Assembly: GCA_963823335.1 (NCBI GenBank)
Contig: CAWGLD010000007.1
Location: 256,001 to 320,000, forward strand
DNA from: an uncultured delta proteobacterium
GTDB lineage: Bacteria > Desulfobacterota > Desulfobacteria > Desulfobacterales > B30-G6
Direction of reading: 5' to 3'
Length of the DNA: 64,000 bases
The translations under genes were made by a program, and so were the position numbers. The notes under the pieces are model-generated. The model saw only the letters and a list, made by a program, of their open reading frames with translations. It had not been told where the DNA came from and made no database searches. This document shows positions 1 through 64,000 of the stretch, piece after piece; the first letter of the stretch is position 1, and each line of letters begins with the position of its first letter.

Positions 1-918
1 CAGTGCCGATGGCGCCAGCGGGACCGACGATTGCCGGGCCAGCATATCAGCATAATTGATCAGTTTTTTTCCGAACACAATATAGAAATTGTAATTGTAA
101 GGACCGGGAGCCGATGAATCCGTGGGGTCTTCCAGCCAGCCAGCCAGTTCCTGGATCGGTTCTATAAATACTTCCCCGAGACGATCAAGAACCTGTGCCG
201 CTTCCTGTGGATATATACCGGCGCCCATGGCGGACATGGCCTGCTGCAAAGCATCGGTTATCGCCGATTCCCTGGCGAATGGTTCTAGATTGAATTTCAA
301 ATCATAAAGATCATAGGAAGGATCCTCTTGAATCCGCTGTTGCCGGTATTGGATTTCGTCATGAAACAACCGCACATCCCTGATAAGTACTTTGTACAGA
401 TTCAAGGTGTTTTCCATTTCCAGAAAGGTTTTCCTGTTCCTTTCATCTTCAAAATTTAAATACTGACTATCCACCACGGCAGGCTCGACAGTATCCTCCA
501 GGATATCCTGATAGTGTGACTGGTGGTATTCATCCCAGCGATTTTTTTCTGCCAGCAATGCGCGATAAATCTGCTGGTTTAAAAAAGATTCGTTTTCCAG
601 GCGCTCCAGGAGATCCTGGGAATGGTTGACTCCTGATTGCCGGGGCTGCCTGGCGGCTTCATTCAACATTGAAAATTGAATGATCCGGCCAACCAGATCT
701 TTTTTCAGACGCTGGTTCTGTTTTAACAAGCCCTTGATCTCTTCTGTAAGCTCGTCCTTCTCGGTTTTAAGGGTTGTATTGGCTGTCAGCAGATCAGATA
801 GAATATAGGACCGTAGCATGACCAGCAGGTCTCCTTTGACCACAGAATAAATAACGATTGTGAGTACAATCAGGACCAAAAAAGACCAAGAAGCAACTGT
901 TCTAGACAGGCTTGCCAT
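1..918 (-). CDS. Hypothetical protein with N-terminal hydrophobic segment and coiled-coil region; runs off the left edge
   Basis: Manual translation from ATG at 918 (AGGGGG upstream): MASLSRTVASWSFLVLIVLTIVIYSVVKGDLLVML...LKTEKDELTEEIKGLLKQNQRLKK..., open for 306 codons to position 1. Absent from the ORF track because its stop is outside the window. Confidence 0.75.
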   Translation of the reverse strand, partial: MASLSRTVASWSFLVLIVLTIVIYSVVKGDLLVMLRSYILSDLLTANTTLKTEKDELTEEIKGLLKQNQRLKKDLVGRIIQFSMLNEAARQPRQSGVNHSQDLLERLENESFLNQQIYRALLAEKNRWDEYHQSHYQDILEDTVEPAVVDSQYLNFEDERNRKTFLEMENTLNLYKVLIRDVRLFHDEIQYRQQRIQEDPSYDLYDLKFNLEPFARESAITDALQQAMSAMGAGIYPQEAAQVLDRLGEVFIEPIQELAGWLEDPTDSSAPGPYNYNFYIVFGKKLINYADMLARQSSVPLAPSAL

Positions 919-1121
919 GATGAGCCCCCTGGTGAAACTGGATGTTGAGTTTTGTAATTGAATTATAACCTGCCAGTCCATATAGGGTCAAGCGTCATGA
1001 TCCATCTTGCCCAAATTCATGGACATGGCTATCCCGATGTGTTATGAAAATCCTCCGGCTCAAAGCCGTTGCAGTGTTAACGGGTGCACCATACATCATC
1101 TACTTCAGGAGACTTATTGGC

Positions 1122-1952
1122 ATGACAAGATGGTTAGGTATCTGGGCTTTGTCGATCCTTCTTTTCTGGGACATCTCCACTGGCTGGGCCCTCAGTTTGA
1201 ACCTTCCGGAAACTGCCTACCAGGGGGATATGGTCGTGGGCAGGTCTGACCCGGCAGCCGAAGTCTGGTTCAATAAAGAGCGTCAGGCAGTGGGTCCACA
1301 AGGTTATTTTGTCCTGCCGGTCCCGCGCGGCCAGAAAACAGATTTTCGGGTAACCGTAAAACATGAGACCGAAACTTTGTCGCGCATCATCCGCATACTG
1401 GCCTACCCCTGGCGTACTCAAAAGATCGAGGGCCTGCCTCAAAAGTATGTCAGCCCCCCTCCCGAACAGCAGAAAAGAGTCGTATCGGACAACCGCAAGG
1501 TCCAAAACGTACGAAGCGACCATCCTTACCCCGTCCCATTCTTCATCCGCAAAGGGTTTATCAGACCCGTCAACGGAAGCGTGACCAGCCCCTTTGGCCT
1601 GAAAAGAGTTTTGAACGGCAAACCCAAGAACTTCCATTCAGGCCTCGACATTGCAGCACCTCTTGGCCACCCTGTGCGTTGCCCGGCTGACGGAATTGTC
1701 AGACTGGTCGATTTGGACATGTTTTTAATGGGAAAAGCCCTGATAATCGATCACGGCCTGGGCGTCACTTCCATTTTTATTCACCTGGATTCCATAACGG
1801 TTAACACCGGAGAATTGGTCAGGCAAGGGGAACTCATTGCACGCGTGGGAAAGACAGGCCGGGCAACAGGTCCCCATCTCCATTGGGGTGTCAGTGCCAG
1901 CCGGACACCCCTGGACCCCCTGCGGCTGATTGACCGTCAATTCCTTTACTGA
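1122..1952 (+). CDS. M23 family metallopeptidase (peptidoglycan endopeptidase)
   Basis: HxxxD (FHSGLDI) and HxH (GPHLHWG) motifs, signal-peptide-like N-terminus. ATG at 1122 has an AGGAGA RBS; the track extends the ORF to 1044. Confidence 0.9.
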   Translation: MTRWLGIWALSILLFWDISTGWALSLNLPETAYQGDMVVGRSDPAAEVWFNKERQAVGPQGYFVLPVPRGQKTDFRVTVKHETETLSRIIRILAYPWRTQKIEGLPQKYVSPPPEQQKRVVSDNRKVQNVRSDHPYPVPFFIRKGFIRPVNGSVTSPFGLKRVLNGKPKNFHSGLDIAAPLGHPVRCPADGIVRLVDLDMFLMGKALIIDHGLGVTSIFIHLDSITVNTGELVRQGELIARVGKTGRATGPHLHWGVSASRTPLDPLRLIDRQFLY

Positions 1953-2041
1953 GTTCCAACCTGCGGAGCGAGTGGCTCAAGAATCTCCCTCCAAGAAAAA
2001 CTAGCTTCCCACAGAATAACATTGCATGGTATATAACCATC

Positions 2042-2356
2042 ATGCCTGTATACGAATATGAACATATAGAACATTCCTGTACCATGGGTCGGATATTTGA
2101 AGTCACCCAGCGTCTGGAAGAGCGCCCCCTCAGCAATTGCCCTCGATGCGGCCGGCCCATAAAAAAACTGATCTCGCTTGTGGGCGTCAGTACGCCCAAG
2201 ACCAACAGCGAACTCAGGGATCTGGGGTTTACAAAACTGGTCAAGCGAGATGACGGTATCTATGAAAACGTTACCGCCAGAAATGGGGATAGCCGCTATA
2301 TGGAGCGGGGAAAGCCGGAAACAGTGCCGAATGTTGCCAATGTTAAAACCGATTAG
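2042..2356 (+). CDS. FmdB-family zinc-ribbon protein
   Basis: MPVYEYE...C..G..FE...CPRCG...KKLIS pattern. Confidence 0.85.
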   Translation: MPVYEYEHIEHSCTMGRIFEVTQRLEERPLSNCPRCGRPIKKLISLVGVSTPKTNSELRDLGFTKLVKRDDGIYENVTARNGDSRYMERGKPETVPNVANVKTD

Positions 2357-2400
2357 TCTCTTAACTGAAATATTTGTGTCCGTTGTGCCCAAAAAAAGCA

Positions 2401-2480
2401 ATCACGAAAACACGAAATCTGAAAAACACGTAATTTTTAATAACCTTTTTCGTGGTTTCGACCTTTCGTGATTTCGTGAT
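2401..2480. repeat. Imperfect ~34-bp inverted repeat built from CACGAAA/TTTCGTG units
   Basis: atcacgaaaacacgaaatctgaaaaacacg ... ttttcgtggtttcgacctttcgtgatttcgtgat. Confidence 0.8.
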
Positions 2481-2484
2481 AAAT

Positions 2485-2533
2485 GCAATAAGCGGTTGAC
2501 TGCTTAAAGCTTACCGCTTATGGCTTACAGCTT
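2485..2533. repeat. Heptamer microrepeat (NNGCTTA) with short inverted arm
   Basis: gcaataagcggt ... ctgctta aagctta ccgctta tggctta cagctt. Confidence 0.8.
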
Positions 2534-2550
2534 GTCAAGGAGACCCCACC

Positions 2551-3342
2551 ATGGCGGATTTGATGCGCCAGGTCGAAGAAGTTGCCAGCCTCATCACAGA
2601 TGCAGAACGCGTGCTAGTGTTCACCGGTGCCGGTGTCAGCACGGAATCCGGGATTCCCGATTTCAGGGGAACAGATGGTATCTGGCAGAAATACGACCCC
2701 GAAGATTTTACCATTCAGAAATTCCTGTCCGATAAGCAGGTCAGAAAGACCCAGTGGCAACTGCTCTCCAACGGCGACCTTGCCATGTCAAAGGTTCAGC
2801 CCAATCCAACCCATTACGCCATCACCGAACTGGAAAACATGGGAAAACTCTATGGGGTCGTCACCCAGAATGTGGACGGCCTCCATCAAAAAGCCGGTGT
2901 ATCCCAGGAAAAGGTATTTCAACTTCACGGCGACCTGAGTCACGCCGTCTGTCTGGGATGTGGACGCCGGTATCCCATGGACATGGTTGCCGAATGGTTA
3001 AACCAGGGCATGGAAGACCCCGCATGCCATTTATGCATGGGCATGCTGAAGCCGGATGCCGTTCTGTTTGGTGAACAGCTGCCAATCAAAGTTCTTCTGG
3101 AATCTGAACGCCGCTCCAGGAAATGCGACGTCTGCATGGTGCTGGGGTCAACCCTGTCGGTATACCCGGCCTGTCTCATCCCTCAATATGCTGCCCAGGC
3201 AGGTGCCACCCTGGTAATCATCAACATGGGCCCCACCGAACTGGACCATCTGGCACATATCCGAATCGAGGGTAAAACCGGTGATGTCACCACGGAGATC
3301 GTCCGTCTTGTCAAGGCAAACTTGGGGGGCAAACATGATTGA
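2551..3342 (+). CDS. cobB: NAD-dependent protein deacylase (Sir2/sirtuin family)
   Basis: GAGVSTESGIPDFRG, TQNVDGLH, HG, two CxxC zinc pairs; AAGGAG RBS. Confidence 0.93.
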   Translation: MADLMRQVEEVASLITDAERVLVFTGAGVSTESGIPDFRGTDGIWQKYDPEDFTIQKFLSDKQVRKTQWQLLSNGDLAMSKVQPNPTHYAITELENMGKLYGVVTQNVDGLHQKAGVSQEKVFQLHGDLSHAVCLGCGRRYPMDMVAEWLNQGMEDPACHLCMGMLKPDAVLFGEQLPIKVLLESERRSRKCDVCMVLGSTLSVYPACLIPQYAAQAGATLVIINMGPTELDHLAHIRIEGKTGDVTTEIVRLVKANLGGKHD

Positions 3343-3664
3343 ACGCAGAAAGCATCCACGTACAAAAATCCACTGTCGTGTCTTTTTCGAATGTAGCGAT
3401 GCGCATGGCCAAGAGGTCTCACAGGACATGGGCGTGGCCCTCGACATCAGCGAAAAGGGCATGCTCCTCGAAACCAGCGTCCCCATTCACGCCTCCACCA
3501 TCAAGGTGATGCTGCCGGTCAAAGAAAAAGATGTCATGGAAGTCATGGGAAATATCATATATTCCATACCCATGCCTGACAACCGCTACCACAACGGTAT
3601 CATATTCCATGAGGCAGTAGATGACCTGGCCGGGTTGGTTGAAACACTTAGCCGTAGGCAGTAA
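3335..3664 (+). CDS. Stand-alone PilZ-domain protein (c-di-GMP receptor)
   Basis: RxxxR (ERRKHPR) and DxSxxG (DISEKG) motifs; ATG at 3335 overlaps the sirtuin stop. Confidence 0.85.
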   Translation: MIERRKHPRTKIHCRVFFECSDAHGQEVSQDMGVALDISEKGMLLETSVPIHASTIKVMLPVKEKDVMEVMGNIIYSIPMPDNRYHNGIIFHEAVDDLAGLVETLSRRQ

Positions 3665-3706
3665 GCCGTAAACCGCTTAGCGCTTACGGCTTATTGCTTA
3701 CCGCTT
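3648..3706. repeat. Inverted heptamer microrepeat (TAAGCNN/NNGCTTA) at convergent gene ends
   Basis: ttagccgtaggcagtaagccgtaaaccgcttagcgcttacggcttattgcttaccgctt; contains both convergent stop codons. Confidence 0.8.
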
Positions 3707-6107
3707 TATTCGCCAATACCATGAGAGCGGGCGCTATAAAATAGTCCGAAAGAAGAGCCAGGACGATGGTGAGCCCTGTGAGAAATCCAAAATTGAAAAT
3801 ATTTTTCATGTCGGCAAACATAAATATGAAAAACCCAATGGACAGAACGACCGTCGTCACCAGCATGGCTCTACCGGTGGTGTGAAGTGTTTCCTGAACA
3901 GCCCAGACAGGGTCCCCTTTCTCTTCGTAGTATCGCCTGAAATTGTGCATGAAGTGGATGGTATCGTCCACGGCCAGTCCGATGGCAATGCTCCCCACCA
4001 TCATCGTGAAAGCATCCATGGGGAATGAGAGTGCTCCCATAACACCCAGCATGACAAGAATCGGTGTGATGTTGGGGATCATGCTCAGAAGACCGATGCG
4101 GAGGCCTCCGATCAGCAGTATCATCAGCAGGGTAATGATGACAAATGCGATGACATAGCTCATGGCCATGCTGACCATAACATTCGAGAGCGTTCTGAAC
4201 AGCAGTGGCATCATACCGGTAATCTGAAGCGTAACATCCTGAAAAACTTCATCAAAATAGCTGCCGACGTCCATCATGAGCTGCTGGTATTTAAGGGCGT
4301 CTGTAAAAGGTGCTTTGACCGTAAATCTGGCTATGGAAAACTGGCTGTCCACCATATCTTCGAGATCATCTGACCCGCTGTTTTCAAATAGAAGATATTC
4401 CTGGGCGATAACGTCACGGTTCTGCGGTATACGGTAATAGGCAGCCTGATTTTCATTCAAGGCCTGGTTGATCTCTTTCAGGATTGCCGTCAAAGACCAG
4501 GCCTTTCCGGCAAACACTTCCCCATAATCAAGAGTTTCAATATGTGTTGCCGCCTTTTCCAAGCGGTTGAGAATCAGGGGGTCATACAGACCGTTTTCCT
4601 TCCCGGTATCGATGATGATCTCCAGGTTGACAGTTCCCCGCATTTTCCGGTCAATCTGTTCTGTTGCCACTCTGACGATATTGTTCTCCGGGAACCAGCG
4701 CAACACGTCGTGTCCGAATCGTATCCTGAATATCATGGGAATCGACACCGCCAGGACCAGGCACGCAATCACCAGGATCAAAACCGGTCTCTGGGTTGAA
4801 AAACGAGCCACCCACTGTAGACTTCGGTCCATGATTGCCGGTTCGCTCCCGCCGGCGAGGGGGCGGCGTTGTTTCAAGGGCAGGGCCGCCAGCAGTGCCG
4901 GCAGCAACACCAGTGTGTAGACAAGGGCGATCACGACTCCGAAACTGGCGTACAGCCCGATGTCCGCAATAGGAGCAATTTGGGAAGTGGAAAAGGAGAG
5001 CAGGCCTGCGGCGGTGGTAATGTGGGTCATAATGCACGCCAGCCCTGAGTGACCAAGGGCATAGGCAATGGAAGTTTCTTTGTCTCCCGTTGCCTGAAAA
5101 CGGTGAAAAAAGATAGCCAGGATGTGTACTGAGGCCCCCACACAAACAGCCAGCAGAAACGATGGCAGAATCTGGGTCGGAAGCTTGATGGGTGTTCCAA
5201 GAAACGCCATCAGACCGAGGGTTGAGATGAGAGAACAGACCACAACCATCAACGGCAGGACAACACCCGATATCCGGCGAAACATGACAAACAGAAAAAC
5301 AGCAATGGTCATCACCGCCAGCATCACGAATTTCCGCATATCCCGCATCATGGAGGCTTTGAGACTGTGGGTGACGGCGGGTGACCCGGCTAGATACATC
5401 CTGGTGTCATCCCGGGCATGTTTTTCCATAACAGACTGAATGGCCATGATGACGGCGCTGTTTTCTTCATTGCTCAGATAGGCACTGGTGACGGACTGCG
5501 GGTCTGTACTCCCCATATCATCATCACCCGCTTCAAATCCTGCCAGCACATCTGTTTCTTTGCCAATACTCGAATAGTTCTGGGTCTTGATGACCATGGC
5601 AGTGGTGCCGCCGTCTTCAGAAATGAGAAGATTTTTGTACATGGGGTTGCTGACAACACGTTGTTTGAGCGACGCCATGGCAGTATCGTCGGTTGGAAAT
5701 GTCTCCAGCAGATCCTCGACAATGAGTTCGTCATCGTTACCCCGGGTATTGCGGGCATTGATCATGCTGGTAACATCTTCGAGATAGGGGACGTTTTCCT
5801 CGATATCCTCGTGCAGGGTTTTCAACCATGTGAAGAAATCCGTGTTGAATACCTGCGGTGGTTCAATGGCGATGATGACCACTTCGTCACGACCGAACTG
5901 ATCACGGAAAGCATTGTACGTCAGAATAGAGGGGTCCTTTTTATGAAGAAATCCCTCCGTTGAAAAATCGAGGGTAATCTTGGGAACCTGCGATGCAAAG
6001 GCAACCACGATCACCATCACACAAAATATCGACAGGAGTCGATGCCTGAAAGTCGTGTGGGCCAGTTTTTCTAAACTGTTTTCCAGTCGATTTCTGATAC
6101 CTGCCAT
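3684..6107 (-). CDS. MMPL/RND-superfamily transporter
   Basis: 807 aa, duplicated TM bundles with large periplasmic loops, IAIGLAVDDTIH motif. Confidence 0.9.
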   Translation of the reverse strand: MAGIRNRLENSLEKLAHTTFRHRLLSIFCVMVIVVAFASQVPKITLDFSTEGFLHKKDPSILTYNAFRDQFGRDEVVIIAIEPPQVFNTDFFTWLKTLHEDIEENVPYLEDVTSMINARNTRGNDDELIVEDLLETFPTDDTAMASLKQRVVSNPMYKNLLISEDGGTTAMVIKTQNYSSIGKETDVLAGFEAGDDDMGSTDPQSVTSAYLSNEENSAVIMAIQSVMEKHARDDTRMYLAGSPAVTHSLKASMMRDMRKFVMLAVMTIAVFLFVMFRRISGVVLPLMVVVCSLISTLGLMAFLGTPIKLPTQILPSFLLAVCVGASVHILAIFFHRFQATGDKETSIAYALGHSGLACIMTHITTAAGLLSFSTSQIAPIADIGLYASFGVVIALVYTLVLLPALLAALPLKQRRPLAGGSEPAIMDRSLQWVARFSTQRPVLILVIACLVLAVSIPMIFRIRFGHDVLRWFPENNIVRVATEQIDRKMRGTVNLEIIIDTGKENGLYDPLILNRLEKAATHIETLDYGEVFAGKAWSLTAILKEINQALNENQAAYYRIPQNRDVIAQEYLLFENSGSDDLEDMVDSQFSIARFTVKAPFTDALKYQQLMMDVGSYFDEVFQDVTLQITGMMPLLFRTLSNVMVSMAMSYVIAFVIITLLMILLIGGLRIGLLSMIPNITPILVMLGVMGALSFPMDAFTMMVGSIAIGLAVDDTIHFMHNFRRYYEEKGDPVWAVQETLHTTGRAMLVTTVVLSIGFFIFMFADMKNIFNFGFLTGLTIVLALLSDYFIAPALMVLANKAVSNKP

Positions 6108-6190
6108 TTTCAGCTGTTCCCCCTGTTTTCGGCTGCTTTATCAAGGTGTTTCTTATCATAAAATATCGCTTATTCAAAGAAAAACAGCGG

Positions 6191-6249
6191 AGCAATAAGC
6201 AGTAAGCTCTATGCTTTAAGCCGCTTATAGCTTAAAGCTATGCCTATGC
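6191..6249. repeat. Inverted heptamer microrepeat (TAAGC/GCTTA)
   Basis: agcaataagcagtaagctctatgctttaagccgcttatagcttaaagctatgcctatgc. Confidence 0.75.
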
Positions 6250-6302
6250 GTGATCTAAAATTGCAGGCTATCTACAAGACTGGTTCCTGCTTTTCATATG
6301 AC

Positions 6303-6354
6303 AAAAAAATACCCGGCAGAATTTCACCGGATCAGGTGGTGAATTTCTGCCGGG
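6303..6354 (-). terminator. Intrinsic terminator of serC
   Basis: Stem cccggcagaatttcacc/ggtgaatttctgccggg followed on the minus strand by a T run. Confidence 0.8.
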
Positions 6355-6372
6355 CCACGACTTGTGGGATCT

Positions 6373-7458
6373 TTATCCTTTTTTCCGCTCAAAGGCCTTC
6401 ATAAAATCACAGAGAGCCTGGACCGCCGCCAGGGGTGTTGGATTGTATATGGATGCCCGGCACCCACCCACCGAACGGTGCCCCTTCAGTCCGCCGAGCC
6501 GGTTTTCAAGGGCCTCTGCGACGAAGGTCTTTTCCAGATCTTCGTCTGGAAGACGAAAGGTCACGTTCATTGTGGAACGACTGTCCAGCGCTGTCGTCCC
6601 GCGGTAAAAATCACTTTCATCGATGGTCTTGTACAACAAGGCTGCCTTTTCCCGGTTGGTCTGGGCCATTTTTTCGAGTCCGCCAACTGTCTCTTCGATC
6701 CATTTCAGGACCAGCTGCACCGTATAAATTGCAAAACAGGGTGGGGTGTTGAACATGGAGTTCTTTGCTGCAAAGGTCGAATATCTCAAGATGGTGGGTA
6801 TGGATTCCGGTACCATTTTAAGAAAATCATCCCGTATAACCACGACGCAGACACCGGCGGGCCCCATATTTTTCTGGGCGCCGGCATAAAACATGCCGAA
6901 TTTACCGGCATCGAATGAACGGCTGAGGATGTCGGATGACATATCTGCGATCAGCGGCACACCGCCGGTATCCGGGAACTCCGCCCACTGGGTCCCCTTG
7001 ATGGTGTTGTTGGAAGTAATATGCGCGTACACGGCGTCCGGATTGAAAGAAATGTCCCTGGGTATATAGGAAAAGTTCTTGTCCTCTGAAGAGGCCACCA
7101 CACGGATGGGCTTGCCCTGAATCTCGGCCTCCTTGATGGCCTTGGTAGACCAGGTACCGGTATTGACATAATCGGCAGCCCCCCCCTGAGACAGAAAATT
7201 CATGGGCACCATGCAGAATTGCTGACTGGCGCCCCCTTGCAGAAAGAGCACATGAAAGGTTTCGTCCAGGTTCAAGAGACGCTTGATTCTCTCCACGGCA
7301 TCATTGATGACATCATCGAACCATTTTGACCGGTGACTCACCTCGGTAATGGACATACCCGACCCCTTGAAATCCAGAAAAGAGGCCTGTATTTCTTCCA
7401 GCACACTGATCGGTAACGCTGCAGGCCCTGCGTTGAAATTGTAAATCCTGTTTGTCAT
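6373..7458 (-). CDS. serC: Phosphoserine aminotransferase
   Basis: NFNAGPAALP, SHRS, GGAS.QF, AGAQKN.GP, GHRSVGG.RASIYN; start MTNRIY with GGAGG RBS. Confidence 0.97.
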   Translation of the reverse strand: MTNRIYNFNAGPAALPISVLEEIQASFLDFKGSGMSITEVSHRSKWFDDVINDAVERIKRLLNLDETFHVLFLQGGASQQFCMVPMNFLSQGGAADYVNTGTWSTKAIKEAEIQGKPIRVVASSEDKNFSYIPRDISFNPDAVYAHITSNNTIKGTQWAEFPDTGGVPLIADMSSDILSRSFDAGKFGMFYAGAQKNMGPAGVCVVVIRDDFLKMVPESIPTILRYSTFAAKNSMFNTPPCFAIYTVQLVLKWIEETVGGLEKMAQTNREKAALLYKTIDESDFYRGTTALDSRSTMNVTFRLPDEDLEKTFVAEALENRLGGLKGHRSVGGCRASIYNPTPLAAVQALCDFMKAFERKKG

Positions 7459-7584
7459 GCGTGTTTCCTCCGTTTTTTTGCACCGGCACAAGGCTTTAGT
7501 GTTTCTTAATAGACTGGCGCTTATTAGCACAGAATTGAATCCATATGTCAATACAATCATGTTACCAGATTGTTGTTTCCAACT

Positions 7585-7705
7585 CAATGCCGTTAACTTA
7601 CTGATGTAGCGCAGAGCTTCAGCTCTGCTTGCTCACGTCTTGGCAGGTCTAAAGACTTGCGCTACATTACTTGGAACCGGTTAGCACCTTAAGTTAACGA
7701 CATTG
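7585..7705. mobile_element. MITE-like element with 16-bp terminal inverted repeats enclosing an inverted GTAG-type REP doublet
   Basis: caatgccgttaactta / taagttaacgacattg (1 mismatch); inside, GTAG-c-gcagagc-ttca-gctctgc and, on the other strand, GTAG-c-gcaagtc-ttta-gacctgc. Confidence 0.65.
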
Positions 7706-7827
7706 GTTTTCCGCTTGATATATTGACAAACATGCCGGTTTCAACATAAAGATACCATCATAAATTTTCATGCGCCACCGCACCCAACGAAGCGTGAAAA
7801 AAAAGAGTGATAAAGGACATGACCGAC

Positions 7828-9129
7828 ATGAAAACCTACACCTACCCGTCCCCGGCAGCGGAAAAAAGACTAGCAGCAATCGAAAACAGGACCATCGGGT
7901 TCAAAAAAAAAGATATCAGCGCGGTCAACCGCATCATCGAAAATATCAGAAAAAACGGGGATGCCGCTCTGGTGGGTTACACCCATCAATTCGATTCCAC
8001 GGCTGTGACAACGTCCTCCATCCAGGTAAGCCCACAGGAAATAGAGGCTGCCCAAAAAAATATTGATGCATCCTTTTTAAAGGCCCTCAATCGCGCGACA
8101 AGACAGATCAAGGTCTTCCATAGTAAACAACTTCAAAAATCATGGATCAGCACGGACCGCGAGGGTGTTCTTCTGGGACAACTGATCAACCCCGTAGGTG
8201 CTGCGGGTATTTATGTGCCCGGTGGCAGGGAAGGCAAAACACCCCTTGTTTCGACGGTGTTGATGTGCGCCATCCCCGCGGTACTGGCAGGCGTGAGTAG
8301 AATATCCATGCTGACCCCGCCCATGAAAAATGGTGCCGTCAACCCGCACCTGCTGGTTGCCGCAAAAAAGGCCGGTGTAAAGGATATTTACAAGGCGGGC
8401 AGTGCTTGGGCCATTGCCGCTCTGGCCTATGGTACCGAAACAATACCCAGGGCCGACGTCATCGTCGGTCCCGGCAATATCTACGTAACCCTGGCAAAGA
8501 AACTGGTCTCGGGAGATGTGGGCATCGATATGCTGGCAGGTCCCAGCGAAATCCTGATCGTGGCCGATGACAGCGCAGTGCCGGCCTACATCGCCGCAGA
8601 CCTTTTGTCACAGGCAGAACACGATCCATTGTCATCTTCGATCCTGGTGACGACATCTTCAGATATCGCCAGGCACGTCACCATGGCGCTGGAAGAACAG
8701 TTGAAACCCCTGAAGAGGAAAAACATTGCTGTGGCAGCGCTCGAAAAATTCGGGGCCATCCTGGTAGTCCCGGACATCTCCGTGGCTATAAGTATTGCCA
8801 ACCGGGTTGCCCCTGAGCACCTCGAACTGCAAATCAGAGACCCGTTCAGCATCATCGGAAACATCCGTCATGCCGGGGCTGTTTTTGTTGGAAACCATAC
8901 ACCGGAACCCGTGGGCGACTATATTGCCGGGCCAAATCACGTACTCCCCACAGCCGGAACTGCACGTTATGCGTCAGCCCTTTCCGTCGACCATTTTGTC
9001 AAGAAGACCAGTCTCATCCACTACACCGAAGCGCCTTTTAAAAAAGAGGCCCGAGACATCATGCGTCTGGCGGAGGTGGAAGGACTCGATGCGCACGTCA
9101 ATTCGGTGGGAATTAGGCTAGTAGACTGA
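7828..9129 (+). CDS. hisD: Histidinol dehydrogenase
   Basis: GIYVPGG, GPGNIYV, IDMLAGPSE, LLSQAEHD, APEHL, GDYIAGPNHVLPT; start codon among 7807/7819/7828. Confidence 0.97.
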   Translation: MKTYTYPSPAAEKRLAAIENRTIGFKKKDISAVNRIIENIRKNGDAALVGYTHQFDSTAVTTSSIQVSPQEIEAAQKNIDASFLKALNRATRQIKVFHSKQLQKSWISTDREGVLLGQLINPVGAAGIYVPGGREGKTPLVSTVLMCAIPAVLAGVSRISMLTPPMKNGAVNPHLLVAAKKAGVKDIYKAGSAWAIAALAYGTETIPRADVIVGPGNIYVTLAKKLVSGDVGIDMLAGPSEILIVADDSAVPAYIAADLLSQAEHDPLSSSILVTTSSDIARHVTMALEEQLKPLKRKNIAVAALEKFGAILVVPDISVAISIANRVAPEHLELQIRDPFSIIGNIRHAGAVFVGNHTPEPVGDYIAGPNHVLPTAGTARYASALSVDHFVKKTSLIHYTEAPFKKEARDIMRLAEVEGLDAHVNSVGIRLVD

Positions 9130-9250
9130 TAGGCTGTAGACTATTAGGTTGCTAAATGCTATCGGCTGTGGGCTGTTAGACTGTAGGATAAAAGCCTGTG
9201 AAACTGTGCAACGCCTAACAGCCTAACAGTCTACAGCCTAAACAACCTAA
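9113..9250. repeat. Inverted 7/8-mer microrepeat (TAGRCTG / CAGYCTA) at convergent junction
   Basis: taggcta gtagactga taggctg tagacta ... gcctaaca gcctaaca gtctaca gcctaa. Confidence 0.8.
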
Positions 9251-9262
9251 GTCGCTGCAAAG

Positions 9263-11215
9263 CTACACCGCTACAACCGCTACCCGGTAACACCTCAGAC
9301 AGCGTTTGGCTTCGGCGATGGCTTCGGGTGTTGAATAACCCTTTTCCACCTCATCAAAGCTTGTCTTACGTGTTTCCGGCGGCAACATCTCAAGGTGCTT
9401 CCTGCTCGCCTTGCCGATGCCACCAAGCACTTCTTCCCGGTCGTACACCTTAACATCCTTGTAAAACCGGTGAAAACAGTCTTCGCGGGTATATTCCAGG
9501 GGCCGACCATTGATAAGGTGGTCGATGCTCTGGGCGGCTTTCCGGCCGCCTGCGCAGGCTGTTATCAACGCACCCGGTCCGGTCTCACAATCCCCGGCAG
9601 AAAAAAACTTGGGCCGGGATGTCTGTTTGGTGACATCATCCACAATAAGGGTCTTCCAGGCTGTTGTCTCTATCCCCTCCATTCCTTCCAGAAGAGACAG
9701 ATCCACGCGCTGACCAATGGCCGGCACTACCGTATCACAATCGAATCTAAATTCGGACCCCTCGATGGGAACCGGTCTCCTGCGGCCACTCTTGTCGGGT
9801 TCGCCCAGTTTCAAGCGGATGCATTCGAGTCCGACCACCCGTCCATCCTCGGCAATAACACGGACCGGCGTGGTCAAAAAGTGGAATTCAACCTTCTCTT
9901 CTTCGGCATCCCTGATTTCCACCTCATCGGCCGGCATCTCGTTGCGGGTTCTGCGGTAGACCAGGTTAACATCCTCCTTCTTGACCCTGAAGGAGCTTCG
10001 CACACAGTCAATGGCAACATTTCCGCCGCCGATCACGACAACTCTGCGCCCTTCAGGATAGGGATCCCGTCCTTGGTTGATGTCCAGGAGATATTTGACA
10101 CCCGGAATGAACCCTTTGTACCCTTTTTCTTCCCCCTCGACTCGCATGGACGTGTTGTCCTGTGCCCCTATTCCGATAAATACCGCATCGAAATCATTTT
10201 CCAGCTGCTCAAGGGTGATGTCCTTTCCCACGGTGGTGTTGTAGTGAATGGTAACCCCCAAATTCTGAATCTGCTGGACCTCCCGGCGAAGAATAGCCCG
10301 GGGAAGCCGGTAGTCGGGTATACCCACTGCCGACATACCACCGGGCTCAGACAGGTGTTCATATATGGTGACGGCATGCCCCTTCAGGGCAAGATGATAG
10401 GCACAGGTAACACCTGCCGGTCCGGCACCGACAATGGCAACCTTGCCTGTCTTGGAAGACGGGACAATCCCATAGGCGGGTCCCTTATGTTTGGCCAGTT
10501 CCTGATCCGCCACAAATCGTTTAAGGTATTTTATGGACACAGCCTCGTCCAGGTTGGCTCTGCGGCAATTTTCCTCGCATGGACGCACACAGACACGCCC
10601 GACGATTCCCGGGATGGGCAGACGTGCACGAATGACATCCAGCGAATCCTGAAACCGGCCTTCCTTGATGCATTCGACATAGCGGGGAATGTCCAGATGA
10701 ATGGGACAGGCTTCCATACACGGTGCCGTGACGCTGGCATGATACTGTCCGGACGTTATGGCTTTCTTTTCGTCAACCAGTTTTGCAAACTGCTCCGGGA
10801 AATGGGTCAATGCATCCAAAATCGGCAGAGGGCCGGTCTTCCCGATACCACACTTGGCTGTGCAATGAACCGTCTCGGCAATGTCTTTCAGATAAACGAT
10901 GTCTGATGGCCTTCCCTGGCCGTTGCAGATCGTCTCCAGTGTTTTTGCCATGACGGTCGTTCCGGACTGGCACGGGATACACTTTCCACAGGACTGATTC
11001 CGGACAGCCTCCATGTAAACCCGGCAGAGGTCCACCACATGCACATCTTCTGAACGAAGAACAAAACCATCCCAACCCATAAAGGCCTTGATTGGTCCTG
11101 TTTCATTCAGTTTTTCAGGCCATCGAATTTCTTGGTGTGCTTTGGAATCCGTTTTTGAGCCGTCACGATTATCGACGACCTGGCCTTCCCAGGAACTGAA
11201 TATGACATCTTTCAT
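9263..11215 (-). CDS. SfrB-like NAD(P)H oxidoreductase subunit (NuoF-type 4Fe-4S domain plus GltD-like FAD/Fe-S domain)
   Basis: VIFSSW..QVVDNR and AFMGWDG N-terminus, SCGKCIPC, PCMEACP, GRVCVRPCEENCRR, GAGPAG, GGGNVAIDC, C-terminal RCLRC. Confidence 0.85.
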   Translation of the reverse strand: MKDVIFSSWEGQVVDNRDGSKTDSKAHQEIRWPEKLNETGPIKAFMGWDGFVLRSEDVHVVDLCRVYMEAVRNQSCGKCIPCQSGTTVMAKTLETICNGQGRPSDIVYLKDIAETVHCTAKCGIGKTGPLPILDALTHFPEQFAKLVDEKKAITSGQYHASVTAPCMEACPIHLDIPRYVECIKEGRFQDSLDVIRARLPIPGIVGRVCVRPCEENCRRANLDEAVSIKYLKRFVADQELAKHKGPAYGIVPSSKTGKVAIVGAGPAGVTCAYHLALKGHAVTIYEHLSEPGGMSAVGIPDYRLPRAILRREVQQIQNLGVTIHYNTTVGKDITLEQLENDFDAVFIGIGAQDNTSMRVEGEEKGYKGFIPGVKYLLDINQGRDPYPEGRRVVVIGGGNVAIDCVRSSFRVKKEDVNLVYRRTRNEMPADEVEIRDAEEEKVEFHFLTTPVRVIAEDGRVVGLECIRLKLGEPDKSGRRRPVPIEGSEFRFDCDTVVPAIGQRVDLSLLEGMEGIETTAWKTLIVDDVTKQTSRPKFFSAGDCETGPGALITACAGGRKAAQSIDHLINGRPLEYTREDCFHRFYKDVKVYDREEVLGGIGKASRKHLEMLPPETRKTSFDEVEKGYSTPEAIAEAKRCLRCYRVAVVAV

Positions 11216-11265
11216 GAATATCCATCCAAGTTTAAAAGGTTAACAATTCTGGTTCGATTCCGTAT

Positions 11266-11323
11266 TAGCTGTAAGCTTTAAGCGGTAAGCAGCTTATTGC
11301 TTAAAGCCTAACGCTTACAGCTA
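11266..11323. repeat. Inverted heptamer microrepeat element
   Basis: tagctgtaagctttaagcggtaagc agcttattgcttaaagcctaacgcttacagcta; perfect 11-bp outer arms. Confidence 0.85.
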
Positions 11324-11404
11324 TCTCTTCACGAATGCCCATAAAATTCGATTTGCACAATAATGTCAAGCATCTTGACATGGAAATTTTCTGAAATCTG
11401 CATA

Positions 11405-11552
11405 TTAGAAGGTCTCTCAAAAACAGGATTTTGGTTCAAGTTCAAGGCGGCTGAGCAATTCAAACCGCAGGAATACTATGGTATTTTGAGGAGTTGAATT
11501 GCTCAGCCAACACAGAAATTGGGCCAAAAGACATTGTTGAGATGACGTCTAA
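11405..11552. mobile_element. MITE-like ~148-bp element with imperfect terminal IRs and a long internal hairpin
   Basis: Ends ttagaaggtctctcaaaa / ttgttgagatgacgtctaa; internal perfect 15-bp IR ggctgagcaattcaa/ttgaattgctcagcc; right end overlaps the stop of the purH C-terminal gene. Confidence 0.6.
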
Positions 11553-12799
11553 TGTTTGAAACTTCGTTGGCCCGTATACACCATGGTCACGCCGGCGGCA
11601 TTGCATGCTTCGATGGACTGATAATCATTGGTTGAACCACCGGGTTGGATCACCGCAGAAACACCCTCCCGAATACCCACGTCAATCCCATCTCGAAAAG
11701 GAAAGAACGCGTCACTCACCATCGCAGATCCCATCAGACCACCCTTTTCTCTTGACACGCGCTGGTCGATTTCAGACAGCGCTGCAGCATCTTTCATGTC
11801 GTTGTAGGACGTCTTGAATGTCTCAAAACAGTATCGATCCGCCAGTTTCCGATAGGCTTTATCCCGTGCGATCTCGGCAACACCCACCCTGTCCTGCTCA
11901 CCTGTTCCGATTCCGACGGTAACCAGATCCTTGACATAGATCACCGAGTTGGAAGTGATACCGGATTCCACCAACCAGCCGAAAAGCAGGTCCTGGTATT
12001 CCTTTTCCGTGGGCATCCGATGGATTTTGTAGGTTTGTCCCTGATAGGTACATTCCGCCGGTATCAGATCCTCTTTTGAACGTGCCGCGGGAACAAAAGA
12101 CCATTGGGCGATAAAACCACCATCGATGAGGCTTTTGAACTCAACGCAGCGCTTGCCCACAAAATTTTGAAGTCTGTTGATATTGTCGATCCGGATGACC
12201 CGCAGATTTTTCTTCAGAGAAAATATCTCCATGACACCTTCTTCGAACTCCGGGGCCACGACGACTTCTGAATACTGGTTGGAAATGGCTTCTGCCGTGG
12301 CTTTGTCCACAGGTCGATTGAGAGCGATACAACCGCCGAATGCCGCTACCCGGTCCGCCATATTGGCCTTGATGTAAGCTTCGGCCAGGGTGTCCGCCTG
12401 GGCAACACCGCACGGATTGTTGTGTTTGACAATCACGACCGTTGGCTTGTCCACAAAATAGCGCAGAATATTCAGTGAATTGTCGGCATCCGTGAGGTTT
12501 GTTTTCCCGGGGTGTTTACCCGATTGGAGCAGTTCGACATCTGAAGCAAGATACTGACCCGGCTGGATGGTTTCCGTTTCACCCAGCATGAGATTACCAT
12601 TCACCAGTTTGAAAAGTGCAGCTTCCTGACCTGGGTTTTCTCCATACCGCAAACCTTTTTGAACCCCATCGATCACCCAGGTGACCTTTTCATAAAACAG
12701 GGTCTGACGTTTATCCTTGTCGACAAAGCTTATTTCCATGTTGGCAGGAAAGCTGTCCTCGACGATGGTACTGTACATTTTTTTCAAATCTTCAGACAT
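11549..12799 (-). CDS. purH: AICAR transformylase domain (C-terminal half of PurH) as a separate gene
   Basis: LRYGENPGQ, KHNNPCGVA, AFGG, SDAFFPFRDG, IQPGGS; start MSEDLKK with AAAGGAG RBS. Confidence 0.88.
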   Translation of the reverse strand: MSEDLKKMYSTIVEDSFPANMEISFVDKDKRQTLFYEKVTWVIDGVQKGLRYGENPGQEAALFKLVNGNLMLGETETIQPGQYLASDVELLQSGKHPGKTNLTDADNSLNILRYFVDKPTVVIVKHNNPCGVAQADTLAEAYIKANMADRVAAFGGCIALNRPVDKATAEAISNQYSEVVVAPEFEEGVMEIFSLKKNLRVIRIDNINRLQNFVGKRCVEFKSLIDGGFIAQWSFVPAARSKEDLIPAECTYQGQTYKIHRMPTEKEYQDLLFGWLVESGITSNSVIYVKDLVTVGIGTGEQDRVGVAEIARDKAYRKLADRYCFETFKTSYNDMKDAAALSEIDQRVSREKGGLMGSAMVSDAFFPFRDGIDVGIREGVSAVIQPGGSTNDYQSIEACNAAGVTMVYTGQRSFKH

Positions 12800-12880
12800 G
12801 GCTGGCTCCTTTTGACGCGATATGGGAATAAAATTACAGAGACATCTCTTAAACTTCCAGTTTTCCCAAAAATGGGAGCA

Positions 12881-12993
12881 AGGGTCCAAGGGTTCGGGGG
12901 TAGCTGACGGCCATAAGCTGATAGCTACCCTCGAACCCTTGTATCACCCTCGGACCCTCGAACCCTTCATTTGGATCAACCCATTCGGCATGA
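12881..12993. repeat. Cargo-less inverted octamer element (GGGTYCRA / TCGRACCC) with conserved tail
   Basis: agggtccaagggttcgggggtagct...agctaccctcgaaccct...cctcggaccctcgaacccttcatttggatcaacccattcggcatga; tail matches 39305-39328. Confidence 0.75.
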
Positions 12994-13018
12994 GTCTTCT
13001 ATTATTCATACGCCGTAC

Positions 13019-13696
13019 CTATATCTCATAGCAACCCTCGACTTCCCCCTGACTCTTGGATGCCAGAAAGTCCGCAATGGTACGATCATAAACCGCCGTA
13101 TGTTCAAAGGCCTTCCGGGCGAGTCGGAAACGAAGGCCCAATGATGTAACGCCGGCGTTTTTCTCCATCTCCGCGATAACCATATCATAATCCCCCGGAT
13201 CAACGACCGATGCTACCCGGATAAAATTTTTTGCCGAAGCCCTGATCATACACGGTCCACCAATATCGATATTTCCTCGAGCCTGTTCCGGGGTCACATC
13301 TTCCCGTGAAATGGTTTCCTTGAACGGGTAGAGATTCACCACCACCATATCGATGGGCACACTGTTTGTCCTGGAGAGATCCCCCTTGTGAGCGTCATTG
13401 TAGGTCTCGGTCAGGAGCCCGAGGTATATTTTGAAATCCAGGGTCTTCACGAGCCCACCCTGGGTCTCGGGTTGGCCGGTGTATTCGGACACCTGTTTCA
13501 AACAGGCGGACGATTTCTCACCAAGGATCTCTGTGAGCCTCTGATAGGTTCCGCCGGTGGAAAAAAACTGAATCTCCGGGTTGATCTGTATCAGCCGGGG
13601 AACGAAAGTGTCCAGCCCCTGCTTGTCGGAAACGCTCAAAAGAACATGATTGATCTTAACGGCATCGTCGATTTTTTCTACGACATTGATTCCCAT
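13019..13696 (-). CDS. purH: IMP cyclohydrolase domain (N-terminal MGS-like half of PurH) as a separate gene
   Basis: LLSVSDK, FSTGGT, YTGQPE..GGLVKTL, NLYPF, IDIGGPCMIRASAKN; GAGGAGG RBS. Confidence 0.9.
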   Translation of the reverse strand: MGINVVEKIDDAVKINHVLLSVSDKQGLDTFVPRLIQINPEIQFFSTGGTYQRLTEILGEKSSACLKQVSEYTGQPETQGGLVKTLDFKIYLGLLTETYNDAHKGDLSRTNSVPIDMVVVNLYPFKETISREDVTPEQARGNIDIGGPCMIRASAKNFIRVASVVDPGDYDMVIAEMEKNAGVTSLGLRFRLARKAFEHTAVYDRTIADFLASKSQGEVEGCYEI

Positions 13697-13712
13697 TGTC
13701 AGCCTACCTCCT

Positions 13713-13870
13713 CATTGACACTTCGTGTGACATTTGCACTTCGTGCGTCATTTATCCTTCGGATGTCATTTGCCCTGCGGGCGATATTTGTCCTTCGGAC
13801 GACATTTGCGCTGTGCGCGTCATTTCGCCTGCGGCTGTCATTTGCCCTACGGGCGTAATTCATTGTCGCT
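13713..13870 (-). repeat. Array of eight 18-nt mini-hairpin units (AAATGAC linker, variable 4-bp stem, GNA loop) plus leader AGCGACAATGAATTAC
   Basis: Minus-strand units: gccc-gta-gggc, agcc-gca-ggcg, gcgc-aca-gcgc, gtcc-gaa-ggac, gccc-gca-gggc, atcc-gaa-ggat, gcac-gaa-gtgc, acac-gaa-gtgt. Confidence 0.92.
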
Positions 13871-13942
13871 GAAAGCTCATAGCTTACCTAAAATTTAAAA
13901 CATAAAACGATCTATATGACGCGTAGCAAATGACAATTGTTT

Positions 13943-14044
13943 CCCCTCCAAACCTTTGACCCTTTGTTTTTCCCCTCGAACCCTCCAACCCTCTGCCCCT
14001 TGGTTTTCCCCTCGGCCCCTCCAAACCTCCAACCCTCCAAACCT
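13943..14044 (-). repeat. G-rich octamer tandem repeats (GGGTTGGA-like)
   Basis: Plus strand ccctccaa/cctccaaa/ccctcgaa units directly after the HD-gene stop. Confidence 0.8.
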
Positions 14045-14048
14045 TCTT

Positions 14049-14699
14049 TTACCTCTCCCCCTCATGCTCGGACAGAAAGCGGTCGAAAAAAGAGACCATA
14101 TAAGCATCCCGATCCACTGCCAGACGTTTACCTTCATTCGTCAGAATTCGATCTTTGATTTTTGAAAGCTTCAGTCGATACTCGCGATACCCGGTATCTT
14201 CCTTGGAGTATGGTTGGGTATCCTCAATATCCTCATGCAAATTGTGAAGACGGGCTCCCACTTCACCGGCAAAAAGAAATGCCCTGCCAATACCCACCGC
14301 TCCGATGGCATCCAGTTTGTCTGCATCAAAAAGAACCCGTGCCTCGATGGTCCTGGGCGAACCATTCCCCCGGAAGCGGTGCGATCGAATACAATGTAAA
14401 ATATTTTCTTTCCTTTGTTCAGATAGGAGAAGCGGTTGAATCAGTGGTTCAGCCAGTTCCGCCCCCTTTTCCGCATGGCAGATTCTGCCGTTTGACGCAT
14501 CCTGATAACACCTGCCGATGTCGTGGAGACAGGCCGCGATAAGCAGCACATCCATGTCCGCCCTTTCTGCCTCGCCGATCCGCCGGCACAGACGAAACAC
14601 TCTGAGGGTATGTTCCCAGTCATGGCTCCCTTTGGCGGCCGCAAACATTCTTTCGGCAAGAATCTTGATTTTTTCCACAGATGATGGACCGTTCACCAT
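14049..14699 (-). CDS. HD-domain metal-dependent phosphohydrolase
   Basis: SHDWEHTLRV, LHDIGR, HA, SHRF, LFDADKLDAIGAVG; start uncertain (track extends to 14813). Confidence 0.88.
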   Translation of the reverse strand: MVNGPSSVEKIKILAERMFAAAKGSHDWEHTLRVFRLCRRIGEAERADMDVLLIAACLHDIGRCYQDASNGRICHAEKGAELAEPLIQPLLLSEQRKENILHCIRSHRFRGNGSPRTIEARVLFDADKLDAIGAVGIGRAFLFAGEVGARLHNLHEDIEDTQPYSKEDTGYREYRLKLSKIKDRILTNEGKRLAVDRDAYMVSFFDRFLSEHEGER

Positions 14700-14997
14700 T
14701 CCAGACACCCTGTTTGGCACAAAAGACTTTTTTGAAATAGGTTCTATCAATCCTGAGGAATTGTTGTCAAGCCACAAGAAGCATCGGCGATACCCGTTCC
14801 AATAGGGAGACAACAGCAGTTCAGGCCTGGCCCATGGACATGGATAGGGATGTCATTCAAATATCATCCACAATCCACCACTAAAAAAAATCTATTGCAA
14901 AATTATATTAACATTCGTAAATTATTATAAATAATTTATTTATATCTTAATTTTTTTACTTGACTTTCTACCAATAATATACTTTTATGCATCAAAA

Positions 14998-15022
14998 GTG
15001 GATAAATGTGGATGTTAATGGT
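14998..15022 (+). promoter_or_regulatory. Putative MraZ binding site (GTGG repeats at 10-bp spacing)
   Basis: GTGGA-taaat-GTGGA-tgtta-ATGGT just upstream of mraZ, in an AT-rich promoter region. Confidence 0.65.
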
Positions 15023-15027
15023 GATTT

Positions 15028-15474
15028 ATGTATCGCGGCAGTTCTTTTCATACCATCGATGTCAAGGGTCGTATCATTATTCCTAAACGCTTTCGGGATG
15101 TCATTTCCGACCGGGATGGTCACCGTCTAATGGTATCCCGCATGGACTTGAGCCTGGTGGTCTATGCCTTGAGGGAATGGGAAAAAATCGAAGCTAAAAT
15201 TCTTTCCTTGGCTGAGAAAAACGATAACATGCGCCGGTTCAGAAGGGTTTTTATCGGCGGTGCGTTTGAGTGTATCTGGGACAAACAGGATCGTATCCTT
15301 GTTCCGCCAACGCTGAGAGAATATGCCGGTCTTGACAAAGAAATCGTTCTGGTGGGTGTCCTGGACCATTTCGAGATATGGTCTCGGGAGAATTGGGACA
15401 AGGAGAATGCAACCATGGAAAAAGACATGAAAAAAGAGGAGGTTCGAAACGAAATTGCCAAATTAGGAATTTGA
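15028..15474 (+). CDS. mraZ: Division/cell wall cluster transcriptional repressor
   Basis: MYRGSSFHTIDVKGRIIIP...DKQDRILVP...G..DHFEIWS; first gene of dcw. Confidence 0.95.
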   Translation: MYRGSSFHTIDVKGRIIIPKRFRDVISDRDGHRLMVSRMDLSLVVYALREWEKIEAKILSLAEKNDNMRRFRRVFIGGAFECIWDKQDRILVPPTLREYAGLDKEIVLVGVLDHFEIWSRENWDKENATMEKDMKKEEVRNEIAKLGI

Positions 15475-15478
15475 TCTC

Positions 15479-16417
15479 ATGCCCTATCGACACACGCCAG
15501 CGATGTTACCAGAAGTTGTTGAATTTCTGAATTGCCAACCAGGCAAAACGTATTTAGACGGCACACTCGGCGGCTCCGGCCACGCCTCGGCAATTCTGGA
15601 TCAAATTCATCCTGGTGGCTGTCTCGTCGGTATTGATCAAGATCTGGATGCAATCGAAAATGCCAAAACCGTGTTGCAGAATTCCAAAGTTGCAACGCAC
15701 CTCTTCCATGGAAACTATTCCCAATTCCCCGAATTTCTAGCGCAACTGAATATCCTGGCGGTGGATGGCATGCTGCTCGACCTGGGTGTCTCCTTTCACC
15801 AGCTGGAATCGAGCGGAAGAGGATTCAGCTTTAAACGTGAAGAACCCCTCGACATGCGTATGGATACCCGGTCAGGCACGCGTGCAGAAGCCTTGGTGAA
15901 CTCGCTGGACGAAAAAAAACTCGCCCATCTTTTCAAAACATATGGAGAAGAGCGCTGGGCCAGACAGATTGCCAGACAGATAGGAATTGCCCGGAAGAAA
16001 TCAACGATCTGTTCCAGTCTTCAACTGGCGAATATCGTTTCCGAGGCTGTTCCAAGAGCCAAATGGAAACCCGGGCGTCATCCTGCCACACAGGTTTTCA
16101 TGGCACTGAGAATCGCTGTAAACCATGAATTGGAGCGACTGACACAGTTCATGGAGATGTTTACAGAGTTTCTCAATCCCGGCGGGCGTGTCTGCATCCT
16201 GACGTTTCATTCCCTTGAGGACAGAATCGTCAAACACGGCTTCAAAACCTTGGAAAAGACCTGTACGTGTCCGCCTGATTTTCCAATATGCGTCTGTCAA
16301 AAAAAACGCCAGCTCCGCATTCTGGTAAAAAAGGGATTGCGACCGACCCCGGAAGAAATCTCGGCCAATCCCATGGCAAGAAGCACCACATTACGGGTTG
16401 CTGAAAAATTGTCATGA
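15479..16417 (+). CDS. rsmH: 16S rRNA m4C1402 methyltransferase
   Basis: DGTLGGSGH, DLGVS, RGFSF, PLDMRMD, ALRIAVN, TFHSLEDRIVK. Confidence 0.97.
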   Translation: MPYRHTPAMLPEVVEFLNCQPGKTYLDGTLGGSGHASAILDQIHPGGCLVGIDQDLDAIENAKTVLQNSKVATHLFHGNYSQFPEFLAQLNILAVDGMLLDLGVSFHQLESSGRGFSFKREEPLDMRMDTRSGTRAEALVNSLDEKKLAHLFKTYGEERWARQIARQIGIARKKSTICSSLQLANIVSEAVPRAKWKPGRHPATQVFMALRIAVNHELERLTQFMEMFTEFLNPGGRVCILTFHSLEDRIVKHGFKTLEKTCTCPPDFPICVCQKKRQLRILVKKGLRPTPEEISANPMARSTTLRVAEKLS

Positions 16418-16701
16418 CGAACACAGGCAAACGCAAAGTCAAAGCAACGGGTATGTGGATGGTCGTGATGTTCATTTTTATCGTAGAACTTCTTTTCTAT
16501 ACCTGGTGTCGGGTTCAAAATGTACAGCATGGATATGAAATTTCCAGAGAAACCCACAACCAAAATCAATTGATAGCGTATCAAAACAACCTGAAAATTG
16601 AGCTTGCGCGTTTGAAATCTCCCGATCGCATCGCTCAAATCGCAAAACAGCAGCTGGGTTTGATCATGCCTACAACCGACAAGACGATCCTGATACCATG
16701 A
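16414..16701 (+). CDS. ftsL: Cell division protein FtsL
   Basis: Single TM plus coiled coil (ELARLKSPDRIAQIA); position between rsmH and ftsI. Confidence 0.85.
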   Translation: MTNTGKRKVKATGMWMVVMFIFIVELLFYTWCRVQNVQHGYEISRETHNQNQLIAYQNNLKIELARLKSPDRIAQIAKQQLGLIMPTTDKTILIP

Positions 16702-18452
16702 AGAAAAAAATGCCAAAAAACTACATCAAAATGCGCATTACCTTTGTAGGTATCTGTTTTTTTCTTTTAATATCAGTTATCTGTGCCAAAGCTATCTATC
16801 TGCAGGTATTCTGTGGGTCGTGGTTGTCAAAAAAAGCGGCCAATCAATACGAGAAATCGTTTGTCCAGGAAGGCAAGCGGGGAACCATCTATGATCGGGA
16901 TGGAAACGAACTGGCCGTCAGTATTGAAGGGACATCCATTGCCGCCTATCTGAATCAGATCGAGGACAAGACATCGACATCCCGGGCACTCGCCGGTATC
17001 CTCAACATGGACAGGCGTAAATTGCTGAAGCAGTTCCAGGCCAGGCAGGGGTTTGTCTGGGTAAAACGGCAGGCCACACCCAAAGAAGTCAGTGCCATCA
17101 AAACGCTCGATATAGAGGGTATCGGTTTCATCCCCGAATACAACCGGTTCTATCCCAACAAATCGGTTGCGGCACAGGTAATTGGTTTTACGGGTATCGA
17201 TGGTAACGGCCTCGAAGGGGCCGAGTATTATTATGACCAGGTTCTAAGCGGAACCGAAGAAAAATACACCGTGCTGAAGGATGCCCTGGGTCGAGGCTTT
17301 TCAAAAGACCTGGAAACAGAGGATCCTGTGTACCGATCGATTCACGGTGGCAAAAACATCGTCCTGACCATCGACCGCAACATTCAGTACATCACCGAGA
17401 CCGCCCTTGAAACTGCGGCAAAGGAATTCTCCGCCAAGTCCGGCATGGCCATCGTCATGGACCCGGGAACAGGCGAGATCCTGGCCTTGTCTCACTATCC
17501 ATCCTTCAATCCAAATGTTTTTGAACAGTACCCGCGCCATCTGTGGCGTAACCGGGCCCTGACAGATCCTTTTGAGCCCGGCTCCACCATGAAAATCTTC
17601 TCTGCAGCGGCTGCATTATCATCTGGAATCTGCAGCCCCAGCACCATTTTCTACTGTGAAAACGGTGCTTACAAGATCGGCTTGAACACCGTCAATGACA
17701 CACATCCCAGGGGCTGGCTCTCCCTGCAGCAGATTGTAAAATATTCCAGCAATATCGGGATTACCAAGGTTATCGAGATGGTGGGTTCTGAAACCCTGTA
17801 CAGCACATTGAAAAAATTCGGGTTCGGAAACAAGACCGGTCTGGATTGCCCGGGGGAAACCTCCGGAATCCTTACACCCAGCAATAAATGGTCTAAAATC
17901 GATACCAGCGCCATCGCATTTGGCCAGGGGATATCGACTTCGGCCGTACAGCTGGTGTCAGCGGCCGGCGCCATTGCAAACGGCGGTACACTCATGAAGC
18001 CTTTTATCGTGCAGTCCATCACCAGCGATAATGGCCGGGTTTTGAAACGGACAACACCCGAAATCACCGGTCGCGCCGTATCACCCGAAGTGGCATCCAT
18101 CGTCAAACGGATCATGCAAACCGTCGTCACAGAGGGCGGTACCGGCACCAGCGCTTTCCTCGATGGTTATACGGTTTGCGGTAAAACCGGAACCGCTCAA
18201 AAAACAGATCAAAGCGGCAACTACGCCCAGGGTAAATACACCTCATCCTTTTTAGGGTTTGCACCAGCCGACAACCCCAGGCTCGTTATTCTGGTGGTTA
18301 TCGATGAGCCCACCGGCGATCACTATGGCGGCATCGTGGCGGCACCGGCATTTCAGCAAATTGCCCATGAAACATTGCAACATCTGAATGTTCCGCCGGA
18401 AACGCCAAAGGGCGCCATCAAGGCCGTGCTGATCACGGGGGGCAACGGTTGA
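16698..18452 (+). CDS. ftsI: Penicillin-binding protein 3 (transpeptidase)
   Basis: RGTIYDR, EPGSTMK (SxxK), SSN, KTGTAQ. Confidence 0.95.
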   Translation: MKKKMPKNYIKMRITFVGICFFLLISVICAKAIYLQVFCGSWLSKKAANQYEKSFVQEGKRGTIYDRDGNELAVSIEGTSIAAYLNQIEDKTSTSRALAGILNMDRRKLLKQFQARQGFVWVKRQATPKEVSAIKTLDIEGIGFIPEYNRFYPNKSVAAQVIGFTGIDGNGLEGAEYYYDQVLSGTEEKYTVLKDALGRGFSKDLETEDPVYRSIHGGKNIVLTIDRNIQYITETALETAAKEFSAKSGMAIVMDPGTGEILALSHYPSFNPNVFEQYPRHLWRNRALTDPFEPGSTMKIFSAAAALSSGICSPSTIFYCENGAYKIGLNTVNDTHPRGWLSLQQIVKYSSNIGITKVIEMVGSETLYSTLKKFGFGNKTGLDCPGETSGILTPSNKWSKIDTSAIAFGQGISTSAVQLVSAAGAIANGGTLMKPFIVQSITSDNGRVLKRTTPEITGRAVSPEVASIVKRIMQTVVTEGGTGTSAFLDGYTVCGKTGTAQKTDQSGNYAQGKYTSSFLGFAPADNPRLVILVVIDEPTGDHYGGIVAAPAFQQIAHETLQHLNVPPETPKGAIKAVLITGGNG

Positions 18453-20008
18453 AACTGAGCGATTTATATACGGCCCTTCATGAGGCCGGCATCAAGGTGG
18501 CTGAGGCTCAAAACAATGACACGACGATACCCAGGCAGGAGATCCAGGTGACATCCCTGCATTACAATACACGCAATGTAAGACCCGGCGGTCTTTTCGT
18601 TGCCATTGAAGGCTTTGCCACCGACGGTCACCGCTACATTCAGGACGCCGTCAAAATGGGAGCAGTGGCAGTGATCTCACAAAAACCGTCTGCAGCCCCC
18701 ATACCCGTTTTTCAGGTGCCTGACTCCCGAAAAGCCCTGGCTGTTCTGGCCGATCACTTTTTTGGAAGTCCCAGCAGGCACATGACCCTTATCGGCATCA
18801 CGGGGACCAACGGCAAGACAACCACTGCCTATCTTGTGGAAAACATCCTTCTCGCAGCCGGTTTCCACGTGGGTGTCATTGGAACCGTCAACTACCGCTA
18901 CAAGGGAAAAATATTTGAAAATCCCGTGACCACACCGGAATCCCTGGACCTCCAGCGAATTCTTGCAGAAATGCTGTCCGCGGGTGTCACCCATGTTGTC
19001 CTGGAAGTTTCTTCCCATGCCATCGACCTGTCGAGAGTCGAGGGCTGCCGGATGGACATGGGTGTATTTACGAATCTCACCCAGGACCATCTGGACTATC
19101 ATGGTGATATGGATCGATACTGGGCGTGTAAAAAGAAACTGTTTACCAAATACCTGGGGGTCGATAAAAAAGCCTTGGCAGTTATCAATACGGACAACCC
19201 GCAGGGTCTGGAACTTGTTTCAGACCTGACCTACCCATGCATGACAACAGGTTGCTCACCAGACAGCATGGTTCATGCCGAATCGATGACCATCGATTTA
19301 GACGGTATCAGGGGCAGTATTGCCACCCCCCAAGGTTCCATTCAATTCGATTCCGCCCTTGTCGGCCGGCACAATCTGGAAAATATTCTAAGTGCCACAG
19401 GTGTGGGATCAGCGCTGGCCCTGCCACCCGATGCAATACAGACCGGCATCGACCGGACACGATCGGTGCCGGGGCGGCTTGAGCGTGTTCCCGGGAGCCC
19501 GGGCCTGCCGGTCTACATTGATTACGCCCACACACCGGATGCCCTTGAAAATGTGCTCACGGCCCTGAAACAGCTGGCACCTGAACGCATCATCTGTATT
19601 TTTGGCTGCGGAGGCAACAGAGACAGGACCAAAAGGCCCCTGATGGGACAGATTGCAGCGGCCTTGTCCCATCTCACCATTGTCACCTCCGACAATCCGA
19701 GATCCGAAAATCCAGGAGACATTATCGACCAGATTCTGCCGGGCATCCGACATGTCTGTCAAAAAGAGTACGCCGTCAAGGAACTGAAGCAAGGTTTCAA
19801 AGACAGGGGTTTCTGCCGGGAACCCGACCGGAAACGTGCCATTGAAACAGGTATCCGGGCCGCAAAACCGGGTGATATGGTTCTCATTGCAGGCAAAGGC
19901 CATGAAACGTATCAGATTATCGGAGATACATCCAACCCCTTCGACGACCGGGCTGTGGCACAGTCCGTGTTGTCTGCACTACATGCGGAGGTAGATAAAC
20001 AGCGGTGA
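18449..20008 (+). CDS. murE: UDP-MurNAc-dipeptide--diaminopimelate ligase
   Basis: GITGTNGKTTT, TTPES, EVSSH, DYAHTPD, DNPR (DAP specificity), AGKGHE. Confidence 0.96.
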   Translation: MKLSDLYTALHEAGIKVAEAQNNDTTIPRQEIQVTSLHYNTRNVRPGGLFVAIEGFATDGHRYIQDAVKMGAVAVISQKPSAAPIPVFQVPDSRKALAVLADHFFGSPSRHMTLIGITGTNGKTTTAYLVENILLAAGFHVGVIGTVNYRYKGKIFENPVTTPESLDLQRILAEMLSAGVTHVVLEVSSHAIDLSRVEGCRMDMGVFTNLTQDHLDYHGDMDRYWACKKKLFTKYLGVDKKALAVINTDNPQGLELVSDLTYPCMTTGCSPDSMVHAESMTIDLDGIRGSIATPQGSIQFDSALVGRHNLENILSATGVGSALALPPDAIQTGIDRTRSVPGRLERVPGSPGLPVYIDYAHTPDALENVLTALKQLAPERIICIFGCGGNRDRTKRPLMGQIAAALSHLTIVTSDNPRSENPGDIIDQILPGIRHVCQKEYAVKELKQGFKDRGFCREPDRKRAIETGIRAAKPGDMVLIAGKGHETYQIIGDTSNPFDDRAVAQSVLSALHAEVDKQR

Positions 20009-21441
20009 TTACCCAGCAACCGACAGTCTGGTCCGTACGTGACATCATGGATGCCACCGGTGGTATTCTTTATGCCGGCAGCAAATCATCACGCTTTAAC
20101 GGGTTCAGCATCGATTCCAGGACCATTGGTCAGGATCAGTGCTTTATCTGTCTGACGGGTGATATCCATGACGGTCATACATTTATTCCGGATATTATCA
20201 GACAGGGTGTTTCGGGAATCATTCTTCACCAAGAGAAAACTGAACCGGCGCTGCTTACAAGCCTGGAAAAAGCCGGTGTCTTCTGTGTGGCCGTAAAAGA
20301 CACCCTGACAGCCCTCGGAGATCTTGCCTCGTTTCACCGGTTTCGATGGAATCTCTCTGTGATCACCCTGACCGGATCCAACGGCAAGACAACCACGCGT
20401 ACCATGATCACAGAGGTCGTCAACCGCCGATTCAAGACCCTGTCGCCGTTTGGCAACTTCAACAACCTGGTGGGGGTTCCCCTGACACTCCTGAGAGCCC
20501 GCCGGAGCCATGAATGGGCCATTCTGGAACTGGGGATGAATCGTCCCGGTGAAATTCGTCGATTAGGTCAGATCTGTTCGCCGGATATTGGTGTGATTAC
20601 CAACATCGGCCCGGCACACCTGGAAGGGCTGGGTTCTCTGGAAGGCATCATGAATGCCAAAGGTGAAATGCTCGAAACATTGTCATCAAAAGACAGGTTA
20701 ATTCTCAATGCCGACGACCCCATGGTTATGCGTCTGATCAAGCGGGCACCGTGTAAACCCATCCTGTTCGGTCTGTCCAAAAATGCGGATATCAGGGCAA
20801 CCGCCCTGAAAAACAACGCATCCAGCGTCTCCTTTCGGCTCCACGTCACCGGCGGCGATATCCAGGTGACCCTGCCCATCCCCGGAGCGTTCAACGTATC
20901 CAACGCGCTGGCTGCCGCTGCTGTGGGGCTGTGTCTCGAGATACCCTTAAACCAGATCAAAGCAGCCCTGGGGTCATTCATACCGGTCAAGGGAAGAATG
21001 AACATACTGCGGACGGTTGCCGGACCTCATCTCATCGATGACACCTACAATGCCAACCCGGAGTCGGTCAAAGCAGCCATTCGCACACTGGCCGGTCTCC
21101 GAAAAAAGCAGCGGGGAATGGCCGTGCTGGGAGACATGCTCGAACTCGGCCAGGCTTCCATGGACCTGCATGCCCAGGTCGGCAGGTTTGCGGCGGCATC
21201 GGGTCTGGCCAGGCTCTATGTAACGGGTAGTTTTGCCGATGCCGTCCGAAAAGGTGCCATAGATGGCGGAATGGCGACAGCAGACATCCTTTGCGGATCA
21301 AAAGATGACATTTTTGATGCACTCAAGAAAACCATCGAACCGAAGGACTGGATTCTGATCAAGGGATCCAGGGGTATGCGTATGGAAACCCTGGTTCAAG
21401 CACTTCAGGCCGAATACGGCCGAAGGGAAGTGTCAGCATGA
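20005..21441 (+). CDS. murF: UDP-MurNAc-tripeptide--D-Ala-D-Ala ligase
   Basis: [41 protein letters not shown]. Confidence 0.96.
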
Positions 21442-22517
21442 TTTACCACCTGCTATATCCGTTGCATACATCCATATCGGCTTTCAATGTGTTTCGGTAC
21501 ATAACGTTCCGGACGATTTATGCCAGTCTAACTGCCTTCATCATCTGTTTTTTGCTGGGGCCCTGGATCATACGGCGGCTCAGAATGCTTCAGGTGGGTC
21601 AATACATTCAGGAAGATGGTCCCGACACCCATCACACCAAGGCCGGCACACCCACCATGGGCGGTATCCTGATTCTATTTTCCATTCTGGTCTCGACGCT
21701 GCTGTGGGCCAATCTGACCAATGCCTACATCTGGGTCGTACTCCTGATCGTCGTCGGGTACGGGAGCATCGGCTTTGTGGATGACTATCTGATGCTCATT
21801 AAAAAACGTAACAAGGGACTATCGGCCAAAAGCAAGTTTTTCGCCCAGGCAGCCCTGGCTGCGGTGGCCGGATTCCTGCTCTATCTGAACCCGGACTTCG
21901 ACACCCGGGTGACCCTCCCGTTTTTCAAACAGATCTCCCCGAACCTGGGTCTCGGGTATATCGCCTTCGCTGTTCTGGTGATCGTGGGAACGTCCAATGC
22001 CGTCAATCTGACGGATGGACTGGATGGACTGGCCATCGGTCCTGTCATCATTGCAGCGGCCACGTATATGATTTTTGCCTATGTCACCGGTCATGTCAAA
22101 CTGGCAGAGTATCTCCAGATAAACTATGTGTCCGGCGGTGGAGAACTGGCCATCATGTGCGGTGCTATAGCCGGTGCCGGTCTCGGGTTTCTCTGGTTTA
22201 ACGCATACCCTGCCCAGATATTCATGGGTGACGTGGGCTCTCTTTCCCTGGGGGGTGCCCTGGGATCCATCGCCGTCATCACCAAACAGGAAATCCTGAT
22301 GGTTATCGTGGGCGGTCTTTTTGTCATCGAGGCGCTCTCGGTGATATTTCAGGTAAGTTTTTTCAAAATGACCAATGGGGGTCGCATATTCAGAATGGCG
22401 CCTTTGCACCATCACTTTGAATTGAAAGGGGTCCCGGAACCCAAGATCATTGTTCGATTCTGGATAATTGCCATCGCCCTGGCACTGATTTCCATGAGCA
22501 CATTGAAATTGAGATAG
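21438..22517 (+). CDS. mraY: Phospho-N-acetylmuramoyl-pentapeptide transferase
   Basis: [38 protein letters not shown]. Confidence 0.97.
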
Positions 22518-22520
22518 GCA

Positions 22521-23924
22521 ATGGAACTTGCACACACAAAAGCACTGGTGGTTGGCATGGGGCGATCCGGCTTCGAGACAGCCTCCTTTCTGGCCCAACG
22601 GGGCGCAGCGGTCACAATTTCGGAAATGGCGGGAGAAAATGAAATGGGTGAAGCCGCCCGTAAATTTCGTGAACTGGGTGTACGGACCGAGTTCGGAGGG
22701 CATGCCGCGAAAACCTTCACCGAGGCTGACTTCATTGTCATCAGCCCCGGGGTACCCCATACGATTCCGCCTGTTCGGGCTGCGCAAGAAAAGGGAATCC
22801 CTTTGATGGGTGAAATCGAACTGGCATCCCGCTTTATCAAAGAGCCGATGATCGCCGTGACAGGGACCAATGGGAAAACCACAACCACCCGGCTCATCGG
22901 CGACATGCTGGAACACTCGGGACAGACCGTATTTGTGGGCGGAAACATCGGCAACCCATTGATCGGCTACCTGACCGGTCCTAAAAATGCCCATCGCCTG
23001 GTGGTGGAAGTCAGCAGTTTCCAGCTCGATACGATCACATCGTTCCGACCGGACATCAGTCTGCTTTTGAACATTACCGACGACCATCTGGACCGCTATT
23101 CAGACATAGAGGCCTATGCAAAAGCCAAGGGCCGTATCCTGGAGAACCAGAACAAGAACGACATCACTGTGCTGAACGGTGAAGACAGACGCATCAGGAA
23201 ACTCTGTGTCACCTGCAAACCCGAGAAGGTGTTTTTCGCGGGTCGCCTGGAAAAGGAAAAAGGGGCTGATATCGGGACACATGCCATCACATTTCACGGT
23301 CTGGATCGTCTCCAGGGAAAAGACCCGCAAAAAAGAAAACCCGGTCAGCACTTACACGAAAACCGGGCGGCCATCGCGTTGGAACGTGTAGCAGTGAAAT
23401 GCCGGCACGAGCTGGAAAATATTTCCGCCGCCGCTCTGGCAGCACTGGTTGCCGGCGGAACACTGACCGGAATACAGAAAGCTCTTGAAGCATTCAGGGG
23501 ACTGCCCCATCGCATGGAACGTGTGGCCACCCTGGATGGCATTGTCTTTTACAATGACTCCAAGGCCACCAACGTGGACGCGGTTCTGCGGGCAATAGAA
23601 TGTCTGCAGGGCCCTATCCACCTAATCATGGGCGGACGGGACAAGGGCGGGCAGTTTCATTTGCTTGAAGCGTCTGTCCGAGAGAAGGTCAAAAACCTGA
23701 TTCTGCTGGGTGAAGCATCAGGGGAAATCAAAACCGCTCTGGGGAACCTGACCACCACCAGAATCGTTAAGACCATGACAGACGCCGTGGCGTTTGCGCA
23801 TGCCGCAGCATCTTCGGGTGAAGTGGTTCTCCTGTCACCCGCATGTGCCAGTTTCGATATGTATCGAGATTACAAGGAACGCGGTGACGCGTTCCGCAAG
23901 ATCGTATGTCAGCGGAATAAATGA
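22521..23924 (+). CDS. murD: UDP-MurNAc-L-Ala--D-Glu ligase
   Basis: SPGVP, GTNGKTTTT, GGNIG, EVSSFQL, NDSKATN, SPACASFD. Confidence 0.96.
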   Translation: MELAHTKALVVGMGRSGFETASFLAQRGAAVTISEMAGENEMGEAARKFRELGVRTEFGGHAAKTFTEADFIVISPGVPHTIPPVRAAQEKGIPLMGEIELASRFIKEPMIAVTGTNGKTTTTRLIGDMLEHSGQTVFVGGNIGNPLIGYLTGPKNAHRLVVEVSSFQLDTITSFRPDISLLLNITDDHLDRYSDIEAYAKAKGRILENQNKNDITVLNGEDRRIRKLCVTCKPEKVFFAGRLEKEKGADIGTHAITFHGLDRLQGKDPQKRKPGQHLHENRAAIALERVAVKCRHELENISAAALAALVAGGTLTGIQKALEAFRGLPHRMERVATLDGIVFYNDSKATNVDAVLRAIECLQGPIHLIMGGRDKGGQFHLLEASVREKVKNLILLGEASGEIKTALGNLTTTRIVKTMTDAVAFAHAAASSGEVVLLSPACASFDMYRDYKERGDAFRKIVCQRNK

Positions 23925-25033
23925 AAAATTCAGAAACCACAGCATTGACCTATGATATCACGCTCCTTTTCTCGGTGCTTTTCCTGGTTGGCATCGGGAT
24001 CGTGATGGTCTACAGCGCAAGCTCGGCGCTTGCACTCAAGAAATTCAGTTCAGACTACTATTTTCTGAAGCGGCAGGCCTTTTTTTCTCTGATGGGCATG
24101 ATTGCGCTGGTGGCCTGCGGACACATCCCCCTGCCTGTTTACAGATCCCTGGCGTATCCTCTGCTGGCCACCGCTCTTATTCTCCTGTTGCTGGTGCCCT
24201 TCAGTAACTTTGGTGTCACAGCCGGGGGGGCCAAACGGTGGCTCAGCATCATGGGTATTTCGTTCCAGCCGTCAGAAATCGCCCGTCTGGCCATGGTCGT
24301 ATACCTGGCCTTTTCCTTGAGCAAAAAGCAGGATAATATCAAAGACTTTTCCATTGGATTCCTGCCCCATCTTATCGTTCTGTGCATCTTTACAGGTCTC
24401 ATCCTCCTGCAACCGGATTTTGGGTCTGTGGTTATTCTCGGCACCATTACCTGGATTTTGCTGTTCGTGGGCGGCGTCCGGCTGAGATACCTGTTCTCTT
24501 TTGTCCTGCTGATTCTGCCCATGATCTATTACGTCATGCTTAACGCCGACTACCGACTCCGCCGAATTACCAGTTTCCTGGATCCCTGGCAGTATCCAAC
24601 AGAAGATGGCTATCAAATCATACATTCACTCATGGCTTTCGGCACAGGAGGTGTCTGGGGAGCCGGAATCGGCAAGGGGTATCAGAAACTCTTTTATCTG
24701 CCGGAACCGCACACGGATTTTATTTTCTCGGTGATCGGAGAGGAACTCGGTCTTGTGGGCATCTTGGTAATCGTATCTCTATACGCGCTCATTCTGTGGC
24801 GAGGCGTCAGCATTGCACGAAATGCTGGGGATTCTTTCTCGGTCTTCATGGCCACCGGTATTACGGCGTCAATTCTGCTGCAGGTATGCGTCAACATGTG
24901 CGTTACCCTCGGTCTGCTTCCCACAAAAGGATTGACGCTGCCGTTTCTAAGCTACGGGGGCACATCACTACTGGTCAACATGGCTTCCATAGGTATTCTT
25001 ATGAACATAGGGGCACGACATGCTGCAAAATAG
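23921..25033 (+). CDS. ftsW: Peptidoglycan polymerase FtsW
   Basis: VYSAS, GAKRW, FQPSE, QPDFG, LPEPHTDFIF, LPFLSYGG. Confidence 0.96.
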   Translation: MKNSETTALTYDITLLFSVLFLVGIGIVMVYSASSALALKKFSSDYYFLKRQAFFSLMGMIALVACGHIPLPVYRSLAYPLLATALILLLLVPFSNFGVTAGGAKRWLSIMGISFQPSEIARLAMVVYLAFSLSKKQDNIKDFSIGFLPHLIVLCIFTGLILLQPDFGSVVILGTITWILLFVGGVRLRYLFSFVLLILPMIYYVMLNADYRLRRITSFLDPWQYPTEDGYQIIHSLMAFGTGGVWGAGIGKGYQKLFYLPEPHTDFIFSVIGEELGLVGILVIVSLYALILWRGVSIARNAGDSFSVFMATGITASILLQVCVNMCVTLGLLPTKGLTLPFLSYGGTSLLVNMASIGILMNIGARHAAK

Positions 25034-26174
25034 AACCATCCGGATGATTTCCCTGGTAATTGCCGGCGGAGGTACGGGCGGACATTTATTTCCAGGCATT
25101 GCCGTTGCGGAAGAAGTTCTGGCCGCCGACACGCACAGCCATGTATGCTTCATCGGTACTGGGAATCGTTTTGAAACCAGCGTTTTAAGTGCTAAAGGTT
25201 TCGAACAGAAGCACATCCGGGTCCAGAGCCTGAAGGGGAAAACCATCCTCCAGCAGATCAAGGCCCTGGCTTTCCTTCCCTGGAGTATTTTGGCGGCAAT
25301 ATGGTTACTCAAGAAACCCCGTCCGGATGTCGTGCTGGGTGTGGGAGGATATTCTGCCGGTCCTGTGGTAATCGCTGCCTGGATTCTGCGCATTCCCAGA
25401 GCGCTTCACGAGCAGAATGTGATTCCCGGTATGACCAACCGTATGCTCTCATATTTTGCAGACCGGATTTATGTGTCCTTTGCGGGCACCCGAATCAAAG
25501 CGCCGGCAAATAAAATCCATCTGACAGGGAATCCTGTGAGAAAAGAAATACTGTCCTGCTTGAAAAGCACCCCCCCCGCCACAAGAGCTTCCGTGACCCC
25601 TGACAAGCCCTTCACCGTCTTCATCGTCGGTGGGAGCCAGGGAGCGCACCGTATCAACACGGCTGTCATGGCGGCCCTGTCACACATCACGTCTAAGGAC
25701 AGGATCGTCTTCATCCATCAGACAGGCGCTGCGGATGAAGATCTTGTTAGAGAAGCATACCGTCGGCACAAAATTACCGGAACAGCAAAAACCTTCTTTC
25801 ATCACATGGAAAAGCATTATCGAAAAGCAGATCTGGTAATCTGCAGAGCCGGGGCATCGACCATCGCCGAGCTGACGGTGCTGGGGAAAAGCGTTATCTT
25901 CGTTCCCTATCCATTTGCAGCCGATGACCACCAGGCCCTCAATGCCCGCCAACTCGTTTCCGTGGGAGCGGCGGAGCTGATCCTTGAAAAAGACCTGAGC
26001 GGAGAGCTTCTGGCCAAAAAAATCGAGCACTATGCATCGTCGCCGGATAAACTCGCCATCATGGCCGCCAACATGCGAAAACAGGCCCAGCCGGATGCGG
26101 CCAGAGCTATCGCGCAGGATTTATACGAACTCGCAGCTTCGAAGGAAAAAGCGGTGAGTGGTGTTAGGTTTTAG
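25020..26174 (+). CDS. murG: Undecaprenyl-PP-MurNAc-pentapeptide GlcNAc transferase
   Basis: GGGTGGHLFP, GGY, HEQN, GNPVR, GGSQGA, RAGASTIAE. Confidence 0.96.
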   Translation: MLQNRTIRMISLVIAGGGTGGHLFPGIAVAEEVLAADTHSHVCFIGTGNRFETSVLSAKGFEQKHIRVQSLKGKTILQQIKALAFLPWSILAAIWLLKKPRPDVVLGVGGYSAGPVVIAAWILRIPRALHEQNVIPGMTNRMLSYFADRIYVSFAGTRIKAPANKIHLTGNPVRKEILSCLKSTPPATRASVTPDKPFTVFIVGGSQGAHRINTAVMAALSHITSKDRIVFIHQTGAADEDLVREAYRRHKITGTAKTFFHHMEKHYRKADLVICRAGASTIAELTVLGKSVIFVPYPFAADDHQALNARQLVSVGAAELILEKDLSGELLAKKIEHYASSPDKLAIMAANMRKQAQPDAARAIAQDLYELAASKEKAVSGVRF

Positions 26175-26272
26175 GTTGGCTTACAGCCAAGAGCGACAAT
26201 AAATGACGCGCGTAGCGCAAATGACGTCCGCAGGACGAATATAGCCCGAAGGGCAAATGACATCTGAAATAA
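26162..26272 (+). repeat. Second GNA mini-hairpin array (3 intact plus 1 degenerate unit) with leader and heptamers
   Basis: ttaggttttaggtt...agcgacaat aaatgac gcgc-gta-gcgc aaatgac gtcc-gca-ggac gaatata gccc-gaa-gggc aaatgac atct-gaa. Confidence 0.9.
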
Positions 26273-26338
26273 TGGATGAACTGAAATTATAACAAGCAAC
26301 TAAACATCGTTCGGCAAAACGAGGAAACAGGCAAGTAA

Positions 26339-27721
26339 ATGTACCATAAACAATATCATATCCATTTTGTCGGAATCGGCGGCATCGGAATGAGTGGAAT
26401 TGCAGAGTTGTTGATCAATCTTGGATACACGGTGTCCGGCTCAGATATTACACTGTCCGATATTACCAGTCGTCTTGAGACACTCGGCGGCACCATATAC
26501 CGTGGTCACAGCGGAGCGAACATCCAGAATGCTGACGTGGTGGTCACATCTTCGGCCGTGAAAAGCAGCAACGCTGAAGTTCTGGCAGCAGAACAGCTCG
26601 CCATTCCCGTGATCCCCAGAGCAGAAATGCTTGCCGAGCTCATGCGTCTGAAATACAGCATCGCTATTGCCGGCGCCCATGGCAAGACATCCACCACATC
26701 TATCGTTTCATCTATTCTGGCCGAGGGAGGGCTGGATCCCACGGTGGTCATCGGAGGCAGGTTGAAGAGTATCGGGTCCAACGCGCTGCTCGGGCAAGGA
26801 GAGTACATCGTTGCCGAGGCCGATGAAAGTGATGGTTCCTTTCTCAAGATGTCCCCGGCCATTGCCGTGGTTACCAATATCGACCGGGAGCATCTGGATT
26901 ACTATCCGGACATCTCCGCAATTAAAAATGCATTTTTGGAATTTATCCAGAAGGTTCCCTTTTATGGTTTAGGGGTACTCTGTCTGGACAACGAGCATAT
27001 TCAGGAACTCTTACCGGCCATCAAGAAGCGGTTTGTCACCTATGGCATGAGTTCCCAAGCCGATGTGCAGGCCAGAAATGTCCGTTTTGAAGGGCTGAAA
27101 AGCCGATTCGATATCTATTCTGAGGGTGAAACCCTAGGAGAAATTTATCTCAATCTGCCTGGCAACCACAGTATCGCCAATGCCATGGCAGGTATTGCCG
27201 TCGGACGCGAGTTGGGTATCCCTTTTCCTGTCATCAAGACAGCACTCGAAAAGGTTGAAGGTGTCCAGAGACGACTTGAAATCAAAGGCGAGCAGAACGG
27301 TATCACCGTGGTGGATGACTATGGACACCATCCCACCGAAATCAAGGCCACGCTCCAGGCCATCAAGGATGCCTGGCCGAACCGTCGAAAAGTAGTGGTG
27401 TTTCAGCCGCACCGGTATTCGAGGACCCAGGCATTGTTTCATGAATTCACGCGTTCTTTTTATCAATCAAATGTTCTGCTGGTGCTGCCCATTTACTCGG
27501 CAGGTGAACAGATTATTGAGGGCGTCAACGGACACGACCTGTGTGAAGGTATCATGGCCCACGGCCACAAAGAAGTCATCAGCACGGACGGTATCGACAG
27601 CGCCGTTGGTCACTTACAAAAAATACTGCGCAGGGATGACGTCCTGCTGACCCTCGGAGCCGGAGATGTCTGGAAAGTGGGTGAGGCAGTGTTGACGAGG
27701 GTTGGAGGGTTGGAGGGTTGA
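26339..27721 (+). CDS. murC: UDP-MurNAc--L-alanine ligase
   Basis: HFVGIGGIGMSGIA, GAHGKTSTT, EADESD, DDYGHHPTE, FQPHRYSRT. Confidence 0.97.
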   Translation: MYHKQYHIHFVGIGGIGMSGIAELLINLGYTVSGSDITLSDITSRLETLGGTIYRGHSGANIQNADVVVTSSAVKSSNAEVLAAEQLAIPVIPRAEMLAELMRLKYSIAIAGAHGKTSTTSIVSSILAEGGLDPTVVIGGRLKSIGSNALLGQGEYIVAEADESDGSFLKMSPAIAVVTNIDREHLDYYPDISAIKNAFLEFIQKVPFYGLGVLCLDNEHIQELLPAIKKRFVTYGMSSQADVQARNVRFEGLKSRFDIYSEGETLGEIYLNLPGNHSIANAMAGIAVGRELGIPFPVIKTALEKVEGVQRRLEIKGEQNGITVVDDYGHHPTEIKATLQAIKDAWPNRRKVVVFQPHRYSRTQALFHEFTRSFYQSNVLLVLPIYSAGEQIIEGVNGHDLCEGIMAHGHKEVISTDGIDSAVGHLQKILRRDDVLLTLGAGDVWKVGEAVLTRVGGLEG

Positions 27722-27728
27722 AGGGTAG
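27697..27728 (+). repeat. Octamer tandem repeat GAGGGTTG x3-4 overlapping the murC stop
   Basis: gagggttg gagggttg gagggttg aagggtag. Confidence 0.85.
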
Positions 27729-27742
27729 CTTAATGCTCAAAC

Positions 27743-28699
27743 ATGAATATGCTAATCAACAAAACACATAAACAGTGGCTGACGGAAACATTCGGAGCCA
27801 ATGTACGATTTGAAGAACCCATGTCCCGGCATACGTCTCTTCGGGTGGGGGGACCGGCAGATGCCTATGTCACACCCCAAGAACAATCCGATCTGGTACT
27901 ACTTGTTCGATGGATACAGGAAAACACTCTGCCCTGTTTCATCATCGGCAATGGCTCCAATCTGCTGGTCCGGGACAAAGGCATGCGAGGGATTGTTATC
28001 TCTATGAAACACTGCCTGCAGGATATCCAACACACGGAATTGAACAAAAAAACCGTCACCGTGACATCGGGCGCCGCCGCCGGGCTCAACACCCTCTGCA
28101 AATACGCCACCGGCAACGGCTTCAAGGGAATGAATTTTGCCCTGGGCATCCCCGGGTCGGTGGGAGGCGCCATTGTGATGAATGCAGGAACAAGCCACGG
28201 AAGCATGGCAGACGTGACCACTGCCGTGTCAATACTCTGTCCCGATGGTGAGCCTGTAAGAATCGAAAAGCATGCTTTGCGGTTCCGATACAGGGAACTC
28301 GATTGGAAGGAGATTCCCGGGGTGTCAGGAATGAAAAACCCCATCATCCTTGAAGGAGAATTTCTGTTATCTGTGGCGGACAAGCATGAAATTGAAAAGG
28401 AAGCCAAGGCCATTCTACAGAAAAGAAGTGCAATACAGCCATTGCACCAAAAAAGCGCGGGATGCTTTTTTAAGAACCCGGCCACAGGAAAATCAGCCGG
28501 GGAACTGATCGATATGGCCGGTTTGAAGGGAAAGCAGATCGGAGATGCCCAAGTGTCCACCATACACGCCAACTTCATTATTAACAAAAACAGGGCAACC
28601 GCTGCGGACTTCCTTGAACTCAAGGAGTTGATTCAGGAAACCGTGTTAACGACATTCAATGTAACGCTTGAACCCGAGGTTAAAATTGTTGGCACATAA
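27743..28699 (+). CDS. murB: UDP-N-acetylenolpyruvoylglucosamine reductase
   Basis: HTSLRVGGPA, GNGSNLL, GIPGSVGGA..MNAG, SAGCFFKNP, HANFIIN, LEPEV. Confidence 0.96.
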   Translation: MNMLINKTHKQWLTETFGANVRFEEPMSRHTSLRVGGPADAYVTPQEQSDLVLLVRWIQENTLPCFIIGNGSNLLVRDKGMRGIVISMKHCLQDIQHTELNKKTVTVTSGAAAGLNTLCKYATGNGFKGMNFALGIPGSVGGAIVMNAGTSHGSMADVTTAVSILCPDGEPVRIEKHALRFRYRELDWKEIPGVSGMKNPIILEGEFLLSVADKHEIEKEAKAILQKRSAIQPLHQKSAGCFFKNPATGKSAGELIDMAGLKGKQIGDAQVSTIHANFIINKNRATAADFLELKELIQETVLTTFNVTLEPEVKIVGT

Positions 28700-29540
28700 A
28701 AAAACCCGAAAAAATTTCTATAAAAACAGTGCCGCAAGAAGACGGACCAGAAGAATCCAGTATGCGCTCGGTCTTTTGAAAATCATATCCGGTTTGTCCC
28801 TTGTAGCCGTTATGAGTTTCGCTTTCATCTTTGGATACGATCTTTTTACCCAGTCCGGCTACTTTGAAACCGTTTATCTCAACGTGGAGGGCTGCAAGAC
28901 CCTGGATGAAAAAACGGTTATCGCCCAGGCAAAACTGTCCCAGGGGCTCAATATTTTCTCCGTGAATCTGGGCACTACCCGCAAAAGGCTTCTGGCGCAT
29001 CCATGGATATCAGAAGCTGAAGTCAGCCGGGAGATTCCTTCCGGTATCCGTATCCGTATCAAAGAACACGAGCCTCTGGCGATTATCGATGTCAATCGTA
29101 AATTTTTGCTCAACTTCCAGGGTGACCTCTTCAAGGAATGGGAAGTTACCGATCCGGTCAATCTGCCGATTGTGGACGGGCTGGCATTTTCCGATCTGAA
29201 TGTCGGGGCCAGGCCCTACAGTCAGCCATTCAATGCCGTCATGACGGTTTTAAAGCTGGGTCAGATTGAAGGCAGCATCCTCGCCAACGAGAAGATACGA
29301 AAAATAGAGGTGGACAAGGATATCGGTCTGACAATTCATGCAAACAACAGTCTCGGGACACTCAAACTGGGGTATGATAATTACGCCAGCAAATACAAAA
29401 GACTCCAGGAAGTCCTGTTTTATCTCAAGAAAAATAAAAACATACCGATATTGAACTCAATAGATCTGAATAATCCCAATCGGATTGTTGTCAACCTGAA
29501 TCTGGAAAAACAACCCGTCACGGGTCACAAGGAGGTGTAA
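28689..29540 (+). CDS. ftsQ: Cell division protein FtsQ/DivIB
   Basis: Basic N-tail, one TM, POTRA-like HPWISEAEVSREIPSGIRIRIKEH; TTG start likely 28689 (GAGG upstream) or 28668. Confidence 0.88.
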   Translation: MAHKKTRKNFYKNSAARRRTRRIQYALGLLKIISGLSLVAVMSFAFIFGYDLFTQSGYFETVYLNVEGCKTLDEKTVIAQAKLSQGLNIFSVNLGTTRKRLLAHPWISEAEVSREIPSGIRIRIKEHEPLAIIDVNRKFLLNFQGDLFKEWEVTDPVNLPIVDGLAFSDLNVGARPYSQPFNAVMTVLKLGQIEGSILANEKIRKIEVDKDIGLTIHANNSLGTLKLGYDNYASKYKRLQEVLFYLKKNKNIPILNSIDLNNPNRIVVNLNLEKQPVTGHKEV

Positions 29541-29541
29541 G

Positions 29542-30768
29542 TTGCAGGGTCACGAAAATATCGTCGTCGGTCTTGATATTGGAACTACGAAAATATGTGC
29601 CGTGGTAGGAGAAGTTTCCAACGACGACATCAGCATCATCGGTATCGGAACAAGTCCATCCATCGGACTTCGAAAAGGGGTGGTCGTCAATATCGAGTCG
29701 ACGGTGGACTCCATCAAGAAAGCGGTTGAAGAGGCTGAATTGATGGCCGGCTGCGAAATCTCATCCGTATACGCCGGCATCGCCGGTGGACACATCACCG
29801 GCTTCAACAGCCGCGGCATTGTCGCCATCAAGGGTTCGGAAATTACACAGACCGATGTGGATCGCGTCATCGACGCGGCGCGTGCCGTCGCCATACCCAT
29901 GGATCGGGAGGTCATACATGTCCTGCCACAGGAATACATCGTCGACGAACAGACGGGTATTCAGAACCCGGTGGGCATGGCCGGTGTCCGGCTGGAGGCA
30001 AAGATTCATATCGTGACAGGCGCCGTCACATCCGCCCATAACATCGTTAAATGTGCCAACCGCTCCGGACTCGATGTCTGTGACATCGTTCTGGAATCCC
30101 TTGCTTCCGGAGAAGCCGTGTTGACCAATGAAGAGAAAGAACTCGGCACAGCCCTGCTGGATCTGGGGGGCGGCACATCTGACCTGGCCATTTTCTCGGG
30201 GAAAAACATAAAACATACCTTTGTATTGAGTCTGGGGGGCAACAACCTGACCAATGATATTGCCATCGGGTTACGGGCCCCCCTGGCCGAGGCTGAAAAA
30301 ATCAAGACCCGCTACGGCACCTGCTCTTCTCACAGTATCAGCAGCGACGAAACCATAGAGGTTCCAGGAATGGGGGGGCGGGAACCCAAAAAACTACCCA
30401 GACAGATTCTGGGAGAAATCCTCGAACCACGGATGGAAGAAATTTTCACTCTTATCCAGAGAGAAATCTACCGGGCGGGTATGGAGAATATGATCAACTC
30501 GGGCATGGTCATGACAGGCGGCACAGCCCTTTTAGATGGAATCGGTGATATCGCCGAATCCATATTCAATCTGCCCGTCCGGATCGGGAAACCCAGCGGT
30601 ATCAGCGGCCTCGTGGACGTCGTCAACAACCCCATGTATGCCACAGGGGTAGGTCTGGTCATGTATGGGGTCAGGAACCAGGTGACCAAAAAATTCAGGA
30701 TACGGGACAAACATATTTTCAACGGCGTCATGGGTCAAATGCGAAAATGGTTCAAGGATGTCATATAG
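29542..30768 (+). CDS. ftsA: Cell division protein FtsA
   Basis: VGLDIGTTKIC, GLRKGVVVNI, DLGGGTSD, TGG, YATGVGL. Confidence 0.97.
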   Translation: MQGHENIVVGLDIGTTKICAVVGEVSNDDISIIGIGTSPSIGLRKGVVVNIESTVDSIKKAVEEAELMAGCEISSVYAGIAGGHITGFNSRGIVAIKGSEITQTDVDRVIDAARAVAIPMDREVIHVLPQEYIVDEQTGIQNPVGMAGVRLEAKIHIVTGAVTSAHNIVKCANRSGLDVCDIVLESLASGEAVLTNEEKELGTALLDLGGGTSDLAIFSGKNIKHTFVLSLGGNNLTNDIAIGLRAPLAEAEKIKTRYGTCSSHSISSDETIEVPGMGGREPKKLPRQILGEILEPRMEEIFTLIQREIYRAGMENMINSGMVMTGGTALLDGIGDIAESIFNLPVRIGKPSGISGLVDVVNNPMYATGVGLVMYGVRNQVTKKFRIRDKHIFNGVMGQMRKWFKDVI

Positions 30769-30797
30769 GTAACAATAATCTACTAACGGGAGGAAAC

Positions 30798-31985
30798 ATG
30801 TTTACTTACGTAGAAACCGACAAAACAGCTAAAATCAAGGTCATTGGGGTTGGCGGTGCAGGCGGCAACGCAATCAACAACATGATTGAGGGCAATCTGC
30901 AAGGGGTGAAATTCATCTGCGCCAATACGGATGCCCAGGCGCTCGAAGTGTCCAAGGCGGAAATCAAACTCCAATTGGGGGAAAAACTCACCGAAGGGCT
31001 GGGTGCCGGAGCCAATCCAAACATCGGCCGGGATGCGGCCCTGGAGAACAGGGACGCCATTCGCAAATCCCTTGAAAACAGCCATATGGTTTTTATCACC
31101 GCGGGATTCGGGGGTGGCACGGGAACAGGGGCAGCACCCGTGATTGCAGAAATCTGCAAGGAAATAGGTGCCCTCACGGTTGCCGTGGTTACACGACCCT
31201 TCTCCTTTGAAGGCCAAAAACGTGCCCGGCAGGCAGAGGAAGGCATCGAAACCCTGAAACAAGTGGCCGATACGGTTATTACCATACCCAACGACCGTCT
31301 CAGGGCTCTGGCTTCCAAGAACGCAAAAATGATTGAAATGTTCAAGAAGGCCGATGAAATTCTGCTCCATTCCGTCAAGGGCATCACGGATCTGATCATG
31401 ATGCCGGGGCTGGTCAATCTCGATTTCGCCGATGTCAGAACCACCATGTCCAGAGCGGGTCTGGCCATCATGGGCATCGGGGTTTCAAGGGGAGAAAACC
31501 GGGCTATAGAAGCCGCTGAGCGTGCCATATCCCATCCCCTCCTGGAGGATATCGCCATCTCCGGAGCCAAGGGTGTCCTCATGAACATCACCTGCAACAG
31601 CGAGCTGACCATGGAAGAGATGACAGAAGCTTCCGAGCGCATCTACAACGAGGTAGGCGAGAATGCAGATATCATCTGGGGGGCTGTGGTCGACGATTCC
31701 ATGGGTGACGAAATGAGTGTTACGGTCATCGCCACGGGTATCGGCGAAAAATCAGACAAGAAGACCAAGCCCGACAATGTCATGGATCACCCCTCCCGCG
31801 GCAGGGTCCGGGACATCATCCCCTCAGACCTGGAAAATATTGTGGACTATGACGAACCCACTTTTATCAGGAGAAAGGAAGCCGTTGGCGAATCAGGTGG
31901 CGCATCTTACCGTGGATACAAAGGTATCGTCATCGACAACAGTGATCTCGAGGTGCCGACTTTTTTGAGACGCAAAGCAGACTGA
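30798..31985 (+). CDS. ftsZ: Cell division protein FtsZ
   Basis: IKVIGVGGAGGNA, GGGTGTG, NLDFADV, C-terminal LEVPTFLR; GGAGG RBS before ATG 30798. Confidence 0.98.
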   Translation: MFTYVETDKTAKIKVIGVGGAGGNAINNMIEGNLQGVKFICANTDAQALEVSKAEIKLQLGEKLTEGLGAGANPNIGRDAALENRDAIRKSLENSHMVFITAGFGGGTGTGAAPVIAEICKEIGALTVAVVTRPFSFEGQKRARQAEEGIETLKQVADTVITIPNDRLRALASKNAKMIEMFKKADEILLHSVKGITDLIMMPGLVNLDFADVRTTMSRAGLAIMGIGVSRGENRAIEAAERAISHPLLEDIAISGAKGVLMNITCNSELTMEEMTEASERIYNEVGENADIIWGAVVDDSMGDEMSVTVIATGIGEKSDKKTKPDNVMDHPSRGRVRDIIPSDLENIVDYDEPTFIRRKEAVGESGGASYRGYKGIVIDNSDLEVPTFLRRKAD

Positions 31986-32045
31986 AACAAGACAACCCCA
32001 TGGAAATTTGTTTGATAAAGGGGTCGTCTCGTATTATGAAACTTT

Positions 32046-33833
32046 ATGGTTAAAAAAGGCGCCACTGACAGACAAAGGCTCTTGGACGCGGAAATCTCCT
32101 TTGTGGGAAAGCAGGAACGGCACGGGAAAACGGCCGTTGCCCTGATATACCCGAATACGTATCACCTGGGCATGTCAAACCTGGGTTTCCAAACAGTCTA
32201 TCGGCTTTTGAACGAATTGGATGGTATCGTCTGTGAAAGGTCCTTCCTCCCGGATCAAGACGTGGCCAACACAGGCGATATCATCTCAATCGAATCCGGA
32301 CGACCCATTTCGACCTTCGATATCGTTGCCATCTCCTTGTCCTTTGAGAACGACTATCCCAATCTGCTCACCATTCTTCAAAAAGCCGGACTTCCCTTCC
32401 GTTCCATCCACAGAAACGAAACCCACCCCCTCATCATTGCCGGGGGGGTTACCTGTTTGCTGAATCCTGCGCCCATCGCACCTTTTATAGACTGTTTTCT
32501 GATCGGCGAGGCAGAAGCCAATCTGCCCGGTTTTATGAGAATCGTCCAGGAAACAGACACGCGGGAAACCTTGTTGCTCCGGGCCTCGCAGGAAATAGAG
32601 GGTATTTATGTCCCCGGTTTCTACAGGGAAATCTATCATCCGGACAATACGTTCCAGGAATTGAAACCCCTGAAAGATGTCCCCCACGTGATCAAAAAGG
32701 CCTATGTCCGGGACATCACCCGGACACCGGCCTGCAGCGCCATCGTGACACCCAATACCACGTTTGATCAAACCTACCTGATCGAGGTGTCCCGAGGCTG
32801 TCCTCACGGATGCCGCTTTTGCGGTGCTGGTTTTGTGTATCGCCCTCCCCGTTTCAGAGATCCGCATCTGCTGGTATCGTGTCTTCATCATGGACGTGCC
32901 CAAACCCATAAAATTGGTCTTGTAGGGGCAGCGGTCTCCGATCTTCCTGGACTCGGCGATATCTGCAGGGCTGCCGAAAGCACCCAAGCCCTTGTTTCAT
33001 TCAGTTCGCTCAGGGCGGATGCCCTCGACCAAGACCTGATTTCCCATCTGTCTAAAAGCAAGGTCAAAACAGCCACAATTGCACCCGACGCCGGGTCTGA
33101 ACGCTTACGACGCTGTATCAACAAGGGTATCTCCGAAAAAAGCATCCTGGCTGCGGCGGAAGCCCTTGTCACCGAAGGCATCCCCAATCTCAAGCTCTAT
33201 TTCATGATCGGTCTGCCCACCGAAACCATGGAAGATATCGAAGCCATCATCGAGCTCTGCAAAAAGGTGAAACACGTTTTTTTAAAATCGAGTCGTATCA
33301 AAGGTCGCATGGGCACAATAAGCGTGAGTATCAATTCTTTTGTCCCCAAACCCCACACACCGTTTCAATGGGCGGCCATGGATGACATCCAGACATTAAA
33401 GTTGAAACGCAAGCATATTCAAAAAGGTCTCAAACGTGTCCCAAACATCCGCATGAATGCCGATATCCCCCGAGGTGCATATGTACAGGCCCTCCTGTCC
33501 CGTGGTGATATGCGCGTAGCAGACATCCTTGAGGCAGCACATGGCAATGAGGGCAACTGGCCAAAAACTCTCAAGGCCTCCACCCTTGACACCGATTTTT
33601 TTGTGCACCGGCAAAGAGCTACCAACGAAAACTTCCCCTGGGATTTTATAGATCATGGCATCCGGAAGTCCTTTCTTCTGGCTGAATATCGAAAAGCGGT
33701 GCGTGGTGACACAACACCCCCCTGTGATGTGGAAGTCTGCCGGAAGTGTGGCGTCTGCAATGATAAAAATAACTTGAAAGCCTTCTTACATTATGGTAGT
33801 TCGTGCAAGGCTATTGAAAAGCCAAACAGTTGA
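32046..33833 (+). CDS. Radical SAM protein with B12-binding-like N-terminal region
   Basis: YPNTYHLGMSNLGFQ, CxxxCxxC (RGCPHGCRFC), YFMIGLPTE, C-terminal Cys cluster. Confidence 0.88.
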   Translation: MVKKGATDRQRLLDAEISFVGKQERHGKTAVALIYPNTYHLGMSNLGFQTVYRLLNELDGIVCERSFLPDQDVANTGDIISIESGRPISTFDIVAISLSFENDYPNLLTILQKAGLPFRSIHRNETHPLIIAGGVTCLLNPAPIAPFIDCFLIGEAEANLPGFMRIVQETDTRETLLLRASQEIEGIYVPGFYREIYHPDNTFQELKPLKDVPHVIKKAYVRDITRTPACSAIVTPNTTFDQTYLIEVSRGCPHGCRFCGAGFVYRPPRFRDPHLLVSCLHHGRAQTHKIGLVGAAVSDLPGLGDICRAAESTQALVSFSSLRADALDQDLISHLSKSKVKTATIAPDAGSERLRRCINKGISEKSILAAAEALVTEGIPNLKLYFMIGLPTETMEDIEAIIELCKKVKHVFLKSSRIKGRMGTISVSINSFVPKPHTPFQWAAMDDIQTLKLKRKHIQKGLKRVPNIRMNADIPRGAYVQALLSRGDMRVADILEAAHGNEGNWPKTLKASTLDTDFFVHRQRATNENFPWDFIDHGIRKSFLLAEYRKAVRGDTTPPCDVEVCRKCGVCNDKNNLKAFLHYGSSCKAIEKPNS

Positions 33834-33849
33834 AAGGATTGGTTTCCTT

Positions 33850-34284
33850 ATGATCTCGAAACAAAAGATGAAGGTTGTGTATGGCCTCACGGCTTATTTC
33901 CTGGTTGTTGGCGTTTTATGCTATGCCGCCTTTCCTGTTTCAGCACCGGAAGAGCCCATGAGAATAATGTTCAAGGTCACGGCCGGCAAGGTTCTCTTTG
34001 ACCATTATTCGCATACATCCGAATCAGGCTACGGACTTTCCTGCTGGGATTGCCATCATCATCCCCTGGACGATGATGCGGCACTCATTGCTTGTGGGGC
34101 GTGTCACACTGCCAATGAAAACGCGGCGCAACCTCCCGAAATATGTAGTGATTGCCATGAACCTGATGAAATTAAAGATACGCCGATCATGAAACGGTCT
34201 GATGCCTTCCACAAGGGATGCATCGACTGCCATCAGGCGTTCGAGGCCGGTCCCATCGAGTGTGCATCATGCCATATCATGTAG
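33850..34284 (+). CDS. Cytochrome c3-family protein with five CxxCH motifs, Rnf-associated
   Basis: CWDCH, CGACH, CSDCH, CIDCH, CASCH; N-terminal hydrophobic segment; GKVLFDH..H. Confidence 0.9.
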   Translation: MISKQKMKVVYGLTAYFLVVGVLCYAAFPVSAPEEPMRIMFKVTAGKVLFDHYSHTSESGYGLSCWDCHHHPLDDDAALIACGACHTANENAAQPPEICSDCHEPDEIKDTPIMKRSDAFHKGCIDCHQAFEAGPIECASCHIM

Positions 34285-34355
34285 CGATCTAAGGGCGAAT
34301 GCGCTTGTCCAGATGGTTTTTCAATGTCAAGCGGTCAAGGATAAAAGGTACTCAT

Positions 34356-35639
34356 ATGATGAAACGGTCATTTTTTTCCGTAACGGCACCACGTTTTCAG
34401 GTTGATTCGATACCGGGCGTGTTACCTGATTCTGTCCGGATTGAGACACCTCGTGAGATCATGCTTCTGATCGAAGAGACTGCTGAAAACGGGCATGAGA
34501 TGATGATCCATAAGGGTGACCCCGTCAAAACAGGACAAAAAATATCCCTGACACCTGACTCGGGGGCCTATGCCATCTCCACCGTAACCGGTACCATTAC
34601 CCATATCGAGTCCTTTCCAGGAGAGTCCGGAAAGCAGTTTACGGCAGTATCTGTTGCCGCGTCCAAAGAGGCGGACCTTGACGGGCACTTTGCCGCCTAC
34701 TGCCAGGCACCCTCCCTCAAAGGCGCTGTCGACCTGCTGCAGTGCTTGCCCGGAAGTCCTACATTTGAAATCTTTAGCGATGCGGACAAACCAATCCAGA
34801 CCATCGTCATCAATGCCATGGACCAGGATCTGTTTATCATAACCGCGCAATATGCCCTGAAAGCTTTTTATCAAGAACTGACGCAGGGTATCCAACATCT
34901 CAAAATCATTACCGGTGTCGAAAACATCGTTATCGCCGCCCCGCAGGACGCCATCCAGGGCTATGGTGACATGGGCGCATCCGTCATAAGTGTCGGCAAA
35001 AGCTATCCTGAAGGATTGCCGCATCTTGTAGCTCAGAAAGTGATGGGCCATGAAATCTCTGTCGGAAAAAATTTCCAGGATCTTGGCCTGGCCTTTCTGA
35101 GTGTGGAAGCAGTCGCTTCACTGGGCCGCTCTTTACAAAACCAGGTAATGACCAAGACCAAACTGGTCACCTTTCTGGACAAGAAGGGAAACCGTTCACT
35201 GGTATCGGCCACCGTGGGCACTCCCATCCGGGATATCTTCAAGCGCTTTCAGGTGAACGTAAACGATCAGGATCGGATTATCATCGGCGGCCCGTTAAAC
35301 GGCTACAGCACCTACACGGATGCGTTTCCCGTCAGACCCGATACCGATGCCGTTCTCCTGCAGGATAAGGACGATGTTGCGTTTGTTTCGGATTATCCGT
35401 GTATCAATTGTGGTGATTGCATTCGCGTCTGCCCCGCCAGAATGCCGGTCAACATGCTGATTCGCCTTCTCGAAGCCGGGGAGTATGAAGAAGCCGCGGA
35501 AAGTTACGATCTCTATTCCTGTCTCGAATGTGGGCTCTGCAGTTATGTGTGCGTATCAAGAATACCCATCTTTCAATCCATCAGACTGGCTAAATATGAG
35601 CTCGGTCGCGCGGCTACCGGGGAGGCAGCAGATGAATAA
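34356..35639 (+). CDS. rnfC: Rnf complex subunit C (divergent)
   Basis: GDPVKTGQKI, VGTPI, GGPL.G, two 4Fe-4S motifs CINCGDCIRVCP and CLECGLCSYVC; operon position. Confidence 0.85.
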   Translation: MMKRSFFSVTAPRFQVDSIPGVLPDSVRIETPREIMLLIEETAENGHEMMIHKGDPVKTGQKISLTPDSGAYAISTVTGTITHIESFPGESGKQFTAVSVAASKEADLDGHFAAYCQAPSLKGAVDLLQCLPGSPTFEIFSDADKPIQTIVINAMDQDLFIITAQYALKAFYQELTQGIQHLKIITGVENIVIAAPQDAIQGYGDMGASVISVGKSYPEGLPHLVAQKVMGHEISVGKNFQDLGLAFLSVEAVASLGRSLQNQVMTKTKLVTFLDKKGNRSLVSATVGTPIRDIFKRFQVNVNDQDRIIIGGPLNGYSTYTDAFPVRPDTDAVLLQDKDDVAFVSDYPCINCGDCIRVCPARMPVNMLIRLLEAGEYEEAAESYDLYSCLECGLCSYVCVSRIPIFQSIRLAKYELGRAATGEAADE

Positions 35640-36594
35640 CCCAAGAAAACTGATCGTATCCCATGCGCCTTTCATCCATATCGGGAGCAGCATACCCCAG
35701 ATGAGTCTTCATATCATTCTGGCCGCGCTACCGGCCGTCATTTTAGGGGGCATGTTCAGATTTGGCGCGCCTGCCATCGCTGTGGTAAGTTTTTCCATTG
35801 CTACCGCCATGTTATGGGAAATAGCCATCAATCTTGTTTCCAAAAAACCCGTTACAGTGGGCGACGGCAACGCCGCAGTCATCGGTCTCATATTCGCCAT
35901 GTTTCTGCCGGCCACGGCGCCCTGGTGGTTTGTCCTGACAGGGACATTTATTGCCATCGTGATCGGGAAACAGATTTTTGGCGGCATAGGCAGCAACCCC
36001 TTCAATCCCGTAGCCCTGGCCCTTGCCATCCTGATGGTTTCCTGGGGTGATTTTCTTGACTTCGATGAAATGTATCGTCATTTTCATTTTGACTTTGTGC
36101 CGACATACCATTTGGCGACTCTGAAGCACTTTGGTCTCGATGCCGTCGAACCTCTCAGGTTAATGGATCTGCTTCTCGGACGACAAATCGGCGGTATCGG
36201 CGCTACTTTCGGCATCGGTCTCATTCTGGGGGGCGCCTATCTGATGATCAGAGGCTTTATCCGCTGGGAAATCGCCCTCTCGTTCCTGGGGGGTATTTTT
36301 ATCACCGCCCTCATATTCAACATCATCGACCCGGCCCGCTTCGCAGACCCGTTTTTCCACCTGTTGACCGGATATACCCTGGTGGCAGCGTTCTTTCTGG
36401 TACCTGAGGACTCTTCTTCACCCGTCAATTTCATTCCCATGCTCATATATGGGACACTTGGCGGTATCATGACCGTTTTGATACGTAATATCGGCGCCTA
36501 TGTCGATGGAGCAATCCTGGCTGTTCTGGTAATCAATCTGCTGAATCCATTGCTGGATAAGATCCGGCCCAAGGCACTGGGAAAGGTTGAATAG
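35632..36594 (+). CDS. rnfD: Rnf complex subunit D
   Basis: LIVSHAPFIH, GKQIFGGIGSNPFNP, AFFL..EDSSSP, PLLDK. Confidence 0.9.
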   Translation: MNNPRKLIVSHAPFIHIGSSIPQMSLHIILAALPAVILGGMFRFGAPAIAVVSFSIATAMLWEIAINLVSKKPVTVGDGNAAVIGLIFAMFLPATAPWWFVLTGTFIAIVIGKQIFGGIGSNPFNPVALALAILMVSWGDFLDFDEMYRHFHFDFVPTYHLATLKHFGLDAVEPLRLMDLLLGRQIGGIGATFGIGLILGGAYLMIRGFIRWEIALSFLGGIFITALIFNIIDPARFADPFFHLLTGYTLVAAFFLVPEDSSSPVNFIPMLIYGTLGGIMTVLIRNIGAYVDGAILAVLVINLLNPLLDKIRPKALGKVE

Positions 36595-36595
36595 T

Positions 36596-37186
36596 ATGCG
36601 TGAAATGATCAAGATGATCGTTGTCCTGACAATTCTCTGTTCATTTTCGGGCGGCCTGCTGGCCGCCATCAGGGATAAAACCAAAGACAGAATCGAAAAC
36701 CAGCAATTGACATTTGTGAAGGGCCCGGCCATTATGGCCATCCTGAACGGCGCATCCAACGACCCTATCGCCGATCGTTTCAAGATAGATGACCAGGGCA
36801 TCGAGCGTACTTTCTTTATCGGCGTATTCGACGGCAAGTCCGAATCGGTGGCTTTCGAAAGTTCGGGAAAAGGCTTCGGTGGCGATATCGGCGTCATGGT
36901 GGGGGTAAATACAACCGATGACCAGGTCCTGGGCGTCGGCGTCACCACCCACAGTGAGACACCCGGTGTGGGGTCAAAGGCCAAAACCGAACCGTCTTTT
37001 ACAGCGCAATTCAAGGATAAGCCGCTGATCGGTACCTTTCAGGTCAAGACCGATGGTGGCCAGGTGGATATCATCTCCGGGGCAACCGTGACATCGCGGG
37101 GGGTCAGTGTGGCGCTGACAGAGGCCAGCGCAGTTTATCAGAGGCTGAAACCCCAGATCGTTGAAAAATTAACGGCATTCAAGTAG
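36596..37186 (+). CDS. rnfG: Rnf complex subunit G
   Basis: GFGG.I, HSETPGVG, FMN-attachment motif ISGATVTS. Confidence 0.92.
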   Translation: MREMIKMIVVLTILCSFSGGLLAAIRDKTKDRIENQQLTFVKGPAIMAILNGASNDPIADRFKIDDQGIERTFFIGVFDGKSESVAFESSGKGFGGDIGVMVGVNTTDDQVLGVGVTTHSETPGVGSKAKTEPSFTAQFKDKPLIGTFQVKTDGGQVDIISGATVTSRGVSVALTEASAVYQRLKPQIVEKLTAFK

Positions 37187-37196
37187 GGAGAAGGCC

Positions 37197-37799
37197 ATGG
37201 CGAAAACAATCGCGCAAGAATTTACAAAAGGCTTGTGGAACGAAATACCCCCATTTCGACTCGTTCTGGGGTTGTGCCCGGTACTGGCAGTAACCAAAAC
37301 AGTGGAAAATGGTATCGGGATGGGCCTGGCAACCACTTTTGTGCTGGTCTGCTCCAATATCCTTGTATCTTCCCTGCGCAAGGCTATTCCGAACAAGGTC
37401 AGAATCGCCTGTTTTATCATTATTATTGCCACCTTTGTCACGGTTGTCGAACTGGTCATGCAGGCATATACCTATCCCCTGTTCCTGAAGTTAGGTATCT
37501 TTATTCCCCTCATCGTGGTCAACTGTATCGTTCTGGGGCGGTCTGAAGCGTTTGCCTTCAAGAACGGTGTTGTGGCCTCTTTTGCGGACGGGCTTGGCAT
37601 GGGCATTGGCTTCACCTTGTCTCTGGCGGCTCTGGGTGCTGTACGTGAATTGTTCGGCAACGGCACCCTGACGATCTGGGAAACACCCATTCAAATATTC
37701 GGTCCCTCGTTTCAACCATTTACGTTCATGGTCGAAGCACCCGGTGCATTTATCTGCCTCGGTCTTATGCTGTGTGTCATGAACATGGCCGGAGAATAA
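37197..37799 (+). CDS. rnfE: Rnf complex subunit E
   Basis: LGLCPVLAVT, FIPLIVVNC, RELFG.G, APGAF. Confidence 0.93.
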   Translation: MAKTIAQEFTKGLWNEIPPFRLVLGLCPVLAVTKTVENGIGMGLATTFVLVCSNILVSSLRKAIPNKVRIACFIIIIATFVTVVELVMQAYTYPLFLKLGIFIPLIVVNCIVLGRSEAFAFKNGVVASFADGLGMGIGFTLSLAALGAVRELFGNGTLTIWETPIQIFGPSFQPFTFMVEAPGAFICLGLMLCVMNMAGE

Positions 37800-37812
37800 C
37801 AGGAGAACAGAG

Positions 37813-38388
37813 ATGGGCGACTACATTGTCCTGGCAATCAGCTGTATACTCATCAACAACATCTTACTGGCACAGTATTTGGGCAACTGCCCGTTTCTTG
37901 GCACATCCAAGAAAATGGAAACCGCCGTGGGCATGGCCATGGCTGTTGTGTTCGTCCTGGTACTGGCCGGGGTGATTACCTGGCTCGTCAATACCTATGT
38001 TCTGCAGAAGTTCGGCCTGGAATATCTTCGCACCATTGCCTTCATCTTCGTGATTGCATCTCTGGTGCAGCTTGTTGAAATGTTTCTGAGAAAAAGTATC
38101 CCGGCTCTCTATGCCGGCCTGGGGATTTTTTTACCCCTCATCACCACCAATTGTGCCGTCATGGGTGTCTGCCTTATCAATGTCAACGAAGAATACACCT
38201 TTCTTCAGGCCCTGGTGGCCTCCATGAGTTACGCCATCGGGTTCGGGCTGGCACTCATCCTATTTGCGGGTGTAAGGGAACGCATACTCCTGGCCAGGGT
38301 TCCCAAACCCCTCCAGGATACCTCCATCGCCCTGGTCACCGCCGGTATTCTCTCCCTGACTTTCTTCGCGTTCAAAGGGATGGTCTAG
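37813..38388 (+). CDS. rnfA: Rnf complex subunit A
   Basis: NNILLAQYLGNCPFLG, LGIFLPLITTNCAV, GVRER. Confidence 0.93.
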   Translation: MGDYIVLAISCILINNILLAQYLGNCPFLGTSKKMETAVGMAMAVVFVLVLAGVITWLVNTYVLQKFGLEYLRTIAFIFVIASLVQLVEMFLRKSIPALYAGLGIFLPLITTNCAVMGVCLINVNEEYTFLQALVASMSYAIGFGLALILFAGVRERILLARVPKPLQDTSIALVTAGILSLTFFAFKGMV

Positions 38389-38441
38389 CCTGAAAACATC
38401 TGAACTGAATGATAGAATGTGATATCTTTTCTGCGAATATC

Positions 38442-39032
38442 ATGCCGAAAATCACAGCCATTTATGGAAGCCCGCGGCGAAAAGGCAACACCAGTCGATT
38501 GCTGAAGCAAGCTGTTGCCGGTGCCAGGGAACAAGGTGCCGTGGTAAACGAATTCTTTCTACGTGAAGAAAAAATATCCCCCTGTCTGGAAATCTACGGT
38601 TGTAAAATGGACGGCAATTGCGTCATCAAAGACGATTTTCATCGGGTACGCAACAGCATGTTGGAATCCGGCGGTGTCATGCTGGCTTCACCGATCTTTT
38701 TCTACACCGTCAGTGCCCACACCAAAATATTCATGGACAGATGCCAGTCCTTATGGGTAAAAAAATATTGGATCGAGGGACTGCCTTTCAGTCAGTGGGA
38801 AACAAAACGAAAAGGTCTTTTCATTTCCGTCGGGGCCACCAAAGGTAAAAAACTTTTTGATGGGGCCTTGCTCACCGTTAAATACTTTTTTGACGTTATT
38901 GATGCCAACCTTTGGAAATCCCTGCTTTATCGCGGACTTGATTTTGAAAAAGACATCCTTGATCACCCGGACTATCTCCAGGAAACCTATGAAGCGGGAA
39001 AGCAGTTAGCGATATCACTGCAAGTTAAATAA
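38442..39032 (+). CDS. Flavodoxin-fold protein (NADPH-dependent FMN reductase / iron-sulfur flavoprotein-like)
   Basis: GSPRRKGNT, PCLEIYGC...C.IKDD, ASPIFF, KIFMDR. Confidence 0.88.
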   Translation: MPKITAIYGSPRRKGNTSRLLKQAVAGAREQGAVVNEFFLREEKISPCLEIYGCKMDGNCVIKDDFHRVRNSMLESGGVMLASPIFFYTVSAHTKIFMDRCQSLWVKKYWIEGLPFSQWETKRKGLFISVGATKGKKLFDGALLTVKYFFDVIDANLWKSLLYRGLDFEKDILDHPDYLQETYEAGKQLAISLQVK

Positions 39033-39042
39033 GTTGGGAGAA

Positions 39043-39328
39043 AGGGTTCAAGGAGTCCAGGATTCAAGGATTCAAGTGTTTGTTTTCCAGGGATGTGATC
39101 ATCGCTTTTAGCATTCTCTCTACATCCCCAAGCTCCTCTCTTAATCCCTGAAGCTTTTCCTTGTTCATATAATCCAAATCACCGGATATCATCGTCTGCG
39201 TTTCTAATTCACAGCCTTTAACTCTTTATAATTCTTAAGCATTCAGCTGGTGCCTCACTTCGTCTCACTCGAACCCTGGACCCCTATAATCCTTGAATCC
39301 TTAATTTGGATCAACTCTTTGGGGATGA
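39043..39328. mobile_element. Inverted-octamer-flanked element carrying a four-helix-bundle gene remnant
   Basis: Left gggttcaag gagtccag gattcaag gattcaag; right ctcgaacc ctggaccc ctataatc cttgaatc; tail tttggatcaactctttggggatga. Confidence 0.7.
39064..39242 (-). pseudogene. Internally deleted four-helix-bundle protein gene (23S rRNA IVP / Avd-like family)
   Basis: Reads MLKNYKELK, then an out-of-frame junction, then CELETQTMISGDLDYMNKEKLQGLREELGDVERMLKAMITSLENKHLNP*. These match the family's typical N- and C-termini (ELETQ motif) from recall; the central S..SNIAEG segment is absent. Confidence 0.8.
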
Positions 39329-39361
39329 TCCAATAGGTTAACAATACACATAGGGAGGGAC

Positions 39362-39556
39362 ATGAACAATTATGAGCTTCTGCTTCCCTTTACTATTTGT
39401 GAGCTTATCGATGAACTCAATCGAAAGCTGACCTCTCAGAGTAAGCGCTCAGCCGGTGTAGAACGCGACTTGCTTCAGCTCCAGATTGAAGAAACTCCCC
39501 TCCTTGTATCGTATCGGTCTTGGATGTCAAAAAGCCAAGATAACTTGACAAGTTAA
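39362..39556 (+). CDS. Possible small hypothetical protein (64 aa)
   Basis: GGGAGGG directly upstream of ATG; no recognisable motif. Confidence 0.3.
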   Translation: MNNYELLLPFTICELIDELNRKLTSQSKRSAGVERDLLQLQIEETPLLVSYRSWMSKSQDNLTS

Positions 39557-39603
39557 TAAAAATACAAATTATTACTTAAACACCACCACCTGATACATAT
39601 TCT

Positions 39604-39617
39604 TTGATGTCAATCAA
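39604..39617. promoter_or_regulatory. FNR-type operator TTGAT-N4-ATCAA
   Basis: ttgat-gtca-atcaa, perfect consensus, about 105 bp upstream of the porin start. Confidence 0.65.
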
Positions 39618-39722
39618 GATCCTTTTGCCTAAACATTGATCTTGAAACAAAAACCTAAACAGGCTTTGGGTAAAATGACCATTTGTTAGGCTAACGTGTA
39701 ATAAACCATGGAGGGTAGAACA

Positions 39723-40790
39723 ATGAAAAAAAACTGTTATAAATTATTTACGTATTCGTGCACGATTGCGGTCATTGTCTTATTGGGACTGCAGCCTGTG
39801 CAGGCGCTGGAGGCAAAGCTTTCCGGTCAAATCAACAGAGCACTCATGTGGGCCGATAATGGAAAAGATACGTCGGTTTTGAATGTGGACAATGACAATT
39901 CCTCCACCCGCTTCAGCTTTACAGGTTCCGAGGAAGTCAGCGATACCGTCAAAGTTGGTGTTGTTTGGGAGACCGAGTATCAATCCAATGCATCCAACAA
40001 TGTGGATGTCGGGCAGGATGATGATGGGACATCAGCTTTTAATGATCGAAAACTGGAGGCCTATTTTGTGGTACCCTTCGGTAAGATTTCCATCGGTCAG
40101 GGTGATGGCGCGGCCAATGGAACCTCCGAGGAGGATTTGTCCGGTACCAGCGTGATCATGTACTCGGGAGTTAATGATACAGCCGAGAGTATCCAATTCC
40201 GCGACAAGAACGATACGCCGATTACCAAGGTTGGCAGTACTCGCAGCAATTTTGATGGGTTAAGCCGTAACGATCGCTTGCGATACGACACGCCCAACTT
40301 TGGAGGCGCAACATTCTCGGTCAGCGGCACCAATGGCGATGCCTATGAACTGGCAGCACGCTATTCGGCAGATTTCGACGGTTTTGGAAAAATCACCACT
40401 GCCATCGGATATGTAGATGCCAACAATCGAACGGATCCGGAATACACCCAGATTGGCGGATCGGTGTCCTGGTTGCACACCTCGGGTATCAACCTGACCG
40501 TTTCTTCCGGAACACGTGACATCGACGATACCAGCAGGAACCCTGTCAACTACTACGGCAAACTGGGATACAAATTCGACATCCACGCCATTGCCGTTGA
40601 ATATGGCATGACCGAAGACCTGGCTCAAAAAAAGGATGAATCGAAAAACTACGGTTTGGCTTATGTGATTACCCCCTGGAATGGCGTAGAATTCTATGGT
40701 GCATATCGTACATATATGCTTGACCGCGATGGGACTTCAAACATAGAGGATATTCGTCAGGTCATGCTAGGTACACGTGTCAAATTCTAA
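39723..40790 (+). CDS. Outer-membrane porin (Gram-negative porin family)
   Basis: Signal peptide (VQA-LE), LSGQIN, STRFSFTGSE, amphipathic beta strands, C-terminal Phe. Confidence 0.88.
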   Translation: MKKNCYKLFTYSCTIAVIVLLGLQPVQALEAKLSGQINRALMWADNGKDTSVLNVDNDNSSTRFSFTGSEEVSDTVKVGVVWETEYQSNASNNVDVGQDDDGTSAFNDRKLEAYFVVPFGKISIGQGDGAANGTSEEDLSGTSVIMYSGVNDTAESIQFRDKNDTPITKVGSTRSNFDGLSRNDRLRYDTPNFGGATFSVSGTNGDAYELAARYSADFDGFGKITTAIGYVDANNRTDPEYTQIGGSVSWLHTSGINLTVSSGTRDIDDTSRNPVNYYGKLGYKFDIHAIAVEYGMTEDLAQKKDESKNYGLAYVITPWNGVEFYGAYRTYMLDRDGTSNIEDIRQVMLGTRVKF

Positions 40791-40799
40791 AATTATTTC

Positions 40800-41192
40800 A
40801 TGGAACTTATTATGAAGGCAAGTACGATGCTTACCCGTATGGCGTTGCTGGTGTCCATACTGATCATGGGTGTTTGGAGTTGTGCCGCCAAGCCTTTTGA
40901 TCCACCCCAGACTGGTGAAATCCCTAAAGGACCCGGTGTATTTTCCAAGGGAGAGGATGGAGTGGTACTTTACGATTCAAACAAAAAGCGTTCGCCGGCT
41001 GTATCAACTCCGACACCAACGACCTCGTCAGGGGACGCGGAACAGCCTGCCATTGGATCCGACTATGAAGATTATGAAGGTTACCGACAATGGTTGCTCT
41101 GGAAAAAATCGGCCGTCGGTACCCCGGAATACGAGGAATTTCAACAATGGCGGGAGTGGCGCAAATACCAGGAATGGAAAAAACAAAAGTAA
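40800..41192 (+). CDS. Putative lipoprotein with Trp/Tyr/Glu-rich C-terminal helix
   Basis: Lipobox-like VWSC after a hydrophobic stretch; 9 bp after the porin stop. Confidence 0.75.
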   Translation: MELIMKASTMLTRMALLVSILIMGVWSCAAKPFDPPQTGEIPKGPGVFSKGEDGVVLYDSNKKRSPAVSTPTPTTSSGDAEQPAIGSDYEDYEGYRQWLLWKKSAVGTPEYEEFQQWREWRKYQEWKKQK

Positions 41193-41245
41193 ACCATCGC
41201 GTCAGCGTTCACTGGCGAGGTTGAAGGTTAAGCAAATTTGTCCAG

Positions 41246-42226
41246 TTAGTCAAGGACGTCCCCTAATTGTGCCAGACCATCCATGATCCGCTGCATATCC
41301 TTTGGAATGGGTGCTGTAAATGACATGGCCTGCTGCTCCACAGGATGGACAAAGCTTAAATGCCTGGCGTGCAGCATCTGTCTCCCGGCCGATCTCAGCA
41401 ATGTTTCCAGGGGAGTGCTGTTACGCTTCTTGTTACCAAGCTTTCCGTAAGTATATACGGCATCGCCAACGATCGGATGATGCATGGATGTACAATGTAC
41501 CCGGATCTGATGCGTCCGGCCGGTTTTCAACTCCAGTTCCAGCAGGGTCGCGGCTGTATAGCGTACCTTTACACGCCAGTGTGTTTCGGCATCACGCCCT
41601 TTGGCACTGACCACGGACATCTTTTTTCGGTCTACAGGGTGCCGGCCGATGGGAAGCGAGATATTACCGGATTCAGACCCTAACACACCGTGGACCAAAG
41701 CCAGGTAAGTTTTCTGAACCTCGCGATTCTTGAACTGCCGGCTCAGGTTTTCAAGCGTCAACCGGTTTTTAGCCACCACCATGGTTCCCGAGGTGTCCTT
41801 GTCGAGCCGGTGAACGATCCCGGGTCTCAGTTCCGCGTTGATACCCCCGAGTTCGGGACAATGGTACAGCAGTCCGTTAACAAGGGTGCCGTCATCGTTA
41901 CCTGGCGCAGGGTGAACCACCAGACCGGCAGGCTTGTCGATGACGATGAGGTGCCTGTCTTCAAACAGTATGTTCAGGGGTATGGCTTGCGCTTGCAGAG
42001 AAGGGGGTTCATACACCGGGATGCAACCTTGGATCTTTTCTCCGGGTTTGACACGGTAACCTGGCTTTTTCAGGTTGTTTTGGATCGTAATACGGCCTTC
42101 CTGAATGAGCGTGGCGGCAAAAGATCTGGAACAATCCGAACGGTAAAAAGAAACCACCCGATCAAACCGTTGGCCGGCGTCAGATTCAGCGACGGTGATG
42201 ACAAATTCATCTGGGGGGAACATCAT
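41246..42226 (-). CDS. rluD: RluA/RluD-family 23S rRNA pseudouridine synthase
   Basis: S4-like N-terminus, DKPAGLVVHP, RPGIVHRLDKDTSG, TGRTHQIRVH, QMLHA. Confidence 0.92.
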   Translation of the reverse strand: MMFPPDEFVITVAESDAGQRFDRVVSFYRSDCSRSFAATLIQEGRITIQNNLKKPGYRVKPGEKIQGCIPVYEPPSLQAQAIPLNILFEDRHLIVIDKPAGLVVHPAPGNDDGTLVNGLLYHCPELGGINAELRPGIVHRLDKDTSGTMVVAKNRLTLENLSRQFKNREVQKTYLALVHGVLGSESGNISLPIGRHPVDRKKMSVVSAKGRDAETHWRVKVRYTAATLLELELKTGRTHQIRVHCTSMHHPIVGDAVYTYGKLGNKKRNSTPLETLLRSAGRQMLHARHLSFVHPVEQQAMSFTAPIPKDMQRIMDGLAQLGDVLD

Positions 42227-42237
42227 GTGGATGGGAA

Positions 42238-42786
42238 TTACTTTTCTTCGGGTACGAACAAAGATTCTATTTCGGCAACAATGGTCTCTTCTTTTGTGTT
42301 CCTGGCCGTGGACAGCTCCTTGACCAGAAGGCCCTGGGCTGTATCGTAGAGTTTTCTTTCACCAAAAGAGAGATCTTTTGTCAACCGCAGTATGGAGAGA
42401 TCCCGAAACACTTCCGCGACTTCATACAGAGAGCCGGTCTTAATTTTATCCATATATTCGCGATATCTGCGATTCCATGTCTGGTTATCGATGGTGGATT
42501 CCTGTCTGGTTTTCATGACCTCGATAATCTTGGGAATTTCCTTCTCACTGATCACTTCCCGCAACCCCACTGATACGACATTCCAGGTAGGAATCATGAT
42601 CACCATGCCATTCTCGACGATTTTCATGATATAGAAATCGTGGGTTTCCCCATTGATCACACGGCTTTCGATTGCTTCGATCTTGCCGACACCATGGGCC
42701 GGGTATACAGCCAGATCGCCCACCTCGAATGTTCTGGCAGGCACATCGCTTTTTATATCGGATTCATTCTCGGATTTATTTGACAT
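42238..42786 (-). CDS. carD: CarD/CdnL-family RNA polymerase-binding regulator
   Basis: FEVGDLAVYPAHGVGKI, VGLR, WNRRYR, LSFGERK; start at MSNKS assumed. Confidence 0.92.
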   Translation of the reverse strand: MSNKSENESDIKSDVPARTFEVGDLAVYPAHGVGKIEAIESRVINGETHDFYIMKIVENGMVIMIPTWNVVSVGLREVISEKEIPKIIEVMKTRQESTIDNQTWNRRYREYMDKIKTGSLYEVAEVFRDLSILRLTKDLSFGERKLYDTAQGLLVKELSTARNTKEETIVAEIESLFVPEEK

Positions 42787-42841
42787 TCTCACACCACAAA
42801 CAGTTGAAACACGTGGATCAAACTTACTTATATGAAAGGGA

Positions 42842-42870
42842 AATATAACACTCTTGAACCAAACAAGCAA
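42842..42870 (-). promoter_or_regulatory. Putative sigma70 promoter of carD
   Basis: TTGCTT-N17-TATATT on the minus strand. Confidence 0.5.
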
Positions 42871-42872
42871 CG

Positions 42873-42909
42873 AAAAAAAGGATTGGTGCATCTCTGCACC
42901 AATCCTTTT
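42873..42909 (-). terminator. Intrinsic (possibly bidirectional) terminator after hppA
   Basis: aaaaaaaggattggtgca-tctc-tgcaccaatcctttt. Confidence 0.85.
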
Positions 42910-42937
42910 CTAAATACAACGTTTGGATCGTGTTAAA

Positions 42938-44950
42938 CTACATCAGGAACGGTACCATCAGCAGTGCCACCACATTCAGAATCTTGATCATGGGATTCAC
43001 TGCGGGTCCAGCGGTATCCTTGTATGGATCGCCAACCGTATCACCGGTAACGGCCGCTTTGTGTGCGTCACTCCCCTTGCCGCCCAGGTGACCATCCTCG
43101 ATATACTTTTTGGCATTGTCCCAGGCAGCGCCTCCGGTGGTCATGGAGATGGCCACAAAAACACCCGTGACAATACTACCGATCAGCAGACCGCCCAGGG
43201 CCACCTTGCCCAGCAGAAAGCCAACCAGCAGCGGTGCGATAACCGGCAGAAGGGCCGGAACGATCATTTCTTTCAGTGCAAACTTCGTCACGATATCGAC
43301 GCATGCACCATAATCGGGTTTGGCCGTACCTTCCATGATACCCGGTATGTCGCGGAACTGACGGCGAACTTCGTCAACCACGGCACCCCCGGCATTACCC
43401 ACCGCTTTCATGGCAATGGAAGCAAAGAGGTAGGGAAGCAGCCCGCCGATAAAGAGCCCGATGATGACATTGACATCACTCAGATCGAATCGAATCAAGC
43501 CCTCTTTACCGCCATGCAAGGTAAATTCCTGTACATAGGCCGCAAAAAGAACCAGGGCTGCCAGGGCTGCCGAGCCGATGGCATATCCCTTGGTGACGGC
43601 CTTGGTGGTGTTGCCCACCGCATCGAGAGGATCGGTTACGGCGCGGACACTGTCATCCATGTTGGCCATTTCGGCGATCCCGCCGGCATTGTCGGTAATG
43701 GGTCCGTAAGCGTCGATGGCAATGACCATACCGGTCATGGAGAGCATGGACATGGCTGCCATGGCGATACCGTACAGACCGGCAAAACTGAAGGCCAGCC
43801 AGATGGCAAGGCAGATGGCCAGAATCGGTGCGGCCGTAGCCTGCATGCTGACTGCCAGACCAGCAATAATGTTGGTGCCGTGCCCGGTTGTGGACGCTTC
43901 TGCAATGGCTTTTACCGGACCGTAGATACCGGTATAATACTCGGTGATAATCACGATCACGACGGTCAGGATCAGTCCGATCAAGGTACAGTAATAGATG
44001 GACATTGTTGAAAGATCACCCACGCCCACAAACATCTTGGTTGTGGCATAATAGAAGGCGATGGCAGCCAGAATAGCCGCTCCGAACATTCCTTTGTAGA
44101 GCGCGCCCATGATGTACTCGCTCTTGCCGAGTTTTACAAAGAAAATCGCAATAATGGATGCGATGATCGATATGGCGCCCAGTACCAGCGGAAATTCTGT
44201 AGCGATCTGCACATCCGGAAAAAGCAGATGCCCGATGAGCATGGCCGCCACGGCAGTCACCGCGTAGGTCTCGAAAAGGTCGGCCGCCATACCGGCACAG
44301 TCGCCCACATTGTCGCCTACATTGTCGGCAATGGTGGCCGGGTTTCGCGGATCATCCTCCGGAATACCTGCCTCAACCTTACCCACGAGATCGGCGCCAA
44401 CGTCGGCACCTTTGGTAAAGATACCGCCGCCGAGACGGGCGAAAATGGAAATAAGACTGCCGCCGAATCCAAGCGCCACCAGTGCGATGACATCATGTGT
44501 AGCGGCGTAGTAGCCTGCGGTGACGGTCAAAGCCAGACCGGCAACGATCATTCCGGTTACGGCACCACCCCTGAATGCCATGGCAAGACCTGCTGCCATG
44601 CCCTTCCTTGCGGCCTCTGCCGTTCTGACATTGGCGATAACAGACACACGCATGCCGATATAGCCTGCCAAAAATGAAGCCACGGCTCCGATAAGGAAAC
44701 CGATGGCGGTCTTGGCGCCCATGGCGGCGAAGATCACGATAAAGATGATGACCCCGGCAACACCCATGCTTTTCATCTGACGGTTCAGATATGCGATGGC
44801 ACCTTCCTTGATGGCATTGGCAATCCCCTGCATCTTCTCATTACCTGCCGGAGCACTCTTTACAATCGTGGCAAGGATAACGGAAAATAAAACGCCGACA
44901 ACGCCGACCAGCGAACAGATTAACGGTATATTGTTCATTACAACGTCCAT
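42938..44950 (-). CDS. hppA: Membrane-bound ion-translocating pyrophosphatase, K+-independent signature
   Basis: [35 protein letters not shown] (Lys), [11 protein letters not shown]. Confidence 0.96.
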
Positions 44951-44969
44951 TCTTTCCTCCATCTGGTGT

Positions 44970-45566
44970 TTAACTTGAGGGTTGAATTGTTCTCTCGTTA
45001 AATCGATTCATACCTTCCCTTGTGCCTTCACAAAGGATTGTTACAGCAGCATCCCGAGAACGCGTCACAATCTGTTCCAACAGGTTTGCTTCATCGGGTC
45101 GGAACCGCCCTAAAACATGGCCGGTGACATTGCTTTCATTCTCGGAACGACCGATACCCACACGAAGACGGATGAAATTTCCGTCTCCCAGCGTATCGAT
45201 AATAGACCTCACTCCATTGTGCCCTCCGTGCCCTCCTTTCACTTTTATTTTAATTCTGCCATAAACAAGATCAATATCGTCATGAATGACCAACATGTTC
45301 CTGTGTTCTATGCCAAAGTACTCAATTATCCGGTAAATGGGAATGCCACTCCTGTTCATATAGGACTGGGGCTTGATAAGAACGACTTCCCTGCCCTTTA
45401 CAGAGCCCCGTCCATAAAACGCATCGAATTTTTGTCTGTCAATCGGGATCGCATATTCCGACGACAGGGCGTCAGTTACAAGGAAACCCACATTGTGTCG
45501 GGTTCCACGATATTTGTCGCCGGGATTGCCCAACCCTGCGACAACATGTAGTGTCCTGTCAGACAT
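44970..45566 (-). CDS. pth: Peptidyl-tRNA hydrolase
   Basis: [29 protein letters not shown]. Confidence 0.97.
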
Positions 45567-46220
45567 TTATTCAGCACTGTCAGGCTCGACCTCGCCCTCA
45601 ACGGCTTCCTCTTCGCCCTCTCCTTCTTCTTCTTCCTCTACGACTTCTTCTTCTTCAGCTTTCGGGCTCAGGACCGTCACGATCGTGAAATTGGATTCGT
45701 CAACCAGTTCAAACGAGTCATCGATGGACACTTCATCCATGTGTTTCGAGTCTCCGATGCCCATATCGGTCACATCGACTTCAATCGACTCGGGAATGTT
45801 GTTCGGATAACAGAAGACTTCCACTTCATGCCGAACCAGTTGAAGCACACCACCCTCCTCGACGCCTATTGACTGGCCAATGGCCACAACCGGAATGCTG
45901 ATTTTGATCTTTTGATCCATGGTTACTTCATAAAAGTCCACATGCAGCAAGCTGCCGGAAACCGGTTGGGTCTGCAACTCCTTGATCATGGCCGTCCTTG
46001 ATGTCTGCTTTCCGTTCTGAATCAGCAGATTGAGCAGTACCTGTCCGATACCGGATGTCTTCAGAATGTTCTCGAGCTCTTTTGATATTACCGAGAGCAT
46101 CACCGGTTCTGCCTTGGGTCCATAGAGTATGGCAGGAATCATGCCTTCCCGTCGGAGTTCTCTTGCGGCGCCGTTTCCCACTTTATTTCGTACCGTTACC
46201 TTCAATTCAATCTTTTCCAA
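45567..46220 (-). CDS. rplY: 50S ribosomal protein L25 / general stress protein Ctc
   Basis: LRREGMIPAILYG, HVDF, acidic tail; TTG start with GGAGG RBS. Confidence 0.95.
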   Translation of the reverse strand: MEKIELKVTVRNKVGNGAARELRREGMIPAILYGPKAEPVMLSVISKELENILKTSGIGQVLLNLLIQNGKQTSRTAMIKELQTQPVSGSLLHVDFYEVTMDQKIKISIPVVAIGQSIGVEEGGVLQLVRHEVEVFCYPNNIPESIEVDVTDMGIGDSKHMDEVSIDDSFELVDESNFTIVTVLSPKAEEEEVVEEEEEGEGEEEAVEGEVEPDSAE

Positions 46221-46308
46221 AAAATATCCTCCTTTTAGCCCGCAACCAAACAGGCGGGTAATCTTTCGTCATAAAAGCGACAACGTCGCGCTAAATAAAT
46301 TCGCAAAG

Positions 46309-46360
46309 TGAACCGAAACAGCGAGCGCATTCCCCGTAGCTTGCTGCGAGGTTCTTCAAT
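46309..46360. repeat. Interspersed palindromic element, copy 1 (AGCGAGCGCA...GCTTGCTGC...TCTTCAAT)
   Basis: Shared with 58411-58484 and 63723-63865. Confidence 0.8.
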
Positions 46361-46364
46361 TTAT

Positions 46365-47303
46365 TTATACAAACAAAGATGTTACGGAATCGCCTGTGAA
46401 GCTCCGTATAATTGCTTCCCCCACGATTTCAGAAATAGTCAATATTTTCAATTTGTCGCAGCTTCCCGCTTTGTCACTCAATGGAATCGTGTCCGTCGCG
46501 ACGAGACTCTTGAGCGATGATGCATTGATCCTTTCTATTGCCGGACCGGAAAGCACCGGATGGGCGCAACATGCGTGAACTTCCTGGGCGCCCTCGCGGG
46601 TGAGCGCTTCGGCCGCCTGTGTCAACGTGCCGGCCGTATCCACCATGTCATCCAGGATAATCGCTACCTTGTTCTTTACATTTCCGATCACTGCCATGGC
46701 CTTGGCCACGTTGGGTGCTGAACGTCTTTTGTCGATTATGGCAAGGTCGGCCGCCAGGCGTTTTGCAAATGCCCTGGCCCTCTCGACACCCCCGGCATCC
46801 GGGGAGACAACCACCAGGTTGCCATTGAAATTTTCTCTGATATAGTCGATCAATACGGGGGCAGCAAAAAGATTGTCCACGGGAATGTTAAAGAATCCCT
46901 GAATCTGCCCGGCATGCAAGTCCATCGTAATCACTCTGCTCGCACCGGCGGTTTCGATGAGATCCGCCACGAGTTTGGCACTGATGGGTACACGGGGAGC
47001 GACCTTCTTGTCCTGCCGTGCATACCCGAAGTAAGGAATAACCGCACCGATTCGAAGCGCCGACGACCGCTTCAGTGCATCCAGCATCATCAGCAACTCC
47101 ATCAGATTGTCATTAACCGGGCGGCACGTGGATTGAACGACATAGACGGTCTTACCGCGCACGTTCTCGTCGATCTCGACCTGCACTTCGCCATCACTGA
47201 ACGTGGCGACTTTCGCACCACCCAATGGCAACCGAAGATAGTCACAAATCTGTTTTGCCAGTACCGGATTCGAATTGCCCGAAAAAATCAGAGGACCTGT
47301 CAT
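46365..47303 (-). CDS. prs: Ribose-phosphate pyrophosphokinase
   Basis: [40 protein letters not shown]. Confidence 0.98.
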
Positions 47304-47372
47304 GACGCTCCTGGAATCTGAGTTCTCGATACATGTCTCAATATTTTACTTCTCTCTCACAATAGCGGTTCA

Positions 47373-47447
47373 TGGCTGGGGCGGGAGGATTCGAACCTCC
47401 GAATGCAGGAACCAAAGTCCTGTGTCTTACCGCTTGACGACGCCCCA
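47373..47447 (-). tRNA. tRNA-Gln (anticodon TTG)
   Basis: TGGGGCGTCGTCAAGCGGTAAGACACAGGAC-TTTGG-TTCCTGCATTCGGAGGTTCGAATCCTCCCGCCCCAGCCA; cloverleaf, encoded CCA, classic ispE-tRNAGln-prs synteny. Confidence 0.97.
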
Positions 47448-47465
47448 TCATGATCTTTAACAGGT

Positions 47466-48335
47466 TCAAATCAACGTCTCAGCCATAAACAGCCGCCACC
47501 GGTGATGTGCTGACAACAGTTCACACGCACGCCTGGCTTTGCGTGAATCCGAATAAATTCCGAAGACCGCCGGACCACTGCCAGACATCAATGCTACATC
47601 GGCCCCCGCCTGGAGAAGTTGCCTTTTTATATCCGATATTAAAGGATATTCTGAAATTGTCACCGTCTCGAGATCGTTACACGAATAGTGTTTGAAATCG
47701 AATGTCGATTTGTCAGAAAAGAAATTTTTAAGTTTTTTTCCACAATTTGTCAATCCCAAATTCAGTTTTTTATACACGGCCGCCGTTGAAACAGGAATAT
47801 CAGGGCAGGCCACAACAATCGGCAAAACCTGCAGTCCATCATAAATCTCGAGACACTCCCCGATACCGGTTGCCACAGCCGGTTTTTGCTGAAGAAAAAA
47901 AGGTACGTCAGCACCGATGGAAAGCCCCATACGGTTCATTTCCGCTGTCGAAAAAGGCATCCCATGATATTGATTGAGATGCAACAGCGTCCGACCCGCA
48001 TTGCTGCTCCCGCCACCCAGACCCGCAGCCACAGGTATGTGCTTCTCTATGAATATGGATACACCCCCATGACCCCCAGGTTCCGGGTGATCTTGGTGCA
48101 CCATCGACAATCTATTGTAAAACAGGCTTGCAGCCTTGAATGCCAGGTTACCCTCATTGTCCGGCACCCCTGGATTGTCACATCGAACAGAAATCCCCGG
48201 TGTTTCAAAATTGAATGTCATTACATCATACAGACTGATGTGACTCATGAGGGTCACGAGTTCATGATACCCGTCAGGCCGTTTGCCCGTGACCTGAAGA
48301 AACAAATTAATTTTAGCGGGTGAGAGAATCTTCAT
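47466..48335 (-). CDS. ispE: 4-diphosphocytidyl-2-C-methyl-D-erythritol kinase
   Basis: PAKINLFL, DGYHEL, IPVAAGLGGGSS, GADVPFF, MSGSG. Confidence 0.96.
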   Translation of the reverse strand: MKILSPAKINLFLQVTGKRPDGYHELVTLMSHISLYDVMTFNFETPGISVRCDNPGVPDNEGNLAFKAASLFYNRLSMVHQDHPEPGGHGGVSIFIEKHIPVAAGLGGGSSNAGRTLLHLNQYHGMPFSTAEMNRMGLSIGADVPFFLQQKPAVATGIGECLEIYDGLQVLPIVVACPDIPVSTAAVYKKLNLGLTNCGKKLKNFFSDKSTFDFKHYSCNDLETVTISEYPLISDIKRQLLQAGADVALMSGSGPAVFGIYSDSRKARRACELLSAHHRWRLFMAETLI

Positions 48336-48380
48336 TTACCGGTCAAAAATCGTTTTACCTAAATTGAGCGATTGTCGAGG

Positions 48381-48797
48381 TTATCGACGTTCCTTTACAT
48401 AAAGCATTCTCAGTTCATACAGCATGGTTTTAAGCATATTGGCCTCGTCATCCGACAAATTCCCCTTGGTCTTTTCTTCCATCATTCCCAGTATGTCGAT
48501 GGTCTGTTTGGCCAATGGCAAATTCCTTGCCTTTTGGTTCGTCGCTGGGTCTTCGATAACACCCAGATTTACGAGGGCAGATGAATTGAGCGAGAAAATA
48601 AAGGTCGGAAAATTGATTTCCGGTAAGCGGTAGTCTTCATTGGCGGTGGCCTTTTCAAATTCCTTAGCTTTTTCTGCTGCTTTTTCTGGGCCTTCATTTT
48701 CAACGGTCTCAGTCTCTTTCGTTGTTTCATCTTCCGGGGTATCTCCGGAAAACAATCTTTTGTCCTTGACCACAAAGTCTTTTTTCTCGTCTGGCAT
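48381..48797 (-). CDS. DUF1844-like protein
   Basis: LPEINFPTFIFSL...ALVNLG...AKQTIDILGM..EKTKGNL. Confidence 0.8.
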   Translation of the reverse strand: MPDEKKDFVVKDKRLFSGDTPEDETTKETETVENEGPEKAAEKAKEFEKATANEDYRLPEINFPTFIFSLNSSALVNLGVIEDPATNQKARNLPLAKQTIDILGMMEEKTKGNLSDDEANMLKTMLYELRMLYVKERR

Positions 48798-48813
48798 TTT
48801 TTTCTCCTATAGA

Positions 48814-48975
48814 GCCCTGTGGGGGTCACGTTGCCTTCGGCTGTCATTTGCCTTTCAGGCGTCATTTACACTTCGTGTGACATTACGCCCTTCGGGCGTG
48901 ATTTATTGCCGCTTATAGCTGATAGTTTTCAGCTGTAAACAAACCTAAAACGTAACACATAAAACCTAAAACCTC
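48814..48975 (-). repeat. Third GNA mini-hairpin array (5 units) with leader and AGGTTTT heptamers
   Basis: Minus strand: aggttttaggtttt...agcggcaataaatcac gccc-gaa-gggc, acac-gaa-gtgt, gcct-gaa-aggc, agcc-gaa-ggca, cccc-aca-gggc. Confidence 0.9.
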
Positions 48976-48976
48976 A

Positions 48977-50557
48977 TCAAAACTCGAGTGGGACAATACT
49001 TTTTACCGAACCCAGGCCATTCAATACTGCCAGGGTCGTATCATCAATCCTGGTATCGGTCTGCATGAAAATGATATTGTGATCCCCGCCCTCTTCCTGG
49101 CCTACCTGCATTCTGCCGATATTGATTCCATGATCTCCCAGTGTCGTACCGATTTCACCGATGGAACCGGGACGGTCAATATTATAGATCAATGCCATAT
49201 GCCCCTGGGGTATAAGTTCGAGCCTGAAATTGTTGATCTTGATTATCCGCGGGTCCTTTTTGCCGAAAATCGTTCCCGAAACACTGTTGGCCATCTCGGT
49301 CGTCAGGACATGAACTGTCAAGAGATTGGCATAGTCTTTTGATTCGGCCGTGCTGGTTTCCGTGATCTTGATTCCCATCTCTTTGGCCAACGCCCGGGCG
49401 TTGATGAAATTCACCTCGTCAGTCACCATAGGCGTCATCAATCCTTTCATGACCGAGGTCGAGACCGGGGTCAGATCGACCTTTTGGAAATCACCGTCAT
49501 AGGCGATGGTGACCTCCTTCACGGGTCCTTTGATCAACTGCGTCTGAAGAGATCCCATCTTCTCACCTAATTCCAGAAGCGGACCTATTTTCTCCAGCAA
49601 CTCGCCTGTTACCGACGGAACATTGACGGCGTTGACAATGGTACCTGTTTTTAGAAATGCAATAATCTGTTCGGCTACCGATACAGCCACATTGGTCTGA
49701 GCTTCACGGGTGGACGCACCCAGATGAGGTGTACAAATCACCCTGTCGAGTCCAAAAAGCGGGTTTTCACCCGGTGGTTCGGTAGCAAATACATCCAGGG
49801 CGGCCCCGGCGACCTTCCCGCTGACAATGGCCGCATGCAGGTCCGACTCGTTCACGATACCACCCCGGGCGCAGTTGATGATCATGACGCCCTCTTTCAT
49901 CAGACCAAAGGATTTTTTGTCCAGAAAATTGAGGGTACTCTCCATTTTCGGAACATGAACCGAAATATAATCGGACCGCCGATACAGTTCTTCCAGCGCA
50001 ACACTTTCGAACCCCGAAGTTTCAATCTGCTCCGGTGCGATATGCGGATCGTAAACCACCACCTTCATTTTCAATCCACGTGCGCGGTCCGCAACGATAG
50101 ACCCGATCTTTCCAAACCCAATGATCCCTAAAACTTTATTGAATATTTCCCTTCCCTGCAAGCGCTTCTTCTCCCACAAACCCTCTTTCATGGTTGTCGT
50201 ACCCGTGGGGATATTTCGTGACAGTGAAAGCATCATGGCAATGGCATGCTCGGCTGTTGTAACAACATTCCCTTCCGGTGTGTTCATCACCGCGATCCCT
50301 TTTTTGGTGGCCGCGGGTATATCCACATTGTCGAGTCCGATCCCGGCTCTTCCGATAACCTGTAAGTTGGTCGCGGATTCCAACAAGTCTGCCGTCACCC
50401 TGGTCGCGCTCCGGATAACCAGTGCATGATAATCACCGATGATCTCCTTGAGGGCTTCAGGTGCTAGCCCTGTCTTGACATCAACCTCGATGCCATCAGC
50501 CTCCTGAAACATCTTGACGCCAATGTCACCCAGAACATCGCTTACCAGCACTCTCAT
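48977..50557 (-). CDS. serA: D-3-phosphoglycerate dehydrogenase (long form with ASB/ACT domains)
   Basis: IRSAT, GRAGIGLDNVD, GFGKIG, NCARGG, TPHLGAST; GGAG RBS before MRVLVSD. Confidence 0.96.
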   Translation of the reverse strand: MRVLVSDVLGDIGVKMFQEADGIEVDVKTGLAPEALKEIIGDYHALVIRSATRVTADLLESATNLQVIGRAGIGLDNVDIPAATKKGIAVMNTPEGNVVTTAEHAIAMMLSLSRNIPTGTTTMKEGLWEKKRLQGREIFNKVLGIIGFGKIGSIVADRARGLKMKVVVYDPHIAPEQIETSGFESVALEELYRRSDYISVHVPKMESTLNFLDKKSFGLMKEGVMIINCARGGIVNESDLHAAIVSGKVAGAALDVFATEPPGENPLFGLDRVICTPHLGASTREAQTNVAVSVAEQIIAFLKTGTIVNAVNVPSVTGELLEKIGPLLELGEKMGSLQTQLIKGPVKEVTIAYDGDFQKVDLTPVSTSVMKGLMTPMVTDEVNFINARALAKEMGIKITETSTAESKDYANLLTVHVLTTEMANSVSGTIFGKKDPRIIKINNFRLELIPQGHMALIYNIDRPGSIGEIGTTLGDHGINIGRMQVGQEEGGDHNIIFMQTDTRIDDTTLAVLNGLGSVKSIVPLEF

Positions 50558-50715
50558 GGTATTCTCCTTATTGAATAAATTTGCCATGCAAATTTATGTG
50601 ACGCGACTTTGTCGCTATATTCATACCTGCCATAGGAACAGGGTCTGCGGAACAGTTTTTATAGTATTCGATATTTTTTCTCAAGATTCAACTTAAATAA
50701 AACCGATATACGTTT

Positions 50716-51366
50716 TTATTTCTTGGGTGACATATGGCAGAGAATAGCCGGCATGCAGGTGTCTTCAGACCGTATTGAATACTTATTGATTTGTACATCG
50801 AAATAACGGTGCAACCTGCGCAGGATATCCAATACACTCTGGCGAACACCCGAGGCAATGATGATGCGGCCATTCGGCTTCAGGTAGATGCGGAACAGAT
50901 TCAAAAGGGGGGTGCAATCCCGTTCGTGAAACATTACCTCCGACCCGATGATGGTATCAAATCGGTCTTCGAGATCCGGTCTATGCCAATCAAGTCGACA
51001 TATTCTTATTTCCGGGCAGTGGTTGATTTCAGCATTGGCCGAGGCGAATTGAAGGGCGTTTTCATCATATTCCGTCATGGTGACATCGTGCCCGAATGAA
51101 GCGGCAACAACACCGACAACGCCGATTCCCGATCCGATTTCGAGAACTTTTTTCATTTGGGACGGCGGAGTTCTGGCAACATGTTCGGCCAGAATCCATG
51201 AGGGCTCCCAGATCTTGGCCCACAGAGGAAAACCGCATACAATATTTTCAAAATCAATGAACGGGTCGATCGTTTTGGGGACAACAAAATTGAATTGCCG
51301 ACCATGGATCTTCAGGTCTCTGCTTTCGGTGCTGTAGTTTCGGTAAAAAGAGGCAAGTGTAACCAT
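50716..51366 (-). CDS. Class I SAM-dependent methyltransferase, family-16 / METTL21-like (putative protein lysine methyltransferase)
   Basis: PLWAKIWEPS, VLEIGSGIGVVG, VTMTEY, LDW, FDTIIGSEVMF. Confidence 0.8.
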   Translation of the reverse strand: MVTLASFYRNYSTESRDLKIHGRQFNFVVPKTIDPFIDFENIVCGFPLWAKIWEPSWILAEHVARTPPSQMKKVLEIGSGIGVVGVVAASFGHDVTMTEYDENALQFASANAEINHCPEIRICRLDWHRPDLEDRFDTIIGSEVMFHERDCTPLLNLFRIYLKPNGRIIIASGVRQSVLDILRRLHRYFDVQINKYSIRSEDTCMPAILCHMSPKK

Positions 51367-51372
51367 GTTCAC

Positions 51373-51400
51373 ACTATAGCGGATCCTTCCGACCTGTCAA
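51373..51400 (-). promoter_or_regulatory. Sigma70 promoter of the methyltransferase gene, probably leaderless
   Basis: TTGACA-N16-TATAGT followed after 6 nt by ATG (51366). Confidence 0.6.
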
Positions 51401-51406
51401 GGCAAC

Positions 51407-51444
51407 AAAAAAACACCCGCGCACTGCGTGTGTGCGGGTGTTTT
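51407..51444 (-). terminator. Intrinsic terminator after dnaK
   Basis: aaaaaaacacccgcgcac...gtgtgcgggtgtttt. Confidence 0.85.
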
Positions 51445-51528
51445 AAGTATTTCATTCGAACCCCTGGGTCATCAACCCCTGGAGCCCTTCAGGGGATCGC
51501 CTTTTACTTGAGACGATCCCAAAGTAAA

Positions 51529-53451
51529 TCATTTTGGGTCCTCTTCCTTGACCTCTTCAAAATCAGCATCCACGACATCATCGTCAGCAGCACCGGAAGT
51601 CTGATCTGACCCCTGAGCACCGTCTGCGCCCTGTCCCTGGTCCTTTGAGGCCTGCTGATACATTGCCTCGGCCAGCTTATGGGAGGTCTGCGTCAATTCT
51701 TCACTCAAGCGTTTAATTTCCTCGGCATCCTCGGTTTCCATGGCCGCCTTGAGTGATGCGATGGCTGATTCCACACCCGTTTTGGTGGTATCGTCAACCT
51801 TATCTCCCATCTCCTTGATGGATTTTTCCGTGGAGTAGATCAATGCGTCGGCATGATTCCGGGCATCCACAAGGACCCGCTTCTTCTTGTCGTCTTCGGC
51901 ATGCAATTCGGCATCCTTGATAAGTTTGTCGATCTCTTCCTTGGAGAGACCGCTGGAGGCCGTGATCTGTATGGATTGCTCCTTGCCCGTAGCCTGATCT
52001 TTGGCGGAAACATTCACAATACCATTCGCATCGATATCAAAGGCCACTTCGATCTGTGGAATGCCCCGAGGTGCCGGAGGAATCCCCACCAGTTCAAATC
52101 GTCCCAGGGTTTTATTCCCCGCCGCCATTTCACGTTCACCCTGCATGACATGAATGGACACTGCCGGCTGGCTGTCAGCCGCTGTAGAAAATATTTGGCT
52201 TTTCTTGGTCGGAATCGTGGTATTCTTTTCGATAAGCCGGGTCATGACACCGCCGAGGGTTTCAATTCCCAGCGAAAGGGGGGTCACGTCCAGCAGCAGC
52301 ACATCCTTGACATCCCCTTTGAGCACACCACCTTGAATGGCAGCGCCGATGGCAACCACTTCATCAGGATTCACACCCTTGTGGGGATCCTTACCAAATA
52401 ATTTCTTTACACGATCCTGTACCGCCGGCATCCGGGTCATACCACCCACTAAAATGACCTCGTCGACTTCCTGAGCTGACAGGTTGGCATCTTTCAGAGC
52501 TGTCCGGCAGGGTCCTTCCAGCTTGTTGAGCAGATCGGCGATGAGTGCCTCCAGCTTCGCCCGGGTAATCTTGATATTGAGATGTTTGGGACCACTGGCA
52601 TCTGCCGTGATAAAGGGCAGGTTGACATCCGTTTCCAGAGATGTCGACAATTCCATTTTCGCCTTTTCCGCCGCTTCCTTGAGTCGTTGGAGCGCCATTT
52701 TGTCGTTTCGGATATCGATACCCTGATCTTTTTTGAATTCGTTGGCAAGATGGTCGATGATGCGTAAGTCAAAATCTTCACCACCCAGATGGGTATCCCC
52801 GTTGGTGGATTTCACTTCGAAGACACCTTCACCGATTTCCAGAATCGAAACGTCGAATGTGCCACCACCCAGATCAAAAACAGCGATTTTTTCTTCTTTT
52901 CGTTTGTCCAGTCCATATGCGAGGGATGCTGCCGTGGGCTCATTGATAATTCTCAAAACATTGAGACCCGCTATCTTTCCAGCGTCCTTGGTCTCCTGGC
53001 GCTGGCTGTCATTGAAGTATGCAGGGACCGTAACCACAGCATCGGTAACCGGCTCACCCAGGTACTCTTCGGCTGTTTTTTTGATGTTGGCCAGTATGTA
53101 GGATGAAACTTCCGCCGGGCTGACAAGCTTGCCCCTCAGATTGATGCGGACACCGCCGTCGCTGGACTGCTCGATTTTGTATGGAAGTATCTTCATGTCA
53201 CTCTGGATTTCGGGTGAACTAAATTTCCGCCCAATCAGCCGTTTCACGGCAAAAATCGTATTTTCAGGATTGGTAATCGCCTGACGCTTTGCAATCTGTC
53301 CCACCAACCTTTCATTGCTCTCTGAAACAGCGACAATCGATGGTGTCGTCCGGCCACCTTCCTGGTTCGTGATCACTTTGGCTTCGCCACCTTCCATCAC
53401 CGCCACACAGGAGTTGGTGGTTCCGAGATCAATACCGATTATTTTTCCCAT
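51529..53451 (-). CDS. dnaK: Chaperone DnaK (Hsp70)
   Basis: [32 protein letters not shown]-terminal DADFEEV. Confidence 0.99.
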
Positions 53452-53501
53452 CTTGCTCTCCTCCTTGCCTTGAATAGATTCAACCTTCTGTTTATATTTT
53501 T

Positions 53502-54113
53502 TTAATTTTTATTTTCATCATCGTTACCAGAACCCGCCGGCGACGTGGAAACAACGACCATGGCAGGTCTTAAAAGTCTGTCATGAATCATGTATCCCTT
53601 TTGAAGTTCATTGAGAACGACATTCTCGGGCTGCTCGGCCGTTTCCTGCTGCATCATGGCCTGGTGATAGCCGGGGTCAAAGGGCTCGCCGAGAGATTCG
53701 ATGGGAGAGACATGAAAGGTCTTGAATATCTTTAGAAGCTCCTTGATCGTTAAATCCAATCCCACCGATAGCTGTCCATCCTCCTTGCTTCCACTCGATG
53801 ATTCAATGGCTCTTTCAAGATTGTCCACAACACCCAGGAGTTCTTTGAGCAGCGAAGCATTGGCATACTTTCTGAAATCCGCCATCTCTTTCTGGGTTCG
53901 CTTCTTATAGTTTTCGAGTTCGGCTGAAGCCCGCAAAAAACGATCGTAGGCTTCTTTTGCTTCTGCTTCTGCTTTTTCGATCCTTTCTTCCGGCGTTAGC
54001 GGTGCAATGTCTTCGGGGGGCACATCACCGGAATCACCTTCCAAGGAGGCTTGTTTCTGAATGTCGGGATCTTCTGATTTGACGGTAACCTTGATCTTGT
54101 CGTTCTTTGTCAT
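53502..54113 (-). CDS. grpE: Nucleotide exchange factor GrpE
   Basis: [41 protein letters not shown]; alternative TTG start at 54128. Confidence 0.96.
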
Positions 54114-54405
54114 TCGGTATGCTTTCAATCTGTTAAATATGTAAATATTCCGTATACCTGCTTACTTTTTTCAAAACATAAGACGCTATGGTACAATGTC
54201 AAGATTGTCGAAAATTTTTAAATCCCCATGCAAAAACAAGCTGAATGCGACACAATTTTGTAGATAAACAGGAGGTTCAGAGTCTACAGGATATTCGTGC
54301 TTCGGATTTAATTCGTATTGCCTTCGGCAGAGCCTAATGTCTCTGACCTGGCCCAACAAAGGACCCGGTTTTAAATGAGGGGATATAATGACTTCTTATA
54401 TGACT

Positions 54406-54653
54406 GGTTGTGCACCCTCTGTTGTGTTATTTCAAAGCTCCCTGGCCTGTTATTGATCGAGATCGATCCACGACACAGAACCCATCACTTATCGCTGCTT
54501 CCTTCCGGACCTGACGAGGTTCGTGAGTGTCTGTTGCGTAGCGTCCGATCAAACAAAACCTGGGAATTCCAAAAATACCCTAAAGAGGGAGTTCAGCCCC
54601 GCATAAGCGGATTTCGGGACGAGGGCACCGCTAGCTCCCCGCCTAGCACAACC
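54406..54653 (-). ncRNA. ffs: Large (Alu-domain) bacterial signal recognition particle RNA
   Basis: Helix-8 core GAACCTCGTCAGGTCCGGAAGGAAGCAGCG; 5' Alu-like GTGCTAGGCGGGGAGCTAGCGGTGCCC; terminal helix GGTTGTGC/GCACAACC; ~248 nt. Confidence 0.93.
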
Positions 54654-54659
54654 GCAGAG

Positions 54660-54688
54660 AATATAAACACGACCAACCGGTTTATCAA
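54660..54688 (-). promoter_or_regulatory. Putative sigma70 promoter of SRP RNA
   Basis: TTGATA-N17-TATATT, 6 nt before the terminal helix. Confidence 0.6.
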
Positions 54689-54750
54689 GGAATAAAATCG
54701 TTCCACGATTTTATTTGAAACCAGGCCCTGGCTGATATATTGTCTGAAGT

Positions 54751-56199
54751 ATGAAACAACATCCCCTGATTCAATCGGTTGAAAAAACCCTTCTTGAATT
54801 CAGAATGCTGCAATCGAGAGACAAGGTGCTCGTGGCTGTTTCCGGGGGCCCGGATTCAGTCGCCCTGCTGCATGTTCTGCTGGCCCTCCAGACAAAATTT
54901 GATATCCAGATAGGGGTGGGCCATCTAGATCACGGTTTACGGTCATCAGCGGCCGTCAGGGATGCTGCCTTCGTGACATCACTGTGCAATAAACTGGGTC
55001 TGCCGTCACATGTGGCAGCAGCAGATATCCAGGGTCTTCATCAGCAGCAAAAGGGCTCTCTCGAAGCATTGGGGAGAAAAGCACGCTATAATTTTTTCAG
55101 CCGTATCGCTCGAAAATTCAACTACAACAAAATAGCCCTGGGACACCATGCCGACGACAATGCCGAACTTGTTCTCATGAACCTGCTCAGAGGCAGTGGA
55201 CGGCTGGGGCTTTCCGGGATACCCCCGGTCCGAAACAATCGATATATTCGTCCGTTGATTGAACAGCCACGGGAAGATATCATGAAATTTCTTGAGGATA
55301 CCCAGGTGCTCTTTGTTCTGGACGCCACCAACAATGATTTAAGATTCCTGAGAAACCGGATCCGGCACGAATTGATACCCGGGTTAATGCATCGCTATAA
55401 CCCCAATATAGTGGATACGCTGAACCGGACCGCTGCCATTTTCAGGGCTGAAGAGGACTGGTTGAACCAATATTCAGGCCGGATTTTCAGCACCCTGGCA
55501 GAGGGTGACACCACCTCCGTTCGACTGCCTGTTTCAAAGCTTCTGAAAAACCATGGGGCAATTCAGCGCCGCACGATCCGAACAGCCATCGGGTATATCA
55601 AGGGCGATCTCAAAAGCGTCACGCTTCAGCATATCGAGGCCGTGTTGCGTCTCTGTCGGGAAGGATCTTCCGGCCAACGGTTGTGTCTACCCGGCGAGCT
55701 GACTGTGCAGAGACTGTCTGAGGGCTATCTACGAATTTACAGGCTCCCATCACTGCCTTCATCCCGGTCACGTTCACATACCGGGACGATACCTCTCTAT
55801 AGGGTTCCGCTTCCACATCCCCATGACGGCACCCGGACCGTGATGATCAAAGAAATAGGAACAACCCTTGTGCTGGATTCCATACCGGTTAACTCCATCA
55901 ACAGCCTGACTTCTGCTGGACAAAACACCGCTTTCTTTGATATGGACAAACTCACTTTCCCCATGCTGCTAAGGAACACGCTTCCAGGGGATAGATTTAT
56001 GCCACTGGGAATGCGGGGCACTCAAAAGCTGAAAGATTTCTTCATCAACAACAAAGTACCCAGGGAAATTCGCCGAAAGACGCCCGTGCTTGTCAGTGGA
56101 AACGCGATTGCCTGGATTGTGGGTCATCGAATCGACGAGCGGGTAAAGATAACCCAACAGACCAGAAATGTTCTTAAAGTTGAACTTTTTCTTGCCTAA
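54751..56199 (+). CDS. tilS: tRNA(Ile)-lysidine synthetase
   Basis: AVSGGPDS, HLDHGLR, GHHADDNAE, RPL, RNRIRH, C-terminal GDRF..LG..KLKDFF. Confidence 0.96.
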   Translation: MKQHPLIQSVEKTLLEFRMLQSRDKVLVAVSGGPDSVALLHVLLALQTKFDIQIGVGHLDHGLRSSAAVRDAAFVTSLCNKLGLPSHVAAADIQGLHQQQKGSLEALGRKARYNFFSRIARKFNYNKIALGHHADDNAELVLMNLLRGSGRLGLSGIPPVRNNRYIRPLIEQPREDIMKFLEDTQVLFVLDATNNDLRFLRNRIRHELIPGLMHRYNPNIVDTLNRTAAIFRAEEDWLNQYSGRIFSTLAEGDTTSVRLPVSKLLKNHGAIQRRTIRTAIGYIKGDLKSVTLQHIEAVLRLCREGSSGQRLCLPGELTVQRLSEGYLRIYRLPSLPSSRSRSHTGTIPLYRVPLPHPHDGTRTVMIKEIGTTLVLDSIPVNSINSLTSAGQNTAFFDMDKLTFPMLLRNTLPGDRFMPLGMRGTQKLKDFFINNKVPREIRRKTPVLVSGNAIAWIVGHRIDERVKITQQTRNVLKVELFLA

Positions 56200-56384
56200 T
56201 CAGGAAAAATGTTTACTGTTACAACGGGATGTGGGGCAGGGTAACCGGCATCAAAGGCGCAACCCGGACCCCCCAAATTCCCTTTTTTCCCGGACGGACT
56301 GTTTCGACGCTTGGAAATGCTTAACTGTTTGCAAAGAATCTGGGATTTCATTCTCCCTTAACTCATCGCTGGAGGACATGTCAT

Positions 56385-58250
56385 TTGAACCCGTTTTATA
56401 AGAATCTTTCACTTTGGCTCGTCATCACACTGATGATGATAATGCTATACAACCTATTCAACCAGCAGAACCAGCCCGAGACCAATATCAGCTATACGAG
56501 TTTTCTCTCCATGGTCGAGAATGAACAAATCGCCGAAGTCGTCATTCAGGGTCAGGAACTCATCGTCACGGATACGGGAAGAAATCGTTTCAAGATATTT
56601 GCTCCCCAGGATCCAGACATGATTTCCTTTCTGAGGTCCAAGGGTGTGGCCATCAATGCCAAACCACCTGCTGAATCCCCCTGGTACATGTCTGTTCTTA
56701 TCTCCTGGTTTCCCATGATTCTTCTCATCGGCGTCTGGATCTTTTTTATGCGCCAGATGCAGGCCGGCGGTGGCAAAGCCATGTCTTTTGGGAAAAGCCG
56801 GGCAAGGCTGCAATCCGACCAGCAGGAAAAAGTAACCTTCGAAGACGTGGCCGGTATTGATGAAGCCAAAGAGGAACTGGGTGAAATTGTCGAATTTCTC
56901 CGGGAGCCCAAGAAATTCACCCGGTTGGGTGGACGGATCCCCAAGGGGGTTTTACTCATGGGGCAGCCTGGTACCGGTAAAACCCTTCTCGCGAGAGCTA
57001 TTGCCGGAGAGGCCGGTGTTCCCTTCTACAGTATCAGTGGATCAGATTTTGTGGAAATGTTTGTGGGTGTGGGTGCTTCGCGCGTGAGGGATCTGTTTGT
57101 ACAAGGCAAAAAGAATGCCCCGTGTATCATTTTTATCGACGAAATAGACGCAGTGGGACGACACAGGGGTGCCGGTCTGGGGGGAGGTCACGATGAAAGG
57201 GAACAAACCCTCAACCAACTCCTGGTTGAAATGGATGGTTTTGAATCCAATGAGGGCGTCATCCTGATATCGGCCACCAACAGACCCGATGTTCTTGATC
57301 CGGCGCTGCTGCGGCCTGGCAGGTTCGACCGCCAGGTGGTGGTACCATTGCCTGACATCAGAGGCAGGCAAAAGATCCTGGAAGTCCACATGAAAAGAAC
57401 ACCTGTTGCCGCAGATGTGAACGTCACCACGCTGGCCAAGGGAACGCCCGGTTTTTCAGGGGCAGATCTTGAAAATCTGGTCAACGAAGCCGCCCTGGTT
57501 GCCGCCAAACGGAACAAGGAAAAACTCGACATGACCGACTTCGAAGACTCCAAAGACAAAATCTACATGGGTCTGGAAAGAAAATCAAAGGTCATCAAGG
57601 AGGAAGATCGCAAGACAACCGCTTACCACGAGGGGGGACATGCACTGGTGGCTCGCTTTCTTCCCTACACGGACGCGGTCAACAAAATCACCATCATACC
57701 CAGGGGTCGGGCGGCGGGTGTTACCTGGTTCCTCCCCGAAGAGCGGGACTTCAAGTATAAAGACCAGCTGCAAAGCGAACTTGCGGTCGCTTTTGGCGGT
57801 CGTGTTGCCGAAGATATCATTTTTAAACGGATCAGTACGGGTGCCTCGAACGACATAAAGCAGGCCACGGACCTGGCCCAAAAAATGGTTCGGGTTTGGG
57901 GCATGAGTGAAAAACTGGGGCCTCTTTCCTATTCCAAAGAAGAAGAACAGATCTTTTTGGGCAGGGAAATCTCTCAGCACAGAGACTATTCCGAAGACAC
58001 CGCCAAAAAGATAGATGATGAGATCAACCAGCTCATCGGTGACGCCTATGAAAAAGCCGCGGCAGTCCTGAAAGAGAACATCGATATTCTGCATAAACTA
58101 GCGGAAAGTCTCCTTGAAAAAGAAACCGTCATGGGGGCTGAGCTGGATGAGCTTATCAACACCATGAGACCCGGCATTGAACTGCCATCAGTGGCTACGG
58201 CAGAAAAAACAGAAAGTGACGAAGCCTCCCCGGAAACCAGTGAACAATGA
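56385..58250 (+). CDS. ftsH: ATP-dependent zinc metalloprotease FtsH
   Basis: Two TMs, [32 protein letters not shown] start with GGAGG. Confidence 0.98.
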
Positions 58251-58308
58251 TGGACAGCGTCTTTATTGAACATCCCTCGTCTACAGGGCGAAGGGTTCTA
58301 TTATGAGT

Positions 58309-58367
58309 TATAGGGGTTGTCAGAAAAACGTTCCGATTGAGGACCTTTTTTCTGCTACAACCCCTTA
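58309..58367. repeat. Short inverted repeat (IS-end-like mini element or terminator)
   Basis: taggggttgtcagaaaaa ... tttttctgctacaacccctta. Confidence 0.55.
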
Positions 58368-58410
58368 TGCCGCCATCCTATTTTCGGAATATTATTATGA
58401 CAAGCGGTAT

Positions 58411-58484
58411 AAACCACAACAGCGAGCGCATTCCCCGTGGGTTCTGCCTGCGGCAGTGCTTCACATGCTGCGAGACTCTTCAAT
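58411..58484. repeat. Interspersed palindromic element, copy 2, with an inserted hairpin cassette
   Basis: acagcgagcgcattccccgt-[ggttctgcctgcggcagtgcttcaca]-tgctgcgagactcttcaat. Confidence 0.75.
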
Positions 58485-58519
58485 AAAATCAGAATCATAT
58501 ATCGGGAATTGAAGCACGT

Positions 58520-59395
58520 ATGGCATCATTCGATCTGACATGGGGGGAACATCGATTGACATTCGGCACTCGCCCCCTCATCATGGGCATACTCAATGTC
58601 ACCCCGGATTCTTTCTCAGACGGCGGTCGTTTTTTTTCCACCCGAGATGCCGTTGCCCAGGCAGAAAAGATGGTCCGGGAAGGTGCCGATATCATCGATA
58701 TCGGCGGTGAGTCAACCCGGCCGTTTTCCGAGGCTGTTTCCGAAGCGGAAGAAGTCAGACGTGTTATCCCGGTTATCGAAGCCCTGGCAGATCGTGTCAA
58801 AATTCCCATTTCAATAGATACGAGCAAAGCGGCAGTTGCCAGACAGGCGTTGAATGTCGGCGCGTCCATGATCAATGACATCAGCGCTCTTCGGGCAGAC
58901 CCGGCCTTGGCCGGAGTGGCCGCAGATAGCGGCGTACCCGTTATCCTGATGCATATGAAGGGCACGCCCGGAGACATGCAGGCTTCACCCAGATATGACG
59001 ATCTGTTCGGTGAAATAGACGCGTTTCTGAAACAGGCTGTCGCCACGGCCGAACAAAAAGGGATTCAACGCTCCAAGATCATCGTCGACCCCGGTATCGG
59101 TTTTGGTAAAACCGTTCTGCACAACCTCCTCCTGCTGAAACATCTTTCCAGGTTCAAAACCATGGAATTACCTGTATTGATCGGGCCTTCCAGGAAGGCT
59201 TTTGTGCGAAAACTTCTGAAACCGGACCACCTGGCGGATATCGACCCACAGCAGCCCATGGTGGAAATCGGCACGCAAGCAACGGTTGCCATCGCTGCAT
59301 TGAACGGGGCTGATATCCTTCGCGTACACAATGTCGCCGGCACGCTTGCCACGTTGAAAATTGTGGCCGCCATACAGACGGCCGGGCCGGACTGA
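58520..59395 (+). CDS. folP: Dihydropteroate synthase
   Basis: MGILNVTPDSFSDGG, DIGGESTRP, ISIDT, DPGIGFGK, SRK, RVH. Confidence 0.97.
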   Translation: MASFDLTWGEHRLTFGTRPLIMGILNVTPDSFSDGGRFFSTRDAVAQAEKMVREGADIIDIGGESTRPFSEAVSEAEEVRRVIPVIEALADRVKIPISIDTSKAAVARQALNVGASMINDISALRADPALAGVAADSGVPVILMHMKGTPGDMQASPRYDDLFGEIDAFLKQAVATAEQKGIQRSKIIVDPGIGFGKTVLHNLLLLKHLSRFKTMELPVLIGPSRKAFVRKLLKPDHLADIDPQQPMVEIGTQATVAIAALNGADILRVHNVAGTLATLKIVAAIQTAGPD

Positions 59396-59429
59396 GCCGT
59401 TGCGCATCCAAAATGCATTTGGAATCGCC

Positions 59430-59470
59430 TTAAGCTGTAAGCAATAAGCGATCAACCGCTTACAGCTTAA
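59430..59470. repeat. Inverted heptamer microrepeat element
   Basis: ttaagctgtaagcaataagcg...ccgcttacagcttaa; perfect 13-bp outer arms. Confidence 0.85.
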
Positions 59471-59471
59471 G

Positions 59472-59719
59472 ACTCAACTTTCGGTTTTCACCATCGATAG
59501 AGCGAAATGGGTGATCCAATGGCGATTTGCGCTGTTTGAGGCGTTTAGGGACCCTTACATCAGCGTATGGCAATGAAAATCCAATATGAAAACCAGGTCA
59601 GTTGAAAGCCATGCCTGTTTAACCATATGGCCGGCGCTGGTGTTAGGAGCCCTTACGGCGAGTTCGCAAAGCGCCAGGGGATGATTCATTTCGTGTTCGC
59701 TGAACCCCGAAAGTTGAGT
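59472..59719. mobile_element. MITE-like non-autonomous element (248 bp) with TIRs and a 4-bp target duplication
   Basis: actcaactttcggttttca / tgaaccccgaaagttgagt (13 bp perfect, 17/19 overall); TAAG on both flanks (59468-71, 59720-23). Confidence 0.8.
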
Positions 59720-59776
59720 TAAGACTTATTGCTTAGGGCTGACCGCTCAAAGACAAACAGACAAAGGGAGTCATGT

Positions 59777-60541
59777 ATGCTATTCGTCATCGATGTAGGC
59801 AATACCAATATCGTCATGGGTGTATACAGCGGGAAAACACTCTTGAAAAGCTGGCGGGTTCGCACCGAGAGAAACACCACGGAAGATGAATTCAATATTC
59901 TCGTGACAAACCTGTTCTCGGCCAGCGGGTTCATGCTGGATGAAATTGAAAAAACCCTTGTTTCATGTGTTGTACCGCCCATGGTCACGATTCTCGATTC
60001 GTTCTGCCGCAAATACCTGGGCCACTCACCCCGCTGGGTCAATGCAAAATCTTACGCACAAATGCCCATAAGGATCTCCAACCCATCTGAACTGGGGGCC
60101 GATCGAATCGTAAATGCTGTGGCTGCCTACCATAAATACCAAACAAGTCTGATCGTCATCGACTTCGGTACAGCCACCACGTTTGATGCTGTCTCTCAAA
60201 AGGGTGAGTATCTTGGTGGTGCCATCAGTCCCGGAATTATCATTTCGTCGGAGGCCCTCTTTCTAAAAGCCTCAAAGCTTCCAAGAATCGAAATCTTTGA
60301 GCCTCCTGAACGTGTTGTGGGCAAGGATACCGGTCAGAGTTTGAAAGCCGGCATTATCTTCGGGTATGCCGGGCTGGTGGACGGTATTGTCAAACGTATG
60401 AGGACCGAGATGGGAACTGACCCAAAAATTATAGCGACGGGAGGCCTGGCATCACTCATCAGCCATGTCTCTGAAACCATAGAGTTTCTGGAGCCTGACC
60501 TGACACTGGAAGGGTTGCGGATTATCAGCAATTCCCAATAA
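59777..60541 (+). CDS. coaX: Type III pantothenate kinase
   Basis: IDVGNTN, SCVVP, LGADR, IDFGTATT, GGAISPG, ATGG, LTLEGL. Confidence 0.96.
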   Translation: MLFVIDVGNTNIVMGVYSGKTLLKSWRVRTERNTTEDEFNILVTNLFSASGFMLDEIEKTLVSCVVPPMVTILDSFCRKYLGHSPRWVNAKSYAQMPIRISNPSELGADRIVNAVAAYHKYQTSLIVIDFGTATTFDAVSQKGEYLGGAISPGIIISSEALFLKASKLPRIEIFEPPERVVGKDTGQSLKAGIIFGYAGLVDGIVKRMRTEMGTDPKIIATGGLASLISHVSETIEFLEPDLTLEGLRIISNSQ

Positions 60542-60556
60542 AATTGCCGGGCGGTT

Positions 60557-60715
60557 TTATTGAATGTCCAGGGATTTTTCCAATTCCTGGATTCTGGCGC
60601 GAATAGCCGGTTTCTCTTCCTCTGAAACGCCCGGATCTTCAAGACGTCTTCGAAGACCCAAGAGCATCATCTCTTCCCGGTAATCGGCACATGTATAGGC
60701 TGAGTTTTGTGTCAT
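60557..60715 (-). CDS. Small hypothetical protein (52 aa), below the ORF-track cutoff
   Basis: MTQNSAYTCADYREEMMLLGLRRRLEDPGVSEEEKPAIRARIQELEKSLDIQ*; starts 5 bp after the upstream gene's stop and fills the gap. Confidence 0.7.
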   Translation of the reverse strand: MTQNSAYTCADYREEMMLLGLRRRLEDPGVSEEEKPAIRARIQELEKSLDIQ

Positions 60716-60720
60716 CCAGA

Positions 60721-61371
60721 TTATATCAGTGATTCCTTGTAGATACGATAAAACATTTCATAATCCGAAATATTTCTCGATAAAATCTTCTCAATATCTT
60801 CCATGTTTTTTTTGTTGATGATGAGATTGACGCTCTTACAGAAGGCCATCATATGGTCCATGGTACGAAAACGGTCGCTGATCATCGTAACGAACATGTT
60901 CCGCCGCACATCCATGTGAAGCCGTTCCACATAAATCAAAACACCGTTTCTTTCGGGGTCTTTGGTACCAAAATATTCATCCACCACAACCAGATCGTAT
61001 ACCTTGTAGCGAAGATTTCTCAAAGCATCCCGGTTGCCCGTGGCCACACTGACATGATATTCCAGAAGCTCGAGTGCCCGCACAATACCATCACGGACAA
61101 CCGTATCCGATTCACAGACCAGGGCGATTTTTCCCTCTTCCTCTATAAAATCAAACGGTTTTTCGGTGTTTTCATAGTCGTCTTCTTCAAAGTCGAATTC
61201 CGCTGCCGCGCTGCCTGCTTCATCGTCCGTTGCTGTGTTCTTGATCTCCGGAGCCTTGATGAAGATTGTTTTCTTACATTTCGGACATGGAAGCGTAGCG
61301 GTCTTTCCATTGGGTATGGATTCATCAGGAATCTTGAACTTGCTCTGGCAACTTTCACAGATTATGTCCAT
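60721..61371 (-). CDS. Zinc-ribbon (MJ0042-type) protein with a degenerate receiver-like domain
   Basis: CESC...CPKC N-terminus; ALVCESD...YDLVVVDE C-terminal fold. Confidence 0.8.
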   Translation of the reverse strand: MDIICESCQSKFKIPDESIPNGKTATLPCPKCKKTIFIKAPEIKNTATDDEAGSAAAEFDFEEDDYENTEKPFDFIEEEGKIALVCESDTVVRDGIVRALELLEYHVSVATGNRDALRNLRYKVYDLVVVDEYFGTKDPERNGVLIYVERLHMDVRRNMFVTMISDRFRTMDHMMAFCKSVNLIINKKNMEDIEKILSRNISDYEMFYRIYKESLI

Positions 61372-61386
61372 AAGGCACCGTCTCCA

Positions 61387-62553
61387 TCACATGTTTTTTT
61401 CATATTCTCTGTCCATTTGCAGAGAGTCAATATCCGTCGTCGTTTCCCCTCTGGCCGCCTTGACAGTATCGATCCCTCTACCGGTAACACCCTTGCGTGA
61501 CGAATATGCCAGGGCATTTTTCTGCGTAATGAGTCCCTGTTCGTAAAGAGCCACCAAAAAGTCATCAAAGGTCGTCATGCCAAATGGCTTTCCAGCCTGC
61601 ATGATCTCATAGAATGTTTTCCCTTCGGATTCACCCTGCAAAATACTATCCTTCACCCTCAGATTCGAACCCAGCACTTCAAATGCCGCCACCCTGCCCC
61701 CACCTACCTTGGGTACCAGTCGTTGGGCTACAATCCATCGAACCGTATCTGATAGTCGTATACGAATCTGATTCTCTTCTTCGATACTGAACATACCCAG
61801 TATGCGGTTAATGGTTTGACCCGCATCGACGGTATGGAGTGTGGTCAACACCAGGTGGCCTGTTTCAGCAGCACTCAGGCCGATTTCCACGGTTTCGCGA
61901 TCCCGCATTTCGCCCACCAGAATGACTTTGGGAGCCTGCCGCAAGGCAGCCCTCAGACCGCTGGCAAACGAATCGAAATCGGTTCCCAGTTCTCGTTGGT
62001 TGAATGTGGATCCTTTGTGTGGGTGCTGGTATTCTATCGGGTCTTCGAGGGTAACGATGTGCACGGATTTTTGTTCATTGATGACCTCGAGAATAGCGGC
62101 CAACGATGTCGACTTTCCAGAGCCGGTGGCACCGGTGACAAATACGATGCCGTTCAACTCCTCGGCTATTTTATAGAAGACTTCCGGAAGTCCCATTTCT
62201 TTGATGGTGGGAACCTTTGATTCCAACTGTCGCAGCACCACCGAATAATTGCCCTGCTGTGAAAAGACATTGACCCTGAAACGTGCCTTTCCCGGCAGGC
62301 TGTAGGACATGTCACAGGAGCCATGAGATATCAGGGTCTCGGTCAGACGACGGTCCCTGTTCAACAGATTCAAGGCGAATATTTCACTCTGAAACGGCGT
62401 CAATTCCTTAATTGGCGGAGCCATGTCCACTGGAACCAACTGACCGGCACTTTCAACTTGCAGGGATTTTCCGACGGTTAGATTCAAATCCGACACATTG
62501 GTATGAGAGTCTAACATTCTCGTAAGAATATGATCGACTTCCTGTTTCCTCAT
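61387..62553 (-). CDS. PilT/PilU-family type IV pilus ATPase (paralog lacking the AIRNLIRE motif)
   Basis: GATGSGKST, TLEDPIE, ALRQAP.VILVGEMRD, TGHLV..TLH. Confidence 0.93.
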   Translation of the reverse strand: MRKQEVDHILTRMLDSHTNVSDLNLTVGKSLQVESAGQLVPVDMAPPIKELTPFQSEIFALNLLNRDRRLTETLISHGSCDMSYSLPGKARFRVNVFSQQGNYSVVLRQLESKVPTIKEMGLPEVFYKIAEELNGIVFVTGATGSGKSTSLAAILEVINEQKSVHIVTLEDPIEYQHPHKGSTFNQRELGTDFDSFASGLRAALRQAPKVILVGEMRDRETVEIGLSAAETGHLVLTTLHTVDAGQTINRILGMFSIEEENQIRIRLSDTVRWIVAQRLVPKVGGGRVAAFEVLGSNLRVKDSILQGESEGKTFYEIMQAGKPFGMTTFDDFLVALYEQGLITQKNALAYSSRKGVTGRGIDTVKAARGETTTDIDSLQMDREYEKNM

Positions 62554-62604
62554 CTGATGACCTCCCTCACATGATCGTATCTCAATACCTGAGATGACGT
62601 CATG

Positions 62605-63687
62605 TTATGCCTCTGTAAAATCCGAAGGCGGCTCGCGCAGCAATGGACGAAATTTGGCCTTGTCGTTTGCCTTTTGGTAGGCATCGTCTCCAGAAATCCA
62701 GCCCTTGTTGTAAAGATCCATAATGGCTTCATCGAGCAACTGCATGCCGTATTTTTTCCCGGTCTGTATCATCGAATTGAGCTGATGGGTCTTGGATTCT
62801 CTAATCAGGTTTCGCACGGCCGGTGTAGCGATAAGGATCTCGAGTGCGGGAATCCTGCCCTTTTTGTCCGACCGTTTGAAAAGTACCTGGGCAACGATGG
62901 CACGTACACCGTCTGCCAGGGTCGATCGAATCTGGGCCTGCTCATTGGAAGGAAACACCTCGACAATTCGATCTACCGTCTTGGCCGCGCTGGTGGTATG
63001 CAGGGTTCCAAAAACAAGATGGCCGGTGGACGCTGCTTCTATCGCCAATGAAATGGTTTCCAGATCCCGCATTTCGCCCACCAGGATGATATCGGGGTCT
63101 TCCCGGAGCGCTCCCCGAAGGGCTGCGCTGAAAGACTTGGTGTGAATACCTACCTCCCGGTGGTTCACGAGACAGGACTGGCTGTTGTGAACAAATTCAA
63201 TGGGATCCTCAACTGTAATGATATGATCATGCCGTGTCTTGTTGGCCTCGTCGATGATGGCCGCCAGGGTGGTTGACTTACCGCTGCCCGTAGGCCCGGT
63301 GATAACCACAAGACCCCTGGGGAGACTTGATAGTTTTTTAATGACCGGTGGCAGACCCAGGTCCTCGGCCGTCATGATCGTGCTCGGGATCTCCCTAAAA
63401 ACAGCCCCGACACCATTTTTCTGCATAAAGAAATTGGAGCGGTATCGTGCCAGCCCCGGAATCTCGTATCCGAAATCGACATCGCCCGTCTCTTCGAACA
63501 CCTTGACCTTGTCCTCGGGGGTAATCTCATACAGCATCCCTCGAAGGTCGTCGTTGCTCAATACCTTGTATTTGACCCTCTCGATATCGCCCCGGACTCT
63601 TAGGGCCGGCGGCTGACCCGCCACAAGATGTAGATCTGATGCCCCTTGCTCATGCATCAATTTGAAAAAAGCGTCGATCTTAGCCAT
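62605..63687 (-). CDS. pilT: Type IV pilus retraction ATPase
   Basis: ASDLHL, GPTGSGKSTT, ALREDPDIILVGEMRD, AVRNLIRE; GAGGAG RBS. Confidence 0.95.
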   Translation of the reverse strand: MAKIDAFFKLMHEQGASDLHLVAGQPPALRVRGDIERVKYKVLSNDDLRGMLYEITPEDKVKVFEETGDVDFGYEIPGLARYRSNFFMQKNGVGAVFREIPSTIMTAEDLGLPPVIKKLSSLPRGLVVITGPTGSGKSTTLAAIIDEANKTRHDHIITVEDPIEFVHNSQSCLVNHREVGIHTKSFSAALRGALREDPDIILVGEMRDLETISLAIEAASTGHLVFGTLHTTSAAKTVDRIVEVFPSNEQAQIRSTLADGVRAIVAQVLFKRSDKKGRIPALEILIATPAVRNLIRESKTHQLNSMIQTGKKYGMQLLDEAIMDLYNKGWISGDDAYQKANDKAKFRPLLREPPSDFTEA

Positions 63688-63722
63688 GGCCACTCCTCAT
63701 AGTTATGTTTCACCGTTGGTGT

Positions 63723-63865
63723 TGAACCGCAACAGCGAGCGCAAACTCCGCAGATTGCCTCAGGGTTAGCGAGCAAATCTGGATTAGACAGAGTTTCTTA
63801 CGGTCGCTGCGAAGCACTGCCACACGGCAGAACTTTCCTTGCAGCTTGCTGCAAGGTTCTTCGAT
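63723..63865. repeat. Interspersed palindromic element, copy 3 (long form)
   Basis: gaaccgcaacagcgagcgca ... gcagcttgctgcaaggttcttcgat. Confidence 0.75.
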
Positions 63866-63922
63866 CTTATACTGACAGGTTGTTCATGGTCAAACCCAAG
63901 ACCGGAAAGCATCCTAAATGGT

Positions 63923-64000
63923 TTACACCAGCGACATCGCCACCCTGCTCAGACTGCTGACCAGGAACGTTCGAAGAAATATCACAGCCATAAAAACCAA
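63923..64000 (-). CDS. 3' end of a membrane protein, possibly YggT family; truncated by the right edge
   Basis: ...LVFMAVIFLRTFLVSSLSRVAMSLV*; hydrophobic helix resembling YggT C-termini, next to pilT. Confidence 0.45.
   Translation of the reverse strand: MVFMAVIFLRTFLVSSLSRVAMSLV

Follow-up and report, generated by a model that had tools for sequence, protein, structure and literature searches.

A mini-hairpin array upstream of an IMP-cyclohydrolase-type gene belongs to a dispersed repeat family found in several bacterial phyla

The window under study, a stretch of 64,000 nt from an uncultured member of the Desulfobacterales, contains a spacer between two minus-strand genes, one for an HD-domain protein and one with an IMP-cyclohydrolase-type domain, which is occupied by several kinds of short repeat. 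The features of the locus, numbered from the first nucleotide of the window, are:

13019-13696, minus strand: downstream gene, 225 aa, with a stand-alone IMP-cyclohydrolase-type domain (ORF, translation, Pfam)
13707-13717, minus strand: linker-like CAATGAG (13717-13711) merging into the RBS GAGGAGG (13713-13707)
13718-13861, minus strand: array of eight 18-nt units (direct reading; TRF periods 18 and 36)
13862-13884, minus strand: leader of the heptamers AGCTATG, AGCTTTC and AGCGACA, then AT (direct reading)
13885-13910, minus strand: a few GTTTTAGG-type 8-mers in succession, preceding the leader heptamers and part of the composite repeat region
13916-13936, plus strand: relic unit in opposite orientation, ATGAC-GC-GTA-GC-AAATGAC (direct reading)
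13943-14044, no strand assigned: tandem repeats of 8 and 36 nt, rich in G and of the GGAGGGTT type, filling the rest of the spacer (TRF)
14049-14813, minus strand: upstream gene, HD-domain protein, ORF start uncertain (ORF, Pfam)

The array abuts the RBS directly, and the ATG of the downstream gene lies at 13696-13694. Pfam finds MGS and the N-terminal part of AICARFT_IMPCHas in this gene (13019-13696), which fits the label of IMP cyclohydrolase that the first-pass annotation, made from the sequence alone, had given it; the gene is present in 15/15 genomes of the bacterial family, the HD-domain gene stays adjacent to the spacer in relatives, and RBS sequences of the GGGAGGTAA type occupy the same position in orthologous loci. 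Here the array does no more than occupy the interval from the stop codon of the HD-domain gene to the RBS of the gene that follows. No sigma-70-like promoter was found in the spacer, and the array is probably part of the leader or intercistronic RNA of the IMP cyclohydrolase gene.

Read directly from the sequence, each of the eight units consists of a 7-nt linker and an 11-nt hairpin, in which a loop of 3 nt joins the two sides of a 4-bp stem. The linkers are typically close to AAATGAC: the one nearest the leader reads GAATTAC (13861-13855) and the others are AAATGAC, AAATGTC or AAATATC. The hairpins, on the minus strand and in order from the leader, are:

hairpin 1: GCCC-GTA-GGGC
hairpin 2: AGCC-GCA-GGCG, with an outer A/G mismatch
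hairpin 3: GCGC-ACA-GCGC
hairpin 4: GTCC-GAA-GGAC
hairpin 5: GCCC-GCA-GGGC
hairpin 6: ATCC-GAA-GGAT
hairpin 7: GCAC-GAA-GTGC
hairpin 8: ACAC-GAA-GTGT, ending at 13718

A C-G pair closes the loop in all eight hairpins and seven of the eight loops are of the GNA type, none of them being GGA. The leader sequence AGCGACAAT (13870-13862, minus strand) immediately precedes the first unit. On re-reading, the coordinates (13713-13870), stems, loops and leader given by the first-pass annotation all proved correct, as did its statement that the array ends at the RBS of the gene, and genome-wide parsing returned the same array (C7:269718-269861, 8 units). The surrounding repeats likewise have counterparts elsewhere: GTTTTAGG-type 8-mers are also found upstream of other arrays of the repeat family, and the 8-mer family of 13943-14044 is abundant throughout the genome (AACCCTCC, 30 arrays). 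The relic unit at 13916-13936 is a remnant of a second arm that points the opposite way.

Within the window the descriptor AAATGWC-N4-GNA has 11 matches against 1.58 +/- 1.24 expected, a number reached by 0/100 shuffles. Five of these lie in the array described above, five in two further arrays and one, isolated, at 5697 on the plus strand. The two further arrays are:

26201-26261, plus strand: second array, units GCGC-GTA, GTCC-GCA and GCCC-GAA with a trailing linker and the same leader type
48814-48904, minus strand: third array, ending 16 nt before the ATG at 48797

The third array has four clear units (GCCC-GAA, ACAC-GAA, GCCT-GAAA and AGCC-GAA) and a degenerate one, and the gene downstream of it carries DUF1844 (Pfam).

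The idea that the array was a singular element did not survive the search of the genome and its relatives that had been proposed with it. Parsing of this genome gave 45 arrays with 221 units, and a two-unit pattern has 75 matches, compared with 0 for the reversed-pattern control. The same pattern occurs in 13/14 other genomes of the same bacterial family, and in 0/26 genomes of other families in the order and 0/400 others of the phylum; one family relative (G001) has no match to it, yet contains three short relic arrays in a 400-kb sample, as well as other short tandem repeats. Among the matches listed, the same architecture with an AATGAC core occurs genome-wide in a Calditrichia MAG and in several Bacteroidota MAGs; the array is one of at least 45 in its genome and belongs to a family spread across several phyla. 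Both the stems GCGC, GCCC, GGCC and AGCC and the linker core AATGAC/AATTAC are common to Desulfobacterota, Calditrichia and Bacteroidota. Among the 125 stretches listed by the pattern scan none was a real array from a cyanobacterium, nor was any of the 25 stretches from viral contigs a real array (L182 is a different 18-nt repeat), and blastn of the array against plasmid and phage collections gave no match. Throughout the family the arrays start and finish with a linker, and most are preceded by a junction of the form (AGCNNNN)n-ACAAT, the pattern of which, GCNACAATRAATNAC, has 34 matches at 32 loci in this genome. Two-armed elements, which diverge from an AT-rich centre, are present at other loci and in all three phyla. 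The unit length is 18 nt in 139/176 internal units and otherwise 19, 10, 16 or 20 nt; 37/176 are not a multiple of 3 in length (payloads 3, 9, 12 and 13 nt).

That the element matches no catalogued Rfam family was borne out at three levels: at gathering scores the window contains only the SRP RNA and a tRNA, both elsewhere in it, the array region gave at E up to 10 a single chance-level match (E = 5), and five further loci at E up to 1 yielded only MIR2630 with 34.6 bits against a threshold of 144. Full-text literature searches found no description of such mini-hairpin arrays.

One question then is what is held constant in units whose stems differ. In the units of this genome 662/736 stem cells pair, compared with 453 +/- 10 in shuffles. 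For 114 distinct units from the three phyla, chosen only by the presence of two linkers 18 nt apart and hence without regard to structure, 93.4% of cells pair as against 63.3 +/- 1.5% in shuffles (0/500 as high) and 12.5-35.5% in slid-partner controls, and all 4 stem pairs show changes on both sides. This excess of pairing sustains one half of the first-pass claim that structure and not sequence is selected; the other half, the apparent freedom of the covariation, reduces to about 10 recurring stem types, which make up the variable parts and stand in recurrent order, so that independent compensatory events are few. Comparison of the sequences nevertheless supports the view that structure, rather than stem sequence, is maintained. 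The C-G closing pair (154/184 units here, 102/114 in the three-phylum set) and the GNA loop (151/184 here, with occasional GNNA tetraloops such as GATA) remain enriched when many copies are counted, as the first reading of the single array had suggested. The loop is strand-specific and its central base follows the bias A > C > T >> G, against the thermodynamic order: GGA accounts for 5/375 GNA loops, and for 0/66 and 0/81 in the Calditrichia and Bacteroidales MAG respectively. Cells with G:T are not preferred to those with A:C (about 18 versus 22 by hand count in this genome; 5:3, 0:5 and 12:3 in other groups), which argues against selection on an RNA helix. Global folding gave z-scores of -0.29 (RNA), -0.41 (DNA, sense) and -1.57 (DNA, antisense) with standard parameters that may omit the GNA bonus; on the first two values the array folds no better than shuffled sequence does. 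The mutual information between linker and stem is significant on both sides and does not, therefore, discriminate the true boundary of the unit.

The order of the units is likewise far from arbitrary. Adjacent units share a stem in 0/121 cases in this genome (15.6 expected) and in 1/178 in related MAG loci (18.9 expected), and this contradicts single-unit slippage, the simplest route by which such arrays might grow. Particular successions recur (GCGC>GTCC 22 times, GTCC>GCAC 13 times), units at offset 3 carry the same stem type more often than expected (7/57 versus 3.2), and multi-unit blocks have been duplicated, as exemplified by a 54-nt block in the orthologous spacer of G007 and a 52-nt block in a Calditrichia locus. 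The present genome carries plain 7- and 8-mers as identical tandem copies, unlike neighbouring hairpin units.

At the orthologous locus, compared in 15 genomes of the bacterial family, the flanking genes are 72-93% identical and the spacers differ. The make-up of the spacer is different in each species examined: some contain 8, 8, 12 or about 4 or 5 units, in different orders, or a single unit, and others contain heptamers only, other short repeats, or about 55 nt without repeats. The comparison of orthologous sites envisaged by the first-pass annotation thus found no conservation of the array there. Since it is reshuffled, replaced or missing between species, the array is not a gene-specific regulator and, judged from these comparisons, would have no function specific to the IMP cyclohydrolase gene. 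More generally, the 33 downstream genes examined with Pfam are ordinary metabolic genes without a common theme, none of which showed a domain of the mobile-element, reverse-transcriptase or defence type.

The orientation of the arrays relative to genes, for which the counts rest on crude ORF calls made for this analysis, depends on the lineage. In this genome 27 arrays in co-directional spacers are sense and 4 antisense, and the median distance from the end of the 27 sense arrays to the start codon is 20 nt. A relative (G004), sampled over 400 kb, has 4 sense and 1 antisense. The Calditrichia arrays number 7 sense versus 7 antisense and those of the Bacteroidales MAG 1 versus 7, with 6 more facing gene ends. 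The sense strand of the array is the locally G-rich strand in 18/45 arrays; orientation thus bears no relation to the replichore, and replication strand was rejected as its explanation. The antisense strand is terminator-like at 2 sites (0.5 +/- 0.7 expected), stems of 4 to 6 bp being weak.

The family is a dispersed repeat of the same kind as STRR, TAACTGA and REP, with units that are covarying GNA hairpins. A REP/BIME element is an imperfectly palindromic sequence of 20-40 nt, headed by a conserved GTAG-type motif and usually found in inverted pairs, whereas the hairpin here has 11 nt, a 4-bp stem and the head AAATGAC, and the units stand in direct tandem order, only whole arms being sometimes divergent. 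REP elements flank a RAYT gene (the relevant parts of Nunvar 2010, PMC2817692, and Bertels and Rainey 2011, PMC3116915), whereas none of the 8 Y1 loci of this genome is flanked by repeats or has a unit within 2.5 kb, and Y1_Tnp genes (PF01797) are found in 15/15 family genomes whatever the abundance of arrays; a RAYT/REP link was rejected on these counts. An association with neighbouring HUH, RAYT or reverse-transcriptase genes, which the first-pass annotation had proposed to look for, likewise failed to appear, either at the Y1 loci or among the 33 downstream genes. The resemblance to REPs, in so far as the cited parts of those papers describe them, lies in their being high-copy intergenic palindromes with a constant 5' motif beside the hairpin, in the GCG(N)AGC of several REP tips, and in their presumed action as single-stranded DNA hairpins, which is also what we propose here.

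The heptamer repeats TAACTGA/STRR, known from Beggiatoaceae, Cyanobacteria and Bacteroidetes (MacGregor 2015, PMC4679880, in the sections used here), are similarly intergenic, present in many copies per genome, mixed with other heptamers and, in one lineage, mostly forward and a few nt upstream of start codons; orthologous spacers of close relatives lack them, their distribution across phyla is patchy, and the genes downstream show no pattern of function. These are bare 7-nt units, predicted in those sections to lack secondary structure, whereas here the unit has 18 nt and a covarying GNA hairpin of 11 nt stands between one heptamer and the next; units side by side always differ, and their order recurs. 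The head-to-tail 7-nt unit is accordingly absent from our arrays; the turnover is shared, and so is the forward placement near starts in this genome, though not in Calditrichia or the Bacteroidales MAG. The same sections of that paper link XisH to the distribution of TAACTGA (PMC4679880), a connection rejected here since XisH is in 0/15 family genomes.

The variable part of the unit conforms to the sequence rule for DNA mini-hairpins, in which only GNA with a C-G closing pair qualifies and the RNA versions melt far lower (Hirao review 2026, PMC13037366, in the portion cited). Like d(GCGNAGC) and d(GCGNNAGC) in that portion, the units close with C-G on a GC or CC step and carry a strand-specific GNA triloop, and the formation of hairpins in single-stranded DNA is predicted from this likeness. 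The naturally occurring examples given in the same portion of the review are hairpins that stand singly, at N4 promoters or where priming takes place on a phage or plasmid, and dispersed arrays are not mentioned there (PMC13037366). GGA, the second most stable GNA loop, is the one preferred by N4 RNA polymerase according to the portion consulted (PMC13037366), and the N4 promoter hairpins have a 5-bp stem and a 3-nt loop, lie in the phage early region and bind with highest affinity as GGA; the arrays here have 4-bp stems, almost no GGA and no phage context, which contradicts the analogy with N4 promoters drawn in the first reading. Constant and variable segments alternate in a polar array with a leader, as in CRISPR, but CRISPR has constant repeats of 23-47 nt and unique spacers, whereas here the unit is 18 nt, the constant part 7 nt and the variable part a palindrome of about 10 recurring types, and no cas-type domain occurs in the downstream genes examined. 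The SDR elements of Nostocaceae, reportedly described by Elhai and colleagues in 2008, are said to be very small (21-27 nt), intergenic and strain-variable, to lie in heptamer tracts and in some cases to form hairpins; on this description they would resemble the arrays here. SDR elements, also mentioned in the cited part of PMC3116915, were not found outside Nostocaceae according to the relevant part of PMC5861425.

We tentatively regard the array as one copy of a lineage-wide, non-coding and fast-evolving dispersed repeat family, selfish or neutral, whose structure would be maintained at the level of single-stranded DNA, and put the probability of this reading at about 0.45. The composite layout may be described as an 'intergenic mosaic', in which 8-mer repeats are succeeded by AGCNNNN heptamers, then ACAAT, and then (AATGAC-type linker + mini-hairpin)n. 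Each sense-strand unit, when single-stranded, would fold into a C-G-closed GNA mini-hairpin, and this fold may either be needed by the copying process or let a copy persist, in which case the structure would be kept by the element's own propagation rather than by a function for the host. Arrays would be remodelled when multi-unit blocks lying between the constant linkers are duplicated, lost or converted, and transcription could then filter their orientation differently in each lineage: the antisense unit, a GC hairpin followed by UCAUUU, is weakly terminator-like and might do harm within an operon and be tolerated behind a stop codon. The neighbour exclusion, the conservation of the loop, the near-absence of GGA and the AATGAC core shared by three phyla resemble traces of purifying selection acting on something that is recognised, and these four features a protein partner or host function would explain as well as, or better than, the selfish reading.

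One such partner could be a dedicated enzyme, horizontally transferred, that recognises the single-stranded unit or array (an HUH/Y1-type nuclease, a primase-polymerase or a reverse transcriptase) and cuts or primes beside the linker's ...TGAC/TTAC end; each insertion would thereby regenerate its own target, and arrays would grow by repeated addition. IS608 inserts 3' of TTAC. Although we consider this rather unlikely, it would account for the linker core and stems common to the three phyla, for the linker at both ends of the arrays and for a strand-specific loop with a central-base bias counter to thermodynamics, and neighbour exclusion suits the addition of different units better than it suits slippage; GCG(a/c/g)AGC is likewise present at the tips of the REPs on which RAYTs act in enterobacteria (cited part of PMC2817692). 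The recurrent unit order, on the other hand, suggests that whole arrays were copied rather than units inserted independently, the Y1 genes and their loci bear no relation to the arrays, the viral, plasmid and phage searches were negative, and Pfam revealed no candidate gene adjoining any array among the 33 downstream genes. It seems similarly doubtful that the 18-nt module is the working part of an undescribed single-stranded-DNA system passed between Desulfobacterota, Calditrichia and Bacteroidota, whose enzyme or binding protein would read the C-G-closed GNA hairpin beside AATGAC, with A, C or T but not G at the loop centre, and would add or copy modules; its rules of recognition would then show in the exclusion of like neighbours, the avoidance of GGA and the linker held in common. 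Less plausible still is a role in the leader or intercistronic RNA, where hairpins and A-rich linkers would form a multivalent platform, bound by a general RNA-binding protein or the ribosome (S1, Csp and CsrA were proposed for the TAACTGA repeats), that tunes translation or stability of the downstream message. The sense orientation of 27/31 co-directional arrays in this genome, their position at the RBS, the similar placement of TAACTGA heptamers (PMC4679880, same sections) and the differing neighbour stems, which would make each hairpin fold locally, are in its favour, and a GGA loop would create GGAGG before the ATG of the linker, so that its absence could reflect avoidance of false starts. 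Yet GGA is equally absent in the other two phyla, where the placement of the arrays differs (7 versus 7, 1 versus 7). Bacteroidota make little use of Shine-Dalgarno sites. Against an RNA element there are also the absence of the array from the orthologous locus of a close relative, the lack of a common theme downstream, the lack of any preference for G:U over A:C, an RNA folding z-score of -0.29, and the far lower stability of RNA mini-hairpins compared with DNA ones (PMC13037366, portion cited).

Some plasmid partition sites are arranged as two arms diverging from a centre, and the symmetric two-armed elements around an AT-rich centre in all three phyla, together with the AATGAC core recurring at a regular 18-bp period, could similarly be taken for protein-binding sites on double-stranded DNA, of the iteron, centromere or nucleoid-protein type, with the constant heptamer as the site and the palindromes as spacers or secondary sites. 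We regard this as very improbable, since under such a model GNA loops would not have to be strand-specific, nor stems to covary, the spacing varies (10, 16, 18, 19 and 20 nt), at least 45 arrays per genome lie beside metabolic genes, and 0/33 downstream genes have a replication- or partition-type Pfam domain. A coding role is hardly credible: an ATG-initiated ORF of 54 codons (13699-13863, minus strand), which could be read as a leader peptide of hexapeptide repeats, does run across the array, ending 2 nt short of the gene's ATG, but the frame-breaking units (37/176) argue strongly against it, orthologous arrays vary in unit number and order, and arrays face either way and are also found downstream of stop codons; the coding reading was rejected on unit lengths.

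REP, STRR, TAACTGA and SDR repeats are common in bacteria, their origin and spread being mostly unexplained, and in the present family the variable part obeys a physical rule taken from oligonucleotide chemistry, that of the GNA DNA mini-hairpin. Three constraints go beyond slippage, namely that neighbouring stems differ, that GGA is almost absent and that the same linker is used in three phyla. Should a protein read the modules, the arrays would be a ready-made binding or cleavage substrate for finding it; if none does, they would provide a natural case of single-stranded DNA structure driving the evolution of a repeat. Were the single-stranded-DNA system real, its module would be smaller than any other structured repeat unit, mobile or templated, known in bacteria. 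In practical terms, the arrays break short-read assemblies and, in Desulfobacterales, Calditrichia and Bacteroidales of sediments, flag intergenic regions of rapid turnover.

Public runs were also compared with the locus (13019-14813), using contigs from two RNA libraries and two DNA runs. The RNA-library contigs cover both genes flanking the array. On the array itself fall only short pieces of 42-76 nt, the loose ends of which do not fit and which probably derive from other copies of the family; contig joints that skip 36-37 nt have short sides (21-29 nt). Two DNA contigs from another study match 13458-13737 and 13708-13830 with zero differences.

The array stands between an upstream gene for an HD-domain protein and a downstream gene whose 225-aa product combines MGS with the N-terminal part of AICARFT_IMPCHas. 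On direct reading, everything that the first-pass annotation had described here (units, stems, loops, leader and RBS) is present. The features of the locus, together with the related tracts in the window, are:

13718-13861, minus: array of eight 18-nt units, head-to-tail
5' of the array, minus: leader AGCGACAAT
3' end of the array, minus: linker-like CAATGAG merging into the RBS GAGGAGG
13696, minus: start codon ATG of the downstream gene
13916-13936, opposite orientation to the array: one-unit stump of an opposite arm
26201-26261, plus: second array of the family
48814-48904, minus: third array of the family
2400-2533, 9112-9283, 12927-12966, 14018-14044, 27697-27726, 39048-39076, 48941-48974: other 7- or 8-nt repeat tracts

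All eight units consist of a 7-nt linker (AAATGAC four times, AAATGTC twice, GAATTAC and AAATATC once each) and an 11-nt hairpin, the stems being GCCC/GGGC, AGCC/GGCG, GCGC/GCGC and GTCC/GGAC in units 1-4 and GCCC/GGGC, ATCC/GGAT, GCAC/GTGC and ACAC/GTGT in units 5-8, with the loops GTA, GCA, ACA, GAA, GCA, GAA, GAA and GAA in the same order and a C-G closing pair throughout. TRF returns periods of 18 and 36, and the descriptor AAATGWC-N4-GNA, shortened from the one proposed for searching, finds 11 matches in the window against 1.58 +/- 1.24 expected, a number reached in none of 100 shuffles; the array is real and beyond chance. A 54-codon ATG ORF also spans it (13699-13863, minus) and stops 2 nt short of the gene's own ATG; since units elsewhere have frame-breaking lengths, it is probably fortuitous. 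The stand-alone IMP-cyclohydrolase-domain gene is followed directly by a 446-aa ORF (window 11549-12889, minus), a candidate for the AICAR transformylase part of a split PurH.

Throughout the source assembly (G000; 11 contigs, 4.37 Mb) a tolerant parser recovers 221 units in 45 arrays, most of which share a 5' side made up, in order, of 8-mer runs of GGAGGGTT or GTTTTAGG type, AGCNNNN heptamers, ACAAT and the first linker; both array ends are linkers, and at some loci two arms diverge from a short centre. Other tandem repeats of 7 and 8 nt also abound in this genome, the commonest being AACATCG (45 arrays), AAGGATTC (34), AAAACACG (31) and AACCCTCC (30), and intergenic families of this kind in the window include GAGGGTTG, CCTCCAAA, GCCTAACA, TTTCGTGA and AAACCTA.

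The pairing of the stems is far above expectation. In G000, 142 of 184 11-nt payloads are paired at all four positions, and 662 of 736 cells (a cell being one base pair of one unit) are paired, compared with 453 +/- 10 in 1000 shuffles, whose maximum is 488. An independent set, chosen solely by two linkers 18 nt apart, comprises 127 distinct units, of which 104 pair fully; in an alignment of 114 of these from three phyla, 93.4% of cells are paired, a share that none of 500 shuffles equals (63.3 +/- 1.5%) and that falls to 12.5-35.5% when the partner is slid by 1-3 columns. In this alignment 116 cells are changed on both sides and all four pairs covary; about ten recurring stem types account for this covariation, so that the independent events are few. 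The earlier contention that covarying stems reveal selection on structure is thus borne out by the excess of pairing and weakened by the small number of independent events.

The enrichment of GNA loops on C-G closing pairs, likewise anticipated from the single array, extends to the many copies: 151 of the 184 loops are GNA (GAA 98, GCA 34, GTA 16, GGA 3) and 154 closing pairs are C-G, while a few 12-nt payloads carry GNNA loops such as GATA. According to a 2026 review of mini-hairpin DNA, GNA is the one triloop of all 64 that gives the mini-hairpin, the stem step must be GC-GC or CC-GG (i.e. with a C-G closing pair), and RNA counterparts are far less stable (PMC13037366). Judged by their sequence, the units follow this DNA rule, on one strand only, and the hairpin structure, which would be that of the Hirao DNA mini-hairpin, is maintained. 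G:T cells are no commoner than A:C cells, which speaks against a selected RNA helix, and the whole array does not stand out in standard folding energy.

Other constraints are unpredicted by simple models, namely the scarcity of GGA, neighbour exclusion, recurrent order and block duplication. GGA makes up 3/151 of the GNA loops in G000, 2/77 in relatives, 0/66 in Calditrichia and 0/81 in Bacteroidota, a near-absence in every group, yet in the same review G ranks second as loop base for stability (A > G > C > T; PMC13037366). Adjacent units never share a stem in G000 (0/121, where pool shuffles predict 15.6 +/- 3.5 and within-array shuffles 5.2 +/- 1.9) and do so once among 178 pairs in related MAG loci (18.9 +/- 4.0 expected); the counts in Calditrichia (0/14) and Bacteroidota (2/31) are small samples and not significant. 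Of the 45 arrays, 23 open with GCGC, and the transitions seen most often are GCGC>GTCC (22), GTCC>GCAC (13) and AGCC>GCGC (8). The same stem type recurs at offset 3 above expectation, and duplications of multi-unit blocks occur, among them one of 54 nt in a relative and one of 52 nt in Calditrichia. Given this exclusion, order and duplication, the arrays resemble diverging copies of a multi-unit master, changing by blocks, and not the products of one-unit slippage.

A pattern of two adjacent units matches 75 times in G000 and occurs in 13 of the 14 other genomes of the family (three genera), with no match in 26 genomes from other families of the order; read backwards as a control, it matches nowhere in these sets. 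Nor does it match in 400 genomes sampled from elsewhere in the phylum. The sole family member with no two-unit match, G001, has three short relic arrays in its 400-kb sample. A scan of species-representative genomes matched at least 125 stretches; among the matches listed, 82 have at least two fully paired units, most are by record title Desulfobacterales, delta-proteobacterial or Thermodesulfobacteriota MAGs, five loci belong to one Calditrichia MAG and fourteen to Bacteroidota MAGs (Bacteroidales, three Rikenellaceae, Paludibacter, Saprospiraceae, Bacteroidia). The family is genome-wide in Calditrichia and Bacteroidota MAGs also, a one-unit pattern matching 146 times in the former and 20-35 times in each of four of the latter (control 0), and the linker core (CAATGAC, AAATGAC or AAATTAC) and the stems GCGC, GCCC, GGCC and AGCC are common to G000 and both groups. 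Of 25 viral stretches matching the pattern, none is a real array, and plasmid and phage collections searched by blastn yielded no match. One viral contig stretch (L182) matched by chance, carrying a different 18-nt tandem repeat of ACCGAAGGTGCAATTACG type, which looks like a coding repeat. In a Bacteroidales MAG locus (L256; G443:C29:174718-178035), two arms diverge from an AT-rich centre within a convergent spacer and contain, at ~1480-1860, numerous 'empty' AATGAC repeats of 10-11 nt that lack hairpins, among which hairpin units are scattered.

The pair of HD and IMP cyclohydrolase genes is conserved in 15/15 family genomes and the RBS is kept, while the spacer holds eight units (G000), eight reordered, twelve, about four decayed, five followed by other repeats, or one; elsewhere it holds heptamers only or unrelated 7- to 8-nt repeats, and it is repeat-free in G001 (~55 nt) and in the g3 genus. 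At the orthologous sites arrays are reordered, changed or absent, and the array is not a gene-specific element. Downstream of 33 other arrays in sense orientation lie ordinary genes of metabolism or regulation (aconitase, porphobilinogen synthase, acyl-CoA dehydrogenases, carboxyltransferases, lipoyl synthase, TetR and AsnC regulators), with no mobile-element or defence domains among them.

By our own crude ORF calls, on which all orientation counts rest, 27 arrays in co-directional spacers of G000 are sense and 4 antisense to the genes, with seven in divergent and seven in convergent spacers, and a 400-kb sample of a relative has 4 sense and 1 antisense; the median distance from array 3' end to the next start codon in G000 is 20 nt. 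Within one replichore, arrays on the plus and minus strands are interleaved, and only 18/45 arrays have the locally G-rich strand as their sense strand, so orientation tracks genes, not replication. In the Calditrichia MAG, 7 arrays are sense, 7 antisense, 12 convergent and 6 divergent, and in the Bacteroidales MAG 1, 7, 6 and 3, respectively, the 3' end in the latter usually abutting the stop codon of an opposite-strand gene. Since the sense bias is missing from these two MAGs and the 3' ends in all three genomes are close to gene boundaries, a universal 5'-leader function is unlikely. A transcriptional filter could set orientation and would fit both patterns, an antisense unit being a GC hairpin followed by UCAUUU; terminator-like sites on the antisense strand number 2 against 0.5 +/- 0.7 expected.

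The reading that we find best supported, at a probability of roughly 0.45, is that of a selfish or neutral intergenic element, whose own propagation would keep the mini-hairpin structure at the level of single-stranded DNA, whose orientation would be filtered by transcription, and which at the studied locus would be a passive spacer or leader. That the units form a module read by a protein is kept alive by neighbour exclusion, GGA avoidance and the common linker; we consider such a module unlikely if mobile, and slightly less likely still if regulatory. As to candidate machinery, Y1 (IS200/RAYT-type) domains occur in 15/15 family genomes irrespective of array abundance, none of the eight Y1 loci in G000 has a unit within 2.5 kb, and XisH is found in 0/15 family genomes. 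A multi-copy ORF family of ~330 aa with a weak Y1_Tnp (IS200-like) domain has 8 matches in G000 (C7:406630-406968, C2:74509-74832, C1:783095-783418 and others) and 1-13 per relative, not associated with hairpin arrays.

No Rfam family matches the array, so the catalogued identity that would have spoken against a new element was not found there. Among described phenomena, the TAACTGA heptamer repeat of Beggiatoaceae, Cyanobacteria and Bacteroidetes comes nearest; it is likewise intergenic, start-proximal, hypervariable and cross-phylum, but is without hairpins (PMC4679880). With REP/BIME the arrays share the logic of hairpin and constant head, and even GCG(N)AGC tips (PMC2817692); membership was rejected, as the arrays show none of the defining REP features testable here. 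The SDR elements of Nostoc may be of a related kind. The natural mini-hairpins that the review lists occur singly, at priming origins and in N4 promoters (PMC13037366). Searches of full-text literature turned up no description of such arrays; within reach of these searches the family of dispersed repeats is previously uncatalogued, and its architecture is new.

Elsewhere in the window, and unrelated to the array, are a large bacterial SRP RNA (54408-54651, minus; 136 bits) and a tRNA gene (47376-47447, minus). The cumulative GC skew of the 2.0-Mb contig C1 of G000 is V-shaped with a minimum near 1.0 Mb, and hairpin arrays on this contig, absent at 0.71-1.44 Mb, are dense at 0.18-0.71 and 1.44-1.86 Mb.

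Follow-up and report, generated by a model that had tools for sequence, protein, structure and literature searches.

Dispersed repeats between bacterial genes are usually credited to a DNA transposase, as in the REP/RAYT systems, or left unexplained, as for heptamer repeats and intervening sequences (IVS). The mycobacterial interspersed repetitive units (MIRU) are tandem direct repeats that occupy the intercistronic spacers of operons and are oriented with transcription; their units of 40 to 100 bp carry small ORFs that overlap neighbouring stop and start codons, and they are not known to have hairpin units or an associated gene. The STRR sequences of heterocystous cyanobacteria are heptamer repeats, tandem and intergenic. 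The REP, BIME and REPIN/RAYT systems of Enterobacteria and Pseudomonas comprise dispersed extragenic palindromic units in tens to hundreds of copies, often clustered (the accessible part of PMC3333891, otherwise general background). In the 23S rRNA IVS of Coxiella, Leptospira, Salmonella and other bacteria, inverted repeats pair around an S23p ORF of the PF05635 family; the accessible part of PMC4990558 has such S23p-type IVS excised by RNase III, and that of PMC10053308 describes a resemblance of PF05635 to the Avd protein of diversity-generating retroelements. DNA mini-hairpins of the form d(GCGNAGC), as covered in the accessible part of PMC13037366, follow a C-GNA-G loop rule, occur as single hairpins at phage and plasmid origins, and have melting temperatures in the order A > G > C > T for N.

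Here we describe an array of short hairpins between serA and a DUF1844 gene in a 64,000-nucleotide stretch of DNA from an uncultured member of the Desulfobacterales (the window; G000:C7:256001-320000, where G000 is the source genome, a 4.37-Mb assembly in 11 contigs). The original prediction had read the minus strand of this spacer as a stop codon followed by AGGTTTT heptamers, AGCT-type heptamers, a leader, five hairpin units, a ribosome-binding site (RBS) and an ATG, and both this layout and its coordinates are correct (Table 1). It had also claimed, rightly, that all three arrays of the window share the layout and carry their GNA loops on the sense strand between co-directional genes; GGAGGGTT words stand upstream of the array between the HD-domain and purH-like genes. 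The serA-DUF1844 spacer is 179 nt long. Its AGGTTTT heptamers have a period of 7 and 4.9 copies at 48941-48974 (TRF), and its AGCT-NNN heptamers correspond to the element centre in two-armed copies elsewhere. Each of the five units consists of a 7- to 8-nt AAATGAC-type spacer word and an 11-nt hairpin; the hairpins are, in order, GCCCGAAGGGC, ACACGAAGTGT, GCCTGAAAGGC, AGCCGAAGGCA and CCCCACAGGGC, with stems GCCC, ACAC, GCCT, AGCC and CCCC and with GAA loops in the first four and an ACA loop in the fifth. Only 5 nt separate the last hairpin from AGGAG. The spacer matched no Rfam family at E up to 1, a promoter and terminator scan of its sense strand was empty, and its sole terminator-like site is on the antisense strand. 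An open reading frame running through the units from the ATG in the spacer word was also considered; inspected by eye, this frame is closed in the serA/DUF1844 array.

Table 1. Features of the serA-DUF1844 spacer and the other hairpin arrays of the window (window coordinates)
Feature	Position	Strand	Basis
serA (D-3-phosphoglycerate dehydrogenase)	48977..50587	-	ORF; Pfam 2-Hacid_dh_C, PGDH_inter, ACT
serA TGA stop codon	48979-48977	-	ORF call
AGGTTTT-type heptamers, directly 3' of serA stop	48976-48935	-	sequence
AGCT-NNN heptamer words	48914..48934	-	sequence; alignment of 29 leaders
Leader AGCGGCAATAAATCAC	48898..48913	-	sequence, leader alignment, covariance model R1
Five hairpin units, period ~18 nt	48814..48897	-	sequence; repeat family D1
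AGGAG RBS of DUF1844 gene and ATG	AGGAG 48808-48804, ATG 48797 (48795..48808)	-	sequence
DUF1844 gene	48381..48797	-	ORF; Pfam PF08899
Second array, 8-9 units, between HD-domain gene and purH-like gene	13678-13899	-	sequence, Pfam
Third array, 3 units, between murG and murC in cell-wall gene cluster	26163-26294	+	sequence, Pfam

The serA/DUF1844 array belongs to a lineage-specific intergenic repeat family with about 60 members in each genome. Array loci were located in the source genome with a profile of the leader (nhmmer, E up to 0.01) and with chains of units; 8 chain-only false positives were dropped from 69 first-pass loci, and the midpoints of all 61 loci retained fall between called genes. 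Chains of at least four units numbered 33, versus 0 in a reversed-sequence null, and a 29-nt two-unit pattern gave 10 matches, versus 0 in a backwards control. In each unit, the 7-nt word [AT]AATG[AT]C precedes an 11-nt hairpin whose 4-bp stem is capped by a C-GNA-G loop. Among 192 units, the loops include GAA (99), GCA (48), GTA (17), AAA (11) and GGA (2), and in 166 of them a G-N-A loop is closed by C-G, in agreement with the d(C-GNA-G) mini-hairpin rule. The stem vocabulary is small, with about eight recurring members (GCGC, GCCC, GTCC, GCAC, AGCC, ATCC, GCCT and ACAC). Stems covary and are almost all Watson-Crick, pairing being kept through changes on both sides. Mismatches in the same 192 units comprise 15 G:T and 12 A:C, so that there is no G:T excess and the usual signature of selection on a one-strand RNA fold is therefore missing. 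We also considered a CRISPR array. CRISPR arrays have constant repeats of 25 to 40 nt, unique spacers between them, and cas genes, whereas these units recur every 18 nt, share 7 constant nucleotides and otherwise vary among about eight recurring stems; this candidate was rejected.

The exact two-unit pattern was found in 7 of the 9 other genomes of the genus and in none of 31 others, and a search of approximately 185,000 species returned eight assemblies, all of them uncultured Desulfobacterales metagenome-assembled genomes. The picture of a repeat confined to one genus, drawn from the exact pattern, was corrected by a covariance model (R1) built solely from gene-less arrays: every one of the family's 15 genomes, which span three genera, contains matches to it, from 6 to at least 156 per genome. 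A generic pattern (four C-GNA-G hairpins at 18-nt spacing) applied to 401 genomes of the phylum gave 17 matches in the source genome and none in the control; outside the source genome it picked up ordinary 18-nt tandem repeats, roughly as often as the backwards control did, and it is too loose to be informative. The same search surfaced an array in another family of the same order (G302:C1:4255353-4255501), in which identical 18-nt units, made of GAGGCGAAGCCTC and a 5-nt spacer and each comprising a hairpin of 5 bp and a GAA loop, are repeated in tandem. No description of such arrays, or of PF05635 cassettes outside rRNA, appeared in the literature searched (subscription journals lay outside its coverage).

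We asked whether the orientation of the arrays follows transcription or replication. Genes were called with a simple codon-usage scorer (3413 genes, 80% of the genome), a crude procedure that is the main technical caveat to the counts that follow. The GC skew is clean and switches near position 1.0 Mb on contig C1. Between co-directional genes, which flank 50 of the 61 arrays, 42 arrays are sense and 8 antisense (binomial p 1.2e-6); the remainder lie between divergent (6) or convergent (5) genes. The ratio of sense to antisense is 21:4 for leading-strand genes and likewise 21:4 for lagging-strand genes, and the leading strand carries 29 of the 61 arrays (p 0.8) versus 56% of all called genes. 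Because the split is equal in the two classes and the arrays are so divided between the strands, their orientation is independent of replichore. The original prediction that orientation follows transcription rather than replication is thereby borne out genome-wide. Its description of the polarity as fixed is too strong, since flanking genes with good scores support at least five of the antisense arrays, and neither selection nor mechanism can therefore be absolute. Two of the eight antisense calls are merely the short inverted arm of a sense array.

A similar bias is seen in related genomes, where 46 loci examined with 600-nt flanks comprise 23 sense, 3 antisense, 3 convergent and 17 unscorable cases; the 23:3 split (p ~9e-5) comes from loci that are partly orthologous to one another and to those of the source genome and are thus not independent. 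Among the 20 PF05635 genes of the source genome, 12 are sense between co-directional genes and 2 antisense (p ~0.013), with 3 between divergent genes, 2 between convergent genes and 1 at a contig edge. Divided by word type, orientation genome-wide is 24:4 for GGAGGGTT octamers and 26:5 for the hairpin leader, while TAAGCnG/GCTTAnn heptamer arrays are unbiased (30:33). Polarity is common to three sets, namely PF05635 genes, arrays of the G-rich GGAGGGTT word, and hairpin arrays. Action on mRNA, action on the non-template strand, and transcription-coupled insertion are all possible explanations compatible with these data.

Unit order proved to be more constrained than it appears at a single locus. 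The original prediction had called the order shuffled and had taken units to be added as modules; the first of these claims fails, and the second does not hold as it was put. Genome-wide, succession is strongly non-random, with recurrent steps GCGC>GTCC (28), GTCC>GCAC (15), AGCC>GCGC (10) and GCCC>AGCC (9); the order GCGC>GTCC>GCAC recurs, and the first unit is GCGC in 35 and GCCC in 12 of the 61 arrays. The concentration of transitions lies above that of all 2000 shuffles. Identical neighbouring units occur 3 times where 24.5 are expected (minimum 11 in 2000 shuffles). It follows that arrays descend from multi-unit templates and that simple one-unit slippage is rare or else not tolerated.

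Orthologous loci show how arrays change. All six genomes examined have an array in the serA/DUF1844 spacer; it comprises 1 unit in G001, 3 in G007, 5 in the source genome, 7 in G004, 9 in G005 and approximately 11 in G002. Most of the arrays with several units share their first and their last two units and differ in between, by the gain or loss of whole internal units. Judged from the sequences of these copies, the seemingly odd order in the source genome is a deletion derivative of a G004-like order. In the murG-murC spacer, the array has 3 units in the source genome, about 5 in G004, and at least 18, in sense direction, in G007; the G004 and G007 arrays end directly before the murC start. 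The corresponding spacers of G001, G009 and G012 have no array and contain other word repeats instead. Essential operons such as murG-murC tolerate from 1 to at least 18 units, and the units may therefore have practical uses as neutral or insulating spacers. In G007, the murG-murC spacer (L107) is a three-unit higher-order repeat with a period of approximately 53 nt, and another three-unit higher-order repeat, with a 54-nt period, forms an array of more than 700 nt at G007:C3:242220-242950.

A search of the source genome for PF05635 returned 20 matches, 19 of which are flanked by other words. The remaining copy (C1:744972-745094, minus strand) is frameshifted and is bracketed by an inverted pair of hairpin arrays; it lies between an aminotransferase-like and an epimerase-like gene (names by eye). 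Its arms carry the array spacer words AAATTAC, AAATATC, TAATGAC and GAATGAC with GNA hairpins, together with the array leader AACAATAAATAAC and, on the opposite side, its complement CATTCATTGT. The orthologous cassette ORF is intact (106-148 aa) in G002, G004, G007 and G009, truncated in G005 and a remnant in G008. In the same orthologous-locus comparison the gene was not found in G001 or in G006, an assembly that is 83% complete. Two genomes of another genus have an intact ORF with hairpin-word arms at the same locus, and the G004 protein (P0001) matches PF05635 clearly, at 83 bits. The window's genus has four intact copies, in which the ORF ends in ...AAC AAT AAA TGA C or ...AAA TAA C, with its stop inside the leader or first spacer word. 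What serves as leader in the dispersed arrays is thus, in the cassette, the word containing the final codons and stop of the gene. In the other genus, the stop lies approximately 45 nt before the arm.

Model R1 matches both arms of these cassettes (E 3e-7 to 1e-5) in opposite orientation, pointing away from the gene, with matches at the 3' end of the ORF; it has no match on three paralogous cassettes. The cassette RNA (L074:1290-1850, minus strand) is predicted to enclose the ORF in a long stem formed by its two arms (z -6.3). A short inverted left arm of 2-4 words survives in about 16 of the 61 gene-less copies. Left arms contain the 7-mers GCGAAGC and ACGAAGT on the complementary strand, and in some copies the left arm and the central AGCT heptamers form a 12-bp inverted repeat, GTCATTTATTGT / ACAATAAATGAC. 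MITEs are marked by terminal inverted repeats together with a target-site duplication; the inverted repeat seen here is an inner one. Homology between the dispersed arrays and the arms of the PF05635 cassette is, in our view, well supported, and the serA/DUF1844 array looks like a gene-less arm of a small cassette carrying a four-helix-bundle gene. Stems are 5 bp long in the cassette arms, where the period is 16-20 nt, unlike the 18-nt units of the dispersed copies, which makes the latter a sister lineage rather than direct copies. We infer that arrays derive from cassettes and not the reverse. Array number has no clean relation to the state of the gene in the counts of R1 matches, which are 99 in the source genome (gene frameshifted), 133 in G005 (truncated), 23 in G009 (intact) and 32 in G006 (none found). 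Most of the PF05635 genes read in the source genome are bracketed by inverted arrays of a short word of their own, among them GGATTCCA, GGAGGGTT, GTGAGAC, GGGATC, GTTGGGTT, CGAACAT and others; example matches are at C2:127769, C7:178049, C6:205292 and C4:116996.

By analogy, the system appears to work most like a REPIN/RAYT partnership, with one vertically kept gene, its own flanking repeats and many gene-less copies. As with REP sequences, the units are extragenic, palindromic and highly repeated (61 loci, 192 units), and a single-copy vertical gene is flanked by cognate repeats while gene-less copies occupy presumably transcribed spacers. Unlike REPINs, which are inverted doublets, the units are 11-nt hairpins arranged head to tail with an 18-nt period, the only inversion being that of the short left arm; the gene, moreover, belongs to the four-helix-bundle family PF05635 and does not encode a Y1 transposase. 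We considered a link to RAYT, a Y1 (HUH) transposase whose gene is flanked by the repeats it recognises, and rejected it. The source genome has eight matches to the Y1 (IS200-like) transposase domain PF01797, and no real array adjoins any of them; the one array called near such a gene was a false positive inside its coding sequence. At the PF01797 locus that was read (L064, G000:C2:73009-76332), a long ORF is bracketed by an inverted GGGGACGTTCC motif, which may represent a REP/RAYT-like system separate from the hairpin units.

The likeness to 23S rRNA IVS belongs mainly to the cassette. Its terminal inverted repeats are predicted to pair around a PF05635 ORF in a long stem, as they do in the IVS; the element lies sense, presumably inside a host transcript; and the ORF is prone to decay (G000, G005, G008). 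The serA/DUF1844 array has no ORF. Unlike the IVS, cassette and arrays are found between protein genes rather than in a 23S rRNA helix, the cassette arms are arrays of hairpin words, and there are many gene-less, mostly one-armed copies. With MIRU, the arrays share tandem repetition in operon spacers and orientation with transcription, and with STRR they share the tandem heptamers (AGGTTTT, AGCTNNN and TAAGCNG words) that stand beside them, although the taxa and the words are different and the hairpin units themselves are not heptamers. The C-GNA-G loop rule of the d(GCGNAGC) mini-hairpins is kept, and the exact GCGAAGC sequence is present in left arms; here the units are arranged in genomic tandem arrays, and GGA is almost absent.

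The two strands of the arrays differ in composition. The GNA strand is 59% purine (A 33%, T 16%) and has 0.071 YC dinucleotides per nucleotide, compared with 0.102 on the opposite strand and 0.103 in ordinary sense spacers. In both word families, hairpin and GGAGGGTT, the sense strand is the purine-rich reading, while the antisense reading of the hairpin arrays places GUCAUUU after each GC hairpin. Predicted RNA folding of the serA/DUF1844 spacer does not favour the sense strand (z -2.25 for sense, -5.0 for antisense). Eighteen metatranscriptome runs contain parts of window positions 45000-53000, and four of them were compared with it as assembled contigs, in pieces of 276-993 nt. Among the pieces listed for these four libraries, whose contigs are short, no RNA contig bridges the serA/DUF1844 array; one, at 48938-49932, breaks off at the AGCT words, which is how an assembler would be expected to behave at a repeat.

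We consider it probable, taking the account as a whole, that the arrays are gene-less arms of cassettes embedded in the sense direction in host transcripts. Cassettes and gene-less arrays would both sit inside host transcription units in that direction, and the arrays would be copied into mRNA between the stop codon of the upstream gene and the RBS of the downstream one, where the purine-rich arm would fold into a string of small local hairpins. Most copies, that between serA and the DUF1844 gene included, are gene-less and keep mainly one arm. Polarity would then have two likely sources. The parent element is itself embedded sense and probably depends on read-through transcription, and selection probably acts within operons against the pyrimidine-rich reading, in which GUCAUUU comes after a GC hairpin. 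In such a case, the terminator-like or Rho-prone reading would be removed from operons and the purine-rich arm would persist, harmless or mildly useful. The arrays are presumably transcribed, and in our preferred account selection, rather than the mechanism of insertion, would set their polarity.

Several of the same observations could be read as the mark of a cis-acting mRNA element recruited by the host, whose polarity reflects its function in protecting the 5' end of the downstream cistron, in blocking 3'-exonucleases or Rho loading within the untranslated spacer, or in shielding the RBS from sequence upstream. Arrays do end near an RBS or start codon (serA/DUF1844; murC in G004 and G007), the serA/DUF1844 array is kept in six genomes, and the near absence of adjacent units with the same stem (3 versus 24.5 expected) favours local folding. 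GGA loops are scarce (2 of 192) despite d(GCGGAGC) being the second most stable DNA form, and a C-GGA-G loop would create a GGAG whose distance to the AUG in the spacer word is 5 nt. Both the scarcity of GGA loops and the avoidance of identical neighbouring stems hint at selection on RNA. However, the spread in unit number, 1 to about 11 in the serA/DUF1844 spacer and 0 to at least 18 between murG and murC, looks like drift and not like tuning, arrays are missing from the murG-murC spacer of three genomes (G001, G009, G012), the downstream genes are unrelated housekeeping genes, and GGA loops are present in the cassette arms of the other genus. Stems without wobble asymmetry, the better predicted folding of the antisense strand and the absence of a bridging RNA contig among the pieces listed speak against a purely RNA-level reading, and we regard recruitment of the arrays for any of these mRNA roles as unlikely. 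A different extension of the gene-less-arm account is that the four-helix-bundle gene and its arms are partners in a novel type of REPIN/RAYT-like system, in which one copy of the gene is inherited vertically, dozens of gene-less arrays are spread or maintained via the transcript, and the protein acts on GNA-hairpin RNA or on the displaced non-template strand. If true, such an activity would explain the sense embedding of cassettes and arrays alike; we offer it tentatively, as a speculation with rather low odds of being right.

At the level of DNA, the C-GNA-G units could act as hyperstable mini-hairpins on the single-stranded non-template strand, either because a hairpin-recognising enzyme copies or inserts units in a transcription-coupled manner or because the DNA structures affect transcription or repair. 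A polarity that follows transcription would fit such a mechanism, as would stems that are near-perfect palindromes with no G:T excess and the canonical GCGAAGC and ACGAAGT 7-mers in the left arms of two-armed copies. IS200/IS605-type single-stranded DNA transposons, however, are biased toward the lagging-strand template, and the arrays show no such bias, 29 of 61 being on the leading strand; furthermore, none of the eight Y1 (HUH) transposase matches adjoins a real array. The loops themselves point both ways, since 166 of 192 obey the d(GCGNAGC) rule and yet their usage (A > C > T >> G) departs from the order of stability (A > G > C > T) given in the accessible part of PMC13037366. On balance, we find a DNA-level origin or action of the arrays quite unlikely. 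That the AAATGAC direct repeats are iteron-like double-stranded binding sites for a regulator or nucleoid protein is very improbable: conservation within the unit is highest in the 7-nt word, which recurs every 18 bp, but this period is out of helical phase, approximately 60 loci lie beside unrelated genes, stem covariation would have no role, and orientation relative to transcription would not be expected.

The repeat family is unusual in combining an orientation that tracks transcription and not replication, a clear unit grammar, and homology to the arms of an IVS-type gene cassette. New here are the genome-wide comparison of transcription with replication as determinants of orientation, the rules of unit succession, the changes seen between orthologous loci, and the tie between the hairpin arrays and one four-helix-bundle cassette lineage. 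The family makes two old questions testable, the function of the S23p/IVS protein and the polarity of some repeats in operons. Were the partnership between gene and arms real, it would provide a function for the widespread and unexplained IVS-protein family.

Other repeats and RNA genes were observed in the window. A repeat of approximately 45 nt (family D7, GAACCG.AACAGCGAGCGCA...) is found on the plus strand at 46309-46353, 58410-58454 and 63723-63767, and it also adjoins several PF05635 cassettes elsewhere in the source genome. In four RNA libraries, contig depth is 9-325 in the bin holding D7 and about 3-5 in the bins next to it, and there are many loose contig ends at its borders. TAAGCnG/GCTTAnn heptamer arrays lie at 2489-2533, 3648-3705, 6196-6239, 11267-11322 and 59433-59470. 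The sole Rfam matches across the window are a large SRP RNA (54408-54651, minus strand) and a tRNA (47376-47447, minus strand); both are depth peaks in the RNA libraries, which thus contain RNA of the host or of a close organism.
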